A stretch of 64,000 nucleotides of DNA from Oculina patagonica (Eukaryota), in assembly GCF_052425735.1 (NCBI RefSeq), contig NC_135769.1, positions 32,302,001 to 32,366,000 of the forward strand, in the 5' to 3' direction. Both the position numbers and the translations under genes were made by a program. The stretch's first letter is position 1. The number at the start of each line of letters is the position of its first letter. This document shows, piece by piece, positions 1 to 64,000 of this stretch. The notes under the pieces are model-generated. The model did no database searches and had not been told where the DNA came from. It saw nothing but the letters and a program-made list of their open reading frames with translations.

Positions 1-467
1 CTCTCGTAAGCGGACAGCTCTACTTACGGTCGCCTTGTCTGAAACCCCGTTTTTACTCCCATACAAACTCTGTATTTTTACATTCTCGTAAGCGGACATT
101 CCCGTAAGCGGCCGCGGACACTTTCAGAGATTACGATTTAGACTTTTTCTTTGTTTTTATTCTCCCGTAAGCGGACAGCCCAAAGAAAATCCTATTGACA
201 ACCTCTGAATCTTGTTTTTATAAATCAACTTCACATCGCCATTCGTCACAATGATTTTAAAGTAATTACAGAACCATATTTCAGTGTTTGTTTTGTCGTC
301 ATCCACGTTCGTCCGGTTATTGTTAGCTGGGCAAGCTCCCGTAAGCGGCCATCTTTCCCCTTCACTTTTAGTGGCCGCTTACGAGAACCCTTCTCGTAAG
401 CGGCCAGCTCCAGTTACGGACACTTTTTTCGCGTCCCGAGGGTGTCCGCTTACGAGAGCTTCGACTG
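1..467. mobile_element. Tc1/mariner-pogo-like MITE (left end cut by window), copy 1
   Basis: Ends ...GAGAGCTTCGACTG followed by TA. Nearly identical to the complete copy at 42614-43103. Internal repeats of CGTAAGCGG. Confidence 0.85.
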
Positions 468-601
468 TAATAAAACTTTGTGGCTAATAATAATAAACTG
501 GTGCCTAATAATAAAACATTGTGCCTAATAATAATAAAACAATAATTTTGGCGGTAATGGCATAATAATTGCAATATTGTATTGAGCTGCCGTTCTTTCC
601 T

Positions 602-720
602 AGAACGGAAGCAAAATGCTCATTTCCGTTCTGGTGACGTCACTAAGAATGTACGAGTGCGGCTTCGCACTATTTAGTTCATCGTCGTTATGAAGTCGGC
701 ATTTCCGAAAGCAAAGCAAG
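602..720 (+). promoter_or_regulatory. Probable promoter and non-coding or uORF first exon of the RhoGEF gene
   Basis: Inverted AGAACGGAA...TTCCGTTCT pair, perfect CRE TGACGTCA at 635-642, strong donor AAG|GTGAG at 720/721. The ATG at 690 ends in phase 1, which does not match the SH3 exon at 2311. Confidence 0.4.
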
Positions 721-1135
721 GTGAGTTCCTGTGAGCGCGAATTTTACGGAACTTGAAAGTACAATCTCATATTTTCCTGCTAGAGCACTTCAAGATACAG
801 GCCAGTTTGTCCTTAAACGATTTGTTTATCAAATATAAACTCAAGAGTGAATATTTTGAAGACGTTTGGACTTCTCGTGTGATATCATTCGACCGCAGTT
901 TGACAGGTCAAACATGACATTTGATATGATAATGGTCACGACGTCTTCAGATGAGTGTGTTGGTTCATGTATTCACGAATTTATTTGAACAATTGGGGAC
1001 GTTTGCCTTGGTAAAATACTCCACAAGTGTTAGTGCAAGTTTCTACAAAGCTAAAGTTGACGTTGGAGCGGTGCTTTTGCCATTTTGGCTGGAATAATCT
1101 TCTAGAAATCGCTGTGAAAGTAATACTTAAAGGCG

Positions 1136-4100
1136 ATGGAAGAAGAAAGATTGGTTTCAGATGAATCAGGGTAAGTGCATTATCTCTTGTAGTTATTGCG
1201 GTAAAATGCGTGTAACTTTAATTTCGAGTTATAAACAAGTTTTTAATTTAGAACGGTTAAATGTTTGCAACCTATTAAGCTTATAATTGCAAAAATACAA
1301 TGACCATTGTAGCTGGATTTTTCGAAAGTTTGAAAACCAGTGCATTTCAAATACAATAAGCTTACTGTGTTTATTGCGCTTTTGTCAGTGCTTAATAAAA
1401 ACATTTTAGCTCATAAGTTCTGCATAATGTAGTGCTATTTGAACGGTAATTAAATGAAGCTTATTAGACAGAAGCAAAATATCGGTTTAGTTCCCAGTGT
1501 TTACAAGGCGGCAAAACCTGATTAATGAACTTTTGCCTGCTAAAATTTTTTAACAATAGGTGTCGAAATGAAAACAAAATGGTTGTATTTACTGTATTTG
1601 GATTGTACCCTCAAGCTGGGCCCTCTATGTGAATTGGCGTTCAAAAGTGTCATTTTCCGTTACTGGCAGTGTTTGCAATAATTTGTAAGAAATATTTTTT
1701 TTGAGGCAGAATCTGCAAATACATCTTGTTGCTAACACCTGTTTTATCTGCTTTTAAAGGAGAGGTGTCTGCTGTCAGCTGATAATAGTACAGTGGAATT
1801 TTATTTTTCTCATACCCTAAATTTTTCAAACCTCTCGATAACTCAACCCAAAAGTTGTCTCTCTTACTTCCGTCGAACATTGCAATGTTACTCCTCCCCC
1901 TAAGTTTGTTTCCCTGGGAGGTTTGAAAATCGGGATTCCACTGTTATTACTGTTTGGGAATCTAGGTTTTATGCACGCCAAATAAGTAATAAACAATATT
2001 TATTATATAAACATCAGTGAAATACCAGGAAATCTTTCGCACGAAAAAATCATATCTTCACACGCGAAAATAACAGGTTATTTTCACATGTGAAGATATC
2101 GATTTCGAAACATTTTCTGACAAGTTTGCCCTGTTTCAATGCTGAATGAACCAAAGTAAATCGATATTGCGCTCACTCGTGAGATATCGATTTGAACACT
2201 CGAAGATAAATTTCATATCTCCGCGCAACCATGTACTATCCTCTATATATATGGGGAAAATAAAAAAAATGTAATGAATTAATGAATACTCTAACTTTAC
2301 AACTTGGTAGGAGTCTTGAACAATTTGTTGCTGTGTGGGATTTTGAACCATCAAAAAAGGATGAATTGGGATTGTCAAAGGTAAATTAAAGGGTCAATTT
2401 AAACATTTAGCCCAGAACAGCCAAGGCATAATATCCGCTGAGAGAGCAGTAAGGACGAGTCATTCTTAATAAACGAAGTCAGGCAATATAGCACAAACCA
2501 ATGCAAGTAGCAACTGAGGCTTTGATGAGGCTTTGCTATGTTGTTCTATCATAGGCTATGCTCTCTGCTAATCCTGGCTAATTTTATCAGATATGTCCAG
2601 GATTGAACGCTAATGAGATGCACGTTCCTCATGACAGGCATCACAAAGTGTCCTCATTAATAAAAGTTCACCAAAACACACCAAAATCTATCATATATGA
2701 AGTAATATGGAAATGTCAAACAGCGCAGTCAAACATGAAGTACTCATTAAACAATACCTGCGTTCAATCCTGGACATAAGTGAATTTTATTAGCCAGGTT
2801 TAAAGCAGCTGGGGGCAGCGCTCGTGCTGAGCCCTGGGCCCTAGCTTGATCTGCAAGGGGTTCAACCCCTGATGATGTTTGCCACAGGGTGAAATCACTC
2901 ACATGCTTTCCCGTTTGTTTCATCTTGTCCCTCCCACCTCACCCATATATATTTGGTTACCCCTCTCCACAACAACTGTGTGGTGTGAAGTGCTGGGCTT
3001 TGTTCTGGTTGCTGGCATACCACAACCAGTTCCCCCAAGCACTGGGAGATCGTGGGTACCAGTCCGGCACGAGCTACCAATGCTGCAAGTGGCTGTTTTA
3101 ATTACCTCTTGTAAGACCTGCAAACTACATTTCTCTTCACTGCCTGTCCATAATTAAATAATTATTTTATTTGGTTGTTTTCTTTTTGCTTTATTCTGGA
3201 GACCAGGGTAGGAATTAATTATCCTGAATCATGATCTTTTTTCAACTACTCTACCTTTAAGTTTTCTCCCTGTGTTAAAGTATAAGAGAAGAACAGTTTT
3301 TATCATTTAACATATGCTTTCAAAATTTTATTTATTTTTCTTTCTTTGAATTTTGAAATACTTTTAAATGGCAGTTTTTTTGCATGCATTTTTTTTTCAA
3401 AATGACAAAAAGTATGGTATTATACAAAGCTACCTATAAACTACATGTGTTTATTTGTAATTCTTTATACCAGGGAGATATTGTATTTGTGGTTAAGAAG
3501 TATCAAGATGGCTGGTATAGAGGAATACGATCAAAAGATTTTCAGGTACAATACATGTTGAGTGTTGAATAATTATTTAGCTTTGTTACAATATGCTGTT
3601 CAAGGAAATATCCATACCCACCACATGACAGGTCACTGAAAATTCTGAGGATAAGGGAGGGCGAGAGGGAGTTTCAAAAGACAGAGTTTAAAGTGTATAT
3701 GACATGAAAAATATTTCCTGCTTATTTAAAAGGCCTTTTGAAATTCAGTAGAATGACGTTTTTCTTTTTGAAATATCTTTTTTTGTTTCAGAGATATTGA
3801 CGTTTTTGTATTATGCAAATTAGATCAGTGATGACGTCATAAGAATTGACTCTGGCTACGTTTACACGGACACGGTTTCATTTGTAACCGCATCGAAAGC
3901 GATGCGGTTATGCCTTTCGTTTACACGGCACCGATCGAGACCACTACTGTAATCGGGTCGTTTTGAAAACGCTGTCAAAAGTGGAGCGTTTTCAAAACGA
4001 TACGGTTTCGTTGTCGTGTAAACGGTCAAAAACGGCGAAACCGCATCGATTTGAAAACGGCCATGTATTTTGGCACGAACTAAAAAAAAAAATGGTAAAA

Positions 4101-5565
4101 TACTGAATAAATAATATCTCTAAAACTATTAAAGCAGTGTTCTTGAAACTTGGCACCACAAATGTGCATCACAAAAGAAACAAAATGTCACTCTTAGGGC
4201 TGTTGCCATGACAACAGTTTTGCCGCTGGTGCTGTCTCAATAAAAACTGAAATTCCCAGTTTTTGTCTTAACCAAGAACCATCTAGCGCAGCCAAACCGA
4301 TGGTGGGAATTAAGGCAATATGGGAACTATGTCTGTTCTAAGCGGGACCCTTTGTCTCACTTTAGAGGTCAGATATGGAGATATTTGTCTTTTTGACAGA
4401 GAGAGACTGGAGCTGAAAGAGTTGCTATGGCAACAATACTAAGGGTGTCACTTTGTTCCTGTTGTGATGCACATTCGTGGCCCCAAGTTTTAAGAACACT
4501 GCTTCAATATTTCCAGAGATGTTTTTTATTCAGTATTTTACCATTTTTAGAGTCAATTTTTATGATGTCATCGCTGATCTAATTTGCATAATACAAAAAC
4601 GTCAATATCTCTGAAACGTAAAAAGATATTTCGAAAAGAAAAATGCAATTCTTCTGTATTTCAAAAGGCCTTTCAAATAAGCAGAAAATATTTTTCATGT
4701 CATATACACTTTAAAGGAAAGTATGAATCGTAATTGCAAATTACCGGAAGGTTTGGAGGAGAGGAAGTTCAAGCTTAACACCTTCCTTGAGAGCAGGCTT
4801 TTAGCCAGGATTTAAAAAGTGGGAGCCCAAAATTTTTATAAGGCCTGACTTTGTGGACCCAAAGGAGGGCCTGAGAAGCATGCAAGATGTTGTGAGTTAT
4901 GAGTGCAAAGGTATCTAAAGATTTCCAAATTTGCTAAAAAAAAAAACCCTCTGTATACAGCTATTCATATTAATTTTCTCTGAAAAGTGGCCATTAATAG
5001 GACTCCTGGACTCCCACCTGGCTTAAAGCTTGTATGAGAGGGCCATAGATGTTTTCTAGGACAACATAACATGTCGTCACCTCTTTTGTTTTTTTAATTT
5101 GCCTGATCCTGTTTAGCTGATCAGCTTTGTTATTTGCTGCATGCTCAGGCCTTGTCTTAATTTGAGAACATGACTCATTTGTTGAAGAATATATACCCAT
5201 AATAATTATTGTAATATGTAGATCAGTCCAACTTAAATCATCCAGCCAAATTGTCTCAGTTTGAACTAACATTTCTCTGTCATCACCAGGCTGGGTGCTT
5301 TCCTGGGAATTTTGTCATGAAGGCATCAGGAGAAGTTGGAAATACTGACTGGTAAGATGAGATCAGAAATACATCAAATTTATAAAGGTCAGGGGATGAC
5401 TTCAAAGGGTTCACTCAGCAAATTGGTTTCCTATACCTAATTGTACAAGTCATGTAAAAACATTGTTTATCCTAGCCTTGGTACACTCTTTTTTTTTTCT
5501 ATAAGAATCTAGTTTATACGAATATCGAGGTTGAAATTTGCGAATTTTAAAGAATATTTTAATAA

Positions 5566-5596
<31 letters not shown>

Positions 5597-8500
5597 CAGT
5601 TTCTAGTTGAAACAAAATCAGGTATTTTCATTTCCCTCACTTTATCTCTGTGAGGAGTGCTTTGTTTAAAGCCAAAACGGCTAGGCTGCACCGAAAAGCA
5701 ATGGTACATGTACACAATGTAACACGATACAGATCTGGACACCAAAAACTTGTAATTGATAACCCAATACTTGCTAAAACGGAAATGTCAAACGGTATTT
5801 TCTAAGAATGTTCATAAGAATATTTCAGCCTAAAATCGGCAGAAAAATAAGAATATTCAGCCTGGGTCGGAAAAACTGTATTCTTATAAAAAAAAAAAAA
5901 AAAAAGAGTGTAATCATTCTTTTGCCATTTTGTTACAAGTGTGACCTTGTTCTCAGTACATGATCTGGATCCAGGTAATTTGGGATATTTTTGCTCTTGG
6001 CCAGGGCTATCGGGTCACGTACATACTGAAGAATGCCAATATTTTGGGAGCTAAATGTAAACTGGAGTGGACTACCATAAAAATTAAGGTGATTAGCTCA
6101 GACAAAGGTTTAACTTGTAATAAATAAATTCGCTCTCCCATTTCTTCAGGCAAGAGGTGTCAGAGAATCTCTCATCTTCCCCAACAACAGAGGTCAACTC
6201 AAAAATTTTAGAAGATTTAGAAAATGATCGAACTAATTTGACCTCAGAGGGCTGTTGTGAGACAAATGACCAATGTAAGGATATGGAACACCGGCAGCCA
6301 GATATCAATCAAAATGGCGTGCACAGAACTGATTCGATTATCAGTGGTAATGCCAGTCCTGGATCATTCACTTCATTTCATGGGTTGAATATACTTGCTG
6401 AACAAATGGGACAGGATGGAGAAGGTAACGTAGAGAATTTATTTATAATAGAGTGTTTTGCACTTGAGTGTTGAAAGTAATTGGTTTTGCATTATTATGT
6501 TAGTGATTGGTTTAAAAAATTCATGGCACTTTCTTAACTGACCAGAAGTAAAACCAAAGTCAATCATGGCTCACTCACATGCATTTTCTTCAAGGGTTGA
6601 TTTGATCCCTGGTCAGGATTGTTTGTGTCCTTTGTGATGACCCAGAATGATTACTTTTGGTATTGGTTTTACAAAACTCGATTAAAAACTATCACTTCTG
6701 TTGGTTTCAAAAATTTCATGATTACGCAGGTACCCATGTTTAAAATTGTGCAGTCATACTTTTTAGGTGGTCAAGATAGATCAGGCTCAAAAAATGGTCC
6801 CTTTCAGAAGTAAAAAAAAAACGTGAGCGACGACCAGATGGGTCTCCTTAAGGGGTTTATGTATTTTTTTGTTATAGGACAGTGTTAAAGGTATTAATTG
6901 AAAGTTGATCTGCCCTTAACAGACCTTACTTTTATCATGTATGTAAAAGTTTTCAATTTTTTGGACTGACTTTTTTGTGTTATTAAAATTCTTGCAAGAT
7001 GAAGGTGAAGTCCAGCCATCTAGTAAGGAAGTCACTGTTAGGTTATTGTAACCATCATAATTACTATTTCTATTCACTAAAACAATTGCAATCAAATAAA
7101 CACACAAAAAATATGTTATCATGCTTTCTGTTTTTAAACTGTAGAATCTGAGGAACGGAAAAGAACTAGAGCTGCAATGGTATGTTGCATTAGTACATTC
7201 TTAGCAGTATTGATCGATAAGCATTCTGTGATTAAATCAAATATAAAAAATGTTGCAGTTAATTTTTGATCTCAGTTAAATTTTTATTTAAACTAGTTAT
7301 TTATTTTATAACTATTTTTTTTATACATGTACTAGGTTAATAAGTAGAGAAAGATAATCACCTCCCCTCCTTTGCAGTGTTCTCCCTAGGTATTTAAGGC
7401 CAGGCGGGCCGCCTAGCTTGATTCACAGGAAAATCGTTGCCGCCTGGCTTAAAAATTGAAGATGTAACACAACATAACCCTACTGTTTGAGATCTGGAAC
7501 GGGAATTCCTTTCCATAAGCAAAGACAAAATCACTTTTTTACTGTGTTTTCGCACCTTTAATATCATTTTAAATGTCATTTACCCTTGCATTAATGTGTT
7601 TAAATCTGTGAGTGTGATGCATTCGTTTTGTTGAGCAGAAGCTACCCTTAGTTTTATCAAATTGCTACAGAAACACAACAGCACTTCAAGGTGCCGTACA
7701 TGGAACACTAAACGAAGTTATCGTGTTCGTATAAAGAATGGTGAACTCAGCTGAACTTACTTTGAAAAAAAAAACACAAAAAAGTGATAGTAACGTGGGG
7801 GAACAACTTCCGCAAATCAGGTTTTGACGGCATTTAAAAATCACAGTCAGATTACCGCCTGGCCTTCCCAAAATCCTAGGGAGAACACTGCTTTGATGTC
7901 TTATAATCCCCCCCCCCCCCACCATCCTTTAGTTACTATCCCAACCTTTGCTATCTGCTATTATCCCCATCCCCTAACTACTGTCATCGGGTTTTTGACT
8001 TACCTGCACTAGATTTATACTTTCAACCTCTGGATTTGCTGTCCAACCCTTTAATCCACTTTGCCACATAGGAAACGTTGGGTGAACCACTATTTTTTGA
8101 AAAAATATGACTCAAACCCATACCCTAACCCTATTATTTACCTAGTATAAAAATCAGCTAGTTAGAAAAAACTTAGGTACTAGTTAATATAATAAAAACA
8201 TTAACTGAGATCAAAATTAACTACAACATATACATATACTAAAATATTAATTAACTGAATGTCAGAGGTCTTTAATTTAAACATCTACATGTGTAATGTT
8301 ATGAGTAAGGTGTTCATTTGGGTAATAATGTTATCCTTGTTCTCCAGGAGCTCCTGACATCTGAGGTTTCTTATTTCAATGGCTTAAATCTATTATCTGG
8401 GGTTAGTATCCTTCATTTACAAATTTCATCTTAATTTATGTACTATTAGCTGTCACAAATTCAAAGAAGAAATCTTGGGAGAAATAATTACTTTCAATTG

Positions 8501-11500
8501 TCATTTAATTGTATTTTATTCCTCAGCATTACATAAGACCACTTAAGAAGCTTCGTATAATATCCAGTGAAGATCTGGAAAGAATATTTGCTAATGCAGA
8601 GGTAAGGGTCTTCCCATCTGTCATTTTATTTCTTGTAATGTCAAGGTTGTGTTCATTGGTTTTCAGAGTTCAGAAGTATTGAGCTGTTAATTTGACTTCA
8701 GGAGTATTGAGCTGTTAATTCATTAGCTAGCCTGCTTAATAGTGTTATTTGTCTTAGTCTTTAGAGAAAATAAGTAAAGAACTGGTTGCTAAACTTCAAG
8801 CACGTTTGGCACGCTGGGATGTTAATACAACTCAGATTGGTGACGTCCTTGGAGAAATGGTAGGTTATGATAAGTATTACATACACTTGCATGTACAGTA
8901 CATGTGTGTTTGTGTGCATGTGTGTTTTATTTAATGTGTTCAATGGCATGCATGTATTTCTTGGTTTAAAATTATCTTAGGTTTAAACATTTTTAATTAA
9001 CCAGTTCTATTAGGTGTTATTTTTCTTTGTTTTAGATAATGACAATGAATGTATAAGACCATAGAAAATAAAAGTAAACTGGTTTGGAAAAAAATTAAAC
9101 CAAAGACATGTAAAAACAATAAATTGAAGCATTACTTATGATTTTGAAGATAACAAAAACGTGGTGTCATCCGCCTCAGTTTTGAAGGTTTTTGACAGTT
9201 TTGTCTGACTTGTGAGCTCTGTTCAAAATACTCATTAATTCTTTTTTTTTAGTTTTCGTACTTGATGATGTTTGAGCCATATTTTAAGTCAAGGAAGAGA
9301 GGCAATGAGGTACTGTTGTATACAAGTGTACATGCAGGCCATGTATTGCAGTACATGTATTTATAACTGAAGTTGTTTATATGCAAAGTCTGTGGTCTGG
9401 TACAGGAACAAGTGACCTTCCCTGAGCAGGTAGTATGAGGAATTGACAAGGATTGTAGTAGACGGTTTCATTAAGGCAGTCTGCACTTGATGATACATTG
9501 GGAAAAGAATTGAGAGAGTTGGTTTAGAGGAATAAATGTTATGTAAAGTATGCTTACGTAGTATGTTTACAGATAATCTGCTTCTCTAGAATCAGATTGG
9601 CTATTGTTTGTTAATTTAAAAAAGTTTACTAAAAATGTTATCAAATTAATAGGTAAAAGCAAAATTGGAACGAAACAATGAGAAGTTCAGGAATTTTTTG
9701 GCCAAGGTGAGACAATTTTTATAAGTTTAGACACTAAACAAGTCAGTGTGTTTCAAAATCAGTTTAGTTTTTAACTTGATAACTACTGAAATGTAAATCT
9801 ACATTTAGAAGCACCTTATTCTATTTTTTTTTTATTGTGGACCTCCCTGAAAACCACTCAGTGACGGAAGCCTCCTCTTGAAAAATTATTTATTCTAATT
9901 ATTTATTTATTTTTATTAGAGGCAGATTGTTAAGTTTTACTTTTTTTCAGGTCAATTGCAGTCATACTCTGGACTCACTGTTACTTATGCCAATACAGGT
10001 ACGATCAGACCAGTAACCTATTTACACCTTAGGAGAAGCCACGAGCCAAGCGGCCCACACTGCCGGAGCTTATCCCGGTTTCCGTAGCATTAAGCGGCTA
10101 GGAATATTTCTACTCCCTCCTGAATGGGATGCTAGTCCATTGCAGGGTTCTCCCCCAGCATTATGTCGCCGGTACCCATTTATACACCTGGGTGGAGAGA
10201 GGCACTATGAGAGTAAAGTGTCTTGCTCAAGAACACAACACAAGTGACCCCGGCCGGGGCTCGAACTCGAACCGCTCGATCCGGAGTCCGGCGCACTAAC
10301 CATTAGACCACCGTGCCTCCCATTATTTACACCTTATGAAGGTCCTAATTGACACTCATCTGTTTCATTCTTTTTCAGAGAGTTCCCAGATATGAACTTA
10401 TACTAAAAGAATTAGTAAAAAGAACAAAAGAGGTAAGAGGTTCTGTATCCAGTGGAGTACTCTGTACTCAATCCTTGAAGTCACAACTATTTTGGTTGTA
10501 TTTTTTAACTGTAGGATCACCCAGACTATGAAAACCTGAAAGAAGCAAAAAGTAAAGCACAAAAGGTAAAAAAAAATGTAACTGTCGTTTTATAGTGGTC
10601 ATGCACTTAGCTTTGAGATAGCTACGGTAGATAACAGACATGCCACTCACTGAAACAGAGGAACCAAACATTTTAATTGAACATAACATTGTTAAAAATC
10701 CCAACTGGCAGAAGACAGACCAGTTGGCTATACACAAAGTGTGACCAAGGATTTGAACTTTGGATGACTGAGAACAAATTCAGCTAGTGGCAGCTGGGTG
10801 GAGGGTTTGAATCTGAGACCTTCAGATAACAACACCAGCACCCAAACTACCCAGCCACGCTGCCTCCTTAGGTACACTATATTTAGTAAACATATACTTT
10901 GAACAGCGCCTTTCAAGTTTATAGTACAAGGCAAAAACTAACCAGTTAACCTGCTTACATACCAGCTAAAAATATCAGTTGAGAATTTCCTTATTGGAAC
11001 ATCAAGACAACATTCCATAGATGTTGGTAAGAGCTTTATAACAAAACAAAATTTTATGATTTTTTTCCTAATCCACAGACTGCTGAGGCCTTAAACGAGC
11101 ACATTCGTCAAATAGAGAATGAAACCAAAGTTGTTGAAATTATGAAGAGTTTTCCTAATGATGAATTGGTAATTAAGTTTCATTATCATTCATGAGCTGT
11201 TTCATTTGAATGTTTGTTATGTTCTTGTATAGGTTGATTCTTTTATTCATAACTCCAAGCTTGTTCTAGTAACTTTTTTTTATTTTGTATTTTACAGAAT
11301 CTTATTCGGCCTGCTACCCAAAATGGACAAGGTGATTTTACGTACAATTTAGGTCACCCTTTTTCATGGCTTCTTGTACATTGTGAATTACTGGAAATTT
11401 TGGGCTTCAAATCCTTTTGACTTTTAAGAAATATTTAATGGGCAGTTTGTGAAGTGAAAGGCTAAAAGTAGGAGGGGGCCCAGATACAGGTTATTACATA

Positions 11501-14500
11501 AGGATAAGAGAAAAGTTCATATTAAAAAGTACATTGTACTAAGTCTTACAAGTTTTCTAAGCCTGGGCTTTTAGATATAGGTCTCACATTATTACAACAA
11601 TCAAACATTAGTCTCGCATGACGACGCATTTCTGGCTGTATCAAATATTTTTAACATTGTCATCTCTTTTCAGGAAAACAGTTCGGAACAGTACGTCTCA
11701 GGTAACAATATGCATATTCATACATAGCAGCTTTATCTGGCTTAAAGATAATGCAGTTACCAGTATATATTTGCAGCCTAGCTAACTTCTCGTAACAAGA
11801 ATTAGCAATTAGGTATTTATTCAGGCTAGGGAAATTAGAGAAAGATAAGTGATACCTCCGTGTGGACCAGTTGTAAAGTTTGAGCTTAAGTGAAAATACT
11901 GAACTCTGGTCCTTTGTCTGAGTTATGTAAAAAGAAATTTTAACTCAATTGCAAATTTGCAGTTCAAATTTAAGTTCAAACAAGGTTATTTTTATCTGGT
12001 GTTCTCAAATTGCTGAGACATCTTTTTTTCTTTTGTTGTTCTAGGAAACATGAAAGAGACAGGTTGACAAATATATCAAAAAGTCTCAAAAGGTAGGAAA
12101 CAGAGATCTTTACAAACCTCCAAGTTGTGACCATTTTAGTCGCCATGGCAACTAGAATGTTGGAACTGGCGACTAAATTGTAAAACAAGTCGCCAGCCTG
12201 GCAACTACAAGAGGACTGTTCCGGAGCTTGAGCAAAAATTATCATCTGAACTAAAAACTGCTCTGTACATTGGCTATTCTTCTATTAAAACCTACTGGGG
12301 ACCAGTAAGCTTTGTAAGCTGATCTTTTTATTCTTTTGTTTCTTCCAAGGAAAAATTTTGCAGTAAAATTTAGTTTCATTTGCACTTTTTGGTGCATAGA
12401 TTCATAGATAGTCACCAAATGGGCGCTAAGGAAAAAGGTTAACTTAGAGGGTTGGTTTATTACATTTACAGTGTTTGTAAATGGTTAGAGAAGAAAATAA
12501 TATGCATGCACTGACTGGGTGATTCCAACTTATGGCTCTAGGGACAATCCTGGCAAAGACTTGTTATTGATTGTTTTCCTTGTTTATAGGATCTCCCTTC
12601 CTCTGATGGACAGCATTGAAACTCAAACATCTCCTAGAGTTCATTACAAATACAGTACAGGCACACTGCCACGTCTTGGTCACCCTCCTGCTGAGAATAG
12701 CAGCGACAGTGACAGTGATTCAGATACTGCCCCATTAGGAGACACATTTATCACTAGGTAATTAAGTTATTGCAAGACAAAATAAATTTCAAAATGTTTC
12801 AAATACTGTTAACAATATTCAGTTTAAATGACCAACTGGGTAGCCTTGATTTCTAGTTGTTTAGATGTCAGTGAAATGCAGGCTGCAGACAACTTGGCTT
12901 GAAAATGAGCATACATGTGGGGTGCTTTATTTTATCTTCCAATCTTGGTCATCAGCTGCTTTTATTCCAGGGAGGGAAAACCTTTATTTAAATCACTGAT
13001 TAAAAAGATGATGATGATGATAAAAACAAGACTTCAAAAAAGAAACTTAAAGTTATCGGACAAAGATGCATGTCATTTTTATTCTGATCTTCAACAAGTA
13101 AACATATCATGCCTGTTTAAGAATTTTTAATCAAATCAACTGCTGAAAGTAATGTAGGATGTCTCTGATTTCTTTTCAGTACATTCATTTATGAGGGTGA
13201 AGTTGAACGAGTAACCAAGAAAGCCACTGGTTCTAGTGAAGGAGGAATGGTACATGAAACAGTTGAAAGGTCAGGAAGCTAATTCACAACTGTTCACTTC
13301 TTCATCTTCAGTGAGAAAGACATGGGTGTTAAGTCTAGTAAAATAGCAGTGAAGGAAGGGGAAACTGATATCAGGGAGCAGGATATGGGTTGGTGTTAAT
13401 TGGTCATGGAATAAAGTTACAGGGGGACATTTTATTAGCCAAAGCTGTCACTCATTGGATCCAGATGGGAGGCTATTTCAAGAATAGTACAATTTTGTGT
13501 AGACTTATAAGGTGAAGATCTATCTGCACAGCCACCCCAAAGAAATTTTGTTTACTAGAGTGCATATGATCGTCAGTTAATCGTTAAAAAGGTACTTCTG
13601 ACATGTAAATAGTACATGCTTCCAACTTCCAGAGGGCACGCATTTTTCTAGTCATTCTGTGCTATGGGTACATTGGAATTAAGCACCAGCAGAGTGTAGC
13701 TTTAGAGATCTTGATTAATATTTATAGGAATGTGATGACCTCATTCATGATGATGTGCTCAGGTGTCCTTGTAGATGAGGTTTAAGAGGAGAATTTCAAT
13801 CTGACTAGCTAGTAATTAAATTTATTTTTTTTTTATCTTTCAGACATCTTTTCTTATTTAATAATGTCTTGTTAGTTGGCTTGGTAAGTTTAACAGTTCT
13901 TCTCCCGAAAGAACTTCATGTTTCTAGTGCTTTTAATTATTGATTATATATTTTAAAAGGTTTCTCTGACAGTGACTTATATTGTAACTGAAATGAGTAT
14001 TTTTTGTTTGTTAAAGGCATCAGAAAATCTTATAACAGGGAAGAAATCTTATAAACTCAAGGACAGCGTTTGTCTTGCACAAGCTTGGGTTACGGCACCA
14101 AGTGCATACTATAACAATCCACCAAACAATAGTAAGTCACAATACAAGTAACTAACAGACTGTATTACAATTTAATGAGCCAAGACCATTGTTAGTTTAA
14201 ATATATTTTCCTGATTGTTGCTATGATTTGTTATTAAATGTTATCTGTTTTTAACCTAAACTTACTTATATGTTTATTTGTTTCCTTAGTAATAACTTCA
14301 ATTTTTTTTTAATTTCAGTGTTCATTTTGGGAACACCAACACAAATTTACAAATTTTTAGCACCATCTGGAAGTCAAAAAGAGAAATGGGAGAATAAACT
14401 GAAAAAATATATTGAGAAGGAAAAACAAGCATTTGTTGAGGTAAGTTAAACATAAAATTTAATGGAAACAAATGCTTACATTGTGATGAGAATAGGGTAT

Positions 14501-17064
14501 GGGTTTATGTCATCCCGATATCATTATGGCCAAACATCATGATAATTCTTTATATTGGTTACTTGCAGTCCTTCAAAGGATTGCCTATACCAGATGAAGA
14601 ATTCCTGGCAGTATCAATAGATGCTAAAATTGATTATCACCAAACAGTTGACTTAGGTAAGGCAACTTGAATATCTATCCACACTATTATTTAAATAACT
14701 GTCATGTTAACTTTACACTGTATTCTGTTCTATGTTTAGTGTTGTTCTATATGCTTTGCTTAAATATTTTCCCAATAGAATTTATATACTATTCAATTGT
14801 CATATATTTTCTGTGTTATATCCATGTAGCTTCAGAAATGTATTCGTGAAGGTATTTTTTGTATTCAGGACACCATTATTTTAATACAAATAAATTCTGA
14901 CTTTTTCCTTAGAATTAAACCTGAGACAGAGTGAGGAAGTGTTGATTATAGGAATCAAATCTGGCGATCTGTGGCTTCCAGTAAGTCAAATTAAAGTATA
15001 GTACTTAATTAATAATTTGTAAGTGCAAGAATGTGAATTATGCACTATTTTTTTTTTAAAAAAAAATACTTGTTGCCAAACATTCCTTGTTGTTTTAACT
15101 TTTTGTTTGCTGTTATAGGGACTGTATTCTGAGAATGTTTGTGAACTTGAGTTAGCATGGTAAGTGTTATGCTGTGGATATTTTATTTAACAAGCAAAAA
15201 AAGGCTGTTTTTATTCCTTTCTGTGATGCTTTACCTCATTTTCACTTGTAATAATTTGCTGTCAATTAACATCAAACTTGAGTAAATTATACTCATAAAG
15301 GATATTTTTTTTGTTCTTCAGGTGGCCTGGACTTTACAAAGGAAGATTTGGTTGGTTTCCAGGTAAGAAGTTATTAAAAACCAACCAACCACCAATCCAG
15401 GGATGTAAGGGTAGCTAAGATTCCCAACAGGCAAAATTTTCTTGATCACAGGCAGAAAGTTTTGATTCACATTAAAAAAAAGATCTAACCAGACACAATC
15501 TTGTAGCCAGATCAATCAAGTCCTCAGGTGGTATTTTTTCCATGTACATCCCTACCGGATCACTCACTATCTCAATCGTATTCAAAATTGTGTACAAAAG
15601 GCCATTTTCATGACTGTAGACTACATGTATCTCATAACCACACAGTATAACCGTTGTAGAGAGAACTGCTCATAACAATTTCCTTAACGAATTTATATGC
15701 CGACATAATAGGCTAGTATGATTTTTACAACCACAGTGTTAGGATGTGACTTGGATCCCAGCTATACATGTAGAGTTGCATCTAATGTCAGCTTTCTTTT
15801 TTTCAGCTCATTGTGTTACTGGGCCTGATGTGACAACACTTACTGCCACAAATGAGGTGAGTTGAATTTATTTACTAGTGAGACATTAAAGTACTTGCAT
15901 AATTTGCCAAGATTAACCAGTGTTTAACTCCAGTTTTTGTGACAAAAGTAATGTTGGACAGTAAAAATATTTACGTGGCTTACTGGCTGTTGGTTTCAAG
16001 ATAATAATGATTGCTGTTTTAAAGTTTTTTTTGTCTTTTTTTAATTTTTAATTTTTAGTTTCATCCCATTCCTGTGGCAGTGGCACTGAATGGTATAAAG
16101 AGGAAAATGATGGACTGGGTAAGTAAAATTATACTCTTCTGTGTTTTATAATAAACAGAAGACACAGTTGACAAAGTAATGAGTATTGTTTTTTAGGTCT
16201 GGGCTAAAAGACTTTTCAATAAAAATGATGTTTACTAATCTTTGTTTGTAGTGGAAATACTATTTTGTTTGGACAATTATTTCAATTTTTGAGTACTCCC
16301 AACAAAATTCAATTTTTGACAGACTGGCAGCAAGCTTAAAGAACGTGTTATTCAAGATATGACAATGCTAAAGATCTTTAAGCCAGACAAGACTTTTAAG
16401 GTAAGCAGTTATTGTGCATTTTGATCTCTGAAACACTGACCTATTAATCAACAATTTATTATTAAAAGAATTAATTGTTAAAAGAAAGGATAGTGCAGTT
16501 AACGTATTGATATTTTTTTTTATTTTTCAGACATGTAAAATAGAGCCAGGCTTTACGATTGCAGATGTCATGCTGTAAGTCACATTAAATAAAATTTGTA
16601 TTGCACTGGAGCAAATAAACAAAATTAGTTCAAGTTGGAAATGTTATTTTGTTTTATTCATTGCCTTTAAGTTAGGCTATGTTTACAAGAAATGGACCAG
16701 AACCATTCCGAACAGTCCGAAAATCGGACCGGATCCGTTCCAGACTGGTCCTGTGTAAACATAGCCTTAAACCTAGTCTATGTCCAAAAGCTGATAGATA
16801 CTGTACTAGGCAGGTAGATTGTTGTGATTAGCAGAATCTGTTGTTTTAAACCATGAGGTTTTTTACACCGTCTCATTGTTCTATTTGTGCAGCCAATATA
16901 CCAGACACAGGAGTTTTGTTGGAGGTCAGATTGATGCTTCAGTGTTGGAAATGTGGGAAGAATCAGTAGATGGCTCTGGTGAGTATATATGATACTTGTA
17001 AATGGTTAAAATAATAAACACCAGATTTTAGCAACCTTATCTTGTGCACTCAGTATTGTCATTG

Positions 17065-17129
<65 letters not shown>

Positions 17130-18020
17130 GTCATTGTCATCATCATCAGTCTTTATCATCATGCCATGGCCGGGGACGTAAGGCCTCCTTTTGTGCACTC
17201 ATTGTCATTTACCTTAAGCTGTCCCCTCCCCCACCTAATTTCTAAGATGATCAGCAAATAAAGCAGAAATAAACTAGATACTTCATTTATTACAAGTGAC
17301 AATTGATTTGTTTAGCACTGTTAGTTTATGCTGTCAGGTGATAAAAATATAATCTTCATTTTTTAATTGGGCATATTACCCTGTTATACTTGTGTAAAAT
17401 ACAATCATTTCTGACTTGATTTTGTTACTATCACTTGTCACAGCTTTGTTTTTTTTTTATATTTTCTCAGTACACAGGTGTCTAGATCCTATAGAGAAGC
17501 TTAGCAACATTTTTGCAATGTGGGGAAAATATCAGGTAAGGTTCTTACATGCATCAAAAATATGTATTTGACTTGGTTACAAATTAAGTCATACATCCTA
17601 ATACTGACATTTTAGTTGCCCAGGTACAAAGTATTGCTAGACCTCTGGTTTTACAATTTCAACTTAGATCTCCGCAATTTAGTATATACTAAAAAGGTGG
17701 ATAGCGCTTTTGGCGTGCACTGATTGGCTACTCAAACTCAGAATATCCTTGCTATTCACCTCCGAGCAATGCGCACAAGAAAATTGTAATCTTTGAAAGG
17801 GAAAAACTAGTCAAAAATCAGGCTAGTGGTGGATTCACTAGACACCTTCACTTCAGTGAATAGTTGTTAATATAAACCTATTAACTTTTTTTATGTGCTT
17901 TATCAGGATAAGATGAAGCTTGTTGTTCACAATATTAGGGACAGACAGAGGAAACAATCTGGGGACAAGAAAGAAGACAAACAAGAACCTCCTACTGGAC
18001 TACTCATCTCCATTGATTAA
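1136..18020 (+). CDS. Dbl-family Rho guanine nucleotide exchange factor, SH3-DH-PH-SH3-RA architecture, about 35 small exons
   Basis: Phase-consistent GT-AG exons. Start exon 1136-1170. SH3: 2311-2380 (FVAVWDFEPSKKDELGLSK), 3474-3545 (GDIVFVVKKYQDGWYRG), 5290-5351 (GCFPGNFV). DH: 7145 and 8348 (RKRTRAAM|ELLTSEVSYFNGL), 8527, 8758, 9252, 9652, 9951 and 10379 (LDSLLLMPIQ|RVPRYELILKEL), 10514 (DHPDY), 11079 (ALNEHIR). PH: 13180 (FIYEG), 13844 (HLFLFNNVLL), 14319 (KEKWENKL). Second SH3: 14569-15361 (AKIDY...ELNL...WWPGLYKGRFGWFP). RA-like: 16323-17535 (MLKIFKPDKTFK|TCKI...RCLDPIE...MW). Stop TAA at 18018-18020. Confidence 0.88.
2592..2778. mobile_element. Short MITE
   Basis: Terminal inverted repeat TATGTCCAGGATTGAACGC / GCGTTCAATCCTGGACATA. 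Confidence 0.65.
3692..4710. mobile_element. Non-autonomous DNA transposon with long TIRs and TTAA target site (Kolobok-like), with a nested fragment near 3853-4075
   Basis: TTAA|AGTGTATATGACATGAAAAATATTT... and ...AAATATTTTTCATGTCATATACACT|TTAA. Imperfect TIRs of about 150 bp. AG..CT termini. Confidence 0.8.
5484..5910. mobile_element. TA-flanked MITE (Tc1/mariner-type)
   Basis: TA|CACTC-poly(T)-CTATAAGAAT ... ATTCTTAT-poly(A)-GAGTG|TA. Confidence 0.7.
7375..7890. mobile_element. MITE with CAGTG termini and 5-bp TSD (hAT5-like)
   Basis: CTTTG|CAGTGTTCTCCCTAGG ... CCTAGGGAGAACACTG|CTTTG. Confidence 0.75.
10032..10323 (-). mobile_element. tRNA-derived SINE, full length
   Basis: Minus-strand head with A box (TGGTCTAATGG) and B box (GTTCGAGCC). 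13-bp TSD TATTTACACCTTA at 10019-10031 and 10324-10336. Homologous to copies at 45696 and 46291. Confidence 0.85.
16675..16766. mobile_element. Harbinger/Tourist-like mini-MITE
   Basis: TTA|GGCTATGTTTACA ... TGTAAACATAGCC|TTA. Confidence 0.7.
17065..17147. repeat. (CAT)n microsatellite in a RhoGEF intron
   Basis: More than 20 tandem CAT units. Confidence 0.95.
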
Positions 18021-19588
18021 TAAAACACATTCACCCAAGAATTTGTTGTAATCCTCCATTTATATGTTATATTGTCATAATTTTATTAAATAACTAGTTA
18101 AATATTTTTGTTTAGAGCTTAAATTATGTTGGTTATGAAGCATGGATTTAAGAACATTCAAAAATGATAATTAAGGAGTAAAAAGATCCTCGATACTGTA
18201 AGAAATAATGAGTGTACCAAGTAAACATGCAGTCAAGATATCGACTGGCAAGCACTTCTGCAAACTTTATATGCTAGTTTTATAGTCATACTTATTCATT
18301 ATTCATTCCAAATTGAACAACAATATTTTTATATTAGTTATTATATGAATCAAAATAATTTCACACACAGAATTAATTATTTTTAACATTTTTAAACAGA
18401 GGATTTTATTCACAATAATATTTCAAGAAAGGACGCAATAGTTATGAGATAAACAAAGTATAATAATTAGATTTTAATTATGTTATAATTGTTATAATTG
18501 TAGGAAATAAAATAAATGATCATCACAATATTTAGACAGGAAAACCACATCAATGTGTTAAACATTATTTTGGCCCCTGGCGAATCATTCTTTGAAAGCA
18601 AAGTTAGTTTTTTCTTCGAATTTCCTATAACTTTCAATCAATTAAATAAATAAATAAATTACGGGTGTATCTGCCAGAACTATGTACAGCAAAATACCTA
18701 CAATCTATTTTTAGGAAGTGATATTTTGATATAGTTTCATTGAAGGATTGGGAAAAAATTATTTGAAATGTGGGATATGGGGAAAAGTTTCATTATTGTC
18801 TTTCAAAATTCATATAAGTGCAGTTTGTAGTCTGTTTTCAGCCAATTATTATTTTGTAGATTTTTGATTTTCTTTATATTTTACTATACTTTTTCAAGTA
18901 AGTTGTTCCTAAACAAACAAAGAAAATTTTTCAAAGTAGTAGTCTCAGACGTAGTGTCTATAAAAATTCTTGTAGTATTGTTAGTATATTCACAATAAAA
19001 ATGAAAATTTTTCAACTTAGTTGCATTGTGTAAGTTTTAAAGACTTGGCCCTCTCACCCACTTTTTTACTGACAGTTTCAAAAATCTTGTAGATAGAATC
19101 CAATAATTACTTCTTTTTTTTTTAAAGTCCAACTATCAACTTGACAAGTATTAACTACATTTATACCATGCCATAGAGGCCCTATGCGCCAACTTGGCGC
19201 CAGGGGACAGGTGAAGGTGAAGGTGATACCATGCCATAGAAAATACAGCCAATCAGAATACAGGAAAGCCATTGTATACTCGACGGTATTCAACCCAACC
19301 TTCCCATCGTGCGCTGCAATTGTATTCTCGACGAAATTTAGTAAGCTTATTTTCTATGGCACGGTATAAAATAGTTACACAACACTTTCTTGTGGTATAC
19401 TATGGAAATTATATCCCACTTGTCAATTGTATTTTCTTGGTATACACACGAGCCTTTAGGATATTTCATAGTATACCACTCGAAAGCGTTGCATAACTAG
19501 TATGTATCTTAATATCTCAAGAATGTCATGGTACACTGTTTAAAATTTTGGTAACCTCGTACGAGCAGTGAGCCACAAGAATAATGAA

Positions 19589-19888
19589 AATTCTGGTTAT
19601 AATCCCCCCTGGTTATAGGCCCATCTACCTGGAAACAAAAAAATACATCCAGTTATACCCCCCCCCCCCCCCCGGATATAAGCCCCCCTCTGCTGGATGG
19701 CAGTACTGAACAGGGCTAAATGTTGCTTTATTATGACATTTTAAATAAAAAATGTATTTCAATCAATTTTTATTCTGCTCATAAGCCCCCCTCCTCTTCT
19801 CGGATGTAAGCCCCTCTGTTAAAAAGCCCATCCAAAACCCCTTACGAAATTGTATAAGCCCAAGGCTTATAACCAGGATTTTATGGTA
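19589..19888. mobile_element. pogo/Tigger-like MITE remnant
   Basis: AAAATTCTGGTTATAA ... TTATAACCAGGATTTT inverted ends. Internal TATAAGCCC repeats. Confidence 0.6.
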
Positions 19889-20383
19889 TTTCAGTAGATT
19901 AAGGTACAGTAGGAGCCAGTCTCCCTGCCAGCTAGCTCACTGTCTAACTTCATTCAGCTGACCTTTTATCACGAAGTGTGGACTGAATATTATTAGCAAT
20001 TTTTTTTTCACTCGATAGTGATGTTAACAAAATTTTTCATAACAGTCACTATCCAGTGAAAAAAAACCCAATCACATTCGCTAATAATATTCAGTTACTG
20101 TTGACATCTTTTTGACAGCGCTCCATTGGGATCTGTTTGTTTTTACCAATTAAAATCAAAGAGGAGTAAGGAGACCAAAATTGACTTAAAAGTGCCACCG
20201 TAATGTAAAGTCAACCCCAAATGTCTTGAAATTTGATGGGTTGAATGAAATTATGGAACATCCCATCAGAAAGCTGTCAATAAGAAAGTGCGTATCTGTT
20301 AATGACTCACTCTTTTGACTGTTGACTAAAAAATAACACACTGATAACACTCGTGTTTTTATTTTTGTTGAAATACTCTAAGC

Positions 20384-21228
20384 TAGCCTAAATTTCAGAC
20401 ATCCCTCTGTGCTCGCCTGCTTGCCAGAAGGGACGTCTGAAAATTTGAGCCTAATGCCGTCCGGTGACGTCACTACACTTTGGTTTTAATTCATGCGGAA
20501 AAGTTTCTGTCGAGGCCATGAAATTGTGAAAGAAAAATCGCTTCAATAAAGGATTACAGGGTATAAAATTGTTTTAATAGTAAACTATTGAAAACTTGAG
20601 ACAAATGAATGAGATTTTAATCGACTGCAGGCTATATTCTTTTACGGGACCGATTTAATCTGAACTGATTTGCTTTAAGCTTATCTAGCGATCAAAATAT
20701 AATATGTTACGCAGCGAACAAATACAACACACTCGTGAGTACTTAAATGAATCAATTTAGACGGTTACTGAGGCATCAAGAAACGGAATTCAATACAAAA
20801 ATATCCTACTTGACTGTGGGCACTGAGTTCAGAAATCACTGGCGCATCGAGGCTGCAGGACATAAGCGTCGAGGGGCTTTGTTGACAAAACAAGAATACA
20901 TATATAAATTTGGCAAAACACTGCATGTCAAAGCAACGAATGCCGCCAACTTAAAACCTACCGATTTCCATTACTATTCTTCATCCGTAAATGACTAATA
21001 AATTCATTTCTGGGAAGGTGAACTCCTTCGAACTCTTTCCAAACCTCTCGCGCGGTAAAATTCAGTCATAATTTCACATAATTATGCAATTAATTTTTAA
21101 ATCAACCAATCAAAATCACTACCCGGTTTTCGGGTAGTGACGTCACCGGACGGCATTAGGCTCAAATGTGTTCAGACGTCCCTTCTGGCAAGCAGGCGAG
21201 CACAGAGGGATGTCTGAAATTCAGGCTA
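20384..21228. mobile_element. Non-autonomous DNA transposon with TAG..CTA termini, ~90-bp TIRs and 9-bp TSD (AcademH- or MULE-like)
   Basis: ACTCTAAGC|TAGCCTAAATTTCAGACATCCCTCTGTGCTCGCC ... GGCGAGCACAGAGGGATGTCTGAAATTCAGGCTA|ACTCTAAGC. Confidence 0.85.
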
Positions 21229-21594
21229 ACTCTAAGCAAACTTGTAGAAGACAAGCTTTTTTATAAAATAGAAAATCACAACCTTACAATACAAATTGCC
21301 TATGGTCACAAAACTTTTTAAGGAACGTTTACACAGGAAATTTTTGTTGCGGAACTCAATGCAATTTTAACGCCACAAGATCGCAGAAGACTTCCTGCAA
21401 CTTCGGTGCGACAAAAATTGCATTGTGTTGCGAGACAAAAAACCCCCGTGTAAACTGGGCTTTAGTTCTCCCAAACTTCCTTAATTCTCTGCTTGCATCA
21501 GATGCATAATCATGACAGATATAATAATAAATATTAATTTCTAAATAGCATGAAGAGCAGGAAGGAGAAAACCTTTAAAAAACTGTTTCCTATG

Positions 21595-23516
21595 TTAACC
21601 CAACAGTTCAGTCTCAGCTTTCTTGTCCTTAACGCTCACACCCTTACTTCCTAAAATATAAAATCTCAGTGGCTTAAGAGCTGACTCAGATCCATAGGAG
21701 TGTATTCCTATTCTTGTTGATGTCACTATAGTAATGTCTTTCTTTTGAGGATTCTTGTCATCTTCAAGCCAGAACCTATCTGAAGTTGCCATGTCTTCCT
21801 TATTAAGATTAGCTTTTTCAATGCAAAGAGCTTGACAAAGCTTTGAAGGCCCATTGGTCAACTGAAAGTCTTTCAACTTGCTTCCACTGTCTCTTCGCTT
21901 GATCCCTCTGAAAGATTTCATAGAATCTAATCCTGGAATATAAAAAGATCTGGCTTTGGCTCAACAGTGCTGGTGTTTTACTCTGTTTTCCATAGCATGC
22001 AGCAGCTAAAGTATTGCTACCCCCCTCCCCCCATCCTCTAGTCTACTGCAGGTTATTTTTTTCAACAGCTATGTTACTAACTCGGAATTTTGCCAGGTTT
22101 TTTTTGAAAGTAAATTGCCTTGCTAAAAAATAAGACGCAATAACCCAAGCCAGTGTTCACACCTAGACTGTCTGATCCGGAGACCAACCCAGGCCTTAAA
22201 GGTCACCATGCAATGTTTGGCCTACTCACAAATGCTTATGCTAAGAAACATGAATATACTCTTCAAGAACAAATGTACACCCATTTCCCCATGAGCCATT
22301 CCATTTTATATCCACCCCCCCCCCCTCCATTGATGAGGTAAGTCAAAATGGCTTTCCTTACTTTTAAGGGACTCGCGCTATATAGGAAAACAACTGTCTA
22401 AATGCACGCGCAAAATGGCGCAATTAACTGTAAAAGCGATGTACACGCAAAATGATAAATTTATTGAAAAAAAAAAAAACGCATCACGTTTGTTCTTCAG
22501 CTCGCTTGCGGTTAGTTCCACTCCAGTTTGCTTGCGGTAAGTTCCACTCCAGTTTGCTTGGGGTTAGTTCCACTCAGGTTTGCTTGCGGTTAGCTTTTAT
22601 TTGTTAGTAAGCAGCACTTTTTTAAAAAATTGTTAACTGTAACACTAGTGTAGTACTACTTTTGTTTACGCCATTTTGCGCGTGCATTTAGACAGTTGTT
22701 TTCCTTGTCCCTTAAAAGTAAGGAAAGCTGTCAAAAGTTACCCCCGAAGAAAAAAAGATCAAAGTGCCGACATGATACCCCCCTTCAGAAATAATCCAAT
22801 TTTTGAATTTCCTTCAGAAAAAAAGCCATCTTTTCCCTAACCCCCTCATAAATATTCAAAAGATCGAAAGTGCCGACAGGGCTACTCCCTCAGAAATGAC
22901 TTCAAAAAAACCCTTCAGAAAATCTCATCTTTAGGGGTGGGGGTGTGAAGATAAAATGGAATGGCCCCATGCCAGTGAGTTAAGAACAGTTACTGAACCC
23001 ACCCTGGAGAGGCTCCAAACCTCTAATCAACACACAAGCGCCAGGTTCCTGACCGCTGATGTTCAGACAGTGATACATTCCGTAAATAATGTACACATAA
23101 GCTGTTCCCGGCGCCATGTACATGGGCTCAGTGCGAGAAGTCCGTTTACCTCCAAACGCATGGCAAGCTTTGTCATTCTCACCCAGATAACCTTCAGTCT
23201 CAACTATCCGTCCACACAGCACCTCTTCATTGTCAAGAACACGATAAAGCAACTTTCCCAAGAGTTGTTTGGCCAAGTCTTCTGTGGGTGTATCGTAAAA
23301 AGACCTGCCTAGTTTGTTCAAAGACGAGCTTTTGTTCTCAAGCTTCAGTTTAGCTTTTTTGTTAGGTGAAACACATGAAATATCATCAGAGTCTGTTTTG
23401 AAATAGATGCTTTTTTCGCCTTCTTCTTTGATTTCAACTGACAAGTCTTCTTTTTCAGTTTTGTCGTTTATACGAGGCCCGTTTCGATTTCTCTTCGCCG
23501 CCTTACGAGCCGCCAT
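21595..23516 (-). CDS. MPG: DNA-3-methyladenine glycosylase (AAG/MPG), 2 exons: 23516-23003 and 21932-21595
   Basis: [54 protein letters not shown]|[23 protein letters not shown]: hallmark motifs of the AAG family. The phase-1 GT-AG intron joins the two track ORFs. Confidence 0.95.
22350..22729. mobile_element. MITE with long TIRs and an internal ~29-bp tandem repeat, in the MPG intron
   Basis: GCTTTCCTTACTTTTAAGGGAC...AAAACAACTGTCTAAATGCACGCGCAAAATGGCG is inverted at the other end. Flanks GTCAAAAT and GTCAAAAG. GCTTGCGGTTAGTTCCACTCCAGTTT repeated 3-4 times. Confidence 0.7.
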
Positions 23517-24053
23517 ATTGTTTCTGTCGATTTGATTTGTTGTGTAACTCACCACGAAATGCCCCTAGTCGCGCCCGTAAATATCGGGGGGCGCACTGTC
23601 ACTTTAGCCAAGTACTGCAACACATCAATGATTTGTTTGTCGTTTGTTTGTTTGTTAATTTATTATTTTTTTTGTCTGCATTGCATCTTAAATATTGCAA
23701 AGGAGAAGAGTAAATAAGATATTTTTTGTTCGTATTTTTTATTTCTTATCTACAATTTTTATCTCTACAAAATAGAATTACATCATATCTTTTACAAGTA
23801 AGAAAATAATATTTTTAAACAGACCTATACAAGACATCCAAGTGTTATTCTAATCAGGGCTTAGGTCACACGCAGTTCACAGCTCCCTAAACAAGCCATG
23901 AAATTATTTTAGTACCAGTAATAATGAAACGCCATAAAACGTGCACCAAATTAAACAGATAGTCTGATAGGGCATTACATGTATTAAAAAAAACTCAAAA
24001 GGAAATATTTATGACTACAAAATGACACTATTCAATACATGATAATAAAATTA

Positions 24054-26245
24054 TTATATATTTGGCAGTATTTTATGGGTTTTTTCTTTGGTTGCAGCAC
24101 GTTCCTGTAGTTTGGCCAATAGCATTTCACAGTCATCAGCAACTATAAGAATATCTTTGTTTTCACCATACACAAACCCTGCCTTAACAGCATTTTGAAT
24201 CTGAAAAGAAAAGAAAAACCAATAAATAATATCACTGCAGTATTGATAATGCTAAAAAATACATGTAATATTTCCTTGAAAGAGAAATCTTATCCACGTA
24301 CCCATTCCAACAGGCTACCCCAATAATTTGCAACATTCAAAACTCCTATTGGCTTATCATGGAGTCCAAGCTGGTACCTAACAAATAAACAAACAAACTT
24401 AATCAGACAGTTAAAAAGAAATTGAATTTCCAAAATTGAATGGAAAGTAAAGTTACCAACTCTTTGTTGACACATGAAACAATGATTTTAATGACTGCAT
24501 TCTCACCATGTGATCATTTCCAGAAGTTCTTCAATGGTGCCATAACCTCCTGGCAAAGCTATCAGAGCATCGGCCTTAAGAAATAAATAAATGATCTAAG
24601 CTTCAGAGTAATAAGCACAAACAAGAATACGACAACTCAGCTCAGCACAATAGAGGGAAGTATGATTTTAAAGCCAAGGCCTTAAAAACTAAAAACTAAT
24701 GTGCATTCAAGCCTTCAGTCAGATAACTTCACTCTACAAATAATAACTAACAATCATAATGATATTTATTATTTAATTAACATAAGTAACACAATTATGC
24801 CTAAAATATTATTTAATTATGTTACATGAAAATTCTTAGCCCCATAAAATTAAGTAAGAAATTATATAGAATTTATTTTTATATCCATATTTGTTATCAA
24901 AAATCAATGGAAAGGGCATAATTATTGTATAAACAGGAATGCTCACAAAAATGATAGATTGGACATGTTTGAATCAGAAGCTGAATTATTTTCAACCCCC
25001 CACATTTATGTCATCTTTTACACTGCATATAAACTATAAACCAAAATAAAAAGCTTAGATCTGTCTCCTATAACTACCTGTTCTAGCATGCTCCTTTTCC
25101 TGGTATGCATATCTTCAACCAGTACTGTTTTACCAACACTGTCCAAGTCTTTAGGATCTAAAAATAAAAACCAAAGCTGGTTTTTATTTGGAATTGTTGT
25201 TTTTTCAGGAGGGAGGAAAACCGGAATACCAGAGAAAAACCCTTGGAGCAAAGTGTGAACCAACAAACTCAACCTGCATATGGCCCCAGGTATGAAAATT
25301 GAACCCCAGCCATACTGGTGGAACGCGAGCACCCTCCCCACTACTATCCCTCCTCCCCCTAAAAAAACTATTTAAGTAAATATAGCTCATTTCTCATCCT
25401 TCACCAAGGTTAATGACTAGGTTAATGACCACCAGGTACCAGCTTGGACTCCACGATAAGGGCCAATAGGAGTGTTGAATGTTGCAAATTATTGGGGTAG
25501 CCTGTTGGAATGGGTACATGGATTAAGTGACAGGGGATGATTGAAGGATTTTTTGGTGTTGAACTTTTCAATATCCTTGAAATCCCAAGTACCCCCCCCC
25601 CCCCTGGATCTGACAGAACGTTATTGGTTGTAAATGAAAACATTCTGCAATGCTTACTTCTTGTAACAAAGAACTCAGGAAGAAATCCAGTGACTTGACA
25701 GCCACCGTCAGCAACAGTCTTAGCTACAGTACCCATGAGTCCTACATTTCCTCCTCCATATATGAGGTTAATCTTGTTTTTCACCAAGCATTGGCCAAGA
25801 GCTGTAAATAATTTAAAAAACAACAAAATATGAACATGTTTGTTATTAAAAATATATGAAAACAGTTTGAGCATCAAAAACATTATTTTTATTTCATTTC
25901 CCCTGACTCCCCTCTCCTCCACGATCCAAATGAAAAACAATAGATGAAAATCAATGACAACGGATGAAAATTGGTGATTATCAATACAAAATCAATGGAA
26001 ATCGATGAAAGTCGATCATGTTCAAAGTCATCGATTGGTCAGACCCCCGGATCAGACCGGCCAGAATATTTGGCAAATTATAAAAAACTTGTAAGACTTT
26101 AACAATTAATCCCTATAAAAAATCTAATAACAGATAAAAATTACACAAAAGTTATTCAAACAATGGTACCTTTAGCGCCTTCCTCGAACCTCGGATCATT
26201 ACCTAAGCTGGAGCCACAAAACACAGTAATGGTCTTCAGCGCCAT
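24054..26245 (-). CDS. LOG: LONELY GUY (LOG) family nucleoside 5'-monophosphate phosphoribohydrolase, 196 aa, 6 exons: 26245-26170, 25801-25658, 25157-25078, 24574-24507, 24377-24302, 24200-24054
   Basis: Spliced protein: [67 protein letters not shown]...[72 protein letters not shown].... The exons total 591 nt, all GT-AG and in phase. VFCGS, YGGG.GLMG, MH.RK and PGGxGTxEE are LOG signatures. Confidence 0.93.
25203..25352 (-). mobile_element. tRNA-derived SINE fragment in LOG intron 2
   Basis: GGAGGGAGGAAAACCGGA...GAGAAAAACCCT...AACAAACTCAACC pattern typical of anthozoan SINE2 repeats, with a degenerate tRNA head. Confidence 0.6.
25434..25523 (+). pseudogene. Inverted duplicate of LOG exon 5 with its splice junctions, inside LOG intron 2
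   Basis: Reverse complement of about 24292-24379, with 3 substitutions and a 2-nt (GG) insertion. Confidence 0.92.
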
Positions 26246-27971
26246 TATGAACGTGGGGTAATATTTTGCCAGGCGTTCCTATGATCTCCTTCCCAGGTTC
26301 CACTCGATCATATCTGCCGTTTTGAACATCTGCCGGCCCCCGGGTACCTGCCCTCCATGCTCCATCTATTCTCGATCCATCGCGCAGAGAAATGACCGTG
26401 ACGCCTAAAGTTTGCAGTTTTTCGAGAACCGTTTACTGTTCATAGCTTAGTAGAGAATGGCAAAGATTGCCCTGGAGAAAAGGCTCAATCGCAAGACGTG
26501 AGGGACACGTTAGAGATTTCAATTTCTTTTCTCCTTTATTTTTTTTTTGGGGGGGGGAGGGGTGCGGGGCTGATTGAGAATTTGATGTGCGTTGAAGACA
26601 GACTACATGTTCTTGCCCATTTTGCCTTGTTTTTCGACTTTTCTCATCGCGATTATCTGTCCCATAAGACTGACAGTAACCCGCCATCAAGAAACTTTCT
26701 AGCCGCTGAATAAAGATTGCTTTAATCAGTCGTGTCAGCACTTTTTGAAGCTCATGTCAAGTCCAGAAAAATAGCCATGAAGTCTGCACCATTTTGACAA
26801 TTTTTTACGGTTAAACGAGTGTCCGAAAAAAAAAAGAAACGGAGATGTGATGTTACACGCGTTTGTCAGAAAAGCAAAAGTAACCCGTTACATACGTTTA
26901 TTCATAAGAATTATTTCTTAACTTCAAACTTCATTCGCAATTCACATATTATTTTATTCACATGCAGAGCTTAGCTTGCCATTAGAAAATTTAATAACTC
27001 ACTTATTTGCAACAAAAATAAAATTCCGCCCCATTAGAGTGCGTACTTTCCTCGCCACAATGAAAGACTATATATTTTCTAAAGCGGAGAAAATGTAATA
27101 AATTACACCGTTAATCGGCTAAAAGTAAATTGAAAGAGTAGCAAAACGAAATGAAAAGTGTACAACTAGCTGAATAACAACTCAAAGAAGAGAGAAACAC
27201 TTTAACAAAAATGAATAAGACGGTTTGCCTGAAGAGCACAATGTTGACCAACCCGACAACAACAACAACAACAACAACCTTTGTCAACCGAAAATGATCA
27301 CCCCGCCCTTTTACATCTCTTTTTATACCATACTTGATAATTTGCTTTGTCCAGTCAGAAAATTTTATAAAGAATGTTTGCACATCGAATGAAACTTGGG
27401 TATTCGATAAATGTCGCGAGAAAAGCGTACCCTTCAATCCTCTAATGGGGGAATGCTGTTTTTATTACGGAAAACTTCTGTGTGCTGCTGACTTGCAAAT
27501 ATCTTTAAAAGGTTTGAAATGTAACAAGAAGGCCCAGACTTAATGTCGAATTTTTCGTGACCAGAAGCCAATTGTTTAACTTAAGAAAAAAATCGGAATC
27601 TTCTATGTTAAGAAGCGTCTTTGTTACCAAATGTAGCCAATGGTTTATGCTCAAAGCTAGTGTCGACAAGTTTCTTTGTTTTGTAAAACGTTGAAGATCG
27701 TTGAACAATGAAGATAGTTTTATAAATGTAAATCAGGAACGAAACCACAATTCAATGGATCTTGTGAACATTCTGATTTGCGGCTTATGAAAAAATAGAT
27801 GAAAATTACATAAATCGATCATTAATTATTGAATGTAAAACGCTGACATGATGGTCTGGAAAGTCTTGTCTCTCCGCATGAGCTGCAATACTAACCGGTA
27901 GAACTGAAATTAAGAACAGTTAAAATCCACCGAGTCTTGTAAATTACTTCCTTCGAGTCTTGCGGACAGCA

Positions 27972-28209
27972 ATGTGGTCAGATATCATTCAATGCAGCGT
28001 TAAAACTTTGCTCATATCTGTTTGTTTTCTTCTGGGGAACGCGAATCAAGTGACTAGTTATCTTGACGGGAAATGCAACGAAGCACAGTTGCCGCGAAAC
28101 TGCTCACCTCTTACAAAATGTCCAGCATGTATCCGCGTCTCATGGCTGCCTAGAATGCCTTATGCTTTCAAAATTGGTAACTCTAGTACTGCGGGAGGAT
28201 TTCTTCATG
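27972..28209 (+). CDS. Alternative (distal) first coding exon of the K+-filter iGluR-like channel: signal peptide plus start of the ligand-binding domain
   Basis: MWSDIIQCSVKTLLISVCFLLGNA...CPACIRVSWLPRMPY...GGFLH(G). Phase-1 donor G|GTAAGT, compatible with the exon at 31793. Paralogous to 31137-31356. Confidence 0.7.
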
Positions 28210-28958
28210 GTAAGTTTCATTTATATAGTGTTATTCATACGCGGCTTTTGTTCAGAATTTTTTATATGAAAAGGTGTCGATTCAGTAAAGCCGTACATTT
28301 GAGTTTCTAATCCACCAGCCGTTTACGAGCTTTTACTGTTTAAATCTAAATAAGAGATTCATTTTATCTCAAAGACACACCTTTCCATCCATGTACTAGC
28401 TGCAAAATCGGTAATTTAGGCTGGCTTTTGGTATTGCAACATTTGTTTATATTTGATACTTAGTTTTGTTACAATTGTTGTTAATTTCAACAGCTGTAAC
28501 CTTTTCAGTTCATTTCACACACATCTCACGGTTTTCTCTCTTAGGTACTTACGGTTTCGGGAGTGTTTCGTTTTAATTGTTTTGTCTACTTAAACGTTTT
28601 TGAAATGGAAAAAGCCAATCTCATCTGATGAAAGTTTAATGAAGTCATTTACTTTTTTTGTCTCTTTTTGAGTTGCTCACTCAGGCACTCAAGCCACTTA
28701 GCCACTCAGTGCAGAGTAGAAAACACAATTAAAAATAGGTTAACAGCCCGCGGCGGTTTTGGTTTAAAAGAACTTTGTTTTCAATTTTGTTGTTATCACG
28801 CTTTTTTGGCTCGTCAGTCTCACGACGAGCCCAAGGAAGCTACAATATTAATGGTTTTCTTTACTGAAGTAATGTTTAATAAGCGAGCAGCAGTGTTTTA
28901 TCTCGTTTAATCACGAGGCGAACCGGTTTTTTTGTTTGTGTCCTGAAGGAAAAATGAC

Positions 28959-29188
28959 AGGGCCGTAACTAGCAAGAGGCAAGACGAGGCACTTAAAAGC
29001 AAAATATGTTCTGTTGGAAAATAATAATCCCCAGTTGAACAATCGATTTTTCTCAAGAAACACCCCATGAAAAAGTTTCCGAAAGAGTTTCAGAACTTCT
29101 AGATTTCAAAATTTTCTGGAAGGCATGCACCCAGAAGCCCCTAGCAAGATCATGCCTCCGCTATGGGAAAGGTGTGACGACGGCCCTG
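28959..29188. mobile_element. hAT-like MITE
   Basis: CAGGGCCGT ... ACGGCCCTG termini. A related 5' fragment lies at about 31660-31750. Confidence 0.55.
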
Positions 29189-30412
29189 AATGGGTCTCCT
29201 ACTTGATCACGCCATGTAATACTTTTTTGTGACCAAGAATGCTCTATCAAGATGGCTGGATATTGGCCGCGTTTTTTTTGCGTAGTTTCGGACTTTGCCC
29301 GTGTCTCGGTTCTTAATTATAAACACGCAAAACTGAAGAACTTGGGTAATATCCAGCCATATTATCATCACGCTTGGTCAATAACCCATACATAAATCTT
29401 AAAATTGTAAAATCGGCTTCTGTGATGACATAAAAGAGGTTATGTTCTACCAGTAGAATACCACAAAAAAATGCCATCTTGCAACCGTAGTGGCTTTGAA
29501 GTATCATCAAAAAATGCAAACAGTCGGAAATTTAAACGACAATCACTGAGATATTTTAGCAAATAAAACTTTTCAACTTAGCGCTTGCCTTTTAGTTAAT
29601 TTATTTCGCTTCCACCCTTCCATCAACGTCATGTTCTTTTGTTTTTGGTGGTAGTCATTGTTCTGTGTTTGTTTTGCTGATATTTCTTTTGTTTGTGCTC
29701 ATTTTCACGCTATAATTACCTAGCATTTATAGTATTGAGAGCTTTTTCCTGCACTTTATAAACATATCATTGTCTCATTCCTTTGTATTAAACATGTTAA
29801 AAGAACTCAGATATGAAATTAAATGTGCAGGGCGTTGTTGTTTCCCGAAAACTAAGAAAAAACACTTGTAAAAGTTTAACGCAGGTGCTTCATGGTGGGG
29901 TCTAGGAGCCCTTCCCGTCTCTGATCATTAAAGCTCAAATTTGTTGTCCGAGTTGAATCACCCACAAGTGAATAGATTGTTGTATTTATTTTGCTGCAAG
30001 CTTTCGCTACTTTACTGCGACTGCTGTATTTCGAAACGAACTACCTTAGGTGAGCAGAACATATAAAAAATCTATCTGGTGGGCTCGCTAAATAAAACCA
30101 GACCTTTCTGCTGTTCAGAATAGAAACCCCATCGCAGACCTAAAAGGTCAAATGGGGTACCCAAAGAGCGCACGTGTATATCAGTTAGTACCCCCTCCCC
30201 GCTGCAATATTTATTTGTTGTAGTACTAACCTGCGACCAGGCTCTCTGTTTAAACAGTTATTACGAGTTCTACATAGTAATGGCTGCCATAATAAAGAGC
30301 GCTTTCTCTAATAAACCAACCCTCGACCCCAAGGTTTTTTTTTGTGGGAAAAAAAACTAAATAAATTTTCTAATTAACAATTAGACTACGAGCCCAAGTT
30401 TTCTATGAGCAA

Positions 30413-30448
<36 letters not shown>

Positions 30449-30449
30449 A

Positions 30450-30485
<36 letters not shown>

Positions 30486-31136
30486 GAAACTCTAAAGGAT
30501 TGCAGTCCAAAACCTACAATATTGTGCACTTTGAAGACAAAAATCAAGAAAATTTACCGCTTAAAGAGCTACGCGAGCGCGCGATTGTTTTCTATCGGCG
30601 AATAGAAATCAGTGGGAGAACCAATCAGATTCGCGGATTTCCATTAGAACACAGCTGAGTTTCTACTAAAAGAAACTAGAGTGATTGCTCATACAGCGTC
30701 TTGATGGCCTTTAAATCTGATTGCGTGACAGAGTACAACATAAGGAGCGTGTGTGAGGGTCATAACGTAAGTTTTAGGCCTGATATCTCAGGTTAATCAT
30801 TTTACTCAAGTAGTACGTGATATTGGACGTCTGGGCGCATTGAACCGAGACTCCTCCTAAAAGTTTTGCTTTTGTTCATTCAAAGCTACAAAGCAGGATA
30901 TTTGCATTTGCATTCCCACCTATTTACAAACTATTTAAAACTCCTGCTTAGTTAGAACGTGGGGTGATCCAGATCCACCCCAAGGGATTGGCAAAAGTCG
31001 AAAGAATTTGAATTTTATAAGCCACAGCGCGGCATTCCATCGATTCATCGAAGAAGCAAGTAAACCGGTCGTCAAAGAAAAATCGCTGTCGCCAGTCAAG
31101 AGGGAACACGTTAACCAACGGAGGTTATATGTCTAC

Positions 31137-34100
31137 ATGAAGAGCAAAATGCACAGGTTTTATGTGCTGGTGTGCTATATTTTCTTGGCTTTGCTGATTT
31201 ACGTGGGGAAAATTGACGCGAAATGTTCGTCGGAATCGGCGGGCCAAACATGCCGTCACGATCGAAATATCTGTCCTGCCTGTATCGATGTTTCATGGCT
31301 GGTTCGACCTCCTTATACTTCTCAGGGAATAAACACTACTGAAGGGATATTGCCAGGTAATTTCTTCTAGACCAGGACCTGTTGTTCTATTGCTGCGAGT
31401 GAACCGTTTTGGTGCATGTACTGAACGGGGTACATAGAGTAGAAAAATGACGGGGAGGGGGTGAGGAAGACAACCTATGCGGCGCGGGGGCACGATGGGA
31501 GAATTATTAGATGACCTCGGTGTTATGTAAGTAATTATGATTATCAACTTAACAAAACAACATGGACTTTTTCCATAAACAGAGAGAAGTCCAAAGACTA
31601 CTGCAAAACTAATTCGACGGGTGATATATTAATTTGCAATATTTTGGCAGGTCAGACCTCAGGCCCGTAACTAGCTAGACGAGGCACTTGCCTCGTCTAG
31701 CTTTTAACCAAAAATTCAATAAAGAAAATGTTTAGTTGGGAAAATAATTCACAAATGAAATCACCAGTTCACTTGAGTTTTATTCACTACAGGTTTGTTA
31801 AATCTTATGTTAAACAAGTGTTGTGGTAACCACAGCTCAAGCTGCTGGCAAGTGAAATACGCGCCGCCGGAAACAGATCCCGAGCAGCTTCTCCGCGTGA
31901 CGCGTGACACTCACGTAATCTACCCAGTACTGGTCGATAAACAGGAAGCAGCAAACGAGAAGCTGAACATGATAGGCCTCGTACCACCTGCCAGTATTGC
32001 TTTTGTCGTTCCTAAAGGAAAGCGGGAAAGTTTCCCAAAGAAGCTCTTGATGGCTGTATTCGAAGCTTGGCCAGTGTTGATATTGACTATTTTACTCTCA
32101 ATTTTGGCGGGCGTTTTTCTGTGGCTTTTGGTAAGTGACATATGTTCTAGTACTAACAAATTTAGAACAAGAGTTTTGGAACAGTGTTCCTTGTTTGCTA
32201 TAATTTTTGCACCAAAAAGCAAGGAGATCGCGGGTAATTTGATTTGCCTGCCGCCAAAGTAGATAGCATGCACCTGCTGTAGACAAGCGTTCCCTTCTCT
32301 TTTTACTTACGGCAAAGACGTAAGAGAAGACGAAACTACCGCAAGAAATGTTGGATAAGAGAGCTTTTTCAAAATCGTTATCAAGTGGGTGAATACCACA
32401 CCATAGTAGATTTAGGAAATGCGTGAAAATGACAAGTCATTTTATCAATACTTCCGGATGACACCTGAAAGATTTGACCACCTCCTTCCTCTTGTGTGAC
32501 ACTGAAATAGGCTCGTCATCCTCGCTTAGGACCAGGGCGTCATCGGATAGCGGGTTGTACTCTTGCATAACACCGACAAAAGCCTCGTTGATTTTATTAA
32601 CGAGGTCTCGGTCAGTGCAGTCCGTGTGAATTCTTAAAATGGACCTAGTACGTATGATCAGCGGCATGTAAAATGTGGAAGCTGCGTTTGTCGGGCGTTT
32701 GTCGTTTGCGATGTCCTTCACGCTAAAGAGCAAGAAGTTAAATTTTAAAGCGCTGCCGCTTGCGTTTCTGTTCAGTACTTTGTAAATGCTTCCCAAGAAA
32801 CCTCTCTTGAGCAAGATGGTCAAGTATAGTGCCGGGGAAACGGTCTTTTCATCCCTTATGCGCCAGCTCTGATGAATAACGAATTTACGATGCCTTCTTA
32901 TAATTTGCGTTCATAATTATCCATTACTAAGTTATATTAATCTCAGGGAAAAAATTACTTTCTGTGCTTTGAGCGTGAAATATGTACAGCAAAAACTACG
33001 AAGATTATTTGCGAAGGCTCCATGAAAACGTTTTCATAATGACCGCGCGCTAGAATGGAACGAGCTTTGAGCTTTTTGACGTCATAAATTGGTGTTTCTG
33101 ATGGCTTTGCGATCGAATTGCACGTGCTTTGTTATGTTACATTGCTTCCTTTTCTCAATGTCACTAGCACTTCACACGCTAAGAAATTAAAGATTATATC
33201 TTTCACATCTGAAAATGTGAAAATCCGAAACATTCCTATGACCTTCCGCTCCGCTCCTACTATTATAATTAATATTCTTATAACTCACTTCGCAGCACTT
33301 AACTTGCTATCAGCAACTCCTAGTAATATAATAATAGTTATCTTTTCTTCAACATTTTGATTGGTCGTAGAGTCATTTTGAAGAAAAATTTATGGAATTA
33401 GTTCTTAGATCTGAGAAACTGCGTATAAATTTGTTGTGGAATTGAAAGCAGGAGAAAACAGTCTTCATTTTGTGGTAACTACACTTTTGAATGATTCTGT
33501 TTCAGGATACTTGGTTTAACAAAGAACAATTCCCACGCAACTTTTTCAGAGGCTCCTGGGAAGGATTCTGGTGGGCGTTCGTCTCCATGACAACAGTGGG
33601 GTAATAAAGTAGTACAGTATACCACTAACGTTAGTCCTTTATTACATACATTTCGCTCAAAGGCTGGCATTTTTCTTTGAGCTTTTTTGGGTGGGGGGAG
33701 GGGGGGAGGGGGGGGGGGAGACGGATAACTGAAACGAATTACAATGAAGCAGCGATATAATCGAAGTGCCAGAGACTAAGAAAATGTTTTCGTTATAACG
33801 GGGTTTGCAATTGGTTATTCTGTTCTAATACATTTTACTGTTAGTAACTGTGGCCGGACAAACGAATATCGGTCGTTATACGGGGATCGTCGTTGTAAAG
33901 AGGACCATTATATCCGGCGGGGTTACACTGTAGTTTATGAAAGGTCAAGCTGCCCTCCAGTCAGGAATGCCCGAAGTAAATAAACCACTGGATCATGTAA
34001 ACCTTTTATGAACCTTAGCATTAAAAACAAACGTCGTTGATGTATTTTATTTCGATTATCTTTGAAAATCTAACAATTTTCTTTAGAAGTCAACATGGCC

Positions 34101-35838
34101 TCTGTTGAACGTTTTTTAGTCCTTTAACAATTTTAATTTGTTATGAAAAACATGCAGATATGGTGACCGAGCGCCCATATCAGTGCTTGGACGAAGCTTT
34201 GCAGTGGCCTGGATTTTAGTAGGAATTTGTATTTGTTCAATATTCACTGCCACCTTAACAACCTCACTCACAACCATCAGCTTGGACACCAAGAAGACCC
34301 TACCAGGCTCAAAGGTGAGAAGGTATTTCACATACAGTGAAGAATCGTATAATCAGACGTTCAGTGCACAGACACTCTTGTTACCGAAATGCAATGTAAG
34401 TGAAATGCGATGTAAGTTTGCAAGTGGCAGGGTCGTAAAAAAGAAATATACCAAGCTGACCTTACATTTTTTCTGATGCTAACAGCATTTGGCCATCCGA
34501 CTGTAACGGATGTTCTGAAGAGCTCATACACCACATATAGAGCATTTCTCTTTTTCAAACTCCCTCTAGGCAATCAATATATTTAGATCAGTTTCAAAAC
34601 TTTTAAGAACAAATAGACGATCTTTCGCTTTATAGATTAAAATGAATTAATTTTTTTGTTATATATATTTATTTATGTCAGTTAGTTTTTCTATTTTATA
34701 CTTAAGATTAGTGTATGTTATTTGCAGATACTAGCACCATAATTGTCAATCCGAATTGAAATAAAGTTTATGAATGTATGTAGGACGTCACATTGGTACC
34801 GTGAGTTTAAAAGAAACAAACTGTTTTTCTTCTTATAAAATAAACACTTTATTATTTTATCCTTTATTAGTTTATTCTAAACGCAGTCTACTCAAAGAGG
34901 CATTCCAGCTAACATGTCAAGCGGATAAAGCTCTCACTGCAACCCCGTCGTATTTTATGCTCACCCATTCTTTAATATAAAAAGAAAATGACAGGAGGGG
35001 CAATATTACGTCTCTCCGTTGACCTGTAAAAAGAGTCCGTTGCGGAATAAATCTACAAAGCTATCTATAGGGAAAAGATTGGTAGCTACCTATGGAGCCA
35101 TAGCTTAATTACATTCTAGTCTACATTTATTGATTGTCTGTTCCTTTTTCAGGTGGGAGTTCTAAAACGCTCGATAGAAATGGCACTAGGGATGCAACAG
35201 CAAGCTGAATTAGAACGTAAGTGATGTAATAATTAGAAAATAATAACAACGACCGACCACAAAACTGCATAGTGAAGCAATGAAAACACGAAACAAATAT
35301 ACGTAGCCGACCCCAAGGGTGGGAAAACACATGTGAGCGAGTCACGATTGGTTTTTTTGTTTTGCATCTGATTGGTTGAATTCATTGCGCGTTTTTTAAC
35401 CAATCACAGAGCGCAGCAAAACCAAGGCAATTCTGGATTATTGTTTTACTGTATATTTTATTTTTCTCGCATTTTCACACGGACACTAGAGGACACAGTC
35501 AGACAATAATGCGCATGAGCGTACCATTGTTTGCAGATCTCGTGGCGTTAAAGAAAATAAAAAAAAGCATCTTATGATGCATTTTTGCATTATGATAATC
35601 ATACGATTGACCAAAGGTTTTTAGAGCGTCATCAGAGTTTAGCTTCATCTCAAGAACTATGTGTGACTAAAAATACATTTAGCTTATGTTTGCTATAATA
35701 TACTAAGTATTATTTAAGCGTTCAAAAGTTTATAGCTTTTCTTTTTCAGTCTACAATTCTGTTGAGGAAATGAGAGAAGCCCTGGACAATGGAAAAATTG
35801 AAGGTAACTTTTCTTTTGTTGTCCTCTTTCTCTATTTG

Positions 35839-35870
<32 letters not shown>

Positions 35871-37298
35871 GTTTAATAGACACTCATTGCAGTATAACTG
35901 AATTACAGAGTAAAAAACAAGCTAAGGTATAAATATAAACTATTAATTACAATATATATACAATATAAGGTTCTATTATAAACAAGCTAGTTCGAGATTA
36001 ATAGCGAAAAGTGACGAAGTCCTGAGAACGCTTCGTTCCTCACGTCGAGGCAAAAGAAAATGAAGAGGGCTATTTACATCCTGAAGTTTACAGACATACT
36101 GCCGGCAAAGATGTTGGCGCCGTTCTCTCAATGAAGTGAGGTCGAGCAGCCGTAATGCCTCCTTGTAGTCGAGGGAGGGACTCTCTCAATATTATTATCT
36201 AAAAAGTCAGGAATGTTCTGCCAGACAGGGGCGGCATATTCTAAAATAGGACGCACTATTGTAACAAATACTTTGGCCAATGCTACCGGCGTGGCACCGC
36301 ATCGCTTTAGTATCCTTAGGGAAAAGAGTCTTTTGTTCGCTTTTTTAACAATATAGTCTATGTGGTAGTCCCATTTTGAGTCGCTGCTGATGTAAACCCC
36401 AAGGAGTTTGTATTTTGAGGTTCGTTCAATTACGTTATTTCCAAGTATAATATGATTAATTACGAAATTATGGTTACTCATAAAATTGATCAACATTTCG
36501 TTGCATTTAGAAGGATTAAGCTTCATCTTGTGCTCGTTTGAAAATTCAAAAATATCGTTGGCAGCAAAGTTAAGCAAGCTTACACTATTTCTAGGGATGA
36601 TTTCTAAGGCTGTTGTGTCATCGACAAACTTAATTCTAAGGTTCCAAGCACATAGGAGGCTGTTCGTCATAATAGAGAATAGGATTACTCCCAACTTGGT
36701 GCCTTGGGGGATACCTCCCTTAGGGGTCTTCCAATCAGACACAATGCTCCCGATTAAACTCGCCGATCCTGATACTTTTCTCTGTAACCAGCAAGTGTGC
36801 CAGCATGAATTTTCACACAAAACTTTCCTCCACTAATTTATATATTACCGACAGAAAGAACAGCTTTTTACCATCTAGAGTAGCATCAATAGGTATGGTT
36901 GAAGAGGATTGATGATGTATATAGCCTAGCTGGATTTTGACGTTTGTCTCTAAATAACACAAATTTAGACTTAACTAGTTCTGTTGCACTATTACAGGTG
37001 TACTGTTGGACAGTTACCAAATTAGTCACTATACGGACACCCTGTTTCCAAACACTGAGTTCAAAACAGACGCAATCCTTAAAGAGGAGACGCTTTCCTA
37101 TGGCGCTGTGGTCAATGACAGTTATCTAGCAAGGTGCTTTAGGAATTTAATCGCTGAAGACAAGTACCTGCTCTATGACTTCACCAGACATGAACTTACT
37201 AAAACATTAAAGGTGATCCTTGAAAAATTGTTGAAAATTTTGACTGAAAATTGCAGAAATCGAATTCAAATGAAATTTATGTCTCTTTGTCGTTCTAG

Positions 37299-37332
<34 letters not shown>

Positions 37333-39233
37333 TTCTGTCTGTCTCTCAGTGTCCGTATATGTCTATCTGTGTCCGTAGAAGTTTCAAAGGTACGTGAAGG
37401 TACATTTCCAAGGTACAAGAAAGAAGTGAGATGCGATAAATAAGACCATTGCCCACGACTTTCTCCCCTCTAGCCCGTATATACCTCATGCGGTAGAGCG
37501 AGGTAACACTAAAGGGGTCGCCAGTTGGTACTGTATAACCGATTTTCCCTTGAGCGCAATGTGTGTTGCTCTGCCTTGTACGGTTTGGTTTCCCTTCCTT
37601 GCTAGGGTAAATTCCCAACAGTCGTCAGATAGAAAATTTATAATGATATCATGTTCAAGATACATCGTCAGTTGTGCAAAAGTGAACAAATCGTAAGCAT
37701 ACAGAACACCTGCATTTTGTTCAATTTTGTACCATCTGAAAGATTCGTAGTGATTTAGTGATAGTTCCCTTGTTCTCTGTTTGTTTGGGCATGTTGAAGA
37801 GGACGAAAAGCGATATAATTATTCTTTTGTATTGCTGTTTATAGGGAGGAGGAGAAGATGAGGCGGTACAGAACTCTCAAAGTATTTTTGATCCTACAGG
37901 GGATTTGTTTTATCCTTCCTTGTACACTTGCCTGGCTCTAGTGGCTGTTATCTTTGTTATTGGCTTGGTGGCCGAGCTGTTCTACTTCAGACCAGGCCGG
38001 TCGTGCAAGAAAGGCAAGTGTTTTAAAATGAATCAATTTATTTAGGTAAGAACGTATAGGATCGGTAGATATTTGATCAGTTACACTTCGCCAATAAAAC
38101 TGAAATAATCAAAAAATTCTTTCTTGAAAAAAGATCACTATACCGTTCTCCAGGAGAACAAAGCAGTTTTCACTTGAGTGTCGAAAGTTACAGTATACGA
38201 GTTTACTTTGGCTTTGCATTACTCTTCGGTGATTGGTTTAAAAAAACTCGCGCCACCCTAGAGCAAAACCCAAACCAATCGCTTTAGGCAATCATAAAGA
38301 ACATAGACAATTTAGTAAACCAATCAAAACTCAAAGTAAGTACATGTATCCGGCACGGAGCGAGGGAAAACGTGCGCAAGCGAGTCACGATTGGTTTTGG
38401 TTTTACTTACCGTATTTACTCGAATAAATGCCGCGGCGCTTATTAAATTTTTCGCGTCTCAAGTGCGGCGGTTATTCGAGGGCGGCGCTTATTTGAGGGC
38501 AACGCTTATTTAAAATTTGGACGCCAAAAAGAATCTAATCATTTACAGTAATTGAAAATAGCGTCTTTTGATTGTCAGTCTTCGTCTCGTGCTGAAGAAA
38601 GAAGTAGCGCTAGCTGTCTTGCAAAGTTCACGGCCTTCACATCATTTACAGAGCTGCGTGTTGCAAGAATGTTGGATAGAAGAACTTATGGGCGAGCGCT
38701 AAAACAATAACTTTGAACTGCAAAACATCGCTTTTGATGAAAAAGGAATGTCTAAGTTTGTTTTAGAGTTGCTTTGTAGTGCTGTCATTAGTTAAACGGA
38801 ATTCCTTAAATAAGCGCCGCATCGGGACTGCGGCGCTTTTTCGGGGGCGGCGCTTATTATCTTTATTTTCCTTTATTTTCCGGCGCTTATTCGAGTAAAT
38901 ACGGTACTCGCTCACACACGTTTTTCCACGCTTCATGCCGGTTAGTTTGAATGGTTCATTGAAATGTCTGTGTCCTTTGTGATTGGCCAGAGTGGTTACT
39001 ACGACTTTCAATCGAGAATCGCTCTAATCATCTTTTGAATCTAATTCTGCGTTGCAGGAGAAAAGCTTACAGAAAGCATTGCTATGACAGAACCTGATGA
39101 GAAAACTCCACTCGATCAACTGGAAAAGGAAATGATAATTGAAGTGCAAGCTTTGTTTAACAAGTACCGTGAAAAGCTGGAACAAAGTGCTGAAAATAAC
39201 GGCAACGCCCTCACTATGCATTCTTCGGTGTGA
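31137..39233 (+). CDS. Glutamate-receptor-like (GluR0-type) channel with K+ selectivity filter. Exons 31137-31356, 31793-32130, 33506-33600, 34158-34314, 35153-35216, 35750-35803, 36998-37212, 37845-38013, 39058-39233
   Basis: Signal peptide; S1-like (VSWLVRPPY..G); M1 (WPVLILTILLSILAGVFLWLL); pore (EGFWWAFVSMTTVG|YGDRAP); M3 (GRSFAVAWILVGICICSIFTATLTTSL); S2-like (VGVLKRS...YNSVEEMREALDNGKIEGVLLD...YG); M4 (LYTCLALVAVIFVIGLVAELF); helical C-tail. All junctions are in phase. Confidence 0.87.
32340..32490 (+). mobile_element. Degenerate Harbinger (HARBI1-like) transposase N-terminal fragment
   Basis: Frameshifted translation CWIRELF...GEYHTIV...EMREND.SFYQYFRMTPERFDHLL. Confidence 0.65.
32500..32950 (-). 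mobile_element. Non-LTR retrotransposon ORF2 fragment
   Basis: ORF 32437-32823 contains LVNKINEAFVGVMQEYNPL, resembling the linker before the RT domain of CR1/L2-group LINEs. The remnant looks rearranged. Confidence 0.45.
35843..36790 (-). mobile_element. 5'-truncated CR1/L2-group LINE (RT C-terminal half) with (TTA)n tail
   Basis: GIPQGTKLG..LF, KFVDD, LNPSKC, KLLGV, WDYHI, RPILEYAAPVW. The (AAT)n run at 35843-35870 is the 3' tail. Confidence 0.88.
37300..37345. repeat. (TCTG)n microsatellite
   Basis: About 10 tandem units. Confidence 0.9.
38410..38904. mobile_element. pogo/Tigger-like MITE
   Basis: TA|CCGTATTTACTCGAATAA ... TTATTCGAGTAAATACGG|TA. Internal CGGCGCTTATT repeats. Confidence 0.85.
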
Positions 39234-40108
39234 ACTGTGTGAAGAGACACATGATAAACCTGTGTTACAATGTTTAAATGCAGGAGATAGATTACCGGCA
39301 ACTGTTTCAGCTTAACGTTGCCTTTATTTTTTCCCTTTCTTTTTCCTGTGGTGAAATGTGTCGAAAAGACCGTCGAATTGTGTCAGTTTGAGAACGATTT
39401 TGAGCCAACCGCGGGTACAAGCTGAAGTGATGCACCTGACGAAGCAGCCACATTTTTGGCGGAAAATTTGTTTATCGTTAAAATGCTTTGAATTCCCCGG
39501 ACCCCCATTCAAAGGTTGGCGGAGAGGGCTTATTAGAGAGTCGGCTCGTTTCGTTCAGCTGGCGCATTTAAAATGGTTGTGTTACAATAAAACTGTAATA
39601 AAACAATAAATGCTGTTTGTTAATAAGCCTGTTTATGTCTTGGTTAACTGAGGAAAGCACACGTCAGATTAGCTCAGTTGGTTAGGTGCCAGCTTTCAAC
39701 GCGGTAGGGTAACAGGTCTGAATCCTGGACGAACCACTATTGCGTCTTGTGTACACAGGACCGGCCCCAGATGATTCCGGTCCGCGACCAGACCGTATCA
39801 CATATTTTTTTTTCACATAAACCTTTCTTTTATGAGCGTCTCTTCACACGGGACCGATCCGGTACCGTTCGTAGGATCAACGTGAGACAATCAGCTCTTT
39901 CTACCAGTTACTCATGCGCACAATATAAGAAGCGGTATCGAACCGGATGTATTTGGGACCGTCCAGTATGATCAGAACGAAAACTGCATAACCGGCTCGT
40001 AAATAAGCGCAACGGTCTGTGTCCACACAAAGGAGAGGGCCAGAACGGTTCCAACACTGGACTTCCTCTTTTGCAGGTCCAAAATATCGCATTAGATCGG
40101 GACTGGAT

Positions 40109-40267
40109 TACCTGGGGCCAGAGGGAGAGGAGGAATCACGGACGAGCCCCACGCAGACGCGGGGCCGCGCTCTCCCACGAGAGAGAAAGCGTGACGAGCC
40201 AGAGCGCGAGGAGGCAGGCTCACCGCCGCGCCGCAAAAAAAAAAATACCCGTCTGGCACCCAGGGTA
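40109..40267. mobile_element. Short GC-rich MITE with 9-bp TSD
   Basis: GGACTGGAT|TACCTGGGGCCAGA ... TCTGGCACCCAGGGTA|GGACTGGAT. Confidence 0.75.
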
Positions 40268-40901
40268 GGACTGGATAGGCGCAACGGATGGCGGGGTCCG
40301 AGTTAACGATAAGTCTGTTCGGTCTGATTTCCTTGAAACATGGCCCAAGTCTATGCCACATCGTATTGAAATTTCAATTTGTATGGACCACCCCAAGGAA
40401 AAAGCACAGACCACCCTAGGGAGCACCCGATCCCGATACATTAGAGGATCTCATAAGCAGTAACTGATAAGCTCATCACGGTTAATAAATGATACAAATC
40501 GCTTTTATTTTAAAAGCACAATTATACAAAGATCGCAAACGTAAGTTTTTTTTTTCGTTGAGAGGTTGTGGCATCTATCAAATAGTTTAAAAATAATACA
40601 GCCATCTTGAACCAAACAGATCTGCGGGTTCGTTTGTTTTCTTTTAACCTCCGTGTCCTAGTTTATTCTGAGCCTGAAATGTAATGATTGTCTTTGTTTC
40701 TTGAATTGTTTCTAAAATTGGAATGAAAGTGAATAAGTGAAGGAAGAAATTAACACTTGTTGGCTAAACTGTTTGTATCGGTGCAACTCAAGCTCCTATG
40801 ACTATCAAACTACAAGAATGCAGTTTTTTTTCTCTGATTGTTGTGCCTTCCAACAGACCTTCTCTTCTCATGCGCAAAGTTCACTGGCACAAATTGCAAG
40901 T

Positions 40902-43900
40902 TTATCGTGAGGAGCTCGAACTTGATCGGCTATATCTTCGTCTTCTCGGTGGAGACCGACTTCTGCTTCGTGATTTCGAACGAGACCGGCGTCGTGGAGA
41001 CGGCGATCGTCTTCCCGCCCTAAACGAACCACGGAATCTGGCGGGCGGGGATCTTCTCCACGCTGGCGGCGGGGGACGGCGCCGCGGGGGAGGTGGACTG
41101 GGTCGGCGAGCAGGTCTGATGTCGCGCGGCCTGATGGGTAGCACCATCTGTGCTGTGATCTCTTGTCCATCAATTTGTCCTCCATCCATGTGCTTCATAG
41201 CGCTATCCGCATCCTCTGCGTCATCATAGTCCACATACGCAAATCCCCTGGGAAGAAAATTAAAGCGGTCCATAGGCAAGTCTACTGACTTAACGTGGCC
41301 GTACACGCTAAATATCTCAAACACGTGATCCTTGGTGACGTTGCGTGTGAGATGAGCCACGTACAGCTTGGTGGGTTTGGGAGTCGGGCTTCGTTTACGT
41401 CTCCTTGGCGAGCGCGAGGAACCAGACGAAGATGATGAACGCGCGCGAGGTCCGCGCTTCGCGGGGCTGGGGGACTTGGAAACGGACTTGGAAACTGATC
41501 GCCGTGTGGGCCTGGTGCGAGGTGGAGGAGTGGGTGACTTGGTGACTGGAGATTTCTTAGGTGACTTGGGGGGAGGGGAAGCTTTTGGCGACTTGATTTT
41601 AGGGGGAGGGGGTGGTGCTTTATCTTTGATTTCTTTGGGTTCTTTTGTGACTTCTTTCACTTCTTTAGTCTCCTTTTCCTTGACTTCTTTCTTAGCCTTG
41701 GATGTCTTGCTTTTCTCATTATCTATGGAACAAAATCAAATTAAAGGTCTGAACAGAAACAATGTGAAGGTGCCAAAGGTTTGGAAAAATTTTGCCTGTA
41801 AATGGTACTTAAGGGTGAAGTTTGAGCAACTAATGTTTCAAGAAGTATTTTCCGAACCCAAAATTCCTTCCTTCACCATCAGCTTTTGTGGTACTTGACA
41901 AAAAACACATTCTTATACACTTCTGGATTACGTGTCCTGAACTTATTGGAGGTAAGGCAAAACAGAAATCAATCACCAAGCTCATTTCTTTATCTTCTCC
42001 CCTTTTTTTTTTGTTTATCTAATTCTCAAAATTTAACACAGGGTTTTTTTCTTCCCTTCATATAAGGCAGCATATTTTTTTTTTTTTTATATATATAATT
42101 TTTTTTTATATATATAAACCCCTTCATGGATTGTTGCAAAATAATGACCACTAGAAAATGTATCAATATGAGGTGTCAGTGCAAACTTACAGGTGAATTT
42201 TCTGCCATTCTTTTGGCCACTAAGCTCAAGATTGAAGTAGGCTTCTGCAGTAAAAGCAACCAACCTCCAATATAACTGGAGTCTATTATCAACTGCTGGT
42301 AGGAGTTTGATTCAAAAGGTTGCATATCAAACCTTTTGAACGAAAATAAGCTCTGGGGCTTATTACTGGAATTTAATCATTGGTAAATTACTTCATGGCA
42401 TTCTTTTTGTTATGTCATTTAATGTTAACATGAACTTACAAATTACCAGGACTTGTCAAGACCTGCCAATAAACTTCTACACTTTTTAGGCCTTTCCAGC
42501 CCTGGGAAATGGCAAAAGAAAAGGAAGTGGGAAAGAAAAAATGATAAAGAAATCAATCAGTTACTTGGACTTTTTTTCTTTTCCTAGCACCTTGTGTCAC
42601 TGACTGTTAAATACAGTCGAAGCTCTCTTAATGGACACTCTCCTGGGCGGACAGCTCTACTAACGGCCACCTTGTTTGAAACCCCATTTTAACTCCCATA
42701 CAAACTCTGTATTTTTACATTCTCGTAAGCGGACATTCCCTTAAGCGGCCGCGGACACTTTCAGGGATCACGACTTAGACGTTTTCTTTGTTTTTAAGCT
42801 CCCGTAAGCAGACACCCCAAAGAAGAACCTATTAAAAACCTCTGTATCTTGCTTTTTTATCAATCAACTTCACATCACCATTTGTCACAATAATTTTACA
42901 GTAATTACAGTACCATATTTTAGTGTTCGTTTTGTCGTCATCCACGTCTGTCTGTTATTGTTAGCTGGGCAAGCTCCCGTAAGCAGCCATCAATCCCCTA
43001 CAACCCTGGTGGCCGCTTACGAGAACCATTCTCGTAAGCGGCCAGCTCCAGTTACGGACATTTTTCGCGTCCCGAGGGTGCCCGCTTACGAGAGCTTCGA
43101 CTGTATCTTTCTTATTTCTCAGCCAAGATTACCATACCACCCACACAATCTTGTGCAGTGGTTTTCATTATCTTTTGCTGGGACAGCACACACAGAATTG
43201 TGAACCCCTAAAAAGCTGGTCGTTCAGTTGGCATTTAAAAAACTGACAAAGGCCAAAGTTTTTTGGTCCAAAAATCTTTTAATTTTAAAAAGTTGTTTCT
43301 AATGTTTACACAAGTCAGTGTCAGGCAGAAAAATTTGTCCCTGACTTCAATTTTAGCAGTTTTCTTATATTCATGTAAAAATCATTTTTTTCAAACATTT
43401 CCACTCATCCACAAAACTAATCCTAGCAATATGCAGAAATTTTGTCACGTAAACCTAGTTATATGGCCTAGCTCCCACAAGTCTCCTGTAGTTCAAAGGC
43501 AGGGTGGCCAACTGGTGTCTAAGAGGTAATAGGCTACAACCTCTACTACCTTTTCTGAGCTACCGTGACTAGCCAACTTTTTTCTGTGTTATTCACATGT
43601 AGAACATTCAAGTTTGTCTAGAAAAACCGTGCGTTTTTCAACTGAACCAATTAACGTTTGGAGCGTCAACATGCCAAGCTTGACAGCTCCACCTGTGTGT
43701 TTTGCACATGAAGCAATGGTTTTCAACACTTTTGTGTTGACTTTTTATATTTCTTCAATGAATGTTGACAGCAAAGGGAAGCATAACATTTCTGGCAAAT
43801 GCTTCGACAGCAATATTCGATGGTTTATTTATTTTTTACATTTTGGGGGGATTTTTTTAACATTAAGCTATGTTAAATGGTTCACTTGTAAAACGTGACA

Positions 43901-45048
43901 GTTTGTCAGACAAACTTGAATGTTTTACATGTGAGAAAACGCAGAAGAAAGTTAGCCCTTCAAGGTAGCTCTAAAATGGTAGTAAGTACATTAAGACAAT
44001 CTTACCACTGCTGCTGCTACTCGATCCACTACTGCTTGAGCCGCTGCTTGAACCGGAGCTGCTGCTTCTACTGCTACTGGATCCAGAACTGGAGCTACGA
44101 CTACCAGAACTTGACGAGCTGCCAGAGCTTGATGATGAACTGCAATCATGTAATAACAAAACATAAGAAAATAACAACAATATGGTGTCTTTGGTGAGGG
44201 TGTTCCATTTTACAAGTTATTATTTTCCTTAGCAACTCTTTGATGACAAACAACCACAAAAACACTCGCATCTCAGAGAAAAGTAGAAACTGAAATTTTG
44301 CCTGCTCTGACTGATTTACAAAGAACTTGTCCAACATAAACATCAAACAACGCGATGTTTTTTGTAATGTTTGCATGCATGATTTGGGTTAAATAAGCCG
44401 ATATTCAAATTTGCTGTGGCTATATAGAATTCTTTTAGCCATTCTAAGATTCTGCACGTGTAGCATTTGTTGTTTGATTCGCGTGCAAGTTTATACATCA
44501 AGGTTACAACTGTAAACAAACATGCACACTGCACGTTGTCCGCATATTCTTGCATTCAGCTCAAATGGCAATGAATTTTGACTTATCTATATAATAATGA
44601 AGTCAACAAAAACTTTAAAGATGGTATAATTAACCACATTTTCAAAAGGACGCAAAAAATTTTTAGGTGAAAGATGCAGTCAAGATGTTATAGTTCACCT
44701 GCTGGATGAACGGCTGCGTCGCCGACTTCCCTTGTCTGTAGAATTTTTTACACTGCTTTTGCCTTTATCTCCTTTGGTTTTAGCTTTTCCTTTACTTGAC
44801 TTTACTGGGCTACGGCCCCGGGTGCTAGAAGTGCGTTTCTTTTCCTTGTCCTTGTCCTTGCGTGGTGCCGGAGAGCGCGAGCGACTTCTGCGACCCCTGT
44901 AAAACAGCGGAAATAAGGGCGAAATTATGAAAAGACCATTCTAATAAGTACAGAGAACTAATTTCCAACATCTTTAGAAGTGCACAGCATCATTGAAATG
45001 TTTAGAAACAATAGGATGGACGAGGATTTTACAAGAATCTACTTACAT
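40902..45048 (-). CDS. RNPS1: RNA-binding protein with serine-rich domain 1. Exons 45048-45047 (AT), 44896-44699, 44139-44006, 41722-40902
   Basis: Ser-rich tract, RRM PKPTKLYVAHLTRNVTKDHVFEIFSVYG...AMKHMDGGQIDGQEI, RS/P tail ending RSSSSSSR. Junction phases are consistent. Confidence 0.95.
42614..43103. mobile_element. Tc1/mariner-pogo-like MITE, complete copy 2
   Basis: TA|CAGTCGAAGCTCTC ... GAGAGCTTCGACTG|TA. Same family as 1-467. Confidence 0.9.
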
Positions 45049-45144
45049 TTTGCAAGTAACAACTCAAAAAGCCGCCAAGATGGCCGAATCCAGCGGGTCA
45101 GCGCTTTACTAGATTCCAGGCCTCTGTCAACTAACGCATCCAAC
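45049..45144. promoter_or_regulatory. Bidirectional promoter RNPS1/EEF2KMT
   Basis: Divergent start codons 96 bp apart. YY1-like motifs CAAGATGGC and AACATGGCGG. Confidence 0.7.
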
Positions 45145-47009
45145 ATGGCGGACAGGTCGTGCGCTGCAGATTTTAGCGAAATTCAAAAGCAGTATCTACA
45201 AATGGCCCCATTGAAGGGATTTCTTTGGAAAGTTAGTTTCATATGTTTCTAGTGAATCAATCCTTCTTAATTTTATTCTGAGCGGGAGTGTTGCTTTTCA
45301 GACAATCGAACAAACACAGAGACTCGACTTGGAAACACAGAGAAAAATACTTCATATGGTGGGTAGAATTTCTGTTAATTCAGCTTTAGCGCAGTTTCAG
45401 GGAAAAGAATTATTGTAAGGTTTTGACTTTAAAAAATTGTTCAAAAGTAGCGGTGTATTGTGTAGTTGCTCCTTTGGTAGAAAACCTTCTCAAAGTTGCA
45501 TACATAAGCTTATTCATCACCTTCAAAATCATGATCAAGATCATGGCCAATCTGTTACTTTATTATCTTCAAGCCCCATCATTTCTTATTTTGAATTTAT
45601 GCATGTGGTTTCTGGGAATGTGCAGTTTCAGAAAATATCCATACCCACCCCACAAAAGGTCACTGGAAATTCCAAGAGGGTTGGGGGTCTCCATGGGAGG
45701 CACATTGGCGTAATGGTTAGTGCACCGGACTCCGGATCGACAGTTCCGGGTTTGAGCCCTGGCCGAGGTCACTGTGTCATGTCCTTGGGCAAGACACTTT
45801 ACTCTCATAGTGCCTCTCTCCACCCAGGTGTATAAAAATGGGTACGGGTGACATACTTATGCTGGGAGGGAAATGGACTAGCATCCCATTCAGGGGTGGG
45901 AATAGAAATGTTCCTAGCTGCTTAATGCTATGGATAATAATAATTATTAATAATAAGTTAGTCTAATTATTATTAACTGGAAGGAGAAAAACATACAGGT
46001 AAGTTAAATAAATGCAAAGAAATTAATGGCAACAATAATTCCAGGATAACGGTTGCATCTCTTTCAGACATACTTCTTTACTGCAAATTCCAAGTATGCT
46101 CCTTCAGTAACATACCAAAGATTATTTCTGAAGCACATTCTCAAACTGTGTGAAGAAAATGGCAGTGAAATTTCTGATGAACTTTATGAAGCTTATGGAG
46201 ATGTTTTTGGCAAAGTAGAGGACTTAAATGCCAAGTGTTTCAAAACATATATAGTGGTGAGATTTATTGACTGTTTTTACTTGTTTAGATGAGAGGCCCG
46301 GTGGCCTAATGGTAAGTGCGCCGGACTCCAGAGGGAACGTTCCAAATTCAAGACCCAGGGTCACTGTGTTGTGTTCTTGGGCAAGACACTTTACTCTCAT
46401 AGTGCCTCTCTCCACCCAGGTGTATAAATGGGTACTGGCGAAATAATGCTGGAGGGGGGGGGGGGCACCCTGCAATGGACTAGCATCCCATCCAGGGGGG
46501 AGTAGAAATATTCCTTGTTGCTTAATGGTAAGGAAACCAGGATAAGCTCTGGCAGTATGGGCCACTTTGGCTCGAAGCTGCCCTTTGTATTTATTACTTG
46601 TTTAGATTGTCTTGACTCAACCCTTTGCATTTTGCAAAACTAATATAGTGCCTAAATCCACGAACAAATAAATCTAATACTCACCCACTGAAAATGTCTG
46701 CTTTGCAGGCTGGAATTCAGTGGCAGATCCAGGGGAGAGGCCCGGGGCTTCACCTTATTTTTAGGCTAAATAGAGGCCCATAGTCCCAAGAAAAATTATT
46801 TTCGAAAGTGCCCCAACCCCCTTATTCCTGGGTCTGCATGATGTCTTTGAGCATTGAAGAACAATTTCTGTCAGAACAGAAAGAATTCCAATGTTTGTGC
46901 TACACTTGACCTATTAGTAAGCAGCACTTGTTAGATGCACTGTGTTGACCTCAAGTGGTGGCTTGATGAAAATTTACCAGCCCACTGTTCAGGGAAATAA
47001 TAAGCACAG

Positions 47010-47041
<32 letters not shown>

Positions 47042-50000
47042 ATAAGCATTCAGACTTAAGAGAGCAGTGAAAATCAAGCCTACGACGTAGAAAGTCTGTT
47101 ATTTTAACCTTATGTTAATTAATATTACTGTGTTTAATTGTAGCCTTGTGGGGCATTACTAACACTTAAAGAAACTCAACAGTACATCTCCAAAGGAACA
47201 ACAGGACTTAGTACTTGGATGGTATGGTTTTCCTTAAATTAGTGCGCTAAAGGGCCACATACATGTTAACATGTATCAAGTGATTATAACAGCATGCAAC
47301 ATCTGCCATATTTAGCGCAGAATGCACTATTGTGATGGTTTGGTGGGTTGGCGTCTGCTAAACCCCTAAACCACTAAAGCACTAAACCACTAAACCGCTA
47401 ACGCGATGTAAACTTTTAATCACCAAATCACCAAAAATCACCAAATCACCAAAGGGGGAGGGGATGGAGAGCACCTGACCGTGTGCCCTTGGTAAAACAG
47501 GGAGTATATTGACGATACTTACAATTGAAGAACTCAAGGTATATATTTGTTTCAGAAAGCACTATGCTCTCCTTGTGGTACAATTCTTTGTGGAACAAAA
47601 TACTTTGTGCTACATGCATGCGCAGATCAGTCTACGTCACGAACATTGCGTGTTTCTACTGCAGAAGGATTCGTGTAGACTCCGTGGCGCCAAGTTAAAA
47701 CCACAAATTAATTGAATTAAACACTAAGGCGTCATAGCAGTTTATGTGAAATAATTCTTGATATGGCAACGCTGTTTTCTTAGAAAAGGTGATCTAGCAT
47801 CTCATAATTAATTGATAATATCTGTGTATAATTTTTAGCGACAATTTCGGGGGAAAAAGTCGCAATTTCAACATTTTATGCTTTGTAATTCATAGTTTGT
47901 GCTCTGCTCATGCACTGTTCTGAAAATTTGTAATTTTGTAGGTCTTTTTCTAAATGCTGAAGGGGACAATGCGGTATGATTCTTGTAGAATCTGTGGTGT
48001 TAATTTAATTAGACTTAAACACATCATAGCAGTCTAAGAGAAAAACAAAGGTATCATGTTACAAACCTTTGCACGAAAAGCACAAAAATCATGTTTGCTG
48101 CTTCAATACTCAACTGAAAGGTGAACTCATTTGACTTTTTCTCAAGCGAAATTACCCTGGAAAATTATTATCATGCTGTCGATTGATTGGCCATATTGCT
48201 TTCTGCACTGTCCTTTGAGTCTCTGAGTCTAAGGTGGATTAACTCCTGGGTTGCTGCTGTGCATGGTCTCTCTAACTAGTAACAGAAACCTCAGATTCTG
48301 CAAGCTGGACAGCAACTGGTGGTTATGGGCTATTTACTGTGTTTGTTATAAGAGTCGACTTTGTTGTCTGTTGCTCTGTATAATTAACATGCAGTTTTTT
48401 ATTGTTTTCTAACACAGGCAGGAGAATATCTTGCTGAGTGGGCACTGGAAAACACATCAACTTTCAAAGACAGGTGACTCAGTCAGTGTTTGTACATGCT
48501 TATTGACTGAACCAGAAGCCCTGAGTTTCTTTTTATGTATTTTCTAAGAATAAGCCTATCTGAGAGATATAGCCTTACATTACAATAATGCCAAAAAACG
48601 TGCATGCCGATCTTATACAAATCTGACAACCTTGGACCAACTCAAGCGACTTAGAGAGGTGTTCACCTTAAAGAGAGTTCAGTTGCAGACAAACATGTAA
48701 AATTCAACCAGGATATGTGAGCCAACCTTTAAGCATACACCTAAAGGATATGTCTGTCTTACAGTGGTGTCTGCTAAATAAGAGAGGTGACTTTAATTCT
48801 GCAAAGAGGTCATGAGCTGAAATCAAAATATTATTTTATGGACTAACTGATTTATTTCTAATATCGTCCTTTGTATTGTGGATTTGTCTACCATGCAGGA
48901 ACATCATAGAGTTGGGCTGTGGCGTTGGTTTGACAGGACTTGTTATTTGTTCTACAAGCTCGCCGTGCCAGTACATATTCAGCGACTATCATGAGGAGGT
49001 TCTTGAAGCTCTTCATTGCAACCTTGGATTAAATGGATTTACTCCAAACTTTGAACCAAGCCAGATGGAAGAGACATCATTATCTTGTACTGTTAGAAAA
49101 AATAATATTGACTCCGAAAAAAGCATGGATAAACATTTGGAAGAAAAACCAGTGGCAATGAGCATTCATTTGACTAACGACAATCAAAATCATACAAACA
49201 GCAGTAAAATACCAGTAGCTTTACACCAAAGATCTGAATTGACTAACGACAAGACAAAAGTAAAGGAGTCAGATTTACAGAAATGTGATGGCATTCTAGG
49301 GTGTAAGGCTTGTGGTTCTGATTTCTTGGAAAGTGATGGTACGTGTAACCAGTCAAGCAGAGCTGTAAATTTTATTGCTTACTTTTCAAGACAATCTTCG
49401 AATATCTGGAGACATTTAGCTGACGACTGTGGGAAACATTCTGAGAGAGCCCAGGTAGATGTTTGTAAATTAGAGTGGCAAAATCTGAGGAAAAGTGATT
49501 TGGAGAAATTTCCTGTTGGGATCATCTTAGCTGCTGGTATGTAATATAATCTGAGATAATATATAACTATTTTTATAAGTACCATTTTTTTTCTCTTGTT
49601 CTTTCTCGCTCTTAAATTTAGTGTATGCTGTCTGGTGTTTCTTCTTTAACTGAAAAATTATGAAAAAATCTTTAAAGGAAAGAATAAACTGAGGCAAAGA
49701 GGGAGAGTATGGATATTTTCTTGTTGAAACTCTTAAACCTGGCCCAGGGGGGGTACTCCCATAAATTTCGGATAGGGGTGTGCCGCCAAGGTTCTTAAAC
49801 CCTGCCCCTATTTAAGGATAAAGAAAGCGAAAATTGATACCCTTTTTAAGGCCCAAAACCGAAAAATGACACCCTATTCAAGGGGAGGAGAAGCGTTCCG
49901 TGACGACCCAAATAACGGCTAACCGCGCACGGCAAGACACAAATCTTTATAAAATCGCTTTTCTAATACCTGAACAGAAAATTCAGTTTTAAGATATCTT

Positions 50001-52377
50001 TTTTTCGCTTAGCTGGGCATTTTTTTTTAGCTAATAGAATTTAGGTACCCTATCTAAGGATCACACCGGGAACACATTGCCAAAAGGAGCAAAAATGATA
50101 CCCTATTTAAGGACCCAGAACCTCAAAAACCATACCCTATCGGGCGGCACATACCTATATAGGCCACATATGGGAGTACCCCCCCCCCCCCCCCGGAAAC
50201 CTGGTAACCATCAATATTGACCTGAGGAAATTCTTCTTCCTTCAGATGTTATCTATGATGTTGACTTAATTCCATCTCTTGTAAGAACACTACACTTACT
50301 TTTAAGGTAAGAAGCAGCTATACAAAGCAAATATTCTCTCATACTTTCAAACTACAGTGTTACTGTAATTTGTCAGATATGCATGTGTCCACAAGAGTAA
50401 CTGGAGGGGGGGGAGGGACAGACAGTTAGTTTGCTGATACACACATTTTCGCGAGTACTAATTTTCGCGATTTTCGCAATTTTAAAATAATCCCGAAAAT
50501 ACTTTTATTAGTACACGCGAAAAAAACATTGCGCAAAATTTAAAAACGCGAAAATTAATACCATATTATTTATCAAAACAATAAAAATTTGGAATGTTTG
50601 GAACTGCGACAATCTACCTTTAAAAATATCTTTGTCTTGTTTTTGACTAGCACCCTTCCTCTGATTATTGTTTTGAGCTTGTAAATTGATTCAAAACCTC
50701 TTTAGTACAGTCACTGAAGTCTCTGTTTGCAGGCTACTTGTAGTTACGTTGAGCCTTTGTGAATGTATTTCCAGTAGTTCCTTAGTCTTTGACTACTGAT
50801 CCATAAAAAAAATCGCGAAATTTAACACTTTTTCTCTAATTTTTCTTGCAATCGCGAAAAATTAATACTCGCGAAATTTGGCTCCCGGATTTTCGTGAAA
50901 TTAAGTACGCGCGAAAATTAATAAGAATAAGGTATTAACTGCTGTGGGAAGCTAGCTAAGCTTTGTGTTCACACATTTAAGCTTTAAGTTGTAGCAAAAT
51001 ATTGCTGTGACAAAGCTCCAATGCCTTGCGATTTATAAACTTCACATTGACATTTTGGAAAATAACAAAATATTAAGAAGTCTTTCATTTGCCAAGTGAT
51101 GCAAAAACAATAAATTTGTACCATTTCCGTTTAAACTGATTATTTTTACTTTTGGAATAGACTGATCATGGCTGATATTAATAATATTGTTAGTTACTGC
51201 TTGCAGTGAATTTAATATTCTTTTCTTTTTATCTCTTGCAGTACCCATGGCGATAGACAAGGAATTAAGCCTGTGGCTTACATAGCTTCAACCATAAGAA
51301 ATCCACTGACATATGAATTATTTCTTAACAAACTTAGTAAGTGTGGATTTCATTAATCCTGGCTGCAATTTTTTGTATCATGGAAAAACTAATTATTTAA
51401 AATAACATTTATTCCAGATGATGTTGGCTGAATAAATCATAATTTTTTACTTCATTCTGTTAAGACGGATTCCGCTGAAAGTTCGAGCAATGAGTGCGAA
51501 AATTAAGTACCAAAAATCTACACATTGCACGGCAACATTTTGTATACTATTTAATAGATCTCATCGAAATTAATTTGTCTTAGTGACCCCGCAATTATAT
51601 TTGAAAGCATTCTCGAGAAAATTAAAGTCAAACCTCGAAAAAATGTATTAAACGCGCGCCATTTTGTTTTGAACTGGCGCAAGACGTCCGTTTTAACTGA
51701 AATAAAGAAATCTTCAAATCCATTTTTCTCTCGCGGGGTCAGCTTGAGTGCTAAATTTTTGGCAGGTTGTTGTTAGCTGTACTAAAACTGTTGCCATGCT
51801 AAGAGGTCTTTTTGGTAACTTTATTTTTGCCTGTATTGCTCGAAAATTGTGCGGAAACCATCTTAAGCATCTAGCTTCAAATAGTGGCACATAGCTTTTG
51901 GTGTATCAAAGCCTTCGGTCCTTCGATGTCTTAAATATCCCCTTTGTTTTGACGATGTGCCTTGGACGGGGTGGACAAGCACTATTAAGTGGGCTTACAT
52001 GGGAGTACAGACTCCCCTGAGTCATGAATGTTTAGGAACTTAGCCGAGTGAACCATACCAGGAGACCATACTTTCCTGTAGCAGCTAGGTCTGCAATACA
52101 TGCAGAGAGATACTCACATCTCTATCAAAGGCCCATGTGTGCTAAGAGAGTGAGATGATAATATTCTGCTTGTGTGCTGTATTGTCCACGTCTGAACATT
52201 GAAGAGAAATCTAAAGCTGCAGTGTATTGGTTGTAATATTGATTTAAAGTTTATATGAATAATTGTTTGATTGTAGATGAACACAACATCAGCTGGAGTG
52301 AAGTCACCAAGCCAATGAATCAAGTGTTTTATTATGATCGCAGCTGTGAAATTAAAATAATAAAGCTACAAGTCTGA
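45145..52377 (+). CDS. EEF2KMT: Protein-lysine N-methyltransferase EEF2KMT/FAM86A, 9 exons starting 45145, 45302, 46068, 47144, 48418, 48899, 50246, 51242, 52277
   Basis: FAM86 N-domain (YAPSVTYQRLFLK...ISDELYEAY...FKTY), GTTGLSTW|AGEYLAEW, IIELGCGVGLTG, YIFSDYHEEVL, IILAA|DVIYD, AYIASTIRNPLTY. Stop TGA at 52375-52377. Confidence 0.93.
45696..45932 (+). mobile_element. tRNA-derived SINE (same family as 10032-10323)
   Basis: GGAGGCACATTGGCGTAATGGTTAGTGC...GGCAAGACACTTTACTCTCATAGTGCCTCTCTCCACCCAGGTGTATAAA. Confidence 0.8.
46291..46593 (+). mobile_element. tRNA-derived SINE, full length
   Basis: Same family. 14-bp TSD TTACTTGTTTAGAT at 46277-46290 and 46594-46607. Confidence 0.85.
49743..50196. 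mobile_element. MITE with GGGGGTACTCCCATA inverted ends
   Basis: GGGGGGTACTCCCATA ... TATGGGAGTACCCCCC. Internal ACCCTATTTAAGG repeats. Confidence 0.7.
51464..51862. mobile_element. TTAA-flanked MITE (Kolobok-like)
   Basis: TTAA|GACGGATTCCGC ... GCGGAAACCATC|TTAA. Confidence 0.6.
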
Positions 52378-52896
52378 TAAGATTCCTTGAAAAATCACAT
52401 TTAAAAATGATTCCTTGAAAAAGTGTTGTTCACAGAAGGAGAGTTAAAGACTGTTCCATTTTGAGTGGAGAAAGTACAAGCTTGAAGACTCAACAAGTCA
52501 TCGGCTCTGTTCGAATCTCTGGTCTCTAGTAAAGAAGAAATAATAGAATAGGATGCTAGTCCAGCACTGGTTGGCCCCCCAGTGTATTTTGAGAACTGGT
52601 CAGGAACGATTTGCCAGAATACAGTTACAAACCAGGATAACACAACAGAGACAAAGATCAGTAAATAAAATGAATTTTTTTTTTCATTTGAACTGATCAA
52701 CAGGTTTTATTTTTCTTATTGAAGCGGACCACATAGTATTAGGTGACCCTCATTAAACAAATGGTTCAAGCTTTAGCCTGTACTATCGAGTTATGGTGCA
52801 CGCAGGAAGTTTTGAGAGCACGAAAGAGTTGCTCAAGAAGATAGTCAAGCTCTAGCAACTCTAGCTTCTTGAGTGCTCTCCAAACTTCCCACTTAA

Positions 52897-53867
52897 GGTC
52901 GCGGGGGACACCTTAGGCTCATCATTATGCATTTATTTAAAGCGTATGCACGAAGTGCAACGACTGACAAAGTGACATCGGCAACTTTACGAGATATTCA
53001 TGACTGGATAAAAATATGCGGGTGCGTGCGCGTGATTATTTTGAAAAAATAAATTCCTGTTTCTTTGATTATTTAACCAATTTAAAACAACACTGGCGAT
53101 ATACGTTTTCTAGATTGTAGGAAGACTATGAGCTAATTTTTATTCAATTTGTTTTTGTTTCTGCAGCTCAGAGTAATCACAATAATATTCGGCATAAAAA
53201 ATCATAGCTAATCATGTCCTTCATAAAACGCATTGTTCTCACTATAAAAGCGTGGAATATAATTTCCATAATTACATCTCTCCTTTGGAAACTGATCGTG
53301 TTTTGGTCGGGACACCTTCGGAAAACTAAAGTTTGGACTTTTCCGACAATTTTGTGGCAGAGAACACAGCGCAGATACATACCTTCATGACTTGCCACTG
53401 CAGATAGGTAAACTATGGACATTGTAGTGTGTCATAACAGAGGCGGAATTTTAAAAGAGCGCTTTAAGAAAGAGGTAGAAGGCATTAAATTAAAATTTGC
53501 GCATTTAAACCGCCATAACTTGCTGGCAAATTTTAAATTAAAAAATACGCTTCTGTTATGACACTCTACAGATATTGACTGATTAGTTTTTGACAAGATC
53601 ACAGTGTGCTGTCTCCTGCTCGTTCCGTTAACTCTGCCACAAAATCATGTTCTTCCCAATTTGGCACTAACGTGGCTATAACATCGCCGTTAAGTATAGT
53701 CTACCAAATAAAAGACTACACACATAATCTTTTATCATTTCTTTATGTCTGCAAAATTTGAGCTTAATCGCACCCATAACAGCCGAGAAATAAGCGTTTT
53801 AAAAGATGCAGGTCAAACAAAATTTCGCTTCATGAATTTATTCATGCTGTAGGTATCCCCCACGACC
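52897..53867. mobile_element. TTAA-flanked non-autonomous transposon (Kolobok-like) nested in another repeat
   Basis: TTAA|GGTCGCGGGGGACACCT ... AGGTATCCCCCACGACC|TTAA. Confidence 0.75.
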
Positions 53868-56100
53868 TTAACCATAACTGAATAGTGCCCAGCTAAAAGC
53901 ATGAACCAATAATAATTGTTTTATAACATTGTCAGTGGAAATGTACATCAAAACCTGCGTGAGGAAAAGAACTTTCTGGCAAAGCGCTTCGCTTATGCTA
54001 CCAGCGTGTATTATTGGATTATGGTGCATGCTTTTGCATACTGAATTTGGTTGTGCGGCTCTACTAGCTGTTATAAAAGGAAATAGCTTGTAGGCCTGAG
54101 TGAACTGAGTTACCTATATTTAAGCAGGCAGAAATTTTTAGGAACATAAGAGGTGCATAGAGAGGAGCACAAGACGTCCCTGAGTGCTTCCTGCACTTTC
54201 ACCTGCATAACGGAACAACACACAAGGAACAAGTTTGCTATTTCCTTTATAAAATGTTCACAAAATTGGGTGGGCTTGAACAAGTGATGTAAAATGTGTG
54301 CCTTATATGTTGATAATGTATACAATTAAATGATAACTGTAGGCTGCATGCTTTATCAAGCTGTAATGAACTCAAGCACTCCAATTGTAGCACACTCAGT
54401 TCTCTGAACATTTTACAAAAGGTTCTTATTTATTGCAAGTATTGTTAACTAGTTTTTATTCACAACAGTCATTTGAGACAACAACCCAGAAATAAGCTAA
54501 GTTTATTGATATTTTATTTACATCTCAATTTTTTTTACAATTACTTACATATGACATTTTAAATGTTACTGAAGAATACACTCTGTATATAATAGAACAA
54601 AATTATTTTATATAATATAGACTAAATAAAATATTAATTTTTTTAACTTCACGTCATGGGAGCACAAATCCAAATTCTGAGTTACCCTTTGCCTCTGTCT
54701 CAATTAAACGAGTCTACGTGCGAAACCATTCAAATGAAAATGAATTTGATTTGCATGAAAATGGAATTGTAGGTGAAACTCATTTTCATACAAGTCGTTT
54801 TGCACATAGACTCGTTTTGAAACAGGGGCAAAGGGTAACTCTGAAATGGCCTTTTAAACCATTTATTTTTCACCTTAAATGTGCTAACAGACTGAATAGT
54901 ACCGGGGTGTTACATAGTAACTGAAATTCCATACAAGAACAAGGTTTGTTACTTTAAAAGACAACACAACACATCTCATGTTTGTCTTTCCCTGGAGTGT
55001 GGTGTTGTCTTTTAAAATTATTACTAACATAGTAATTTTGAGACTTTTTCTGGTTTAAGAAAAGAAAGGCTAATGGTAGTCGGTTTGAATCTTTACTTAA
55101 GACTTAGTTTACCAAAAAAAGAAATACTGGTAAAAAAAAAAAAACAATACCTTAAATGTGAGAAATAATGACCCTTATTATTATCATGCAGCATGCCTGC
55201 TGCACCTTAGTAATCAAGCACCGGTATCCTTTACATAAGGTAGTCCAAGTTTAAATTAGTGAAAAGTCATAAATTTGTAAAACAGATAGTTTCATAGTAG
55301 GTTGCATCTAGGCCTGAATGCATAATCATTTTTAGATGCAACTGATGGTGATCCATCACAACATAGCCCAATCTTGACCATTGTTGTGCCTCTGATTAAA
55401 TAACTTTCTGAGGGAGAGGAACGGGGGTTCTACCCTGGTAAACTGTTAATTTAAAGATCCTTCAATTTGAACATAACTATGTACTTTTCTTGCTTCTTGA
55501 TATATTTTTTATAATCTGAGTTCATTGATCAGTGGCCGAAAAAAATTATGATTGCTAAATCTGTCTGACTAACTGAAAATGAAAATACATCAAATACCAT
55601 GCATGCTATCTACAAATTATATACTTCATATACGATGTTATAGTGCTCCAAAAAAGCAAAAAAAAAAAGAAAGATGCAACAGTTTTACAAACAAGAAAAT
55701 CGTGTAGCAAATTGTATTTACGCTTCAGAAAGTTCTTTTGTAACAATTTGCTTTTTTTTTCCTAAAGCCATTAATAATATTATTTTTGTCATCAAATTTT
55801 AAAGAAAACATTCATCTTACCCTCTAAAATCCTAACTGAACATAATTCGCTCATTACACACCATTTATTCCTCTTGGGAACATTATGTACTGTGACAACC
55901 TAAAACTTCCAATTCCTGGAGAGGACACTCCTCCAATTTAACTATCCTGAATACTTGGGGAGCCTCAGATTTACTGACATTTACTGTTACTTCAAGTCAA
56001 CTGAAATTCCCCAATGCATAAACAAACAATTCACCTCCTTTAGATGCAGAATCCATTTCACAAGCTACAATGTATAAATACAGTTAAATGTAATTTAACA

Positions 56101-56638
56101 TAGTTAACGACAAGGAGCAAGAGCCGAGTCATTAGCGTGTTTCTAGTATTTCAGGCGTTGTAGCGTTAAGCGTTTGGCGTATGTTTGTTAGTAGCGTTCT
56201 GGTGGTGTTCACATGGTTGCTGAAGTGCTGGGTCGAGTCTGGTCCAGCGGTGTTTCCCTTCGGTACATGCGTAGCTATCCCATGTGCTGGCGTTTGTTGT
56301 TCGTAGTTCGATCGGCGTGGCGTTTTGTGTTAGTTTGTAGTAGCGTTCTCAGCATTCCCCTTCCCTCCCTCCCTGGGGTTTGTGAGAAGACAAGCTTCTG
56401 CGCGGGGGGCCATTTACTGGGACCTTGTGTTCAGTTTTCTTCCACTGAGCCAGTTGGGCTTGAGTGTGACGAAGGGTGCTCGGGTTCGGGGGCCTGGCAC
56501 GGGGGGCTCATGGCTGGGTTGCCGGTTTGGGCAGGCCAGTCGGGTGTTCTGGCGCCTTGGGGGTGTGATTGCGATTGCAGCCCCCGGGCCCCTTGGGCAC
56601 CTAACCTACTGGGCCACTTGCGACGTGGGCGTTAACTA
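56101..56638. mobile_element. GC-rich repeat element just downstream of the TEX2 stop
   Basis: TAGTTAACG ... CGTTAACTA inverted termini. Composition differs sharply from the flanks. Confidence 0.55.
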
Positions 56639-56683
56639 GGTTTTAAACATTTCATTTATTTAATATTCTCTGCAGATATCCGT

Positions 56684-59600
56684 TCATCGCCACTCTGGGA
56701 ACTGTTCTTCAAGTCCTGAATTCATGAGCCTGATAGGCAGATCTTCCATGTTTGGAAGCACAAACATGTTCTGCAATGAATATAATATTAAAATTAAAAA
56801 TTGAATGACACCCGACACCATACCTAATGAGAACTGGGTGCTGGTGATACCCAGGGCTTTCAAAATGTTTTAAGTAGACGTCAGCACCTGGAAGTAAGTG
56901 TAGGTGGTTGTGACACTGAGCTTGTTTGTCACGAACTGATTGCTATGTCCAGAGTCACCGGCGACATATATTCAAGTAGCCGGCTTGTCTTGAAAACCCT
57001 GGATACCAACTATAAATTGCCACCGGCCTAGGAAAACTAGAAGATACTGGTGGAATGTTGGCTTTTACTAGCATACGCTTACCAACCAATGATTGCAACT
57101 AATAATTTAGGGTTTCATGTACAGTAGAATCTCGATTTCTCAATCCCTTAATTTCGTGAGCCTCCCAAAACTTTGATACCCCAGGGGGTACTCGAAATGT
57201 TAAGTGACGGGGATAATCGAATGGGGGCAAAAATAAAGACCAAAAAAAAACCCTAGGGCTTCCACCAAAACCACAAAAAAATCCCTTAACCAAAAAATAA
57301 CCCCCAAGAAATCGACAGCAAAACACATTTGTTTGTACTTTATTGGCAGAACTACATGTATGCAGCCAAAGCACTACCACAAATCTTAAGATCATTTAAA
57401 ATACCCCCCCCCCAAAATCCTTATTTTTATTAAAAAATACTTGCCAAATTTTCCCACCCCCCAAAAAAAACCGGAATGGAAATTTTCAAACCCCAAAAAA
57501 TCTTTCTATCATCCCCATTACTTAAAATCCCAAGTAACCCCCCTGGGACTGATACTGGTAGTCATTTTCCCTCCCTCAGCCGAACACTGCAATTTTTATC
57601 CCCAATTTCTTGAATAAATAATAATAATAATACATAATATTTTAAGAGGAGGCCTCCAATCACCTAGGGGTGGTTTTCAGGGGGGTCCCCTAAAAAAAAA
57701 NNNNNNNNNNNNNNNNNNNNNNNNNNNNNNNNNNNNNNNNNNNNNNNNNNNNNNNNNNNNNNNNNNNNNNNNNNNNNNNNNNNNNNNNNNNNNNNNNNNN
57801 NNNNNNNNNNNNNNNNNNNNNNNNNNNNNNNNNNNNNNNNNNNNNNNNNNNNNNNNNNNNNNNNNNNNNNNNNNNNNNNNNNNNNNNNNNNNNNNNNNNN
57901 NNNNNNNNNNNNNNNNNNNNNNNNNNNNNNNNNNNNNNNNNNNNNNNNNNNNNNNNNNNNNNNGCTCTGGAGGTTTGAGAGATCAGGATGCCACTGTAAG
58001 TATTTACATGTTCTCACAGGCTTAGTTTGGAACAGCAATCAACTTGTTTTCTTTCAAACACCATACTGTACAGAATGATGTGTATAATGTTTCTGAAACA
58101 CTTGACTTACCCTGAACTCTTGTTTCAGCTTTTTCTCAATCCATTCAGTGACATGAGTAAGTTTAACTTGACGATCACCAAGCTTTGGTCTGGCAGACAC
58201 AAACAGCAAAGGAGGTTCTCTGAAACCATACCTTTACAAAAAAAAAAATGGCCTTCAATGCACACAAATGAACATGCCCTCAGGGCTCGAGACTAACGGG
58301 AGCCAACTAGCCAAAGGCTAGTTAAAATGATTTTTGTTTGGTTTTGGCCTATCACTAGCCAAAATGGCTAGTAAAAAAAACAGTAGGGAAAAAAAACCTT
58401 TTTATAAAAATTTCTCTAAGAAATTATAAAAAAAAAAAAAATTAATATTATAAAATGTTTAAAAAAAAAAAAATTTTTTATAAAAAAAAAAAACCCCAAT
58501 TTTTAAAAAAAAAAAAAAAAATTTTTAAAAAATTATTAAATCTTTTTTTTTCCCCCCCCCCCCCCCCTTTTAAAAAAAAAAATAATTGAAAAATTTTTTA
58601 AAAAAAAATACCCTACTGATAGATTATACTTCCTGTATCTCCTCCAATTAATGCCCGGCTATCCTTTATTTCAAACTTGGCCTGCTGGACTTGGTGTTTA
58701 TTTGACTTCCTGTAATTTATTTGAGCCTGCGTTGTTTAAGCAAGGGTACTTAAATACTATTTTTGACAGACATTCTTCTTGTCATTATACATACAGCTTA
58801 TTACACCTCAAATGCTCTAAGGTATTAATTTAAAACTCTTCTTTGGAGACTACGCATTTAGCCAAAACTTGGGCTCATCCTCGGTGTAAGAACCTGTGAA
58901 ACTCACTGGTGACGTAAAACAAAGAACAAACAAAGCAACAAAGAGCTGTCAAAAACAATAAAGAGAAGGAAAACAATAGCTCCAAAACAAAGAAAAATAT
59001 CACAGGTTCTTACACCGAGGTAAACCCAAAATTTGGGGTTTCATAGAGAAAATACGGTCATTATGTTAACTTTGTTTTCCAGTGAATGTAGAGATTAGAC
59101 AAACTTCTATTGATTATCTTTTTACAATAAATTCAAGATGTAAGTTAGAATGATAAAAGTTAGCCAGCCTAATCCAAATTCTACCAAGAAGAGCAGAGGA
59201 AATGCATTCAAGGACATTATGGAGAGTTTTAATGCAGTCACCTACCAGAGCCTGTTTGTAGGAGGTGGTGGAATGTTCAATGCAATAGTTCCTTGGACTT
59301 TTTGGACCTCCACTGACAAAATGATTGGAAGGTTTGAAAACCTCTCAGCTGCTCGTTTGACGATACCAGTCTCTGCTGCCTTCTTTACCCACTTAGATTT
59401 GGCCAGCCGTTCAATCACGCTGAAGAGCTTGCGCTTTGGTCCATGTTTAGCAGAGAAACCTAAATGTTTTTTCACTGGAGTACAAGGAGCACTTTCTGAC
59501 ATCTTATCACTAAGCCCAGCAGTTAGTAAGCTTTTATCAGAGGTTTCTTCACCTGAGCTTTGCTTTTGAGAAGACAGTTTTCTTCTTTTTAATTGTGCAC

Positions 59601-62600
59601 TCCTTTCCGAAACGCTATTCCCAACTTCTGAGTCAGATACATTACCTTCTGGTAATGTCTCCTTGCTTTCTAGGAACTCTTCATCACCATCAAAGCTGCT
59701 TAATGTGAAATAACCAGAGCTTTCACTTTGTGGCGCATCTTCAGGCTTATCTGATGCTTGGCTGCGAAGAGCCTTGATTGTGAATTCTTCAAGGTCAGAC
59801 TCTGGTGATTCAAAGTCTGAATCACTGTCGGGCGGACTTTCTGACTCAGAATCATTTTCTAGGTCGTCTGTACCCAAACTCTCGCTGTCAATCATCTCAT
59901 ACTTCCTTGACAACTCTGCCATTTCCAGCTCTGCAGACACTTCTCCATGTTCACTGTTACCAAGACTTAAAAAGTAGCTCAAATAGCCTTCAATGTTCAA
60001 ATGGCCCTCAAGTGTGAAGATTAAACCACCACCGTATGTCACTTCCAGATCAACCCACGTACCTCGCTGGTCAACCACAGGTGGGAAAGTCTTAGTAATA
60101 ACTGGAAGGCTTTGGCCAAGATTGAGATCGGAAATGGTGATATCACGAATAAAAGAAGGCTTTTTCATCTTGGCAAGTTTGTTTTCAAAGCGTTCCCTGA
60201 CTTTGTTGGTCCAGTACTTGTCATGCCACACATCCCAAAAAGCTCTTCCAAATATTACGTTCACCCATGCAATTTCACTTTGTTGTAAAGCATTAGGCTC
60301 AGGTACTAGTCGAGCCATGTAGTGTGGATATGAGCACAAAGGTGGGATGGTCTCAGAATTATCATTCAGAAGTCTGCACAGATGATTATACCACTCTTCT
60401 TTTTCTCTACCAGTCCTTGGAAATAAGTAAAGAATACTGACATCCTCAAATGAATCTTGCTGTTTGATCCTTCCCGTTTGTACATTTTCTGTGTCGTCTT
60501 CTTCATCTGTACTTTTACTGTTGTAAGTGATATCTTCAGCAACTGCATTTGGCTTTTCAAGAACAAGGCAGATTGGAAACTTTCGACTCCACACTTTCTT
60601 CATTGCCATAGTTGAAGGTAAAAGTGAAACTTTGCTTCCAGCAATGTCGTAGTGTTCATGTCTTGAGAAAAGTACAGATGTTCCCTCGTCAATTGACCGA
60701 GGATCAAACTTCTTGCCAGTACTGTCAACCTTGGGATGTGACAGAGTTAATTTTGTTCCTTTTAATGAAGCAAAAATTGGCATAGTCTCATGACTAAAGT
60801 CAAACTTGTCTGGGGCATAATCAAATGACTTAAACATCCAGCCCTGGAGAGAAAAAAGAGGGAAATGTTAAAGGTGAGATTTAATATTTTAAACAAATAA
60901 CCTCATACATGATGTTCACATCTATCCTTACACACACCAAAAAATCCTTCACAGTTATAAAGTGTCCACCCCTTTTAGGTCAAGGCTCAAGTTCAATTCC
61001 TATTCAATAATTTCTCTGTTATGTCTACTTGGACTCTGTTCCTCTCTAGGGGAGGGGAAGAGAGCAGGCTTTTTCACCTTGTCCAAACGGTACCAAACCA
61101 TACCCACCCCTCCCTTTGGAAGAAGTGACCCCAGTGTAATGTTACTTCTCAGGTCCAGTTCCTAAAAAAAGCGGCTGGAAATCAAGTAGCCTATATCATA
61201 AAAAATTGTGAATACAGTAACAAACATTCAAGTGATCCACAAGTCCAATGTAATGAGATCCTCTCCAATCCAGATTTTACAATTGCCAATAAAAATTAAT
61301 AGCCATTAAAAATTTAATACATGAAGTTTTGAAAATGTTATTCTCCACAAGAATAAATAAAGCATTTAATTTTTATAATGTCAGTATCACAGCAGACATG
61401 ACTGTGTAAACACAAGTTCCAAATGCCTAAAGCATCATTTAAAAGTTGAGATAATGTTACATGATAATTGATGTTTAGGCCTTTAGAAGCGTATGGAGAG
61501 CGGTGAAAGACATAATCGGTTTAAAGAGATTTTTTGTTTTCTATTAACACAAGTCACGAAACAATATTTTGATTTATAATTTAAAACTGAATACAATACT
61601 TGCCTCTAACTTGTTTCTCTTCAGAAGTAAACCTGGATCAACAGATTTGTAAGCAGGTTTTGGTGTTCTCGCTAGTCTTTCTTCGTACTCCAACAATTCT
61701 TTCTCATAACGTTCAGCTATAGTATCTTCTGGGCAGAACAGCCAGAGGAAAGCACATCCCCCTAAATACGCGAACAAACTTCCAAATACTAAACCAGACA
61801 CAAACGGCGGAGAAGTTGTTATAAAGTACATATAAACTAAAAGAGAGCAAAGGCAGAAATTTGCGAACTGAGGCGATTTATCTACAGTGGGGCGTGATGC
61901 AAGTCTCGACTCCCTGCCTGCTTCACCAAAGTGGCATAAATTGAGTGACAAGTCCGGAGAAGAAGGAATTTCAGAAATTATGTCCGCGTTGCTTTCGATT
62001 TCCTCGCTATCTGAAAGTTTCTCTTCGGTCTCGCCATGTGCTTCGTCTTTCGCTATGCTCGCCAACAGAGATGATAAGGAGATACCAGCTGAGCTTTTCG
62101 GTTTTTCCTGATCACCTGCACTGGCGCTTTCAACTTGTCGATCACGATTCAAAAGGCGAAATGGTGAAGGTGATCTGGACCTGTGATGGCTCGCTTTTAG
62201 TTTGCTATCCGAATCATCATCGACGTGATTCTTCGAAGGAAGTGAACCAGCGTCGCTTTCCTCTTTCTCTGAAAGCGAAAGGCCTTCTTTTGATGAGTCG
62301 GTTTTCCCTTCGTTTCCCTGTTCGCGCTCTCTCTCTCGACCACGCAGAAACTTCATTATGACTGAATCAGAGTCTTCTGTTCGCGAATAAATCGGCCAGG
62401 TACTTTGTTTTGTAACTGCGGATCGCTTTTCTGGCGTTTGCCTCAGTTCCTGGGTAGAATGACTTTTGAATGAATCTTTCAAGCCTGTTTCAGAAGAGTT
62501 ATGCTTCGTACTTGAAGTTCCTTCAGCATATTTATTTTTTTCCGGTCGAGAAGTGTTCGCGCTTTCAACCTGCTCACAGACTCGACGCGTCACTTTATAA

Positions 62601-62854
62601 AACCCATCTTCTTCATCTTCTCCATCGATTTCTTCGCGTTTTTCATTTTGAACGGGAACCTGAGTATTTTCTTTACGAACTATAGAGATTTCTTCGTCGG
62701 AATCTGACTCCTTATTACTAGAACTGTAACGAATAGAGATAGAAGCAAATGGGTTTCGGAGAGATCTTTCAGGAGCTGCTCCGGTTGGCTGGCCACTTCT
62801 CGCGGTCATGGATCGTGGTAAGGGTGGTCGGGGTGGCGGCTTTTTTGCGCTCAT
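56684..62854 (-). CDS. TEX2: Testis-expressed protein 2 (Nvj2-like; TM-PH-SMP lipid transfer protein). Exons 62854-61604, 60843-59246, 58231-58111, 56770-56684
   Basis: Disordered N-terminus, TM hairpin, PH (GWM...VWSRKFPICL...LYLFPRTGREKEEWY), SMP (WVNVIFGRAFWD...ALNIPPPPTNRLW|YGFREPP...EWIEKKLKQEFR|NMFVLPNMEDL). Confidence 0.95.
57701..57963. other. Assembly gap (263 N) in a TEX2 intron
   Basis: Run of N. Confidence 1.
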
Positions 62855-63323
62855 TGCTGTTCTGTGCTCCGTCGCCCATCTGTGTTCTGTCTAATTGAAT
62901 CGTTACCCACCATGAGGCGATGAATATCTACCACAAATGCAGTAATTTCCTCGGCAAGACGGCTTGACTTTCGTCGACTTTTTCTTGTTGGAGATTTGCG
63001 AAGCGAATGCTCCGCTGACACAGACAGTCAGCGGCAAAACATTCGTTCCCAGACTACTCGGGATGTCACGGATCTCCCACCCCACCCCTCCCCGGTTCTA
63101 TATGTCAGAACAGTAACGATATTGCAGCGGAAACAAACAACGAAAAAGCTAGGAGAGAACTCTCCGTCTTATATTTTTTCTGGAAAAAAGATCACAGAAA
63201 GCATATTCTGTATGCGTGTGTTCCCTTACATTCCCTTGTAAAAGAGGGATTCATTTTTAAAAGAACCCTATTTCCAGTCCCTTTCAATCCAAGTAATCCA
63301 ATATGGCGACGATTGATTATGAA

Positions 63324-63346
63324 CCAATCAGATTCAACGACGTCAC
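63324..63346 (+). promoter_or_regulatory. ERSE-like element overlapping a CRE/UPRE-like core in the TEX2/IRE1 divergent promoter
   Basis: CCAAT-CAGATTCAA-CGACG(TCA): CCAAT-N9-CCACG with one mismatch. TGACGT on the minus strand. Confidence 0.45.
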
Positions 63347-63451
63347 CAGCGTCGAACGAAAACCAAGGGAAAGGAACACGGATATTTACATGAAAGAGAA
63401 TTACAAACCTGACTTTGTTTTCTCAATCAAAATAATACAAAGTCAGGCAGC

Positions 63452-63738
63452 ATGAGTGGATATACAATCTTAGGATTGTTTTGTAGTTTTATCGTATTTC
63501 TGGCGCTGCCTTCGGTGGTGTTATGCGAAGAGGTAAGCCTGAAAATCGATTTTTAAACTCACGTTTTACGACCCACGATCCAGCCATCTTTGTCCACAAA
63601 TGAATGAAGATTTTTTTCCTTCATTACAGCCTCGAACTTTGAGTGTTCCAGAATCTTTCCTGTTTATATCTACTTTGGATGGAACAATGCATGCCGTGAA
63701 GAAACAAACAGGAGAAATTAGGTGGTCCCTTAAAGAAG
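63452..63738 (+). CDS. ERN1: Inositol-requiring enzyme 1 (IRE1), first two exons 63452-63532 and 63630-63738; continues beyond window
   Basis: Signal peptide MSGYTILGLFCSFIVFLALPSVVLCEE, then PESFLFISTLDGTMHAVKKQTGEIRWSLKE, which matches the start of the IRE1 luminal domain. Confidence 0.9.
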
Positions 63739-64000
63739 GTGAGATTTTGTACTTCTCAATGACTAGAACTAAGCTTACTATACCGCTACTACTGGACGGA
63801 AGTTGTAAGGTCTTTAAAACGGCGAATGCCGTGAAATTATGAACGTGTTTAGAAACTATTATTTTCTTAAAACTGTTCAATTAAGCTATTGTTAGAATGT
63901 AAAGATTATTTTGGGGAAATTTTGCGTTAACGCTGATCGCCAAGGTACAAAAGATGAACTACTTTGTAGGTTTATTATAGACTGAAATGATCGCAGGTTG

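What the first reader, a model, noticed from the sequence alone, without database searches (positions are those of the whole stretch)
24054..26245. Intact, intron-containing LONELY GUY (cytokinin-activating family) gene in an animal genome
Seen: six in-phase GT-AG exons give a 196-aa type-I-like LOG protein with the catalytic Arg (MHTRK) and [16 protein letters not shown]. It lies between animal genes and carries host SINE sequence in an intron, which argues against contamination. Known: LOG enzymes of plants, bacteria and fungi cleave N6-substituted AMP to the free base, giving active cytokinins such as iP; they are not part of the standard vertebrate gene set. Inference: with i6AMP from tRNA turnover (TRIT1), the animal could make free cytokinin. 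In a probable coral this could signal to algal symbionts or microbes. Plain nucleotide sanitation is an equally valid role. Origin by ancient retention or horizontal transfer is open.
Basis: partly seen in the sequence, partly recalled or inferred. Interest (0 to 1): 0.85.

Follow-up and report, generated by a model that had tools for sequence, protein, structure and literature searches.

The report
Expressed LOG nucleotide hydrolase gene of corals
The coral Oculina patagonica has a real, spliced and transcribed gene for a plant-like LOG ("cytokinin-activating") enzyme, and the same gene occurs in every cnidarian class sampled, so it is an old cnidarian gene already named in public annotation whose function has not been studied in any paper I could search.

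Summary
Six GT-AG exons on the minus strand (26245..24054) encode 196 aa, 100% identical to NCBI "hypothetical protein ACROYT_G039107 [Oculina patagonica]". RNA contigs from three public runs carry all five splice joints at the modelled borders.

The protein is a type-I LOG family member. It passes the TIGR00730 and PF03641 cut-offs. Its nearest solved relative is Arabidopsis LOG3 (47% identity, TM 0.92). The catalytic Arg93 and Glu116, the AMP site and the proposed prenyl pocket are all intact.

The gene is neither contamination nor a recent transfer.
- Orthologues occur in stony corals, sea anemones, an octocoral, a hydrozoan and a scyphozoan.
- The five intron positions are conserved.
- The gene tree follows the species tree.
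- The neighbourhood is shared with Nematostella, Orbicella and Pocillopora.

Many carriers have no algal symbionts, which weakens the symbiont-signal idea. No other animal phylum appeared among the best 120 hits. The origin (old eukaryotic gene or stem-cnidarian transfer) is unresolved.

Most likely the enzyme hydrolyses N6-modified AMP, and perhaps AMP, to free base plus ribose-5-phosphate. Whether this serves signalling or nucleotide housekeeping cannot be read from sequence.

RefSeq already names orthologues "LOG4" or "LOG7-like". The scan noted this same stretch once more (s1-278914), not on other DNA.

The parts
26170..26245 (-). LOG exon 1 (ATG at 26245; aa 1-25 plus the first base of codon 26). 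Holds the VFCGSS phosphate-binding start of the Rossmann fold.
   Evidence: RNA joint 25801|26170 in 3 runs
25658..25801 (-). LOG exon 2 (aa 26-74). Holds the [10 protein letters not shown] nucleotide-binding loop.
   Evidence: best PDB match Arabidopsis LOG8 and LOG3; joints
25078..25157 (-). LOG exon 3 (aa 74-100). Holds MHTRK: Met90, His91 and Lys94 of the proposed prenyl/adenine pocket, and catalytic Arg93.
   Evidence: joints
24507..24574 (-). LOG exon 4 (aa 101-123). Holds the [16 protein letters not shown] motif with catalytic Glu116, Glu119 and Trp123.
   Evidence: PF03641, E 4e-8 for this exon alone; joints
24302..24377 (-). LOG exon 5 (aa 123-148)
   Evidence: joints
24054..24200 (-). 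LOG exon 6 (aa 149-196 plus TAA stop)
   Evidence: joint 24200|24302
23736..24053 (-). 3' untranslated region, about 300 nt. RNA contigs run unbroken from the stop codon to 23736-23762. An AATAAA-type signal on the minus strand lies at about 23737-23742.
   Evidence: records 2, 10, 16; sequence
25434..25523 (+). Inverted, frame-broken copy of exon 5 with both of its splice borders, lying inside intron 2. It is 94-97% identical to 24292-24379. It is absent from the Orbicella and Pocillopora loci, so it is a young Oculina-lineage duplication. Normal splicing is still seen.
25160..25380 (.). Repeat-like stretch in intron 2. Many foreign RNA contigs lie on 25160-25239 and break off at 25225.
   Evidence: depth table and loose ends; no second copy in the window

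Best explanation
This is a genuine, vertically inherited cnidarian gene for a type-I LOG-family phosphoribohydrolase.

Shown: the gene is intact, spliced and transcribed. It sits in a conserved animal gene neighbourhood. It has orthologues with the same five introns in Anthozoa and Hydrozoa, and a protein orthologue in Scyphozoa. It keeps every residue that structural and mutational work on LOG enzymes ties to catalysis, AMP binding and the proposed N6-prenyl pocket.

Inferred mechanism: the protein has no visible targeting peptide, so it is probably cytosolic, and probably a dimer. It binds a purine nucleoside 5'-monophosphate through the GGGxxGLMG and PGGxGTxxE loops. With Arg93 and Glu116 it hydrolyses the N-glycosidic bond, releasing the free base and ribose-5-phosphate.

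Inferred substrates: N6-substituted AMPs such as isopentenyl-AMP from tRNA turnover, probably with some activity on AMP, as seen for the fungal, mycobacterial and Dictyostelium enzymes.

Inferred role (least certain): clearing and salvaging modified adenine nucleotides in all cnidarians. Free bases such as isopentenyladenine would be the unavoidable product. The role is not specific to algal symbiosis.
For: Gene model and identity to the annotated Oculina protein.
Splicing and expression. All five joints are present, and word depth is 165 for LOG versus 27 for the neighbouring MPG in run X1.
Family membership: TIGR00730 scores 171.9 bits (cut-off 96.35) and PF03641 scores 130.6 (cut-off 27). 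PDB sequence match to AtLOG3 has E 3e-52. The AlphaFold model (pLDDT 87.4) superposes on AtLOG3 with TM 0.92 and rmsd 1.3 A, and type-I LOGs rank above type-II.
Active site: S12, M90, H91, R93, K94, G110, G112, T113, E115, E116, E119 and W123 are invariant in 10 cnidarian LOGs. They correspond to CgLOG S19, M96, H97, R99, K100, G116, G118, T119, E121, E122, E125 and W129. Alanine mutants of the AMP-binding and catalytic residues among these almost abolish activity, except S19A (PMC4979012).
Distribution: six stony-coral genera, two sea anemones, an octocoral, the hydrozoan Clytia and the scyphozoan Sanderia.
Introns: identical positions and phases in Oculina and both Nematostella paralogues; 4 of 5 in the same columns in Clytia.
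Tree: Cnidaria lie on one side of a branch (92/91), and the internal order follows the species tree.
Synteny: LOG, RNPS1 and TEX2-like genes are shared with Nematostella. LOG followed by MPG in tandem is shared with Orbicella and Pocillopora.
Broader substrate range of non-plant LOGs: PMC11228631.
Against: No enzyme assay exists for any cnidarian LOG, so the substrate range and physiological role are inference.
The narrow NCBIfam equivalog model NF058542 is not reached (115.9 bits against a cut-off of 300).
Plant LOGs with the same pocket residues refuse AMP (PMC11228631), so the pocket does not predict AMP activity.
A Pocillopora paper lists a LOG-annotated gene among the top genes up-regulated in oral epidermis (PMC13581030). 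That hints at tissue-specific rather than purely housekeeping use. I could not verify that it is this orthologue.
Confidence: 0.6

Rival explanations
1. Hormone or signal reading. The enzyme's purpose is to make free cytokinin bases (iP, cZ) from nucleotides released by tRNA turnover or made by an isopentenyltransferase. The bases would act as signals within the animal, or to microbes or algal symbionts.
For: The full proposed prenyl pocket is identical to plant, Claviceps and C. glutamicum LOGs and invariant across Cnidaria. Non-plant LOGs tested so far prefer cytokinin nucleotides to AMP (PMC11228631). A LOG-annotated gene is up-regulated in the oral epidermis of Pocillopora. Cytokinins are reported to act as agonists at mammalian adenosine receptors (cited in PMC7316887), so a receptor class exists in animals.
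Against: Many carriers have no algal symbionts by my own knowledge of these species, so a symbiosis-specific role cannot explain retention. No cytokinin receptor, CKX or adenylate-IPT was examined or seen here. Nothing in the papers I could search reports cytokinin measurements in cnidarians.
Confidence: 0.2
2. Origin rival: the gene entered the stem lineage of Cnidaria by horizontal transfer from a bacterium or a non-animal eukaryote and then gained five introns. The alternative is descent from the opisthokont ancestor with loss in other animal phyla.
For: Searches with the protein and with a cnidarian profile put no other animal phylum in the best 120 hits. None of the five cnidarian introns is shared with a plant or a chytrid LOG. 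Chytrid fungi group with plants rather than with Cnidaria (93/77).
Against: Cnidaria do not nest inside either sampled bacterial clade or inside plants. The sampled bacteria sit together on the far side of a 92/87 branch, which is compatible with one eukaryotic LOG lineage. An AU test does not reject Cnidaria plus fungi as one clade (p 0.081). Only the best 120 hits were visible, so absence from sponges, placozoans, ctenophores or bilaterians is not shown.
Confidence: 0.4
3. Contamination, assembly artefact or a dead relic: the LOG stretch is bacterial or algal DNA misassembled into the coral scaffold, or an untranscribed pseudogene.
For: LOG is not part of the vertebrate gene set, and the closest non-cnidarian relatives are plants and bacteria.
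Against: The gene has five spliceosomal introns and spliced RNA in three runs. The same introns occur in Nematostella and Clytia. Neighbouring genes are conserved in three other cnidarian assemblies. The reading frame is intact and the active site is invariant.
Confidence: 0.01

Closest known systems
Arabidopsis thaliana LOG3 (At2g37210, PDB 2A33) and LOG8 (At5g11950, PDB 1YDH): plant cytokinin riboside 5'-monophosphate phosphoribohydrolases
   Same: The proteins have the same length class and are about 47% identical. Fold match has TM 0.92 and rmsd 1.3 A. The MHxRK and PGGYGTxEELLExITW motifs match, as do the catalytic Arg and Glu and the pocket residues.
   Different: The host is an animal. 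None of the plant intron positions is shared. Plant enzymes reject AMP, and the cnidarian specificity is unknown. There is no known downstream two-component cytokinin pathway in animals (my own knowledge, not tested here).
Type-I LOGs of non-plant organisms: Claviceps purpurea LOG (5AJT), Corynebacterium glutamicum Cg2612 (5ITS), Pseudomonas aeruginosa (5ZBJ), Dictyostelium DdLog
   Same: They share the family and the type-I architecture, with PDB sequence E values of 1e-40 to 4e-38. As a model for function, they act on cytokinin nucleotides and also on AMP (PMC11228631).
   Different: Identity is 39-42%. The Claviceps enzyme has insertions that the coral protein lacks.
Annotated cnidarian orthologues, e.g. 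'probable cytokinin riboside 5'-monophosphate phosphoribohydrolase LOG4' of Orbicella faveolata and Acropora millepora, and two tandem Nematostella vectensis genes
   Same: Protein identity is 46-90% (57-90% within Hexacorallia, 52% Paramuricea, 46% Clytia). Intron positions are the same in Nematostella and Clytia, and the chromosomal neighbourhood is shared with Nematostella, Orbicella and Pocillopora.
   Different: Oculina has a single copy in this window, whereas Nematostella has a tandem pair. Oculina alone carries the inverted exon-5 copy in intron 2.
Type-II LOG / PpnN (YgdH) nucleotide nucleosidases
   Same: They share the same superfamily fold and the PGGxGTxxE chemistry (ranks 23-50).
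   Different: Similarity is much weaker (E 5e-13 to 6e-9, 17-26% identity). These proteins are longer, with extra domains or an N-terminal extension. The coral protein is not of this type.

Membership tests
LOG family (Pfam PF03641 Lysine_decarbox / NCBIfam TIGR00730) | Profile score above the curated cut-off | tested here: met
   TIGR00730 scores 171.9 bits against 96.35. PF03641 scores 130.6 against 27. PF18306 scores 48.9 against 26.3. Exons 3, 4 and 5 alone hit PF03641 colinearly.
LOG family | PGGxGTxxE motif and GGGxxGxMG nucleotide-binding loop | tested here: met
   The protein carries PGGYGTIEE and [10 protein letters not shown]. P108, G109, G110, G112, T113, E115 and E116 are invariant in 10 cnidarian sequences.
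LOG family | Catalytic Arg and Glu (CgLOG Arg99 and Glu122) | tested here: met
   Arg93 lies in MHTRK and Glu116 in the motif. Both align to AtLOG3, AtLOG8, CpLOG and PaLOG. Residue roles come from PMC4979012.
Cytokinin-type LOG (plant, Claviceps, C. glutamicum) | Proposed prenyl-pocket residues Met, His, Lys, Glu, Trp (CgLOG M96, H97, K100, E125, W129) | tested here: met
   M90, H91, K94, E119 and W123 are present and invariant in Cnidaria. The pocket itself is a proposal from superposition, not from a substrate complex.
Type-I LOG | Length of about 180-220 aa without an N-terminal extension, and closer to type-I than to type-II structures | tested here: met
   The protein is 196 aa. Type-I PDB chains score E 3e-52 to 1.6e-22, type-II chains 5e-13 to 6e-9. 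Foldseek gives the same ranking.
Type-I LOG | Homodimer with the pocket completed by the partner chain | not tested
   Only a monomer was modelled.
LOG family | Rossmann-like alpha/beta fold of solved LOGs | tested here: met
   The AlphaFold2 model has pLDDT 87.4. Its best PDB match is 2A33 with TM 0.83/0.92 and rmsd 1.3 A. This is a predicted model, not a solved structure.
NCBIfam equivalog NF058542 (CtkRMPhLog) | Score above the equivalog cut-off of 300 bits | tested here: not met
   The score is 115.9 bits. The model's cut-off is far above what a protein of this divergence reaches. It does not bear on family membership, but automatic functional equivalence cannot be claimed.
Cytokinin riboside 5'-monophosphate phosphoribohydrolase (EC 3.2.2.n1) | Hydrolysis of iPRMP or tZRMP to free base plus ribose-5-phosphate | not testable with these tools
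   This needs a recombinant enzyme assay.

The most novel reading that the evidence does not exclude
Cnidarians make free cytokinin bases themselves, by LOG acting on isopentenyl-AMP from tRNA turnover. They use these bases as signals, for example in the oral epidermis, through purinergic or adenosine-type receptors, or towards their microbes. That would make this the first animal lineage with a genome-encoded direct cytokinin-activation step.
Probability: 0.12. Interest if true: 0.75.

Novelty: new member of a known kind. Interest (0 to 1): 0.42.

Why it matters
Cytokinins have been measured in mammalian tissues and cells, but vertebrates have no LOG (my own knowledge; not stated in the papers I read). 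The route to the free bases in animals is therefore unclear (PMC13274119, PMC7680852). In the searches run here, Cnidaria are the only animal phylum that showed a complete, conserved, expressed type-I LOG with the plant-type pocket. Nematostella has two tandem copies, no algal symbionts and, by my own knowledge, working genetics. It would therefore allow a clean test of whether an animal makes cytokinin bases enzymatically and what they do. If the enzyme proves to be a plain nucleotide-pool cleaner, the result still fills in a gene that coral expression studies already list without comment.

Tried and rejected
1. The spliced protein had no reference, so I could not search it directly. A representative search with exon 2 alone mostly returned exon-sized fragments.
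2. MAFFT misplaced exons 1, 3 and 6 when all six pieces were aligned to one homologue (A1), so that alignment was discarded. An alignment of one homologue plus exons 2, 4 and 5 (A2) drew in the full-length Oculina protein P0151. P0151 then served as the reference.
3. The ESM Atlas look-up gave only bacterial LOG clusters and no help on animal distribution.
4. Intron positions were compared with a plant and a chytrid to test ancient vertical descent. None is shared. One plant intron lies 2 nt from a cnidarian one, which I do not count.
5. I searched the window for further copies of the intron-2 'SINE' and found none.
6. An Acropora RNA contig shows an HMG-box ORF 25 nt upstream of LOG. No HMG-box gene lies near LOG in Oculina, Orbicella, Pocillopora or Nematostella, so I treat it as a chimeric assembly or an Acropora peculiarity.
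7. The supplement of the Pocillopora paper is not held. Samanovic et al. 2015 is not held either.
8. Literature searches for LOG or cytokinin in cnidarians or Metazoa found no dedicated study.
9. The lysine decarboxylase reading of the Pfam name is rejected, following the LOG literature (PMC4979012).
Full report
THE GENE IS THERE
On the minus strand, six exons join through GT-AG introns into a 591-nt reading frame of 196 codons plus TAA. The exons are 26245-26170, 25801-25658, 25157-25078, 24574-24507, 24377-24302 and 24200-24054. The ATG at 26245 is the first one after an in-frame TAG 12 codons upstream, as read.

The spliced protein is identical over all 196 residues to P0151. P0151 is the NCBI entry "hypothetical protein ACROYT_G039107 [Oculina patagonica]" from a 33.5-Mb scaffold. 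The window is therefore Oculina patagonica, a stony coral, and the public annotation already holds exactly this gene model.

IT IS TRANSCRIBED AND SPLICED
Three public runs from two studies and two organism labels hold 6-20% of the sampled words of the 2.3-kb stretch. The runs are guessed to be RNA and are kept as Logan contigs. The two best runs hold 17-20%, about what exons alone would give.

Laid on 21300-27200, the contigs show all five joints at the modelled borders. The skipped ends read CT..AC, which is GT..AG on the minus strand.
- In run X1 one 592-nt contig spans 26244 to 24052 with no mismatch. Its word depth is 165, against 27 for the neighbouring MPG gene.
- A further contig runs unbroken from the stop codon to 23736-23762, giving a 3' UTR of about 300 nt.
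- No RNA covers 23467-23663, so LOG and MPG are separate transcripts.
- Run X3 carries 7-8 differences per exon, so it comes from a relative or a divergent allele.

These are assembler contigs, so they show that the spliced form exists, not how abundant it is.

WHAT THE PROTEIN IS
P0151 passes TIGR00730 (171.9 bits, cut-off 96.35) and PF03641 (130.6 bits, cut-off 27). Exons 3, 4 and 5 taken alone hit PF03641 in colinear order.

The best solved relatives by sequence come:

| Relative | PDB | E-value |
|---|---|---|
| Arabidopsis LOG3 | 2A33 | 3e-52 |
| Arabidopsis LOG8 | 1YDH | 7e-47 |
| Claviceps LOG | 5AJT | 1e-40 |
| Pseudomonas type-I LOG | 5ZBJ | 6e-39 |
| C. glutamicum type-I LOG | 5ITS | 4e-38 |
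| Type-II LOGs | several | 5e-13 and weaker |

An AlphaFold2 model built on ten cnidarian sequences has mean pLDDT 87.4. It superposes on 2A33 with TM 0.92 and rmsd 1.3 A at 47% identity, and type-I structures again rank first.

Seo et al. (PMC4979012) assign these roles in C. glutamicum LOG:
- Arg99 and Glu122 act in catalysis.
- Ser19, Gly116-Thr119 and Glu121 bind AMP.
- Met96, His97, Lys100, Glu125 and Trp129 form a proposed N6-prenyl pocket.
- Alanine mutants of the AMP-binding and catalytic residues almost abolish activity, except S19A.

The coral protein has the matching residues S12, M90, H91, R93, K94, G110, G112, T113, E115, E116, E119 and W123. All of them are invariant in an alignment of ten cnidarian LOGs. 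The narrow NCBIfam equivalog NF058542 is not reached (115.9 bits against 300). The protein starts directly with the first Rossmann strand, so no targeting peptide is visible.

IT IS A HOST GENE OF OLD STANDING
Searches with an alignment of a homologue plus window exons (A2), with P0151 and with a cnidarian profile found orthologues across the phylum:
- Stony corals: Orbicella, Desmophyllum, Pocillopora, Acropora and Montipora.
- Sea anemones: Nematostella (two tandem genes) and Actinia.
- Octocoral: Paramuricea.
- Hydrozoan: Clytia.
- Scyphozoan: Sanderia.

RefSeq names several of them [quoted passage not shown], "LOG7-like" or "LOGL1".

I mapped the exon structures from genomic loci. Oculina and both Nematostella genes have introns at the same five codon positions and phases: 26/1, 74/1, 101/0, 123/2 and 149/0. 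Clytia shares four alignment columns exactly. Its fifth intron lies two columns away with the same phase, in a poorly aligned stretch.

A maximum-likelihood tree of 52 sequences puts all cnidarian LOGs on one side of a branch with support 92/91. One unidentified metagenome sequence from a JGI sample, P0012, joins them. The internal order follows the accepted species tree:
- The four robust corals group together.
- Acropora and Montipora are their sister group.
- Nematostella branches next, then the octocoral.
- The medusozoans lie outside.

Neighbouring genes are also shared.
- An RNPS1-type RRM exon is 75% identical at the protein level between Oculina and Nematostella.
- TEX2/PDZD8-like exons are 62-82% identical.
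- Both lie beside LOG in the two species.
- In Orbicella and Pocillopora, as in Oculina, an MPG DNA glycosylase gene follows LOG on the same strand.

Contamination, misassembly and recent transfer are thereby excluded.

WHERE IT CAME FROM IS NOT SETTLED
After Cnidaria, the next best hits are land plants at about 47-52% identity. Alphaproteobacteria such as Methylobacterium, Bacteroidota and chytrid fungi follow. No sponge, placozoan, ctenophore or bilaterian protein appeared in the best 120 of either search. That is suggestive, but it is not proof of absence.

In the unrooted tree the sampled bacteria sit behind one branch (92/87). Plants, a heterolobosean and chytrids sit behind another (93/77), and Cnidaria behind a third. 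This is compatible with a single eukaryotic LOG lineage.

Chytrids group with plants rather than with Cnidaria. However, an AU test does not reject Cnidaria plus fungi as one clade (p 0.081). None of the five cnidarian introns coincides with the six of a Beta vulgaris LOG or the two of a chytrid LOG. The introns therefore give no support to common descent and do not speak against it either. I rate retention from the opisthokont ancestor at about 0.6 and a stem-cnidarian transfer at about 0.4.

WHAT IT MOST LIKELY DOES
The chemistry can be stated with fair confidence. The enzyme hydrolyses the N-glycosidic bond of a purine nucleoside 5'-monophosphate, giving the free base and ribose-5-phosphate.

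The substrate range cannot be read from sequence. Plant LOGs with the same pocket refuse AMP. The Claviceps, M. tuberculosis and Dictyostelium enzymes take AMP but prefer isopentenyl-AMP (PMC11228631).

By my own knowledge of these species, Nematostella, Clytia, Desmophyllum, Paramuricea and Actinia have no algal symbionts, yet they keep the gene with an unchanged active site.

My preferred reading is a general role in clearing and salvaging N6-modified adenine nucleotides from RNA turnover. Free isopentenyladenine-type bases would be a by-product, and the animal may or may not use them.

Two hints remain untested.
- The tandem of LOG with MPG is conserved in three robust-clade corals. By my own knowledge of the enzyme, MPG is a glycosylase that removes damaged purines from DNA. 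The pairing may simply reflect the general conservation of gene order in corals.
- A laser-capture study of Pocillopora acuta lists a gene annotated as LOG3 among the five most significantly up-regulated genes behind an amino-acid-metabolism enrichment in the oral epidermis (PMC13581030). I could not confirm that it is the orthologue, because the supplement is not held.

NOVELTY
The gene is already in public annotation, and its orthologues carry LOG names. No paper in the searchable library treats a cnidarian or any animal LOG as a subject. The library lacks most subscription journals, so this is not proof that none exists.

I class it as a new member of a known kind. It is a well-supported, uncharacterised LOG lineage in the one animal phylum where these searches found it. 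It is of moderate interest, mainly because it makes the question of enzymatic cytokinin-base production in an animal directly testable in Nematostella.

Noticed in passing
window 25434-25523 versus 24292-24379: An inverted copy of LOG exon 5, including both splice borders, lies in intron 2. It is 94-97% identical and its frame is broken by a small insertion. It is absent from the Orbicella and Pocillopora LOG loci, so it is young. RNA contigs still show normal splicing of exons 2-3 and 4-5-6. The scan also flagged it as s1-278914.
   Followed up: partly
window 21595-23555 (minus strand); L006 22265-30318; L007 12353-13658: A 3-methyladenine DNA glycosylase gene (MPG, PF02245; splice joint 21931|23002 seen in RNA) lies directly downstream of LOG on the same strand. 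The same tandem occurs in Orbicella faveolata and in Pocillopora damicornis, where only about 250 bp separate the genes. It is not within 10 kb of LOG in Nematostella. The result is two purine N-glycosidases side by side. This may be plain synteny.
   Followed up: partly
window 22285-22678: RNA word depth is very high here (up to 557), with many loose ends and odd joints inside the MPG intron. It looks like a highly expressed dispersed repeat or an embedded small gene. I did not identify it.
   Followed up: no
L001 380-997 and 1022-1618 (Acropora RNA contig from Logan): A 205-aa HMG-box ORF ends 25 nt before the LOG start codon on one 1673-nt RNA contig. No HMG-box gene lies near LOG in Oculina, Orbicella, Pocillopora or Nematostella. 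It is probably a chimeric assembly.
   Followed up: partly
L002 10001-30531 and 31202-34863 (Nematostella): Nematostella has two tandem LOG paralogues with identical intron positions. The first intron of the upstream copy is 14 kb long.
   Followed up: yes
L008 (JGI sample 3300018935, 1444-nt contig): P0012 is an intron-free 195-aa LOG sequence from an unidentified organism in a JGI metagenome or metatranscriptome sample. It groups with the cnidarian LOGs on a long branch. It could be a medusozoan or another animal lineage. Its identity is unknown.
   Followed up: partly
window 48876-49544: An ORF with a Methyltransf_16/FAM86-like motif (ELGCGVGLTG) lies here. A FAM86 gene also lies near LOG in Pocillopora (L007 1270-5730), which extends the shared neighbourhood.
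   Followed up: no

Follow-up and report, generated by a model that had tools for sequence, protein, structure and literature searches.

An antisense copy of a LOG exon within an intron of the same gene in the coral Oculina patagonica, probably a young repair product with latent double-stranded RNA potential

The window analysed here is a 64-kb stretch of a chromosome-scale contig from the 529-Mb assembly of the coral Oculina patagonica. On its minus strand lies a six-exon gene of the LOG family, the cytokinin riboside 5'-monophosphate phosphoribohydrolases. Its product matches Pfam PF03641 (LOG/Lysine_decarbox) with E=5.2e-38 over profile positions 1-130 of 131, and also matches PF18306. The translation includes GGGNVGLMG in exon 2 and PGGYGTIEE in exon 4, in agreement with GGGxxGxMG and PGGxGTxxE, which we take to be the conserved motifs of the LOG/Lysine_decarbox family; MHTRKR and PGGYGTIEE are encoded by exons 3 and 4. 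The translated model shows 100% identity to ACROYT_G039107, an Oculina patagonica protein at NCBI, and all five exon junctions are recovered in a contig of the RNA run X7. A protein search of the whole 529-Mb genome found no second LOG locus, leaving LOG as a single-copy gene. Downstream of LOG and on the same strand is a Pur_DNA_glyco gene (21646-23303). The gene and the features of its second intron that concern us are as follows.

24054 to 26245, minus strand: LOG gene, six exons and 196 amino acids, with GT-AG introns throughout (gene model)
26245-26170, 25801-25658, 25157-25078, 24574-24507, 24377-24302 and 24200-24054, minus strand: the LOG exons, from first to sixth
24292 to 24379, minus strand: the sense arm, in which exon 5 is flanked by its AG acceptor and by the initial 10 nt of intron 5 with the GT donor
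25186 to 25367, no strand assigned: SINE-like interspersed repeat that makes up much of intron 2 (~80% identity to >1000 candidate copies; very high depth)
25408 to 25431, plus strand: 12-nt tandem duplication (GGTTAATGACTA / GGTTAATGACCA), separated by 2 nt from the left end of the exon-5 copy (sequence; X2 contig)
25434 to 25523, plus strand: inverted exon-5 copy within LOG intron 2 (repeat finder, alignments, genome search)
25460 to 25461, plus strand: 2-nt GG insertion in the copy, a bulge in the duplex (alignment; missing from the independent sample X2)
25510 to 25577, plus strand: 5' head and ~50 nt of a MITE-like interspersed repeat, here repeat B (BLAST, alignments)
25578 to 25607, minus strand: second head of repeat B (G-run and TACTTGGGATTTCAAG), in opposite orientation (BLAST, alignments)

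The copy carries exon 5 in sense orientation on the plus strand, and hence antisense in the minus-strand LOG pre-mRNA. The repeat finder recovered it as two pairs of arms, 24292-24353 with 25462-25523 (62 nt, 97%) and 24353-24379 with 25434-25460 (27 nt, 96%). A sequence-only reading of this DNA had described 25434-25523 as the reverse complement of 24292-24379 with three substitutions and a 2-nt insertion, and our alignments agree with it exactly. In gene sense, the three substitutions are T24359 against C25454, T24341 against G25474, and G24297 against A25518. Exon 5 itself is 76 nt long (24377-24302) and bordered by its AG acceptor at 24379-24378 and its GT donor at 24301-24300; the copied piece comprises the exon and reaches 2 nt into intron 4 and ~10-12 nt into intron 5. 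In the alignment, homology ends abruptly 2 nt upstream and ~10-13 nt downstream of exon 5, with arm identity at 96-97% within the copy and none just outside it. Source and copy are ~1.05-1.1 kb apart on the same chromosome, and the antisense arm ends 276 nt before the exon-3 acceptor, the sense arm beginning 127 nt past the exon-4 donor. The gene model bears out the arrangement first read from the letters, with the antisense arm in intron 2, a sense arm that is exon 5 with both of its splice sites, and exons 3-4 in the loop between them. No other LOG exon has a duplicate within the 64-kb window. The other local inverted repeats of the window, such as 20381-21231, prove to be terminal repeats of transposons and contain no copied exon.

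A search of the whole genome (529 Mb) with the copy matched only the copy itself and exon 5 (E=1.7e-31), and because these are the sole matches, a chance origin of the similarity between the arms is ruled out. Independent evidence for the copy comes from X2, a DNA sample from another study recorded as 'coral metagenome'. One 307-nt contig of X2 (record 13) lies over 25196-25504 and spans the left junction of the copy together with 70 nt of the copy, at a depth of 39.7. This contig represents a distinct allele, in which the 2-nt insertion is missing (depth 39.7/39.7), 25300 is T>C, and the 12-nt tandem duplication is present. Since an independent sample has the copy without the insertion, we conclude that the copy is real and that the indel is polymorphic. 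The misassembly that the sequence-only reading had named as its own possible undoing is thereby answered for the left junction; the right junction (~25523-25534) has the assembly as its sole support, the X2 contig ending at 25504. The 30-nt core common to both arms had no match in our metagenome contig scan, and a permissive Rfam search of 23500-26800 matched no family. X2 also contains a LOG version that is ~8% divergent and present at about a quarter of the depth. We considered this version as an ancestor of the copy and rejected it, as the differing sites disagree: the divergent version differs at 24293, 24294, 24298, 24317, 24332, 24368 and 24341 (with another base there), and the copy at 24297, 24341 and 24359.

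Folding calculations indicate that the two arms could pair extensively. For a 1,471-nt stretch of pre-mRNA, the full helix between the arms is predicted in the minimum free energy (MFE) and centroid folds alike, which upholds in silico the ~88-bp pre-mRNA duplex over exon 5 proposed from the letters. By themselves, the two arms are predicted to join in 92 pairs, four being G.U, with an energy of -166.3 kcal/mol, compared with -40.8 +/- 4.8 kcal/mol for shuffled arms. When exon 5 is added to the nascent transcript in the calculation, the gain is ~-142 kcal/mol, with a median probability of 0.999 for the pairs of the helix. The X2 allele, which is without the bulge, is predicted to pair better still (-171.7 vs -166.3 kcal/mol). 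The predicted helix would bury both the AG and the GT of exon 5 and would loop out the whole stretch from exon 3 through intron 4. Of the three substitutions, two are transitions that leave G.U wobbles in the duplex, and the third gives a C.U mismatch. Two pairing-preserving substitutions in three is what selection on the duplex would predict, yet with n=3 this is not significant. As modelled, a duplex of ~90 bp can form provided that transcription reaches exon 5 before intron 2 has been removed.

Timing is likely to work against that condition. Transcription passes the acceptor of intron 2, a 500-nt intron, ~780 nt ahead of exon 5, and because the intron is this short and complete this early, it is probably removed first in most transcripts. 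These kinetics argue against a large effect of the duplex on LOG splicing. Our RNA evidence consists of the assembled contigs of one run, X7, which is presumed to be RNA; its exon-only coverage fits this, with no coverage of intron 2 in X7 except at repeats. In X7, contig 23 (592 nt) joins the six LOG exons canonically with exon 5 included and 0 mismatches. We therefore infer that LOG is expressed, that its predominant mRNA contains exon 5, and that this mRNA carries no A-to-G change at the consensus level. The X7 contigs showed no joints beyond the five canonical ones, neither exon-5 skipping nor a back-splice, and the contig over exon 5 showed no A>G difference from the DNA, bearing in mind that low-level editing is invisible in contigs. 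Assembled contigs drop rare isoforms, and circles, small RNAs and low-level editing are beyond their reach. The outcomes that the sequence-only reading had drawn from the hairpin, namely regulated skipping with nonsense-mediated decay (NMD), A-to-I editing and circularisation of exons 3-4, thus find no counterpart in the canonical X7 contig, in which a rare isoform would not be seen. Its premise on the reading frame does hold, since in the gene model the loss of exon 5 shifts the frame and brings a stop directly after ...EMIT. Neither the exact product of an exon-5-skipped mRNA (1-122) nor the full protein had a record in public contigs, in a search that possibly left out the genome's own records.

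Syntenic LOG loci are present in Desmophyllum pertusum, which has two tandem LOG copies, and in Orbicella faveolata; these loci share with that of Oculina a Pur_DNA_glyco gene downstream of LOG and in the same orientation. Whether queried with the Oculina exon 5 or with each species' own, neither the D. pertusum locus (both LOG copies) nor the O. faveolata locus contains an antisense exon-5 copy. The check on related species that was suggested along with the hairpin has in this respect spoken against its conservation, the copy being absent at the syntenic loci of two other scleractinian genera. As both loci are without the copy, it is not ancient or conserved. Intron 2 shows no alignable similarity between the genera, and thus no exact empty site could be delimited. 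In the O. faveolata assembly, exons 3-4 of LOG are duplicated, and the duplications in both relatives are direct, not inverted. Protein matches other than that of D. pertusum were no closer to the Oculina LOG, and a look-up in Acropora millepora returned mRNA contigs only, which fall outside the locus comparison. Absence from two genera, together with the polymorphism of an indel that weakens the duplex, argues against a conserved function.

The surroundings of the copy offer a clue to its origin, as intron 2 is a patchwork of repeats. The head of repeat B consists of a G-run followed by GGTACTTGGGATTTCAAGTGAC, and the first ~14-18 nt of the plus-strand head (GGGTACATGGATTAAG) coincide with the end of the copy, so that the origin of these nucleotides is ambiguous. 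BLAST alignments of repeat B accordingly reach into the last 14 nt of the copy (L019 q111-173, L020 q114-173). Set side by side at the junction, the copy reads GGGTACATGGATTAAG, the exon-5 donor site GGGTACGTGGATAAG and the repeat head GGGTACTTGGGATTTCAAG; the three-way alignment has GGGTAC-TGGA common to all three, and 11/13 positions agree between donor site and repeat head at this right junction. The left junction has no clear microhomology, and is a blunt join at the palindrome GGTACC with the 12-nt tandem duplication adjoining. Elsewhere in the genome and at 57187-57538, repeat B has paired inverted heads 340-400 nt apart, in the manner of a MITE. In intron 2 the heads are ~60 nt apart, and the element here therefore looks internally deleted. 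By inspection of the sequence, no poly-A and no target-site duplication were seen around the insertion. Capture of the exon by a transposon of the Pack-MITE type was considered and rejected, as the exon fragment occurs once and the flanking repeats have tens to >1000 copies.

The most likely origin, we suggest, is microhomology-primed repair or template switching, by which the copy would be a templated insertion. In this scenario, a DNA break or a stalled fork would have occurred at the end of the MITE-like repeat already resident in intron 2. The bottom strand of the repeat would then have annealed by its 3' end to a look-alike at the exon-5 donor ~1.1 kb off, with the terminal GGGTACTTGGGAT of the repeat pairing to the near-match GGGTACGTGGAT on the other strand. 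Some 90 nt would have been synthesised through exon 5, and the product would have been end-joined at the other side. Such a repeat-primed event would account for the inverted orientation, the sharp ends, the position of one end at a splice site and the short tandem duplication close by. Because intronic nucleotides were copied on both sides of the exon and there is only one LOG locus, the template was unspliced DNA or RNA of LOG itself. Some coincidence remains, as both ends of the copy are within 2-12 nt of exon borders and the microhomology explains the right end only.

On balance, we hold it to be probable that the copy is a young, lineage-restricted and near-neutral repair product with latent dsRNA potential. 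We read it as near-neutral or slightly deleterious, and not as an evolved regulator, with at most a small fraction of transcripts diverted to ADAR, Dicer or NMD. The likelihood that the copy has any real effect, be it on splicing, editing, circles or small RNAs, is in total low without being negligible. A more speculative version, to which we would give a slender chance, is that of a newborn self-regulatory dsRNA element, in which slow splicing of intron 2, perhaps confined to certain conditions, might allow the duplex to recruit ADAR or Dicer, or to block exon 5, and so to throttle the sole LOG gene.

Several other explanations can be weighed against this one. If the hairpin were functional in cis, it could mask exon 5 in a regulated manner, with skipping, frameshift and NMD as the result, or it could be an ADAR substrate in which the intronic copy resembles an editing-site complementary sequence (ECS). 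The very high predicted stability of the duplex, its dominance of the fold and its cover over the AG and GT of exon 5 would suit this role. So would the premature stop that skipping entails, the lack of any paralogue to buffer a single-copy LOG, and the two substitutions of three that keep their pairing as G.U; ADAR-type deaminases are moreover present in the genome, and editing is documented in corals (PMC5850803). We nonetheless find the functional hairpin unlikely, for the main mRNA in the X7 contig is canonical and unedited, two other genera are without the copy, the 2-nt bulge that weakens the duplex segregates within the species, and intron 2 can be gone well ahead of exon 5 synthesis. 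It is very unlikely, in our estimate, that the arms drive back-splicing of exons 3-4 into a 148-nt circRNA, or that they form a hairpin from which Dicer would feed siRNAs against LOG mRNA in trans. The arms do bracket exons 3-4, a Dicer gene is encoded, and inverted repeats of 30-40 nt suffice for circularisation in vector assays (PMC4201285). Yet the downstream arm is an efficiently spliced exon, the copy is unconserved and has a polymorphic indel, and the X7 contigs, in which such joints rarely show, contain no back-splice joint.

The remaining alternatives concern how the copy arose, or whether it exists. A reverse transcriptase at work on repeat RNA may have jumped at GGGTAC-TGGAT to unspliced LOG pre-mRNA, with the chimeric cDNA then inserted. 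On the plus strand, the order of exon-5 sense sequence followed by the repeat's 5' head in the same orientation is the layout of a template jump at a 5' end, and the intronic nucleotides speak for an unspliced template. Against this, neither a 3' end nor a tail is present on the repeat fragment, which leads straight into an inverted head, the paired inverted heads of the genomic copies suggest a DNA element rather than a SINE, and the insertion is without poly-A or target-site duplication; we judge an RNA-templated origin to be quite unlikely, and it fits less well than the DNA repair model. The sequence-only reading had allowed for the remnant of an inverted gene duplication, since decayed or trimmed, and the locus is indeed prone to duplication, as the tandem LOG genes of D. 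pertusum and the doubled exons 3-4 of O. faveolata attest. This explanation now appears highly improbable, and we set it aside: exon 5 alone has a second copy, whether in the window or in the genome, with only the exon and ~12 nt copied and no second LOG; at either end, identity drops from ~96% to the background level in the space of 2-12 nt, which is the mark of a breakpoint and not of decay; and the relatives' duplications are direct. Least credible of all is an artefact of assembly from a chimeric or mis-joined read. It would draw on the want of an independent contig across the right junction, but X2 covers the left junction and 70 nt inside the copy, at depth 39.7 and in an allele of its own.

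If the copy is a mere repair scar, it still presents a clean natural case of one mutation placing a ~90-bp antisense coding exon into the exon's own transcript, and the homology at the junction points to the end of a repeat as the primer of the insertion event. That a hairpin-forming copy is tolerated in an essential-looking single-copy gene is presumably due to the host intron being spliced out first. If instead splicing, editing or small RNAs were to respond to the copy, one could see in it how exon-targeting hairpins such as ECS elements, hpRNAs and proto-miRNAs come into being, and the polymorphic allele, with or without the 2-nt bulge, could serve the study of splicing against folding kinetics in a cnidarian. 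The self-regulatory reading, if true, would be that of an editing or siRNA hairpin caught in the act, derived in one step by template switching from the gene's own exon.

Comparison with known systems helps to place the copy. Duplexes between an exon and an intronic ECS guide editing at sites such as the GRIA2 Q/R site (reviewed in PMC9479739). As in those duplexes, the LOG pre-mRNA contains an intronic complement of one of its own exons, and folding would compete with splicing. ECS duplexes are classically short, imperfect and conserved, with site-specific editing, whereas the LOG duplex would be ~90 bp, near-perfect and unconserved, and is unedited in the RNA contig. Inverted repeats formed by Alu pairs give rise to circRNA (PMC4201285) and to exon skipping by looping out (PMC13019027). 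The LOG arms resemble such pairs in that a long-range duplex would bracket internal exons (3-4), with arms well over the 30-40-nt minimum. They differ in that one arm is a constitutive exon with its splice sites, and the X7 contigs contain no circular or skipped product. Hairpin-RNA loci and young miRNA genes can arise from inverted duplications of their target genes, as with the hpRNAs of Drosophila and the proto-miRNAs of plants; these loci are separate transcription units with short loops. The LOG copy is likewise an inverted duplicate of part of a gene that could yield near-perfect dsRNA against that same gene, but here the two arms, separated by 1.05 kb, belong to the pre-mRNA of the target itself, and splicing removes one of them as part of an intron. 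In the tests run, the copy falls outside these functional classes, being unconserved, host to a segregating indel in its stem and, in the X7 contigs, without editing or an alternative junction.

The closest likeness is to template-switch and templated insertions (four-point model, MMBIR, polymerase-theta-type). Template switching during replication makes reverse-complement copies and RNA hairpins in one step (PMC5453318, PMC8794818, PMC10710096), and published screens for such events work at a scale of tens of bases (PMC5453318). The LOG copy shares with this class a nearby reverse-complement source and abrupt ends, with microhomology at its right junction and none that is clear at its left, and it has the descriptive features of a templated inverted insertion. 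It would depart from the published events in its dimensions, ~90 nt taken from ~1.1 kb away, in an event that we infer from its product. It would also depart from other template-switch events in its material, for what was copied is one of the gene's own coding exons, and the primer was apparently a MITE-like repeat terminus.

LOG is present once in the O. patagonica genome (window 24054-26245). At the syntenic locus of Desmophyllum pertusum (L013), LOG occurs twice in tandem, with exon 5 and its flanks 100% identical between the copies over 98 nt, and in the Orbicella faveolata assembly (L014) exons 3-4 of LOG are present twice within a 10-kb gene model. These two duplications may be real and recent, or they may be assembly or haplotig effects. 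The order of LOG followed by Pur_DNA_glyco, a DNA-3-methyladenine glycosylase gene, is kept in all three corals.

Within X2, an independent DNA sample from another study that is labelled as a coral metagenome, we observe an additional LOG version that is about 8% divergent (18 differences over 233 nt, several indels). Its depth is ~13, versus ~52 for the main version, or about one quarter. Its source may be either a divergent haplotype or a second coral within the sample. This version maps as follows.

Window 24182-24414, ~24950-25070, 25874-25960 and 26180-26265: divergent LOG version, on contigs of run X2.

Repeat B, an interspersed repeat with pieces that adjoin the right end of the exon-5 copy, carries paired ‘head’ modules that are inverted relative to each other, with 340-400 nt between them.

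Window 25510-25607 and 57187-57538: repeat B, also found elsewhere in the genome (L019-L023).

This inverted head layout suggests that repeat B is MITE-like, a class that we leave putative, along with the termini, because some copies have further sequence in common beyond the G-run (GATCC(C)CAGGGG…).

Other inverted-repeat structures occur in the window. An ~850 bp element at 20381-21231 has terminal inverted repeats of ~61 nt (possibly ~100 nt) at 97% identity, and is probably a non-autonomous DNA transposon. Nested inverted repeats lie inside the region of the glycosylase gene neighbouring LOG, and form a foldback-type element that encloses three tandem units of 26 nt (22495-22593).

Window 22295-22965: nested inverted repeats, arms 22295-22325/22935-22965, 22351-22372/22707-22728 and 22384-22432/22657-22705.

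A large local palindromic structure spans 3687-4715, with arms of 167 nt at 92% identity (3687-3853/4549-4715) and an inner second arm pair of 133 nt at 83%.

LOG intron 2 also holds a SINE-like repeat (window 25186-25367) with more than 1000 candidate copies genome-wide, ~80% identical. A permissive Rfam search over 23500-26800, which covers this repeat, returned no match. The core of the repeat (…CCGGTTTTCCTCCCTCC…) may resemble the central domain that is conserved among widespread metazoan SINEs.
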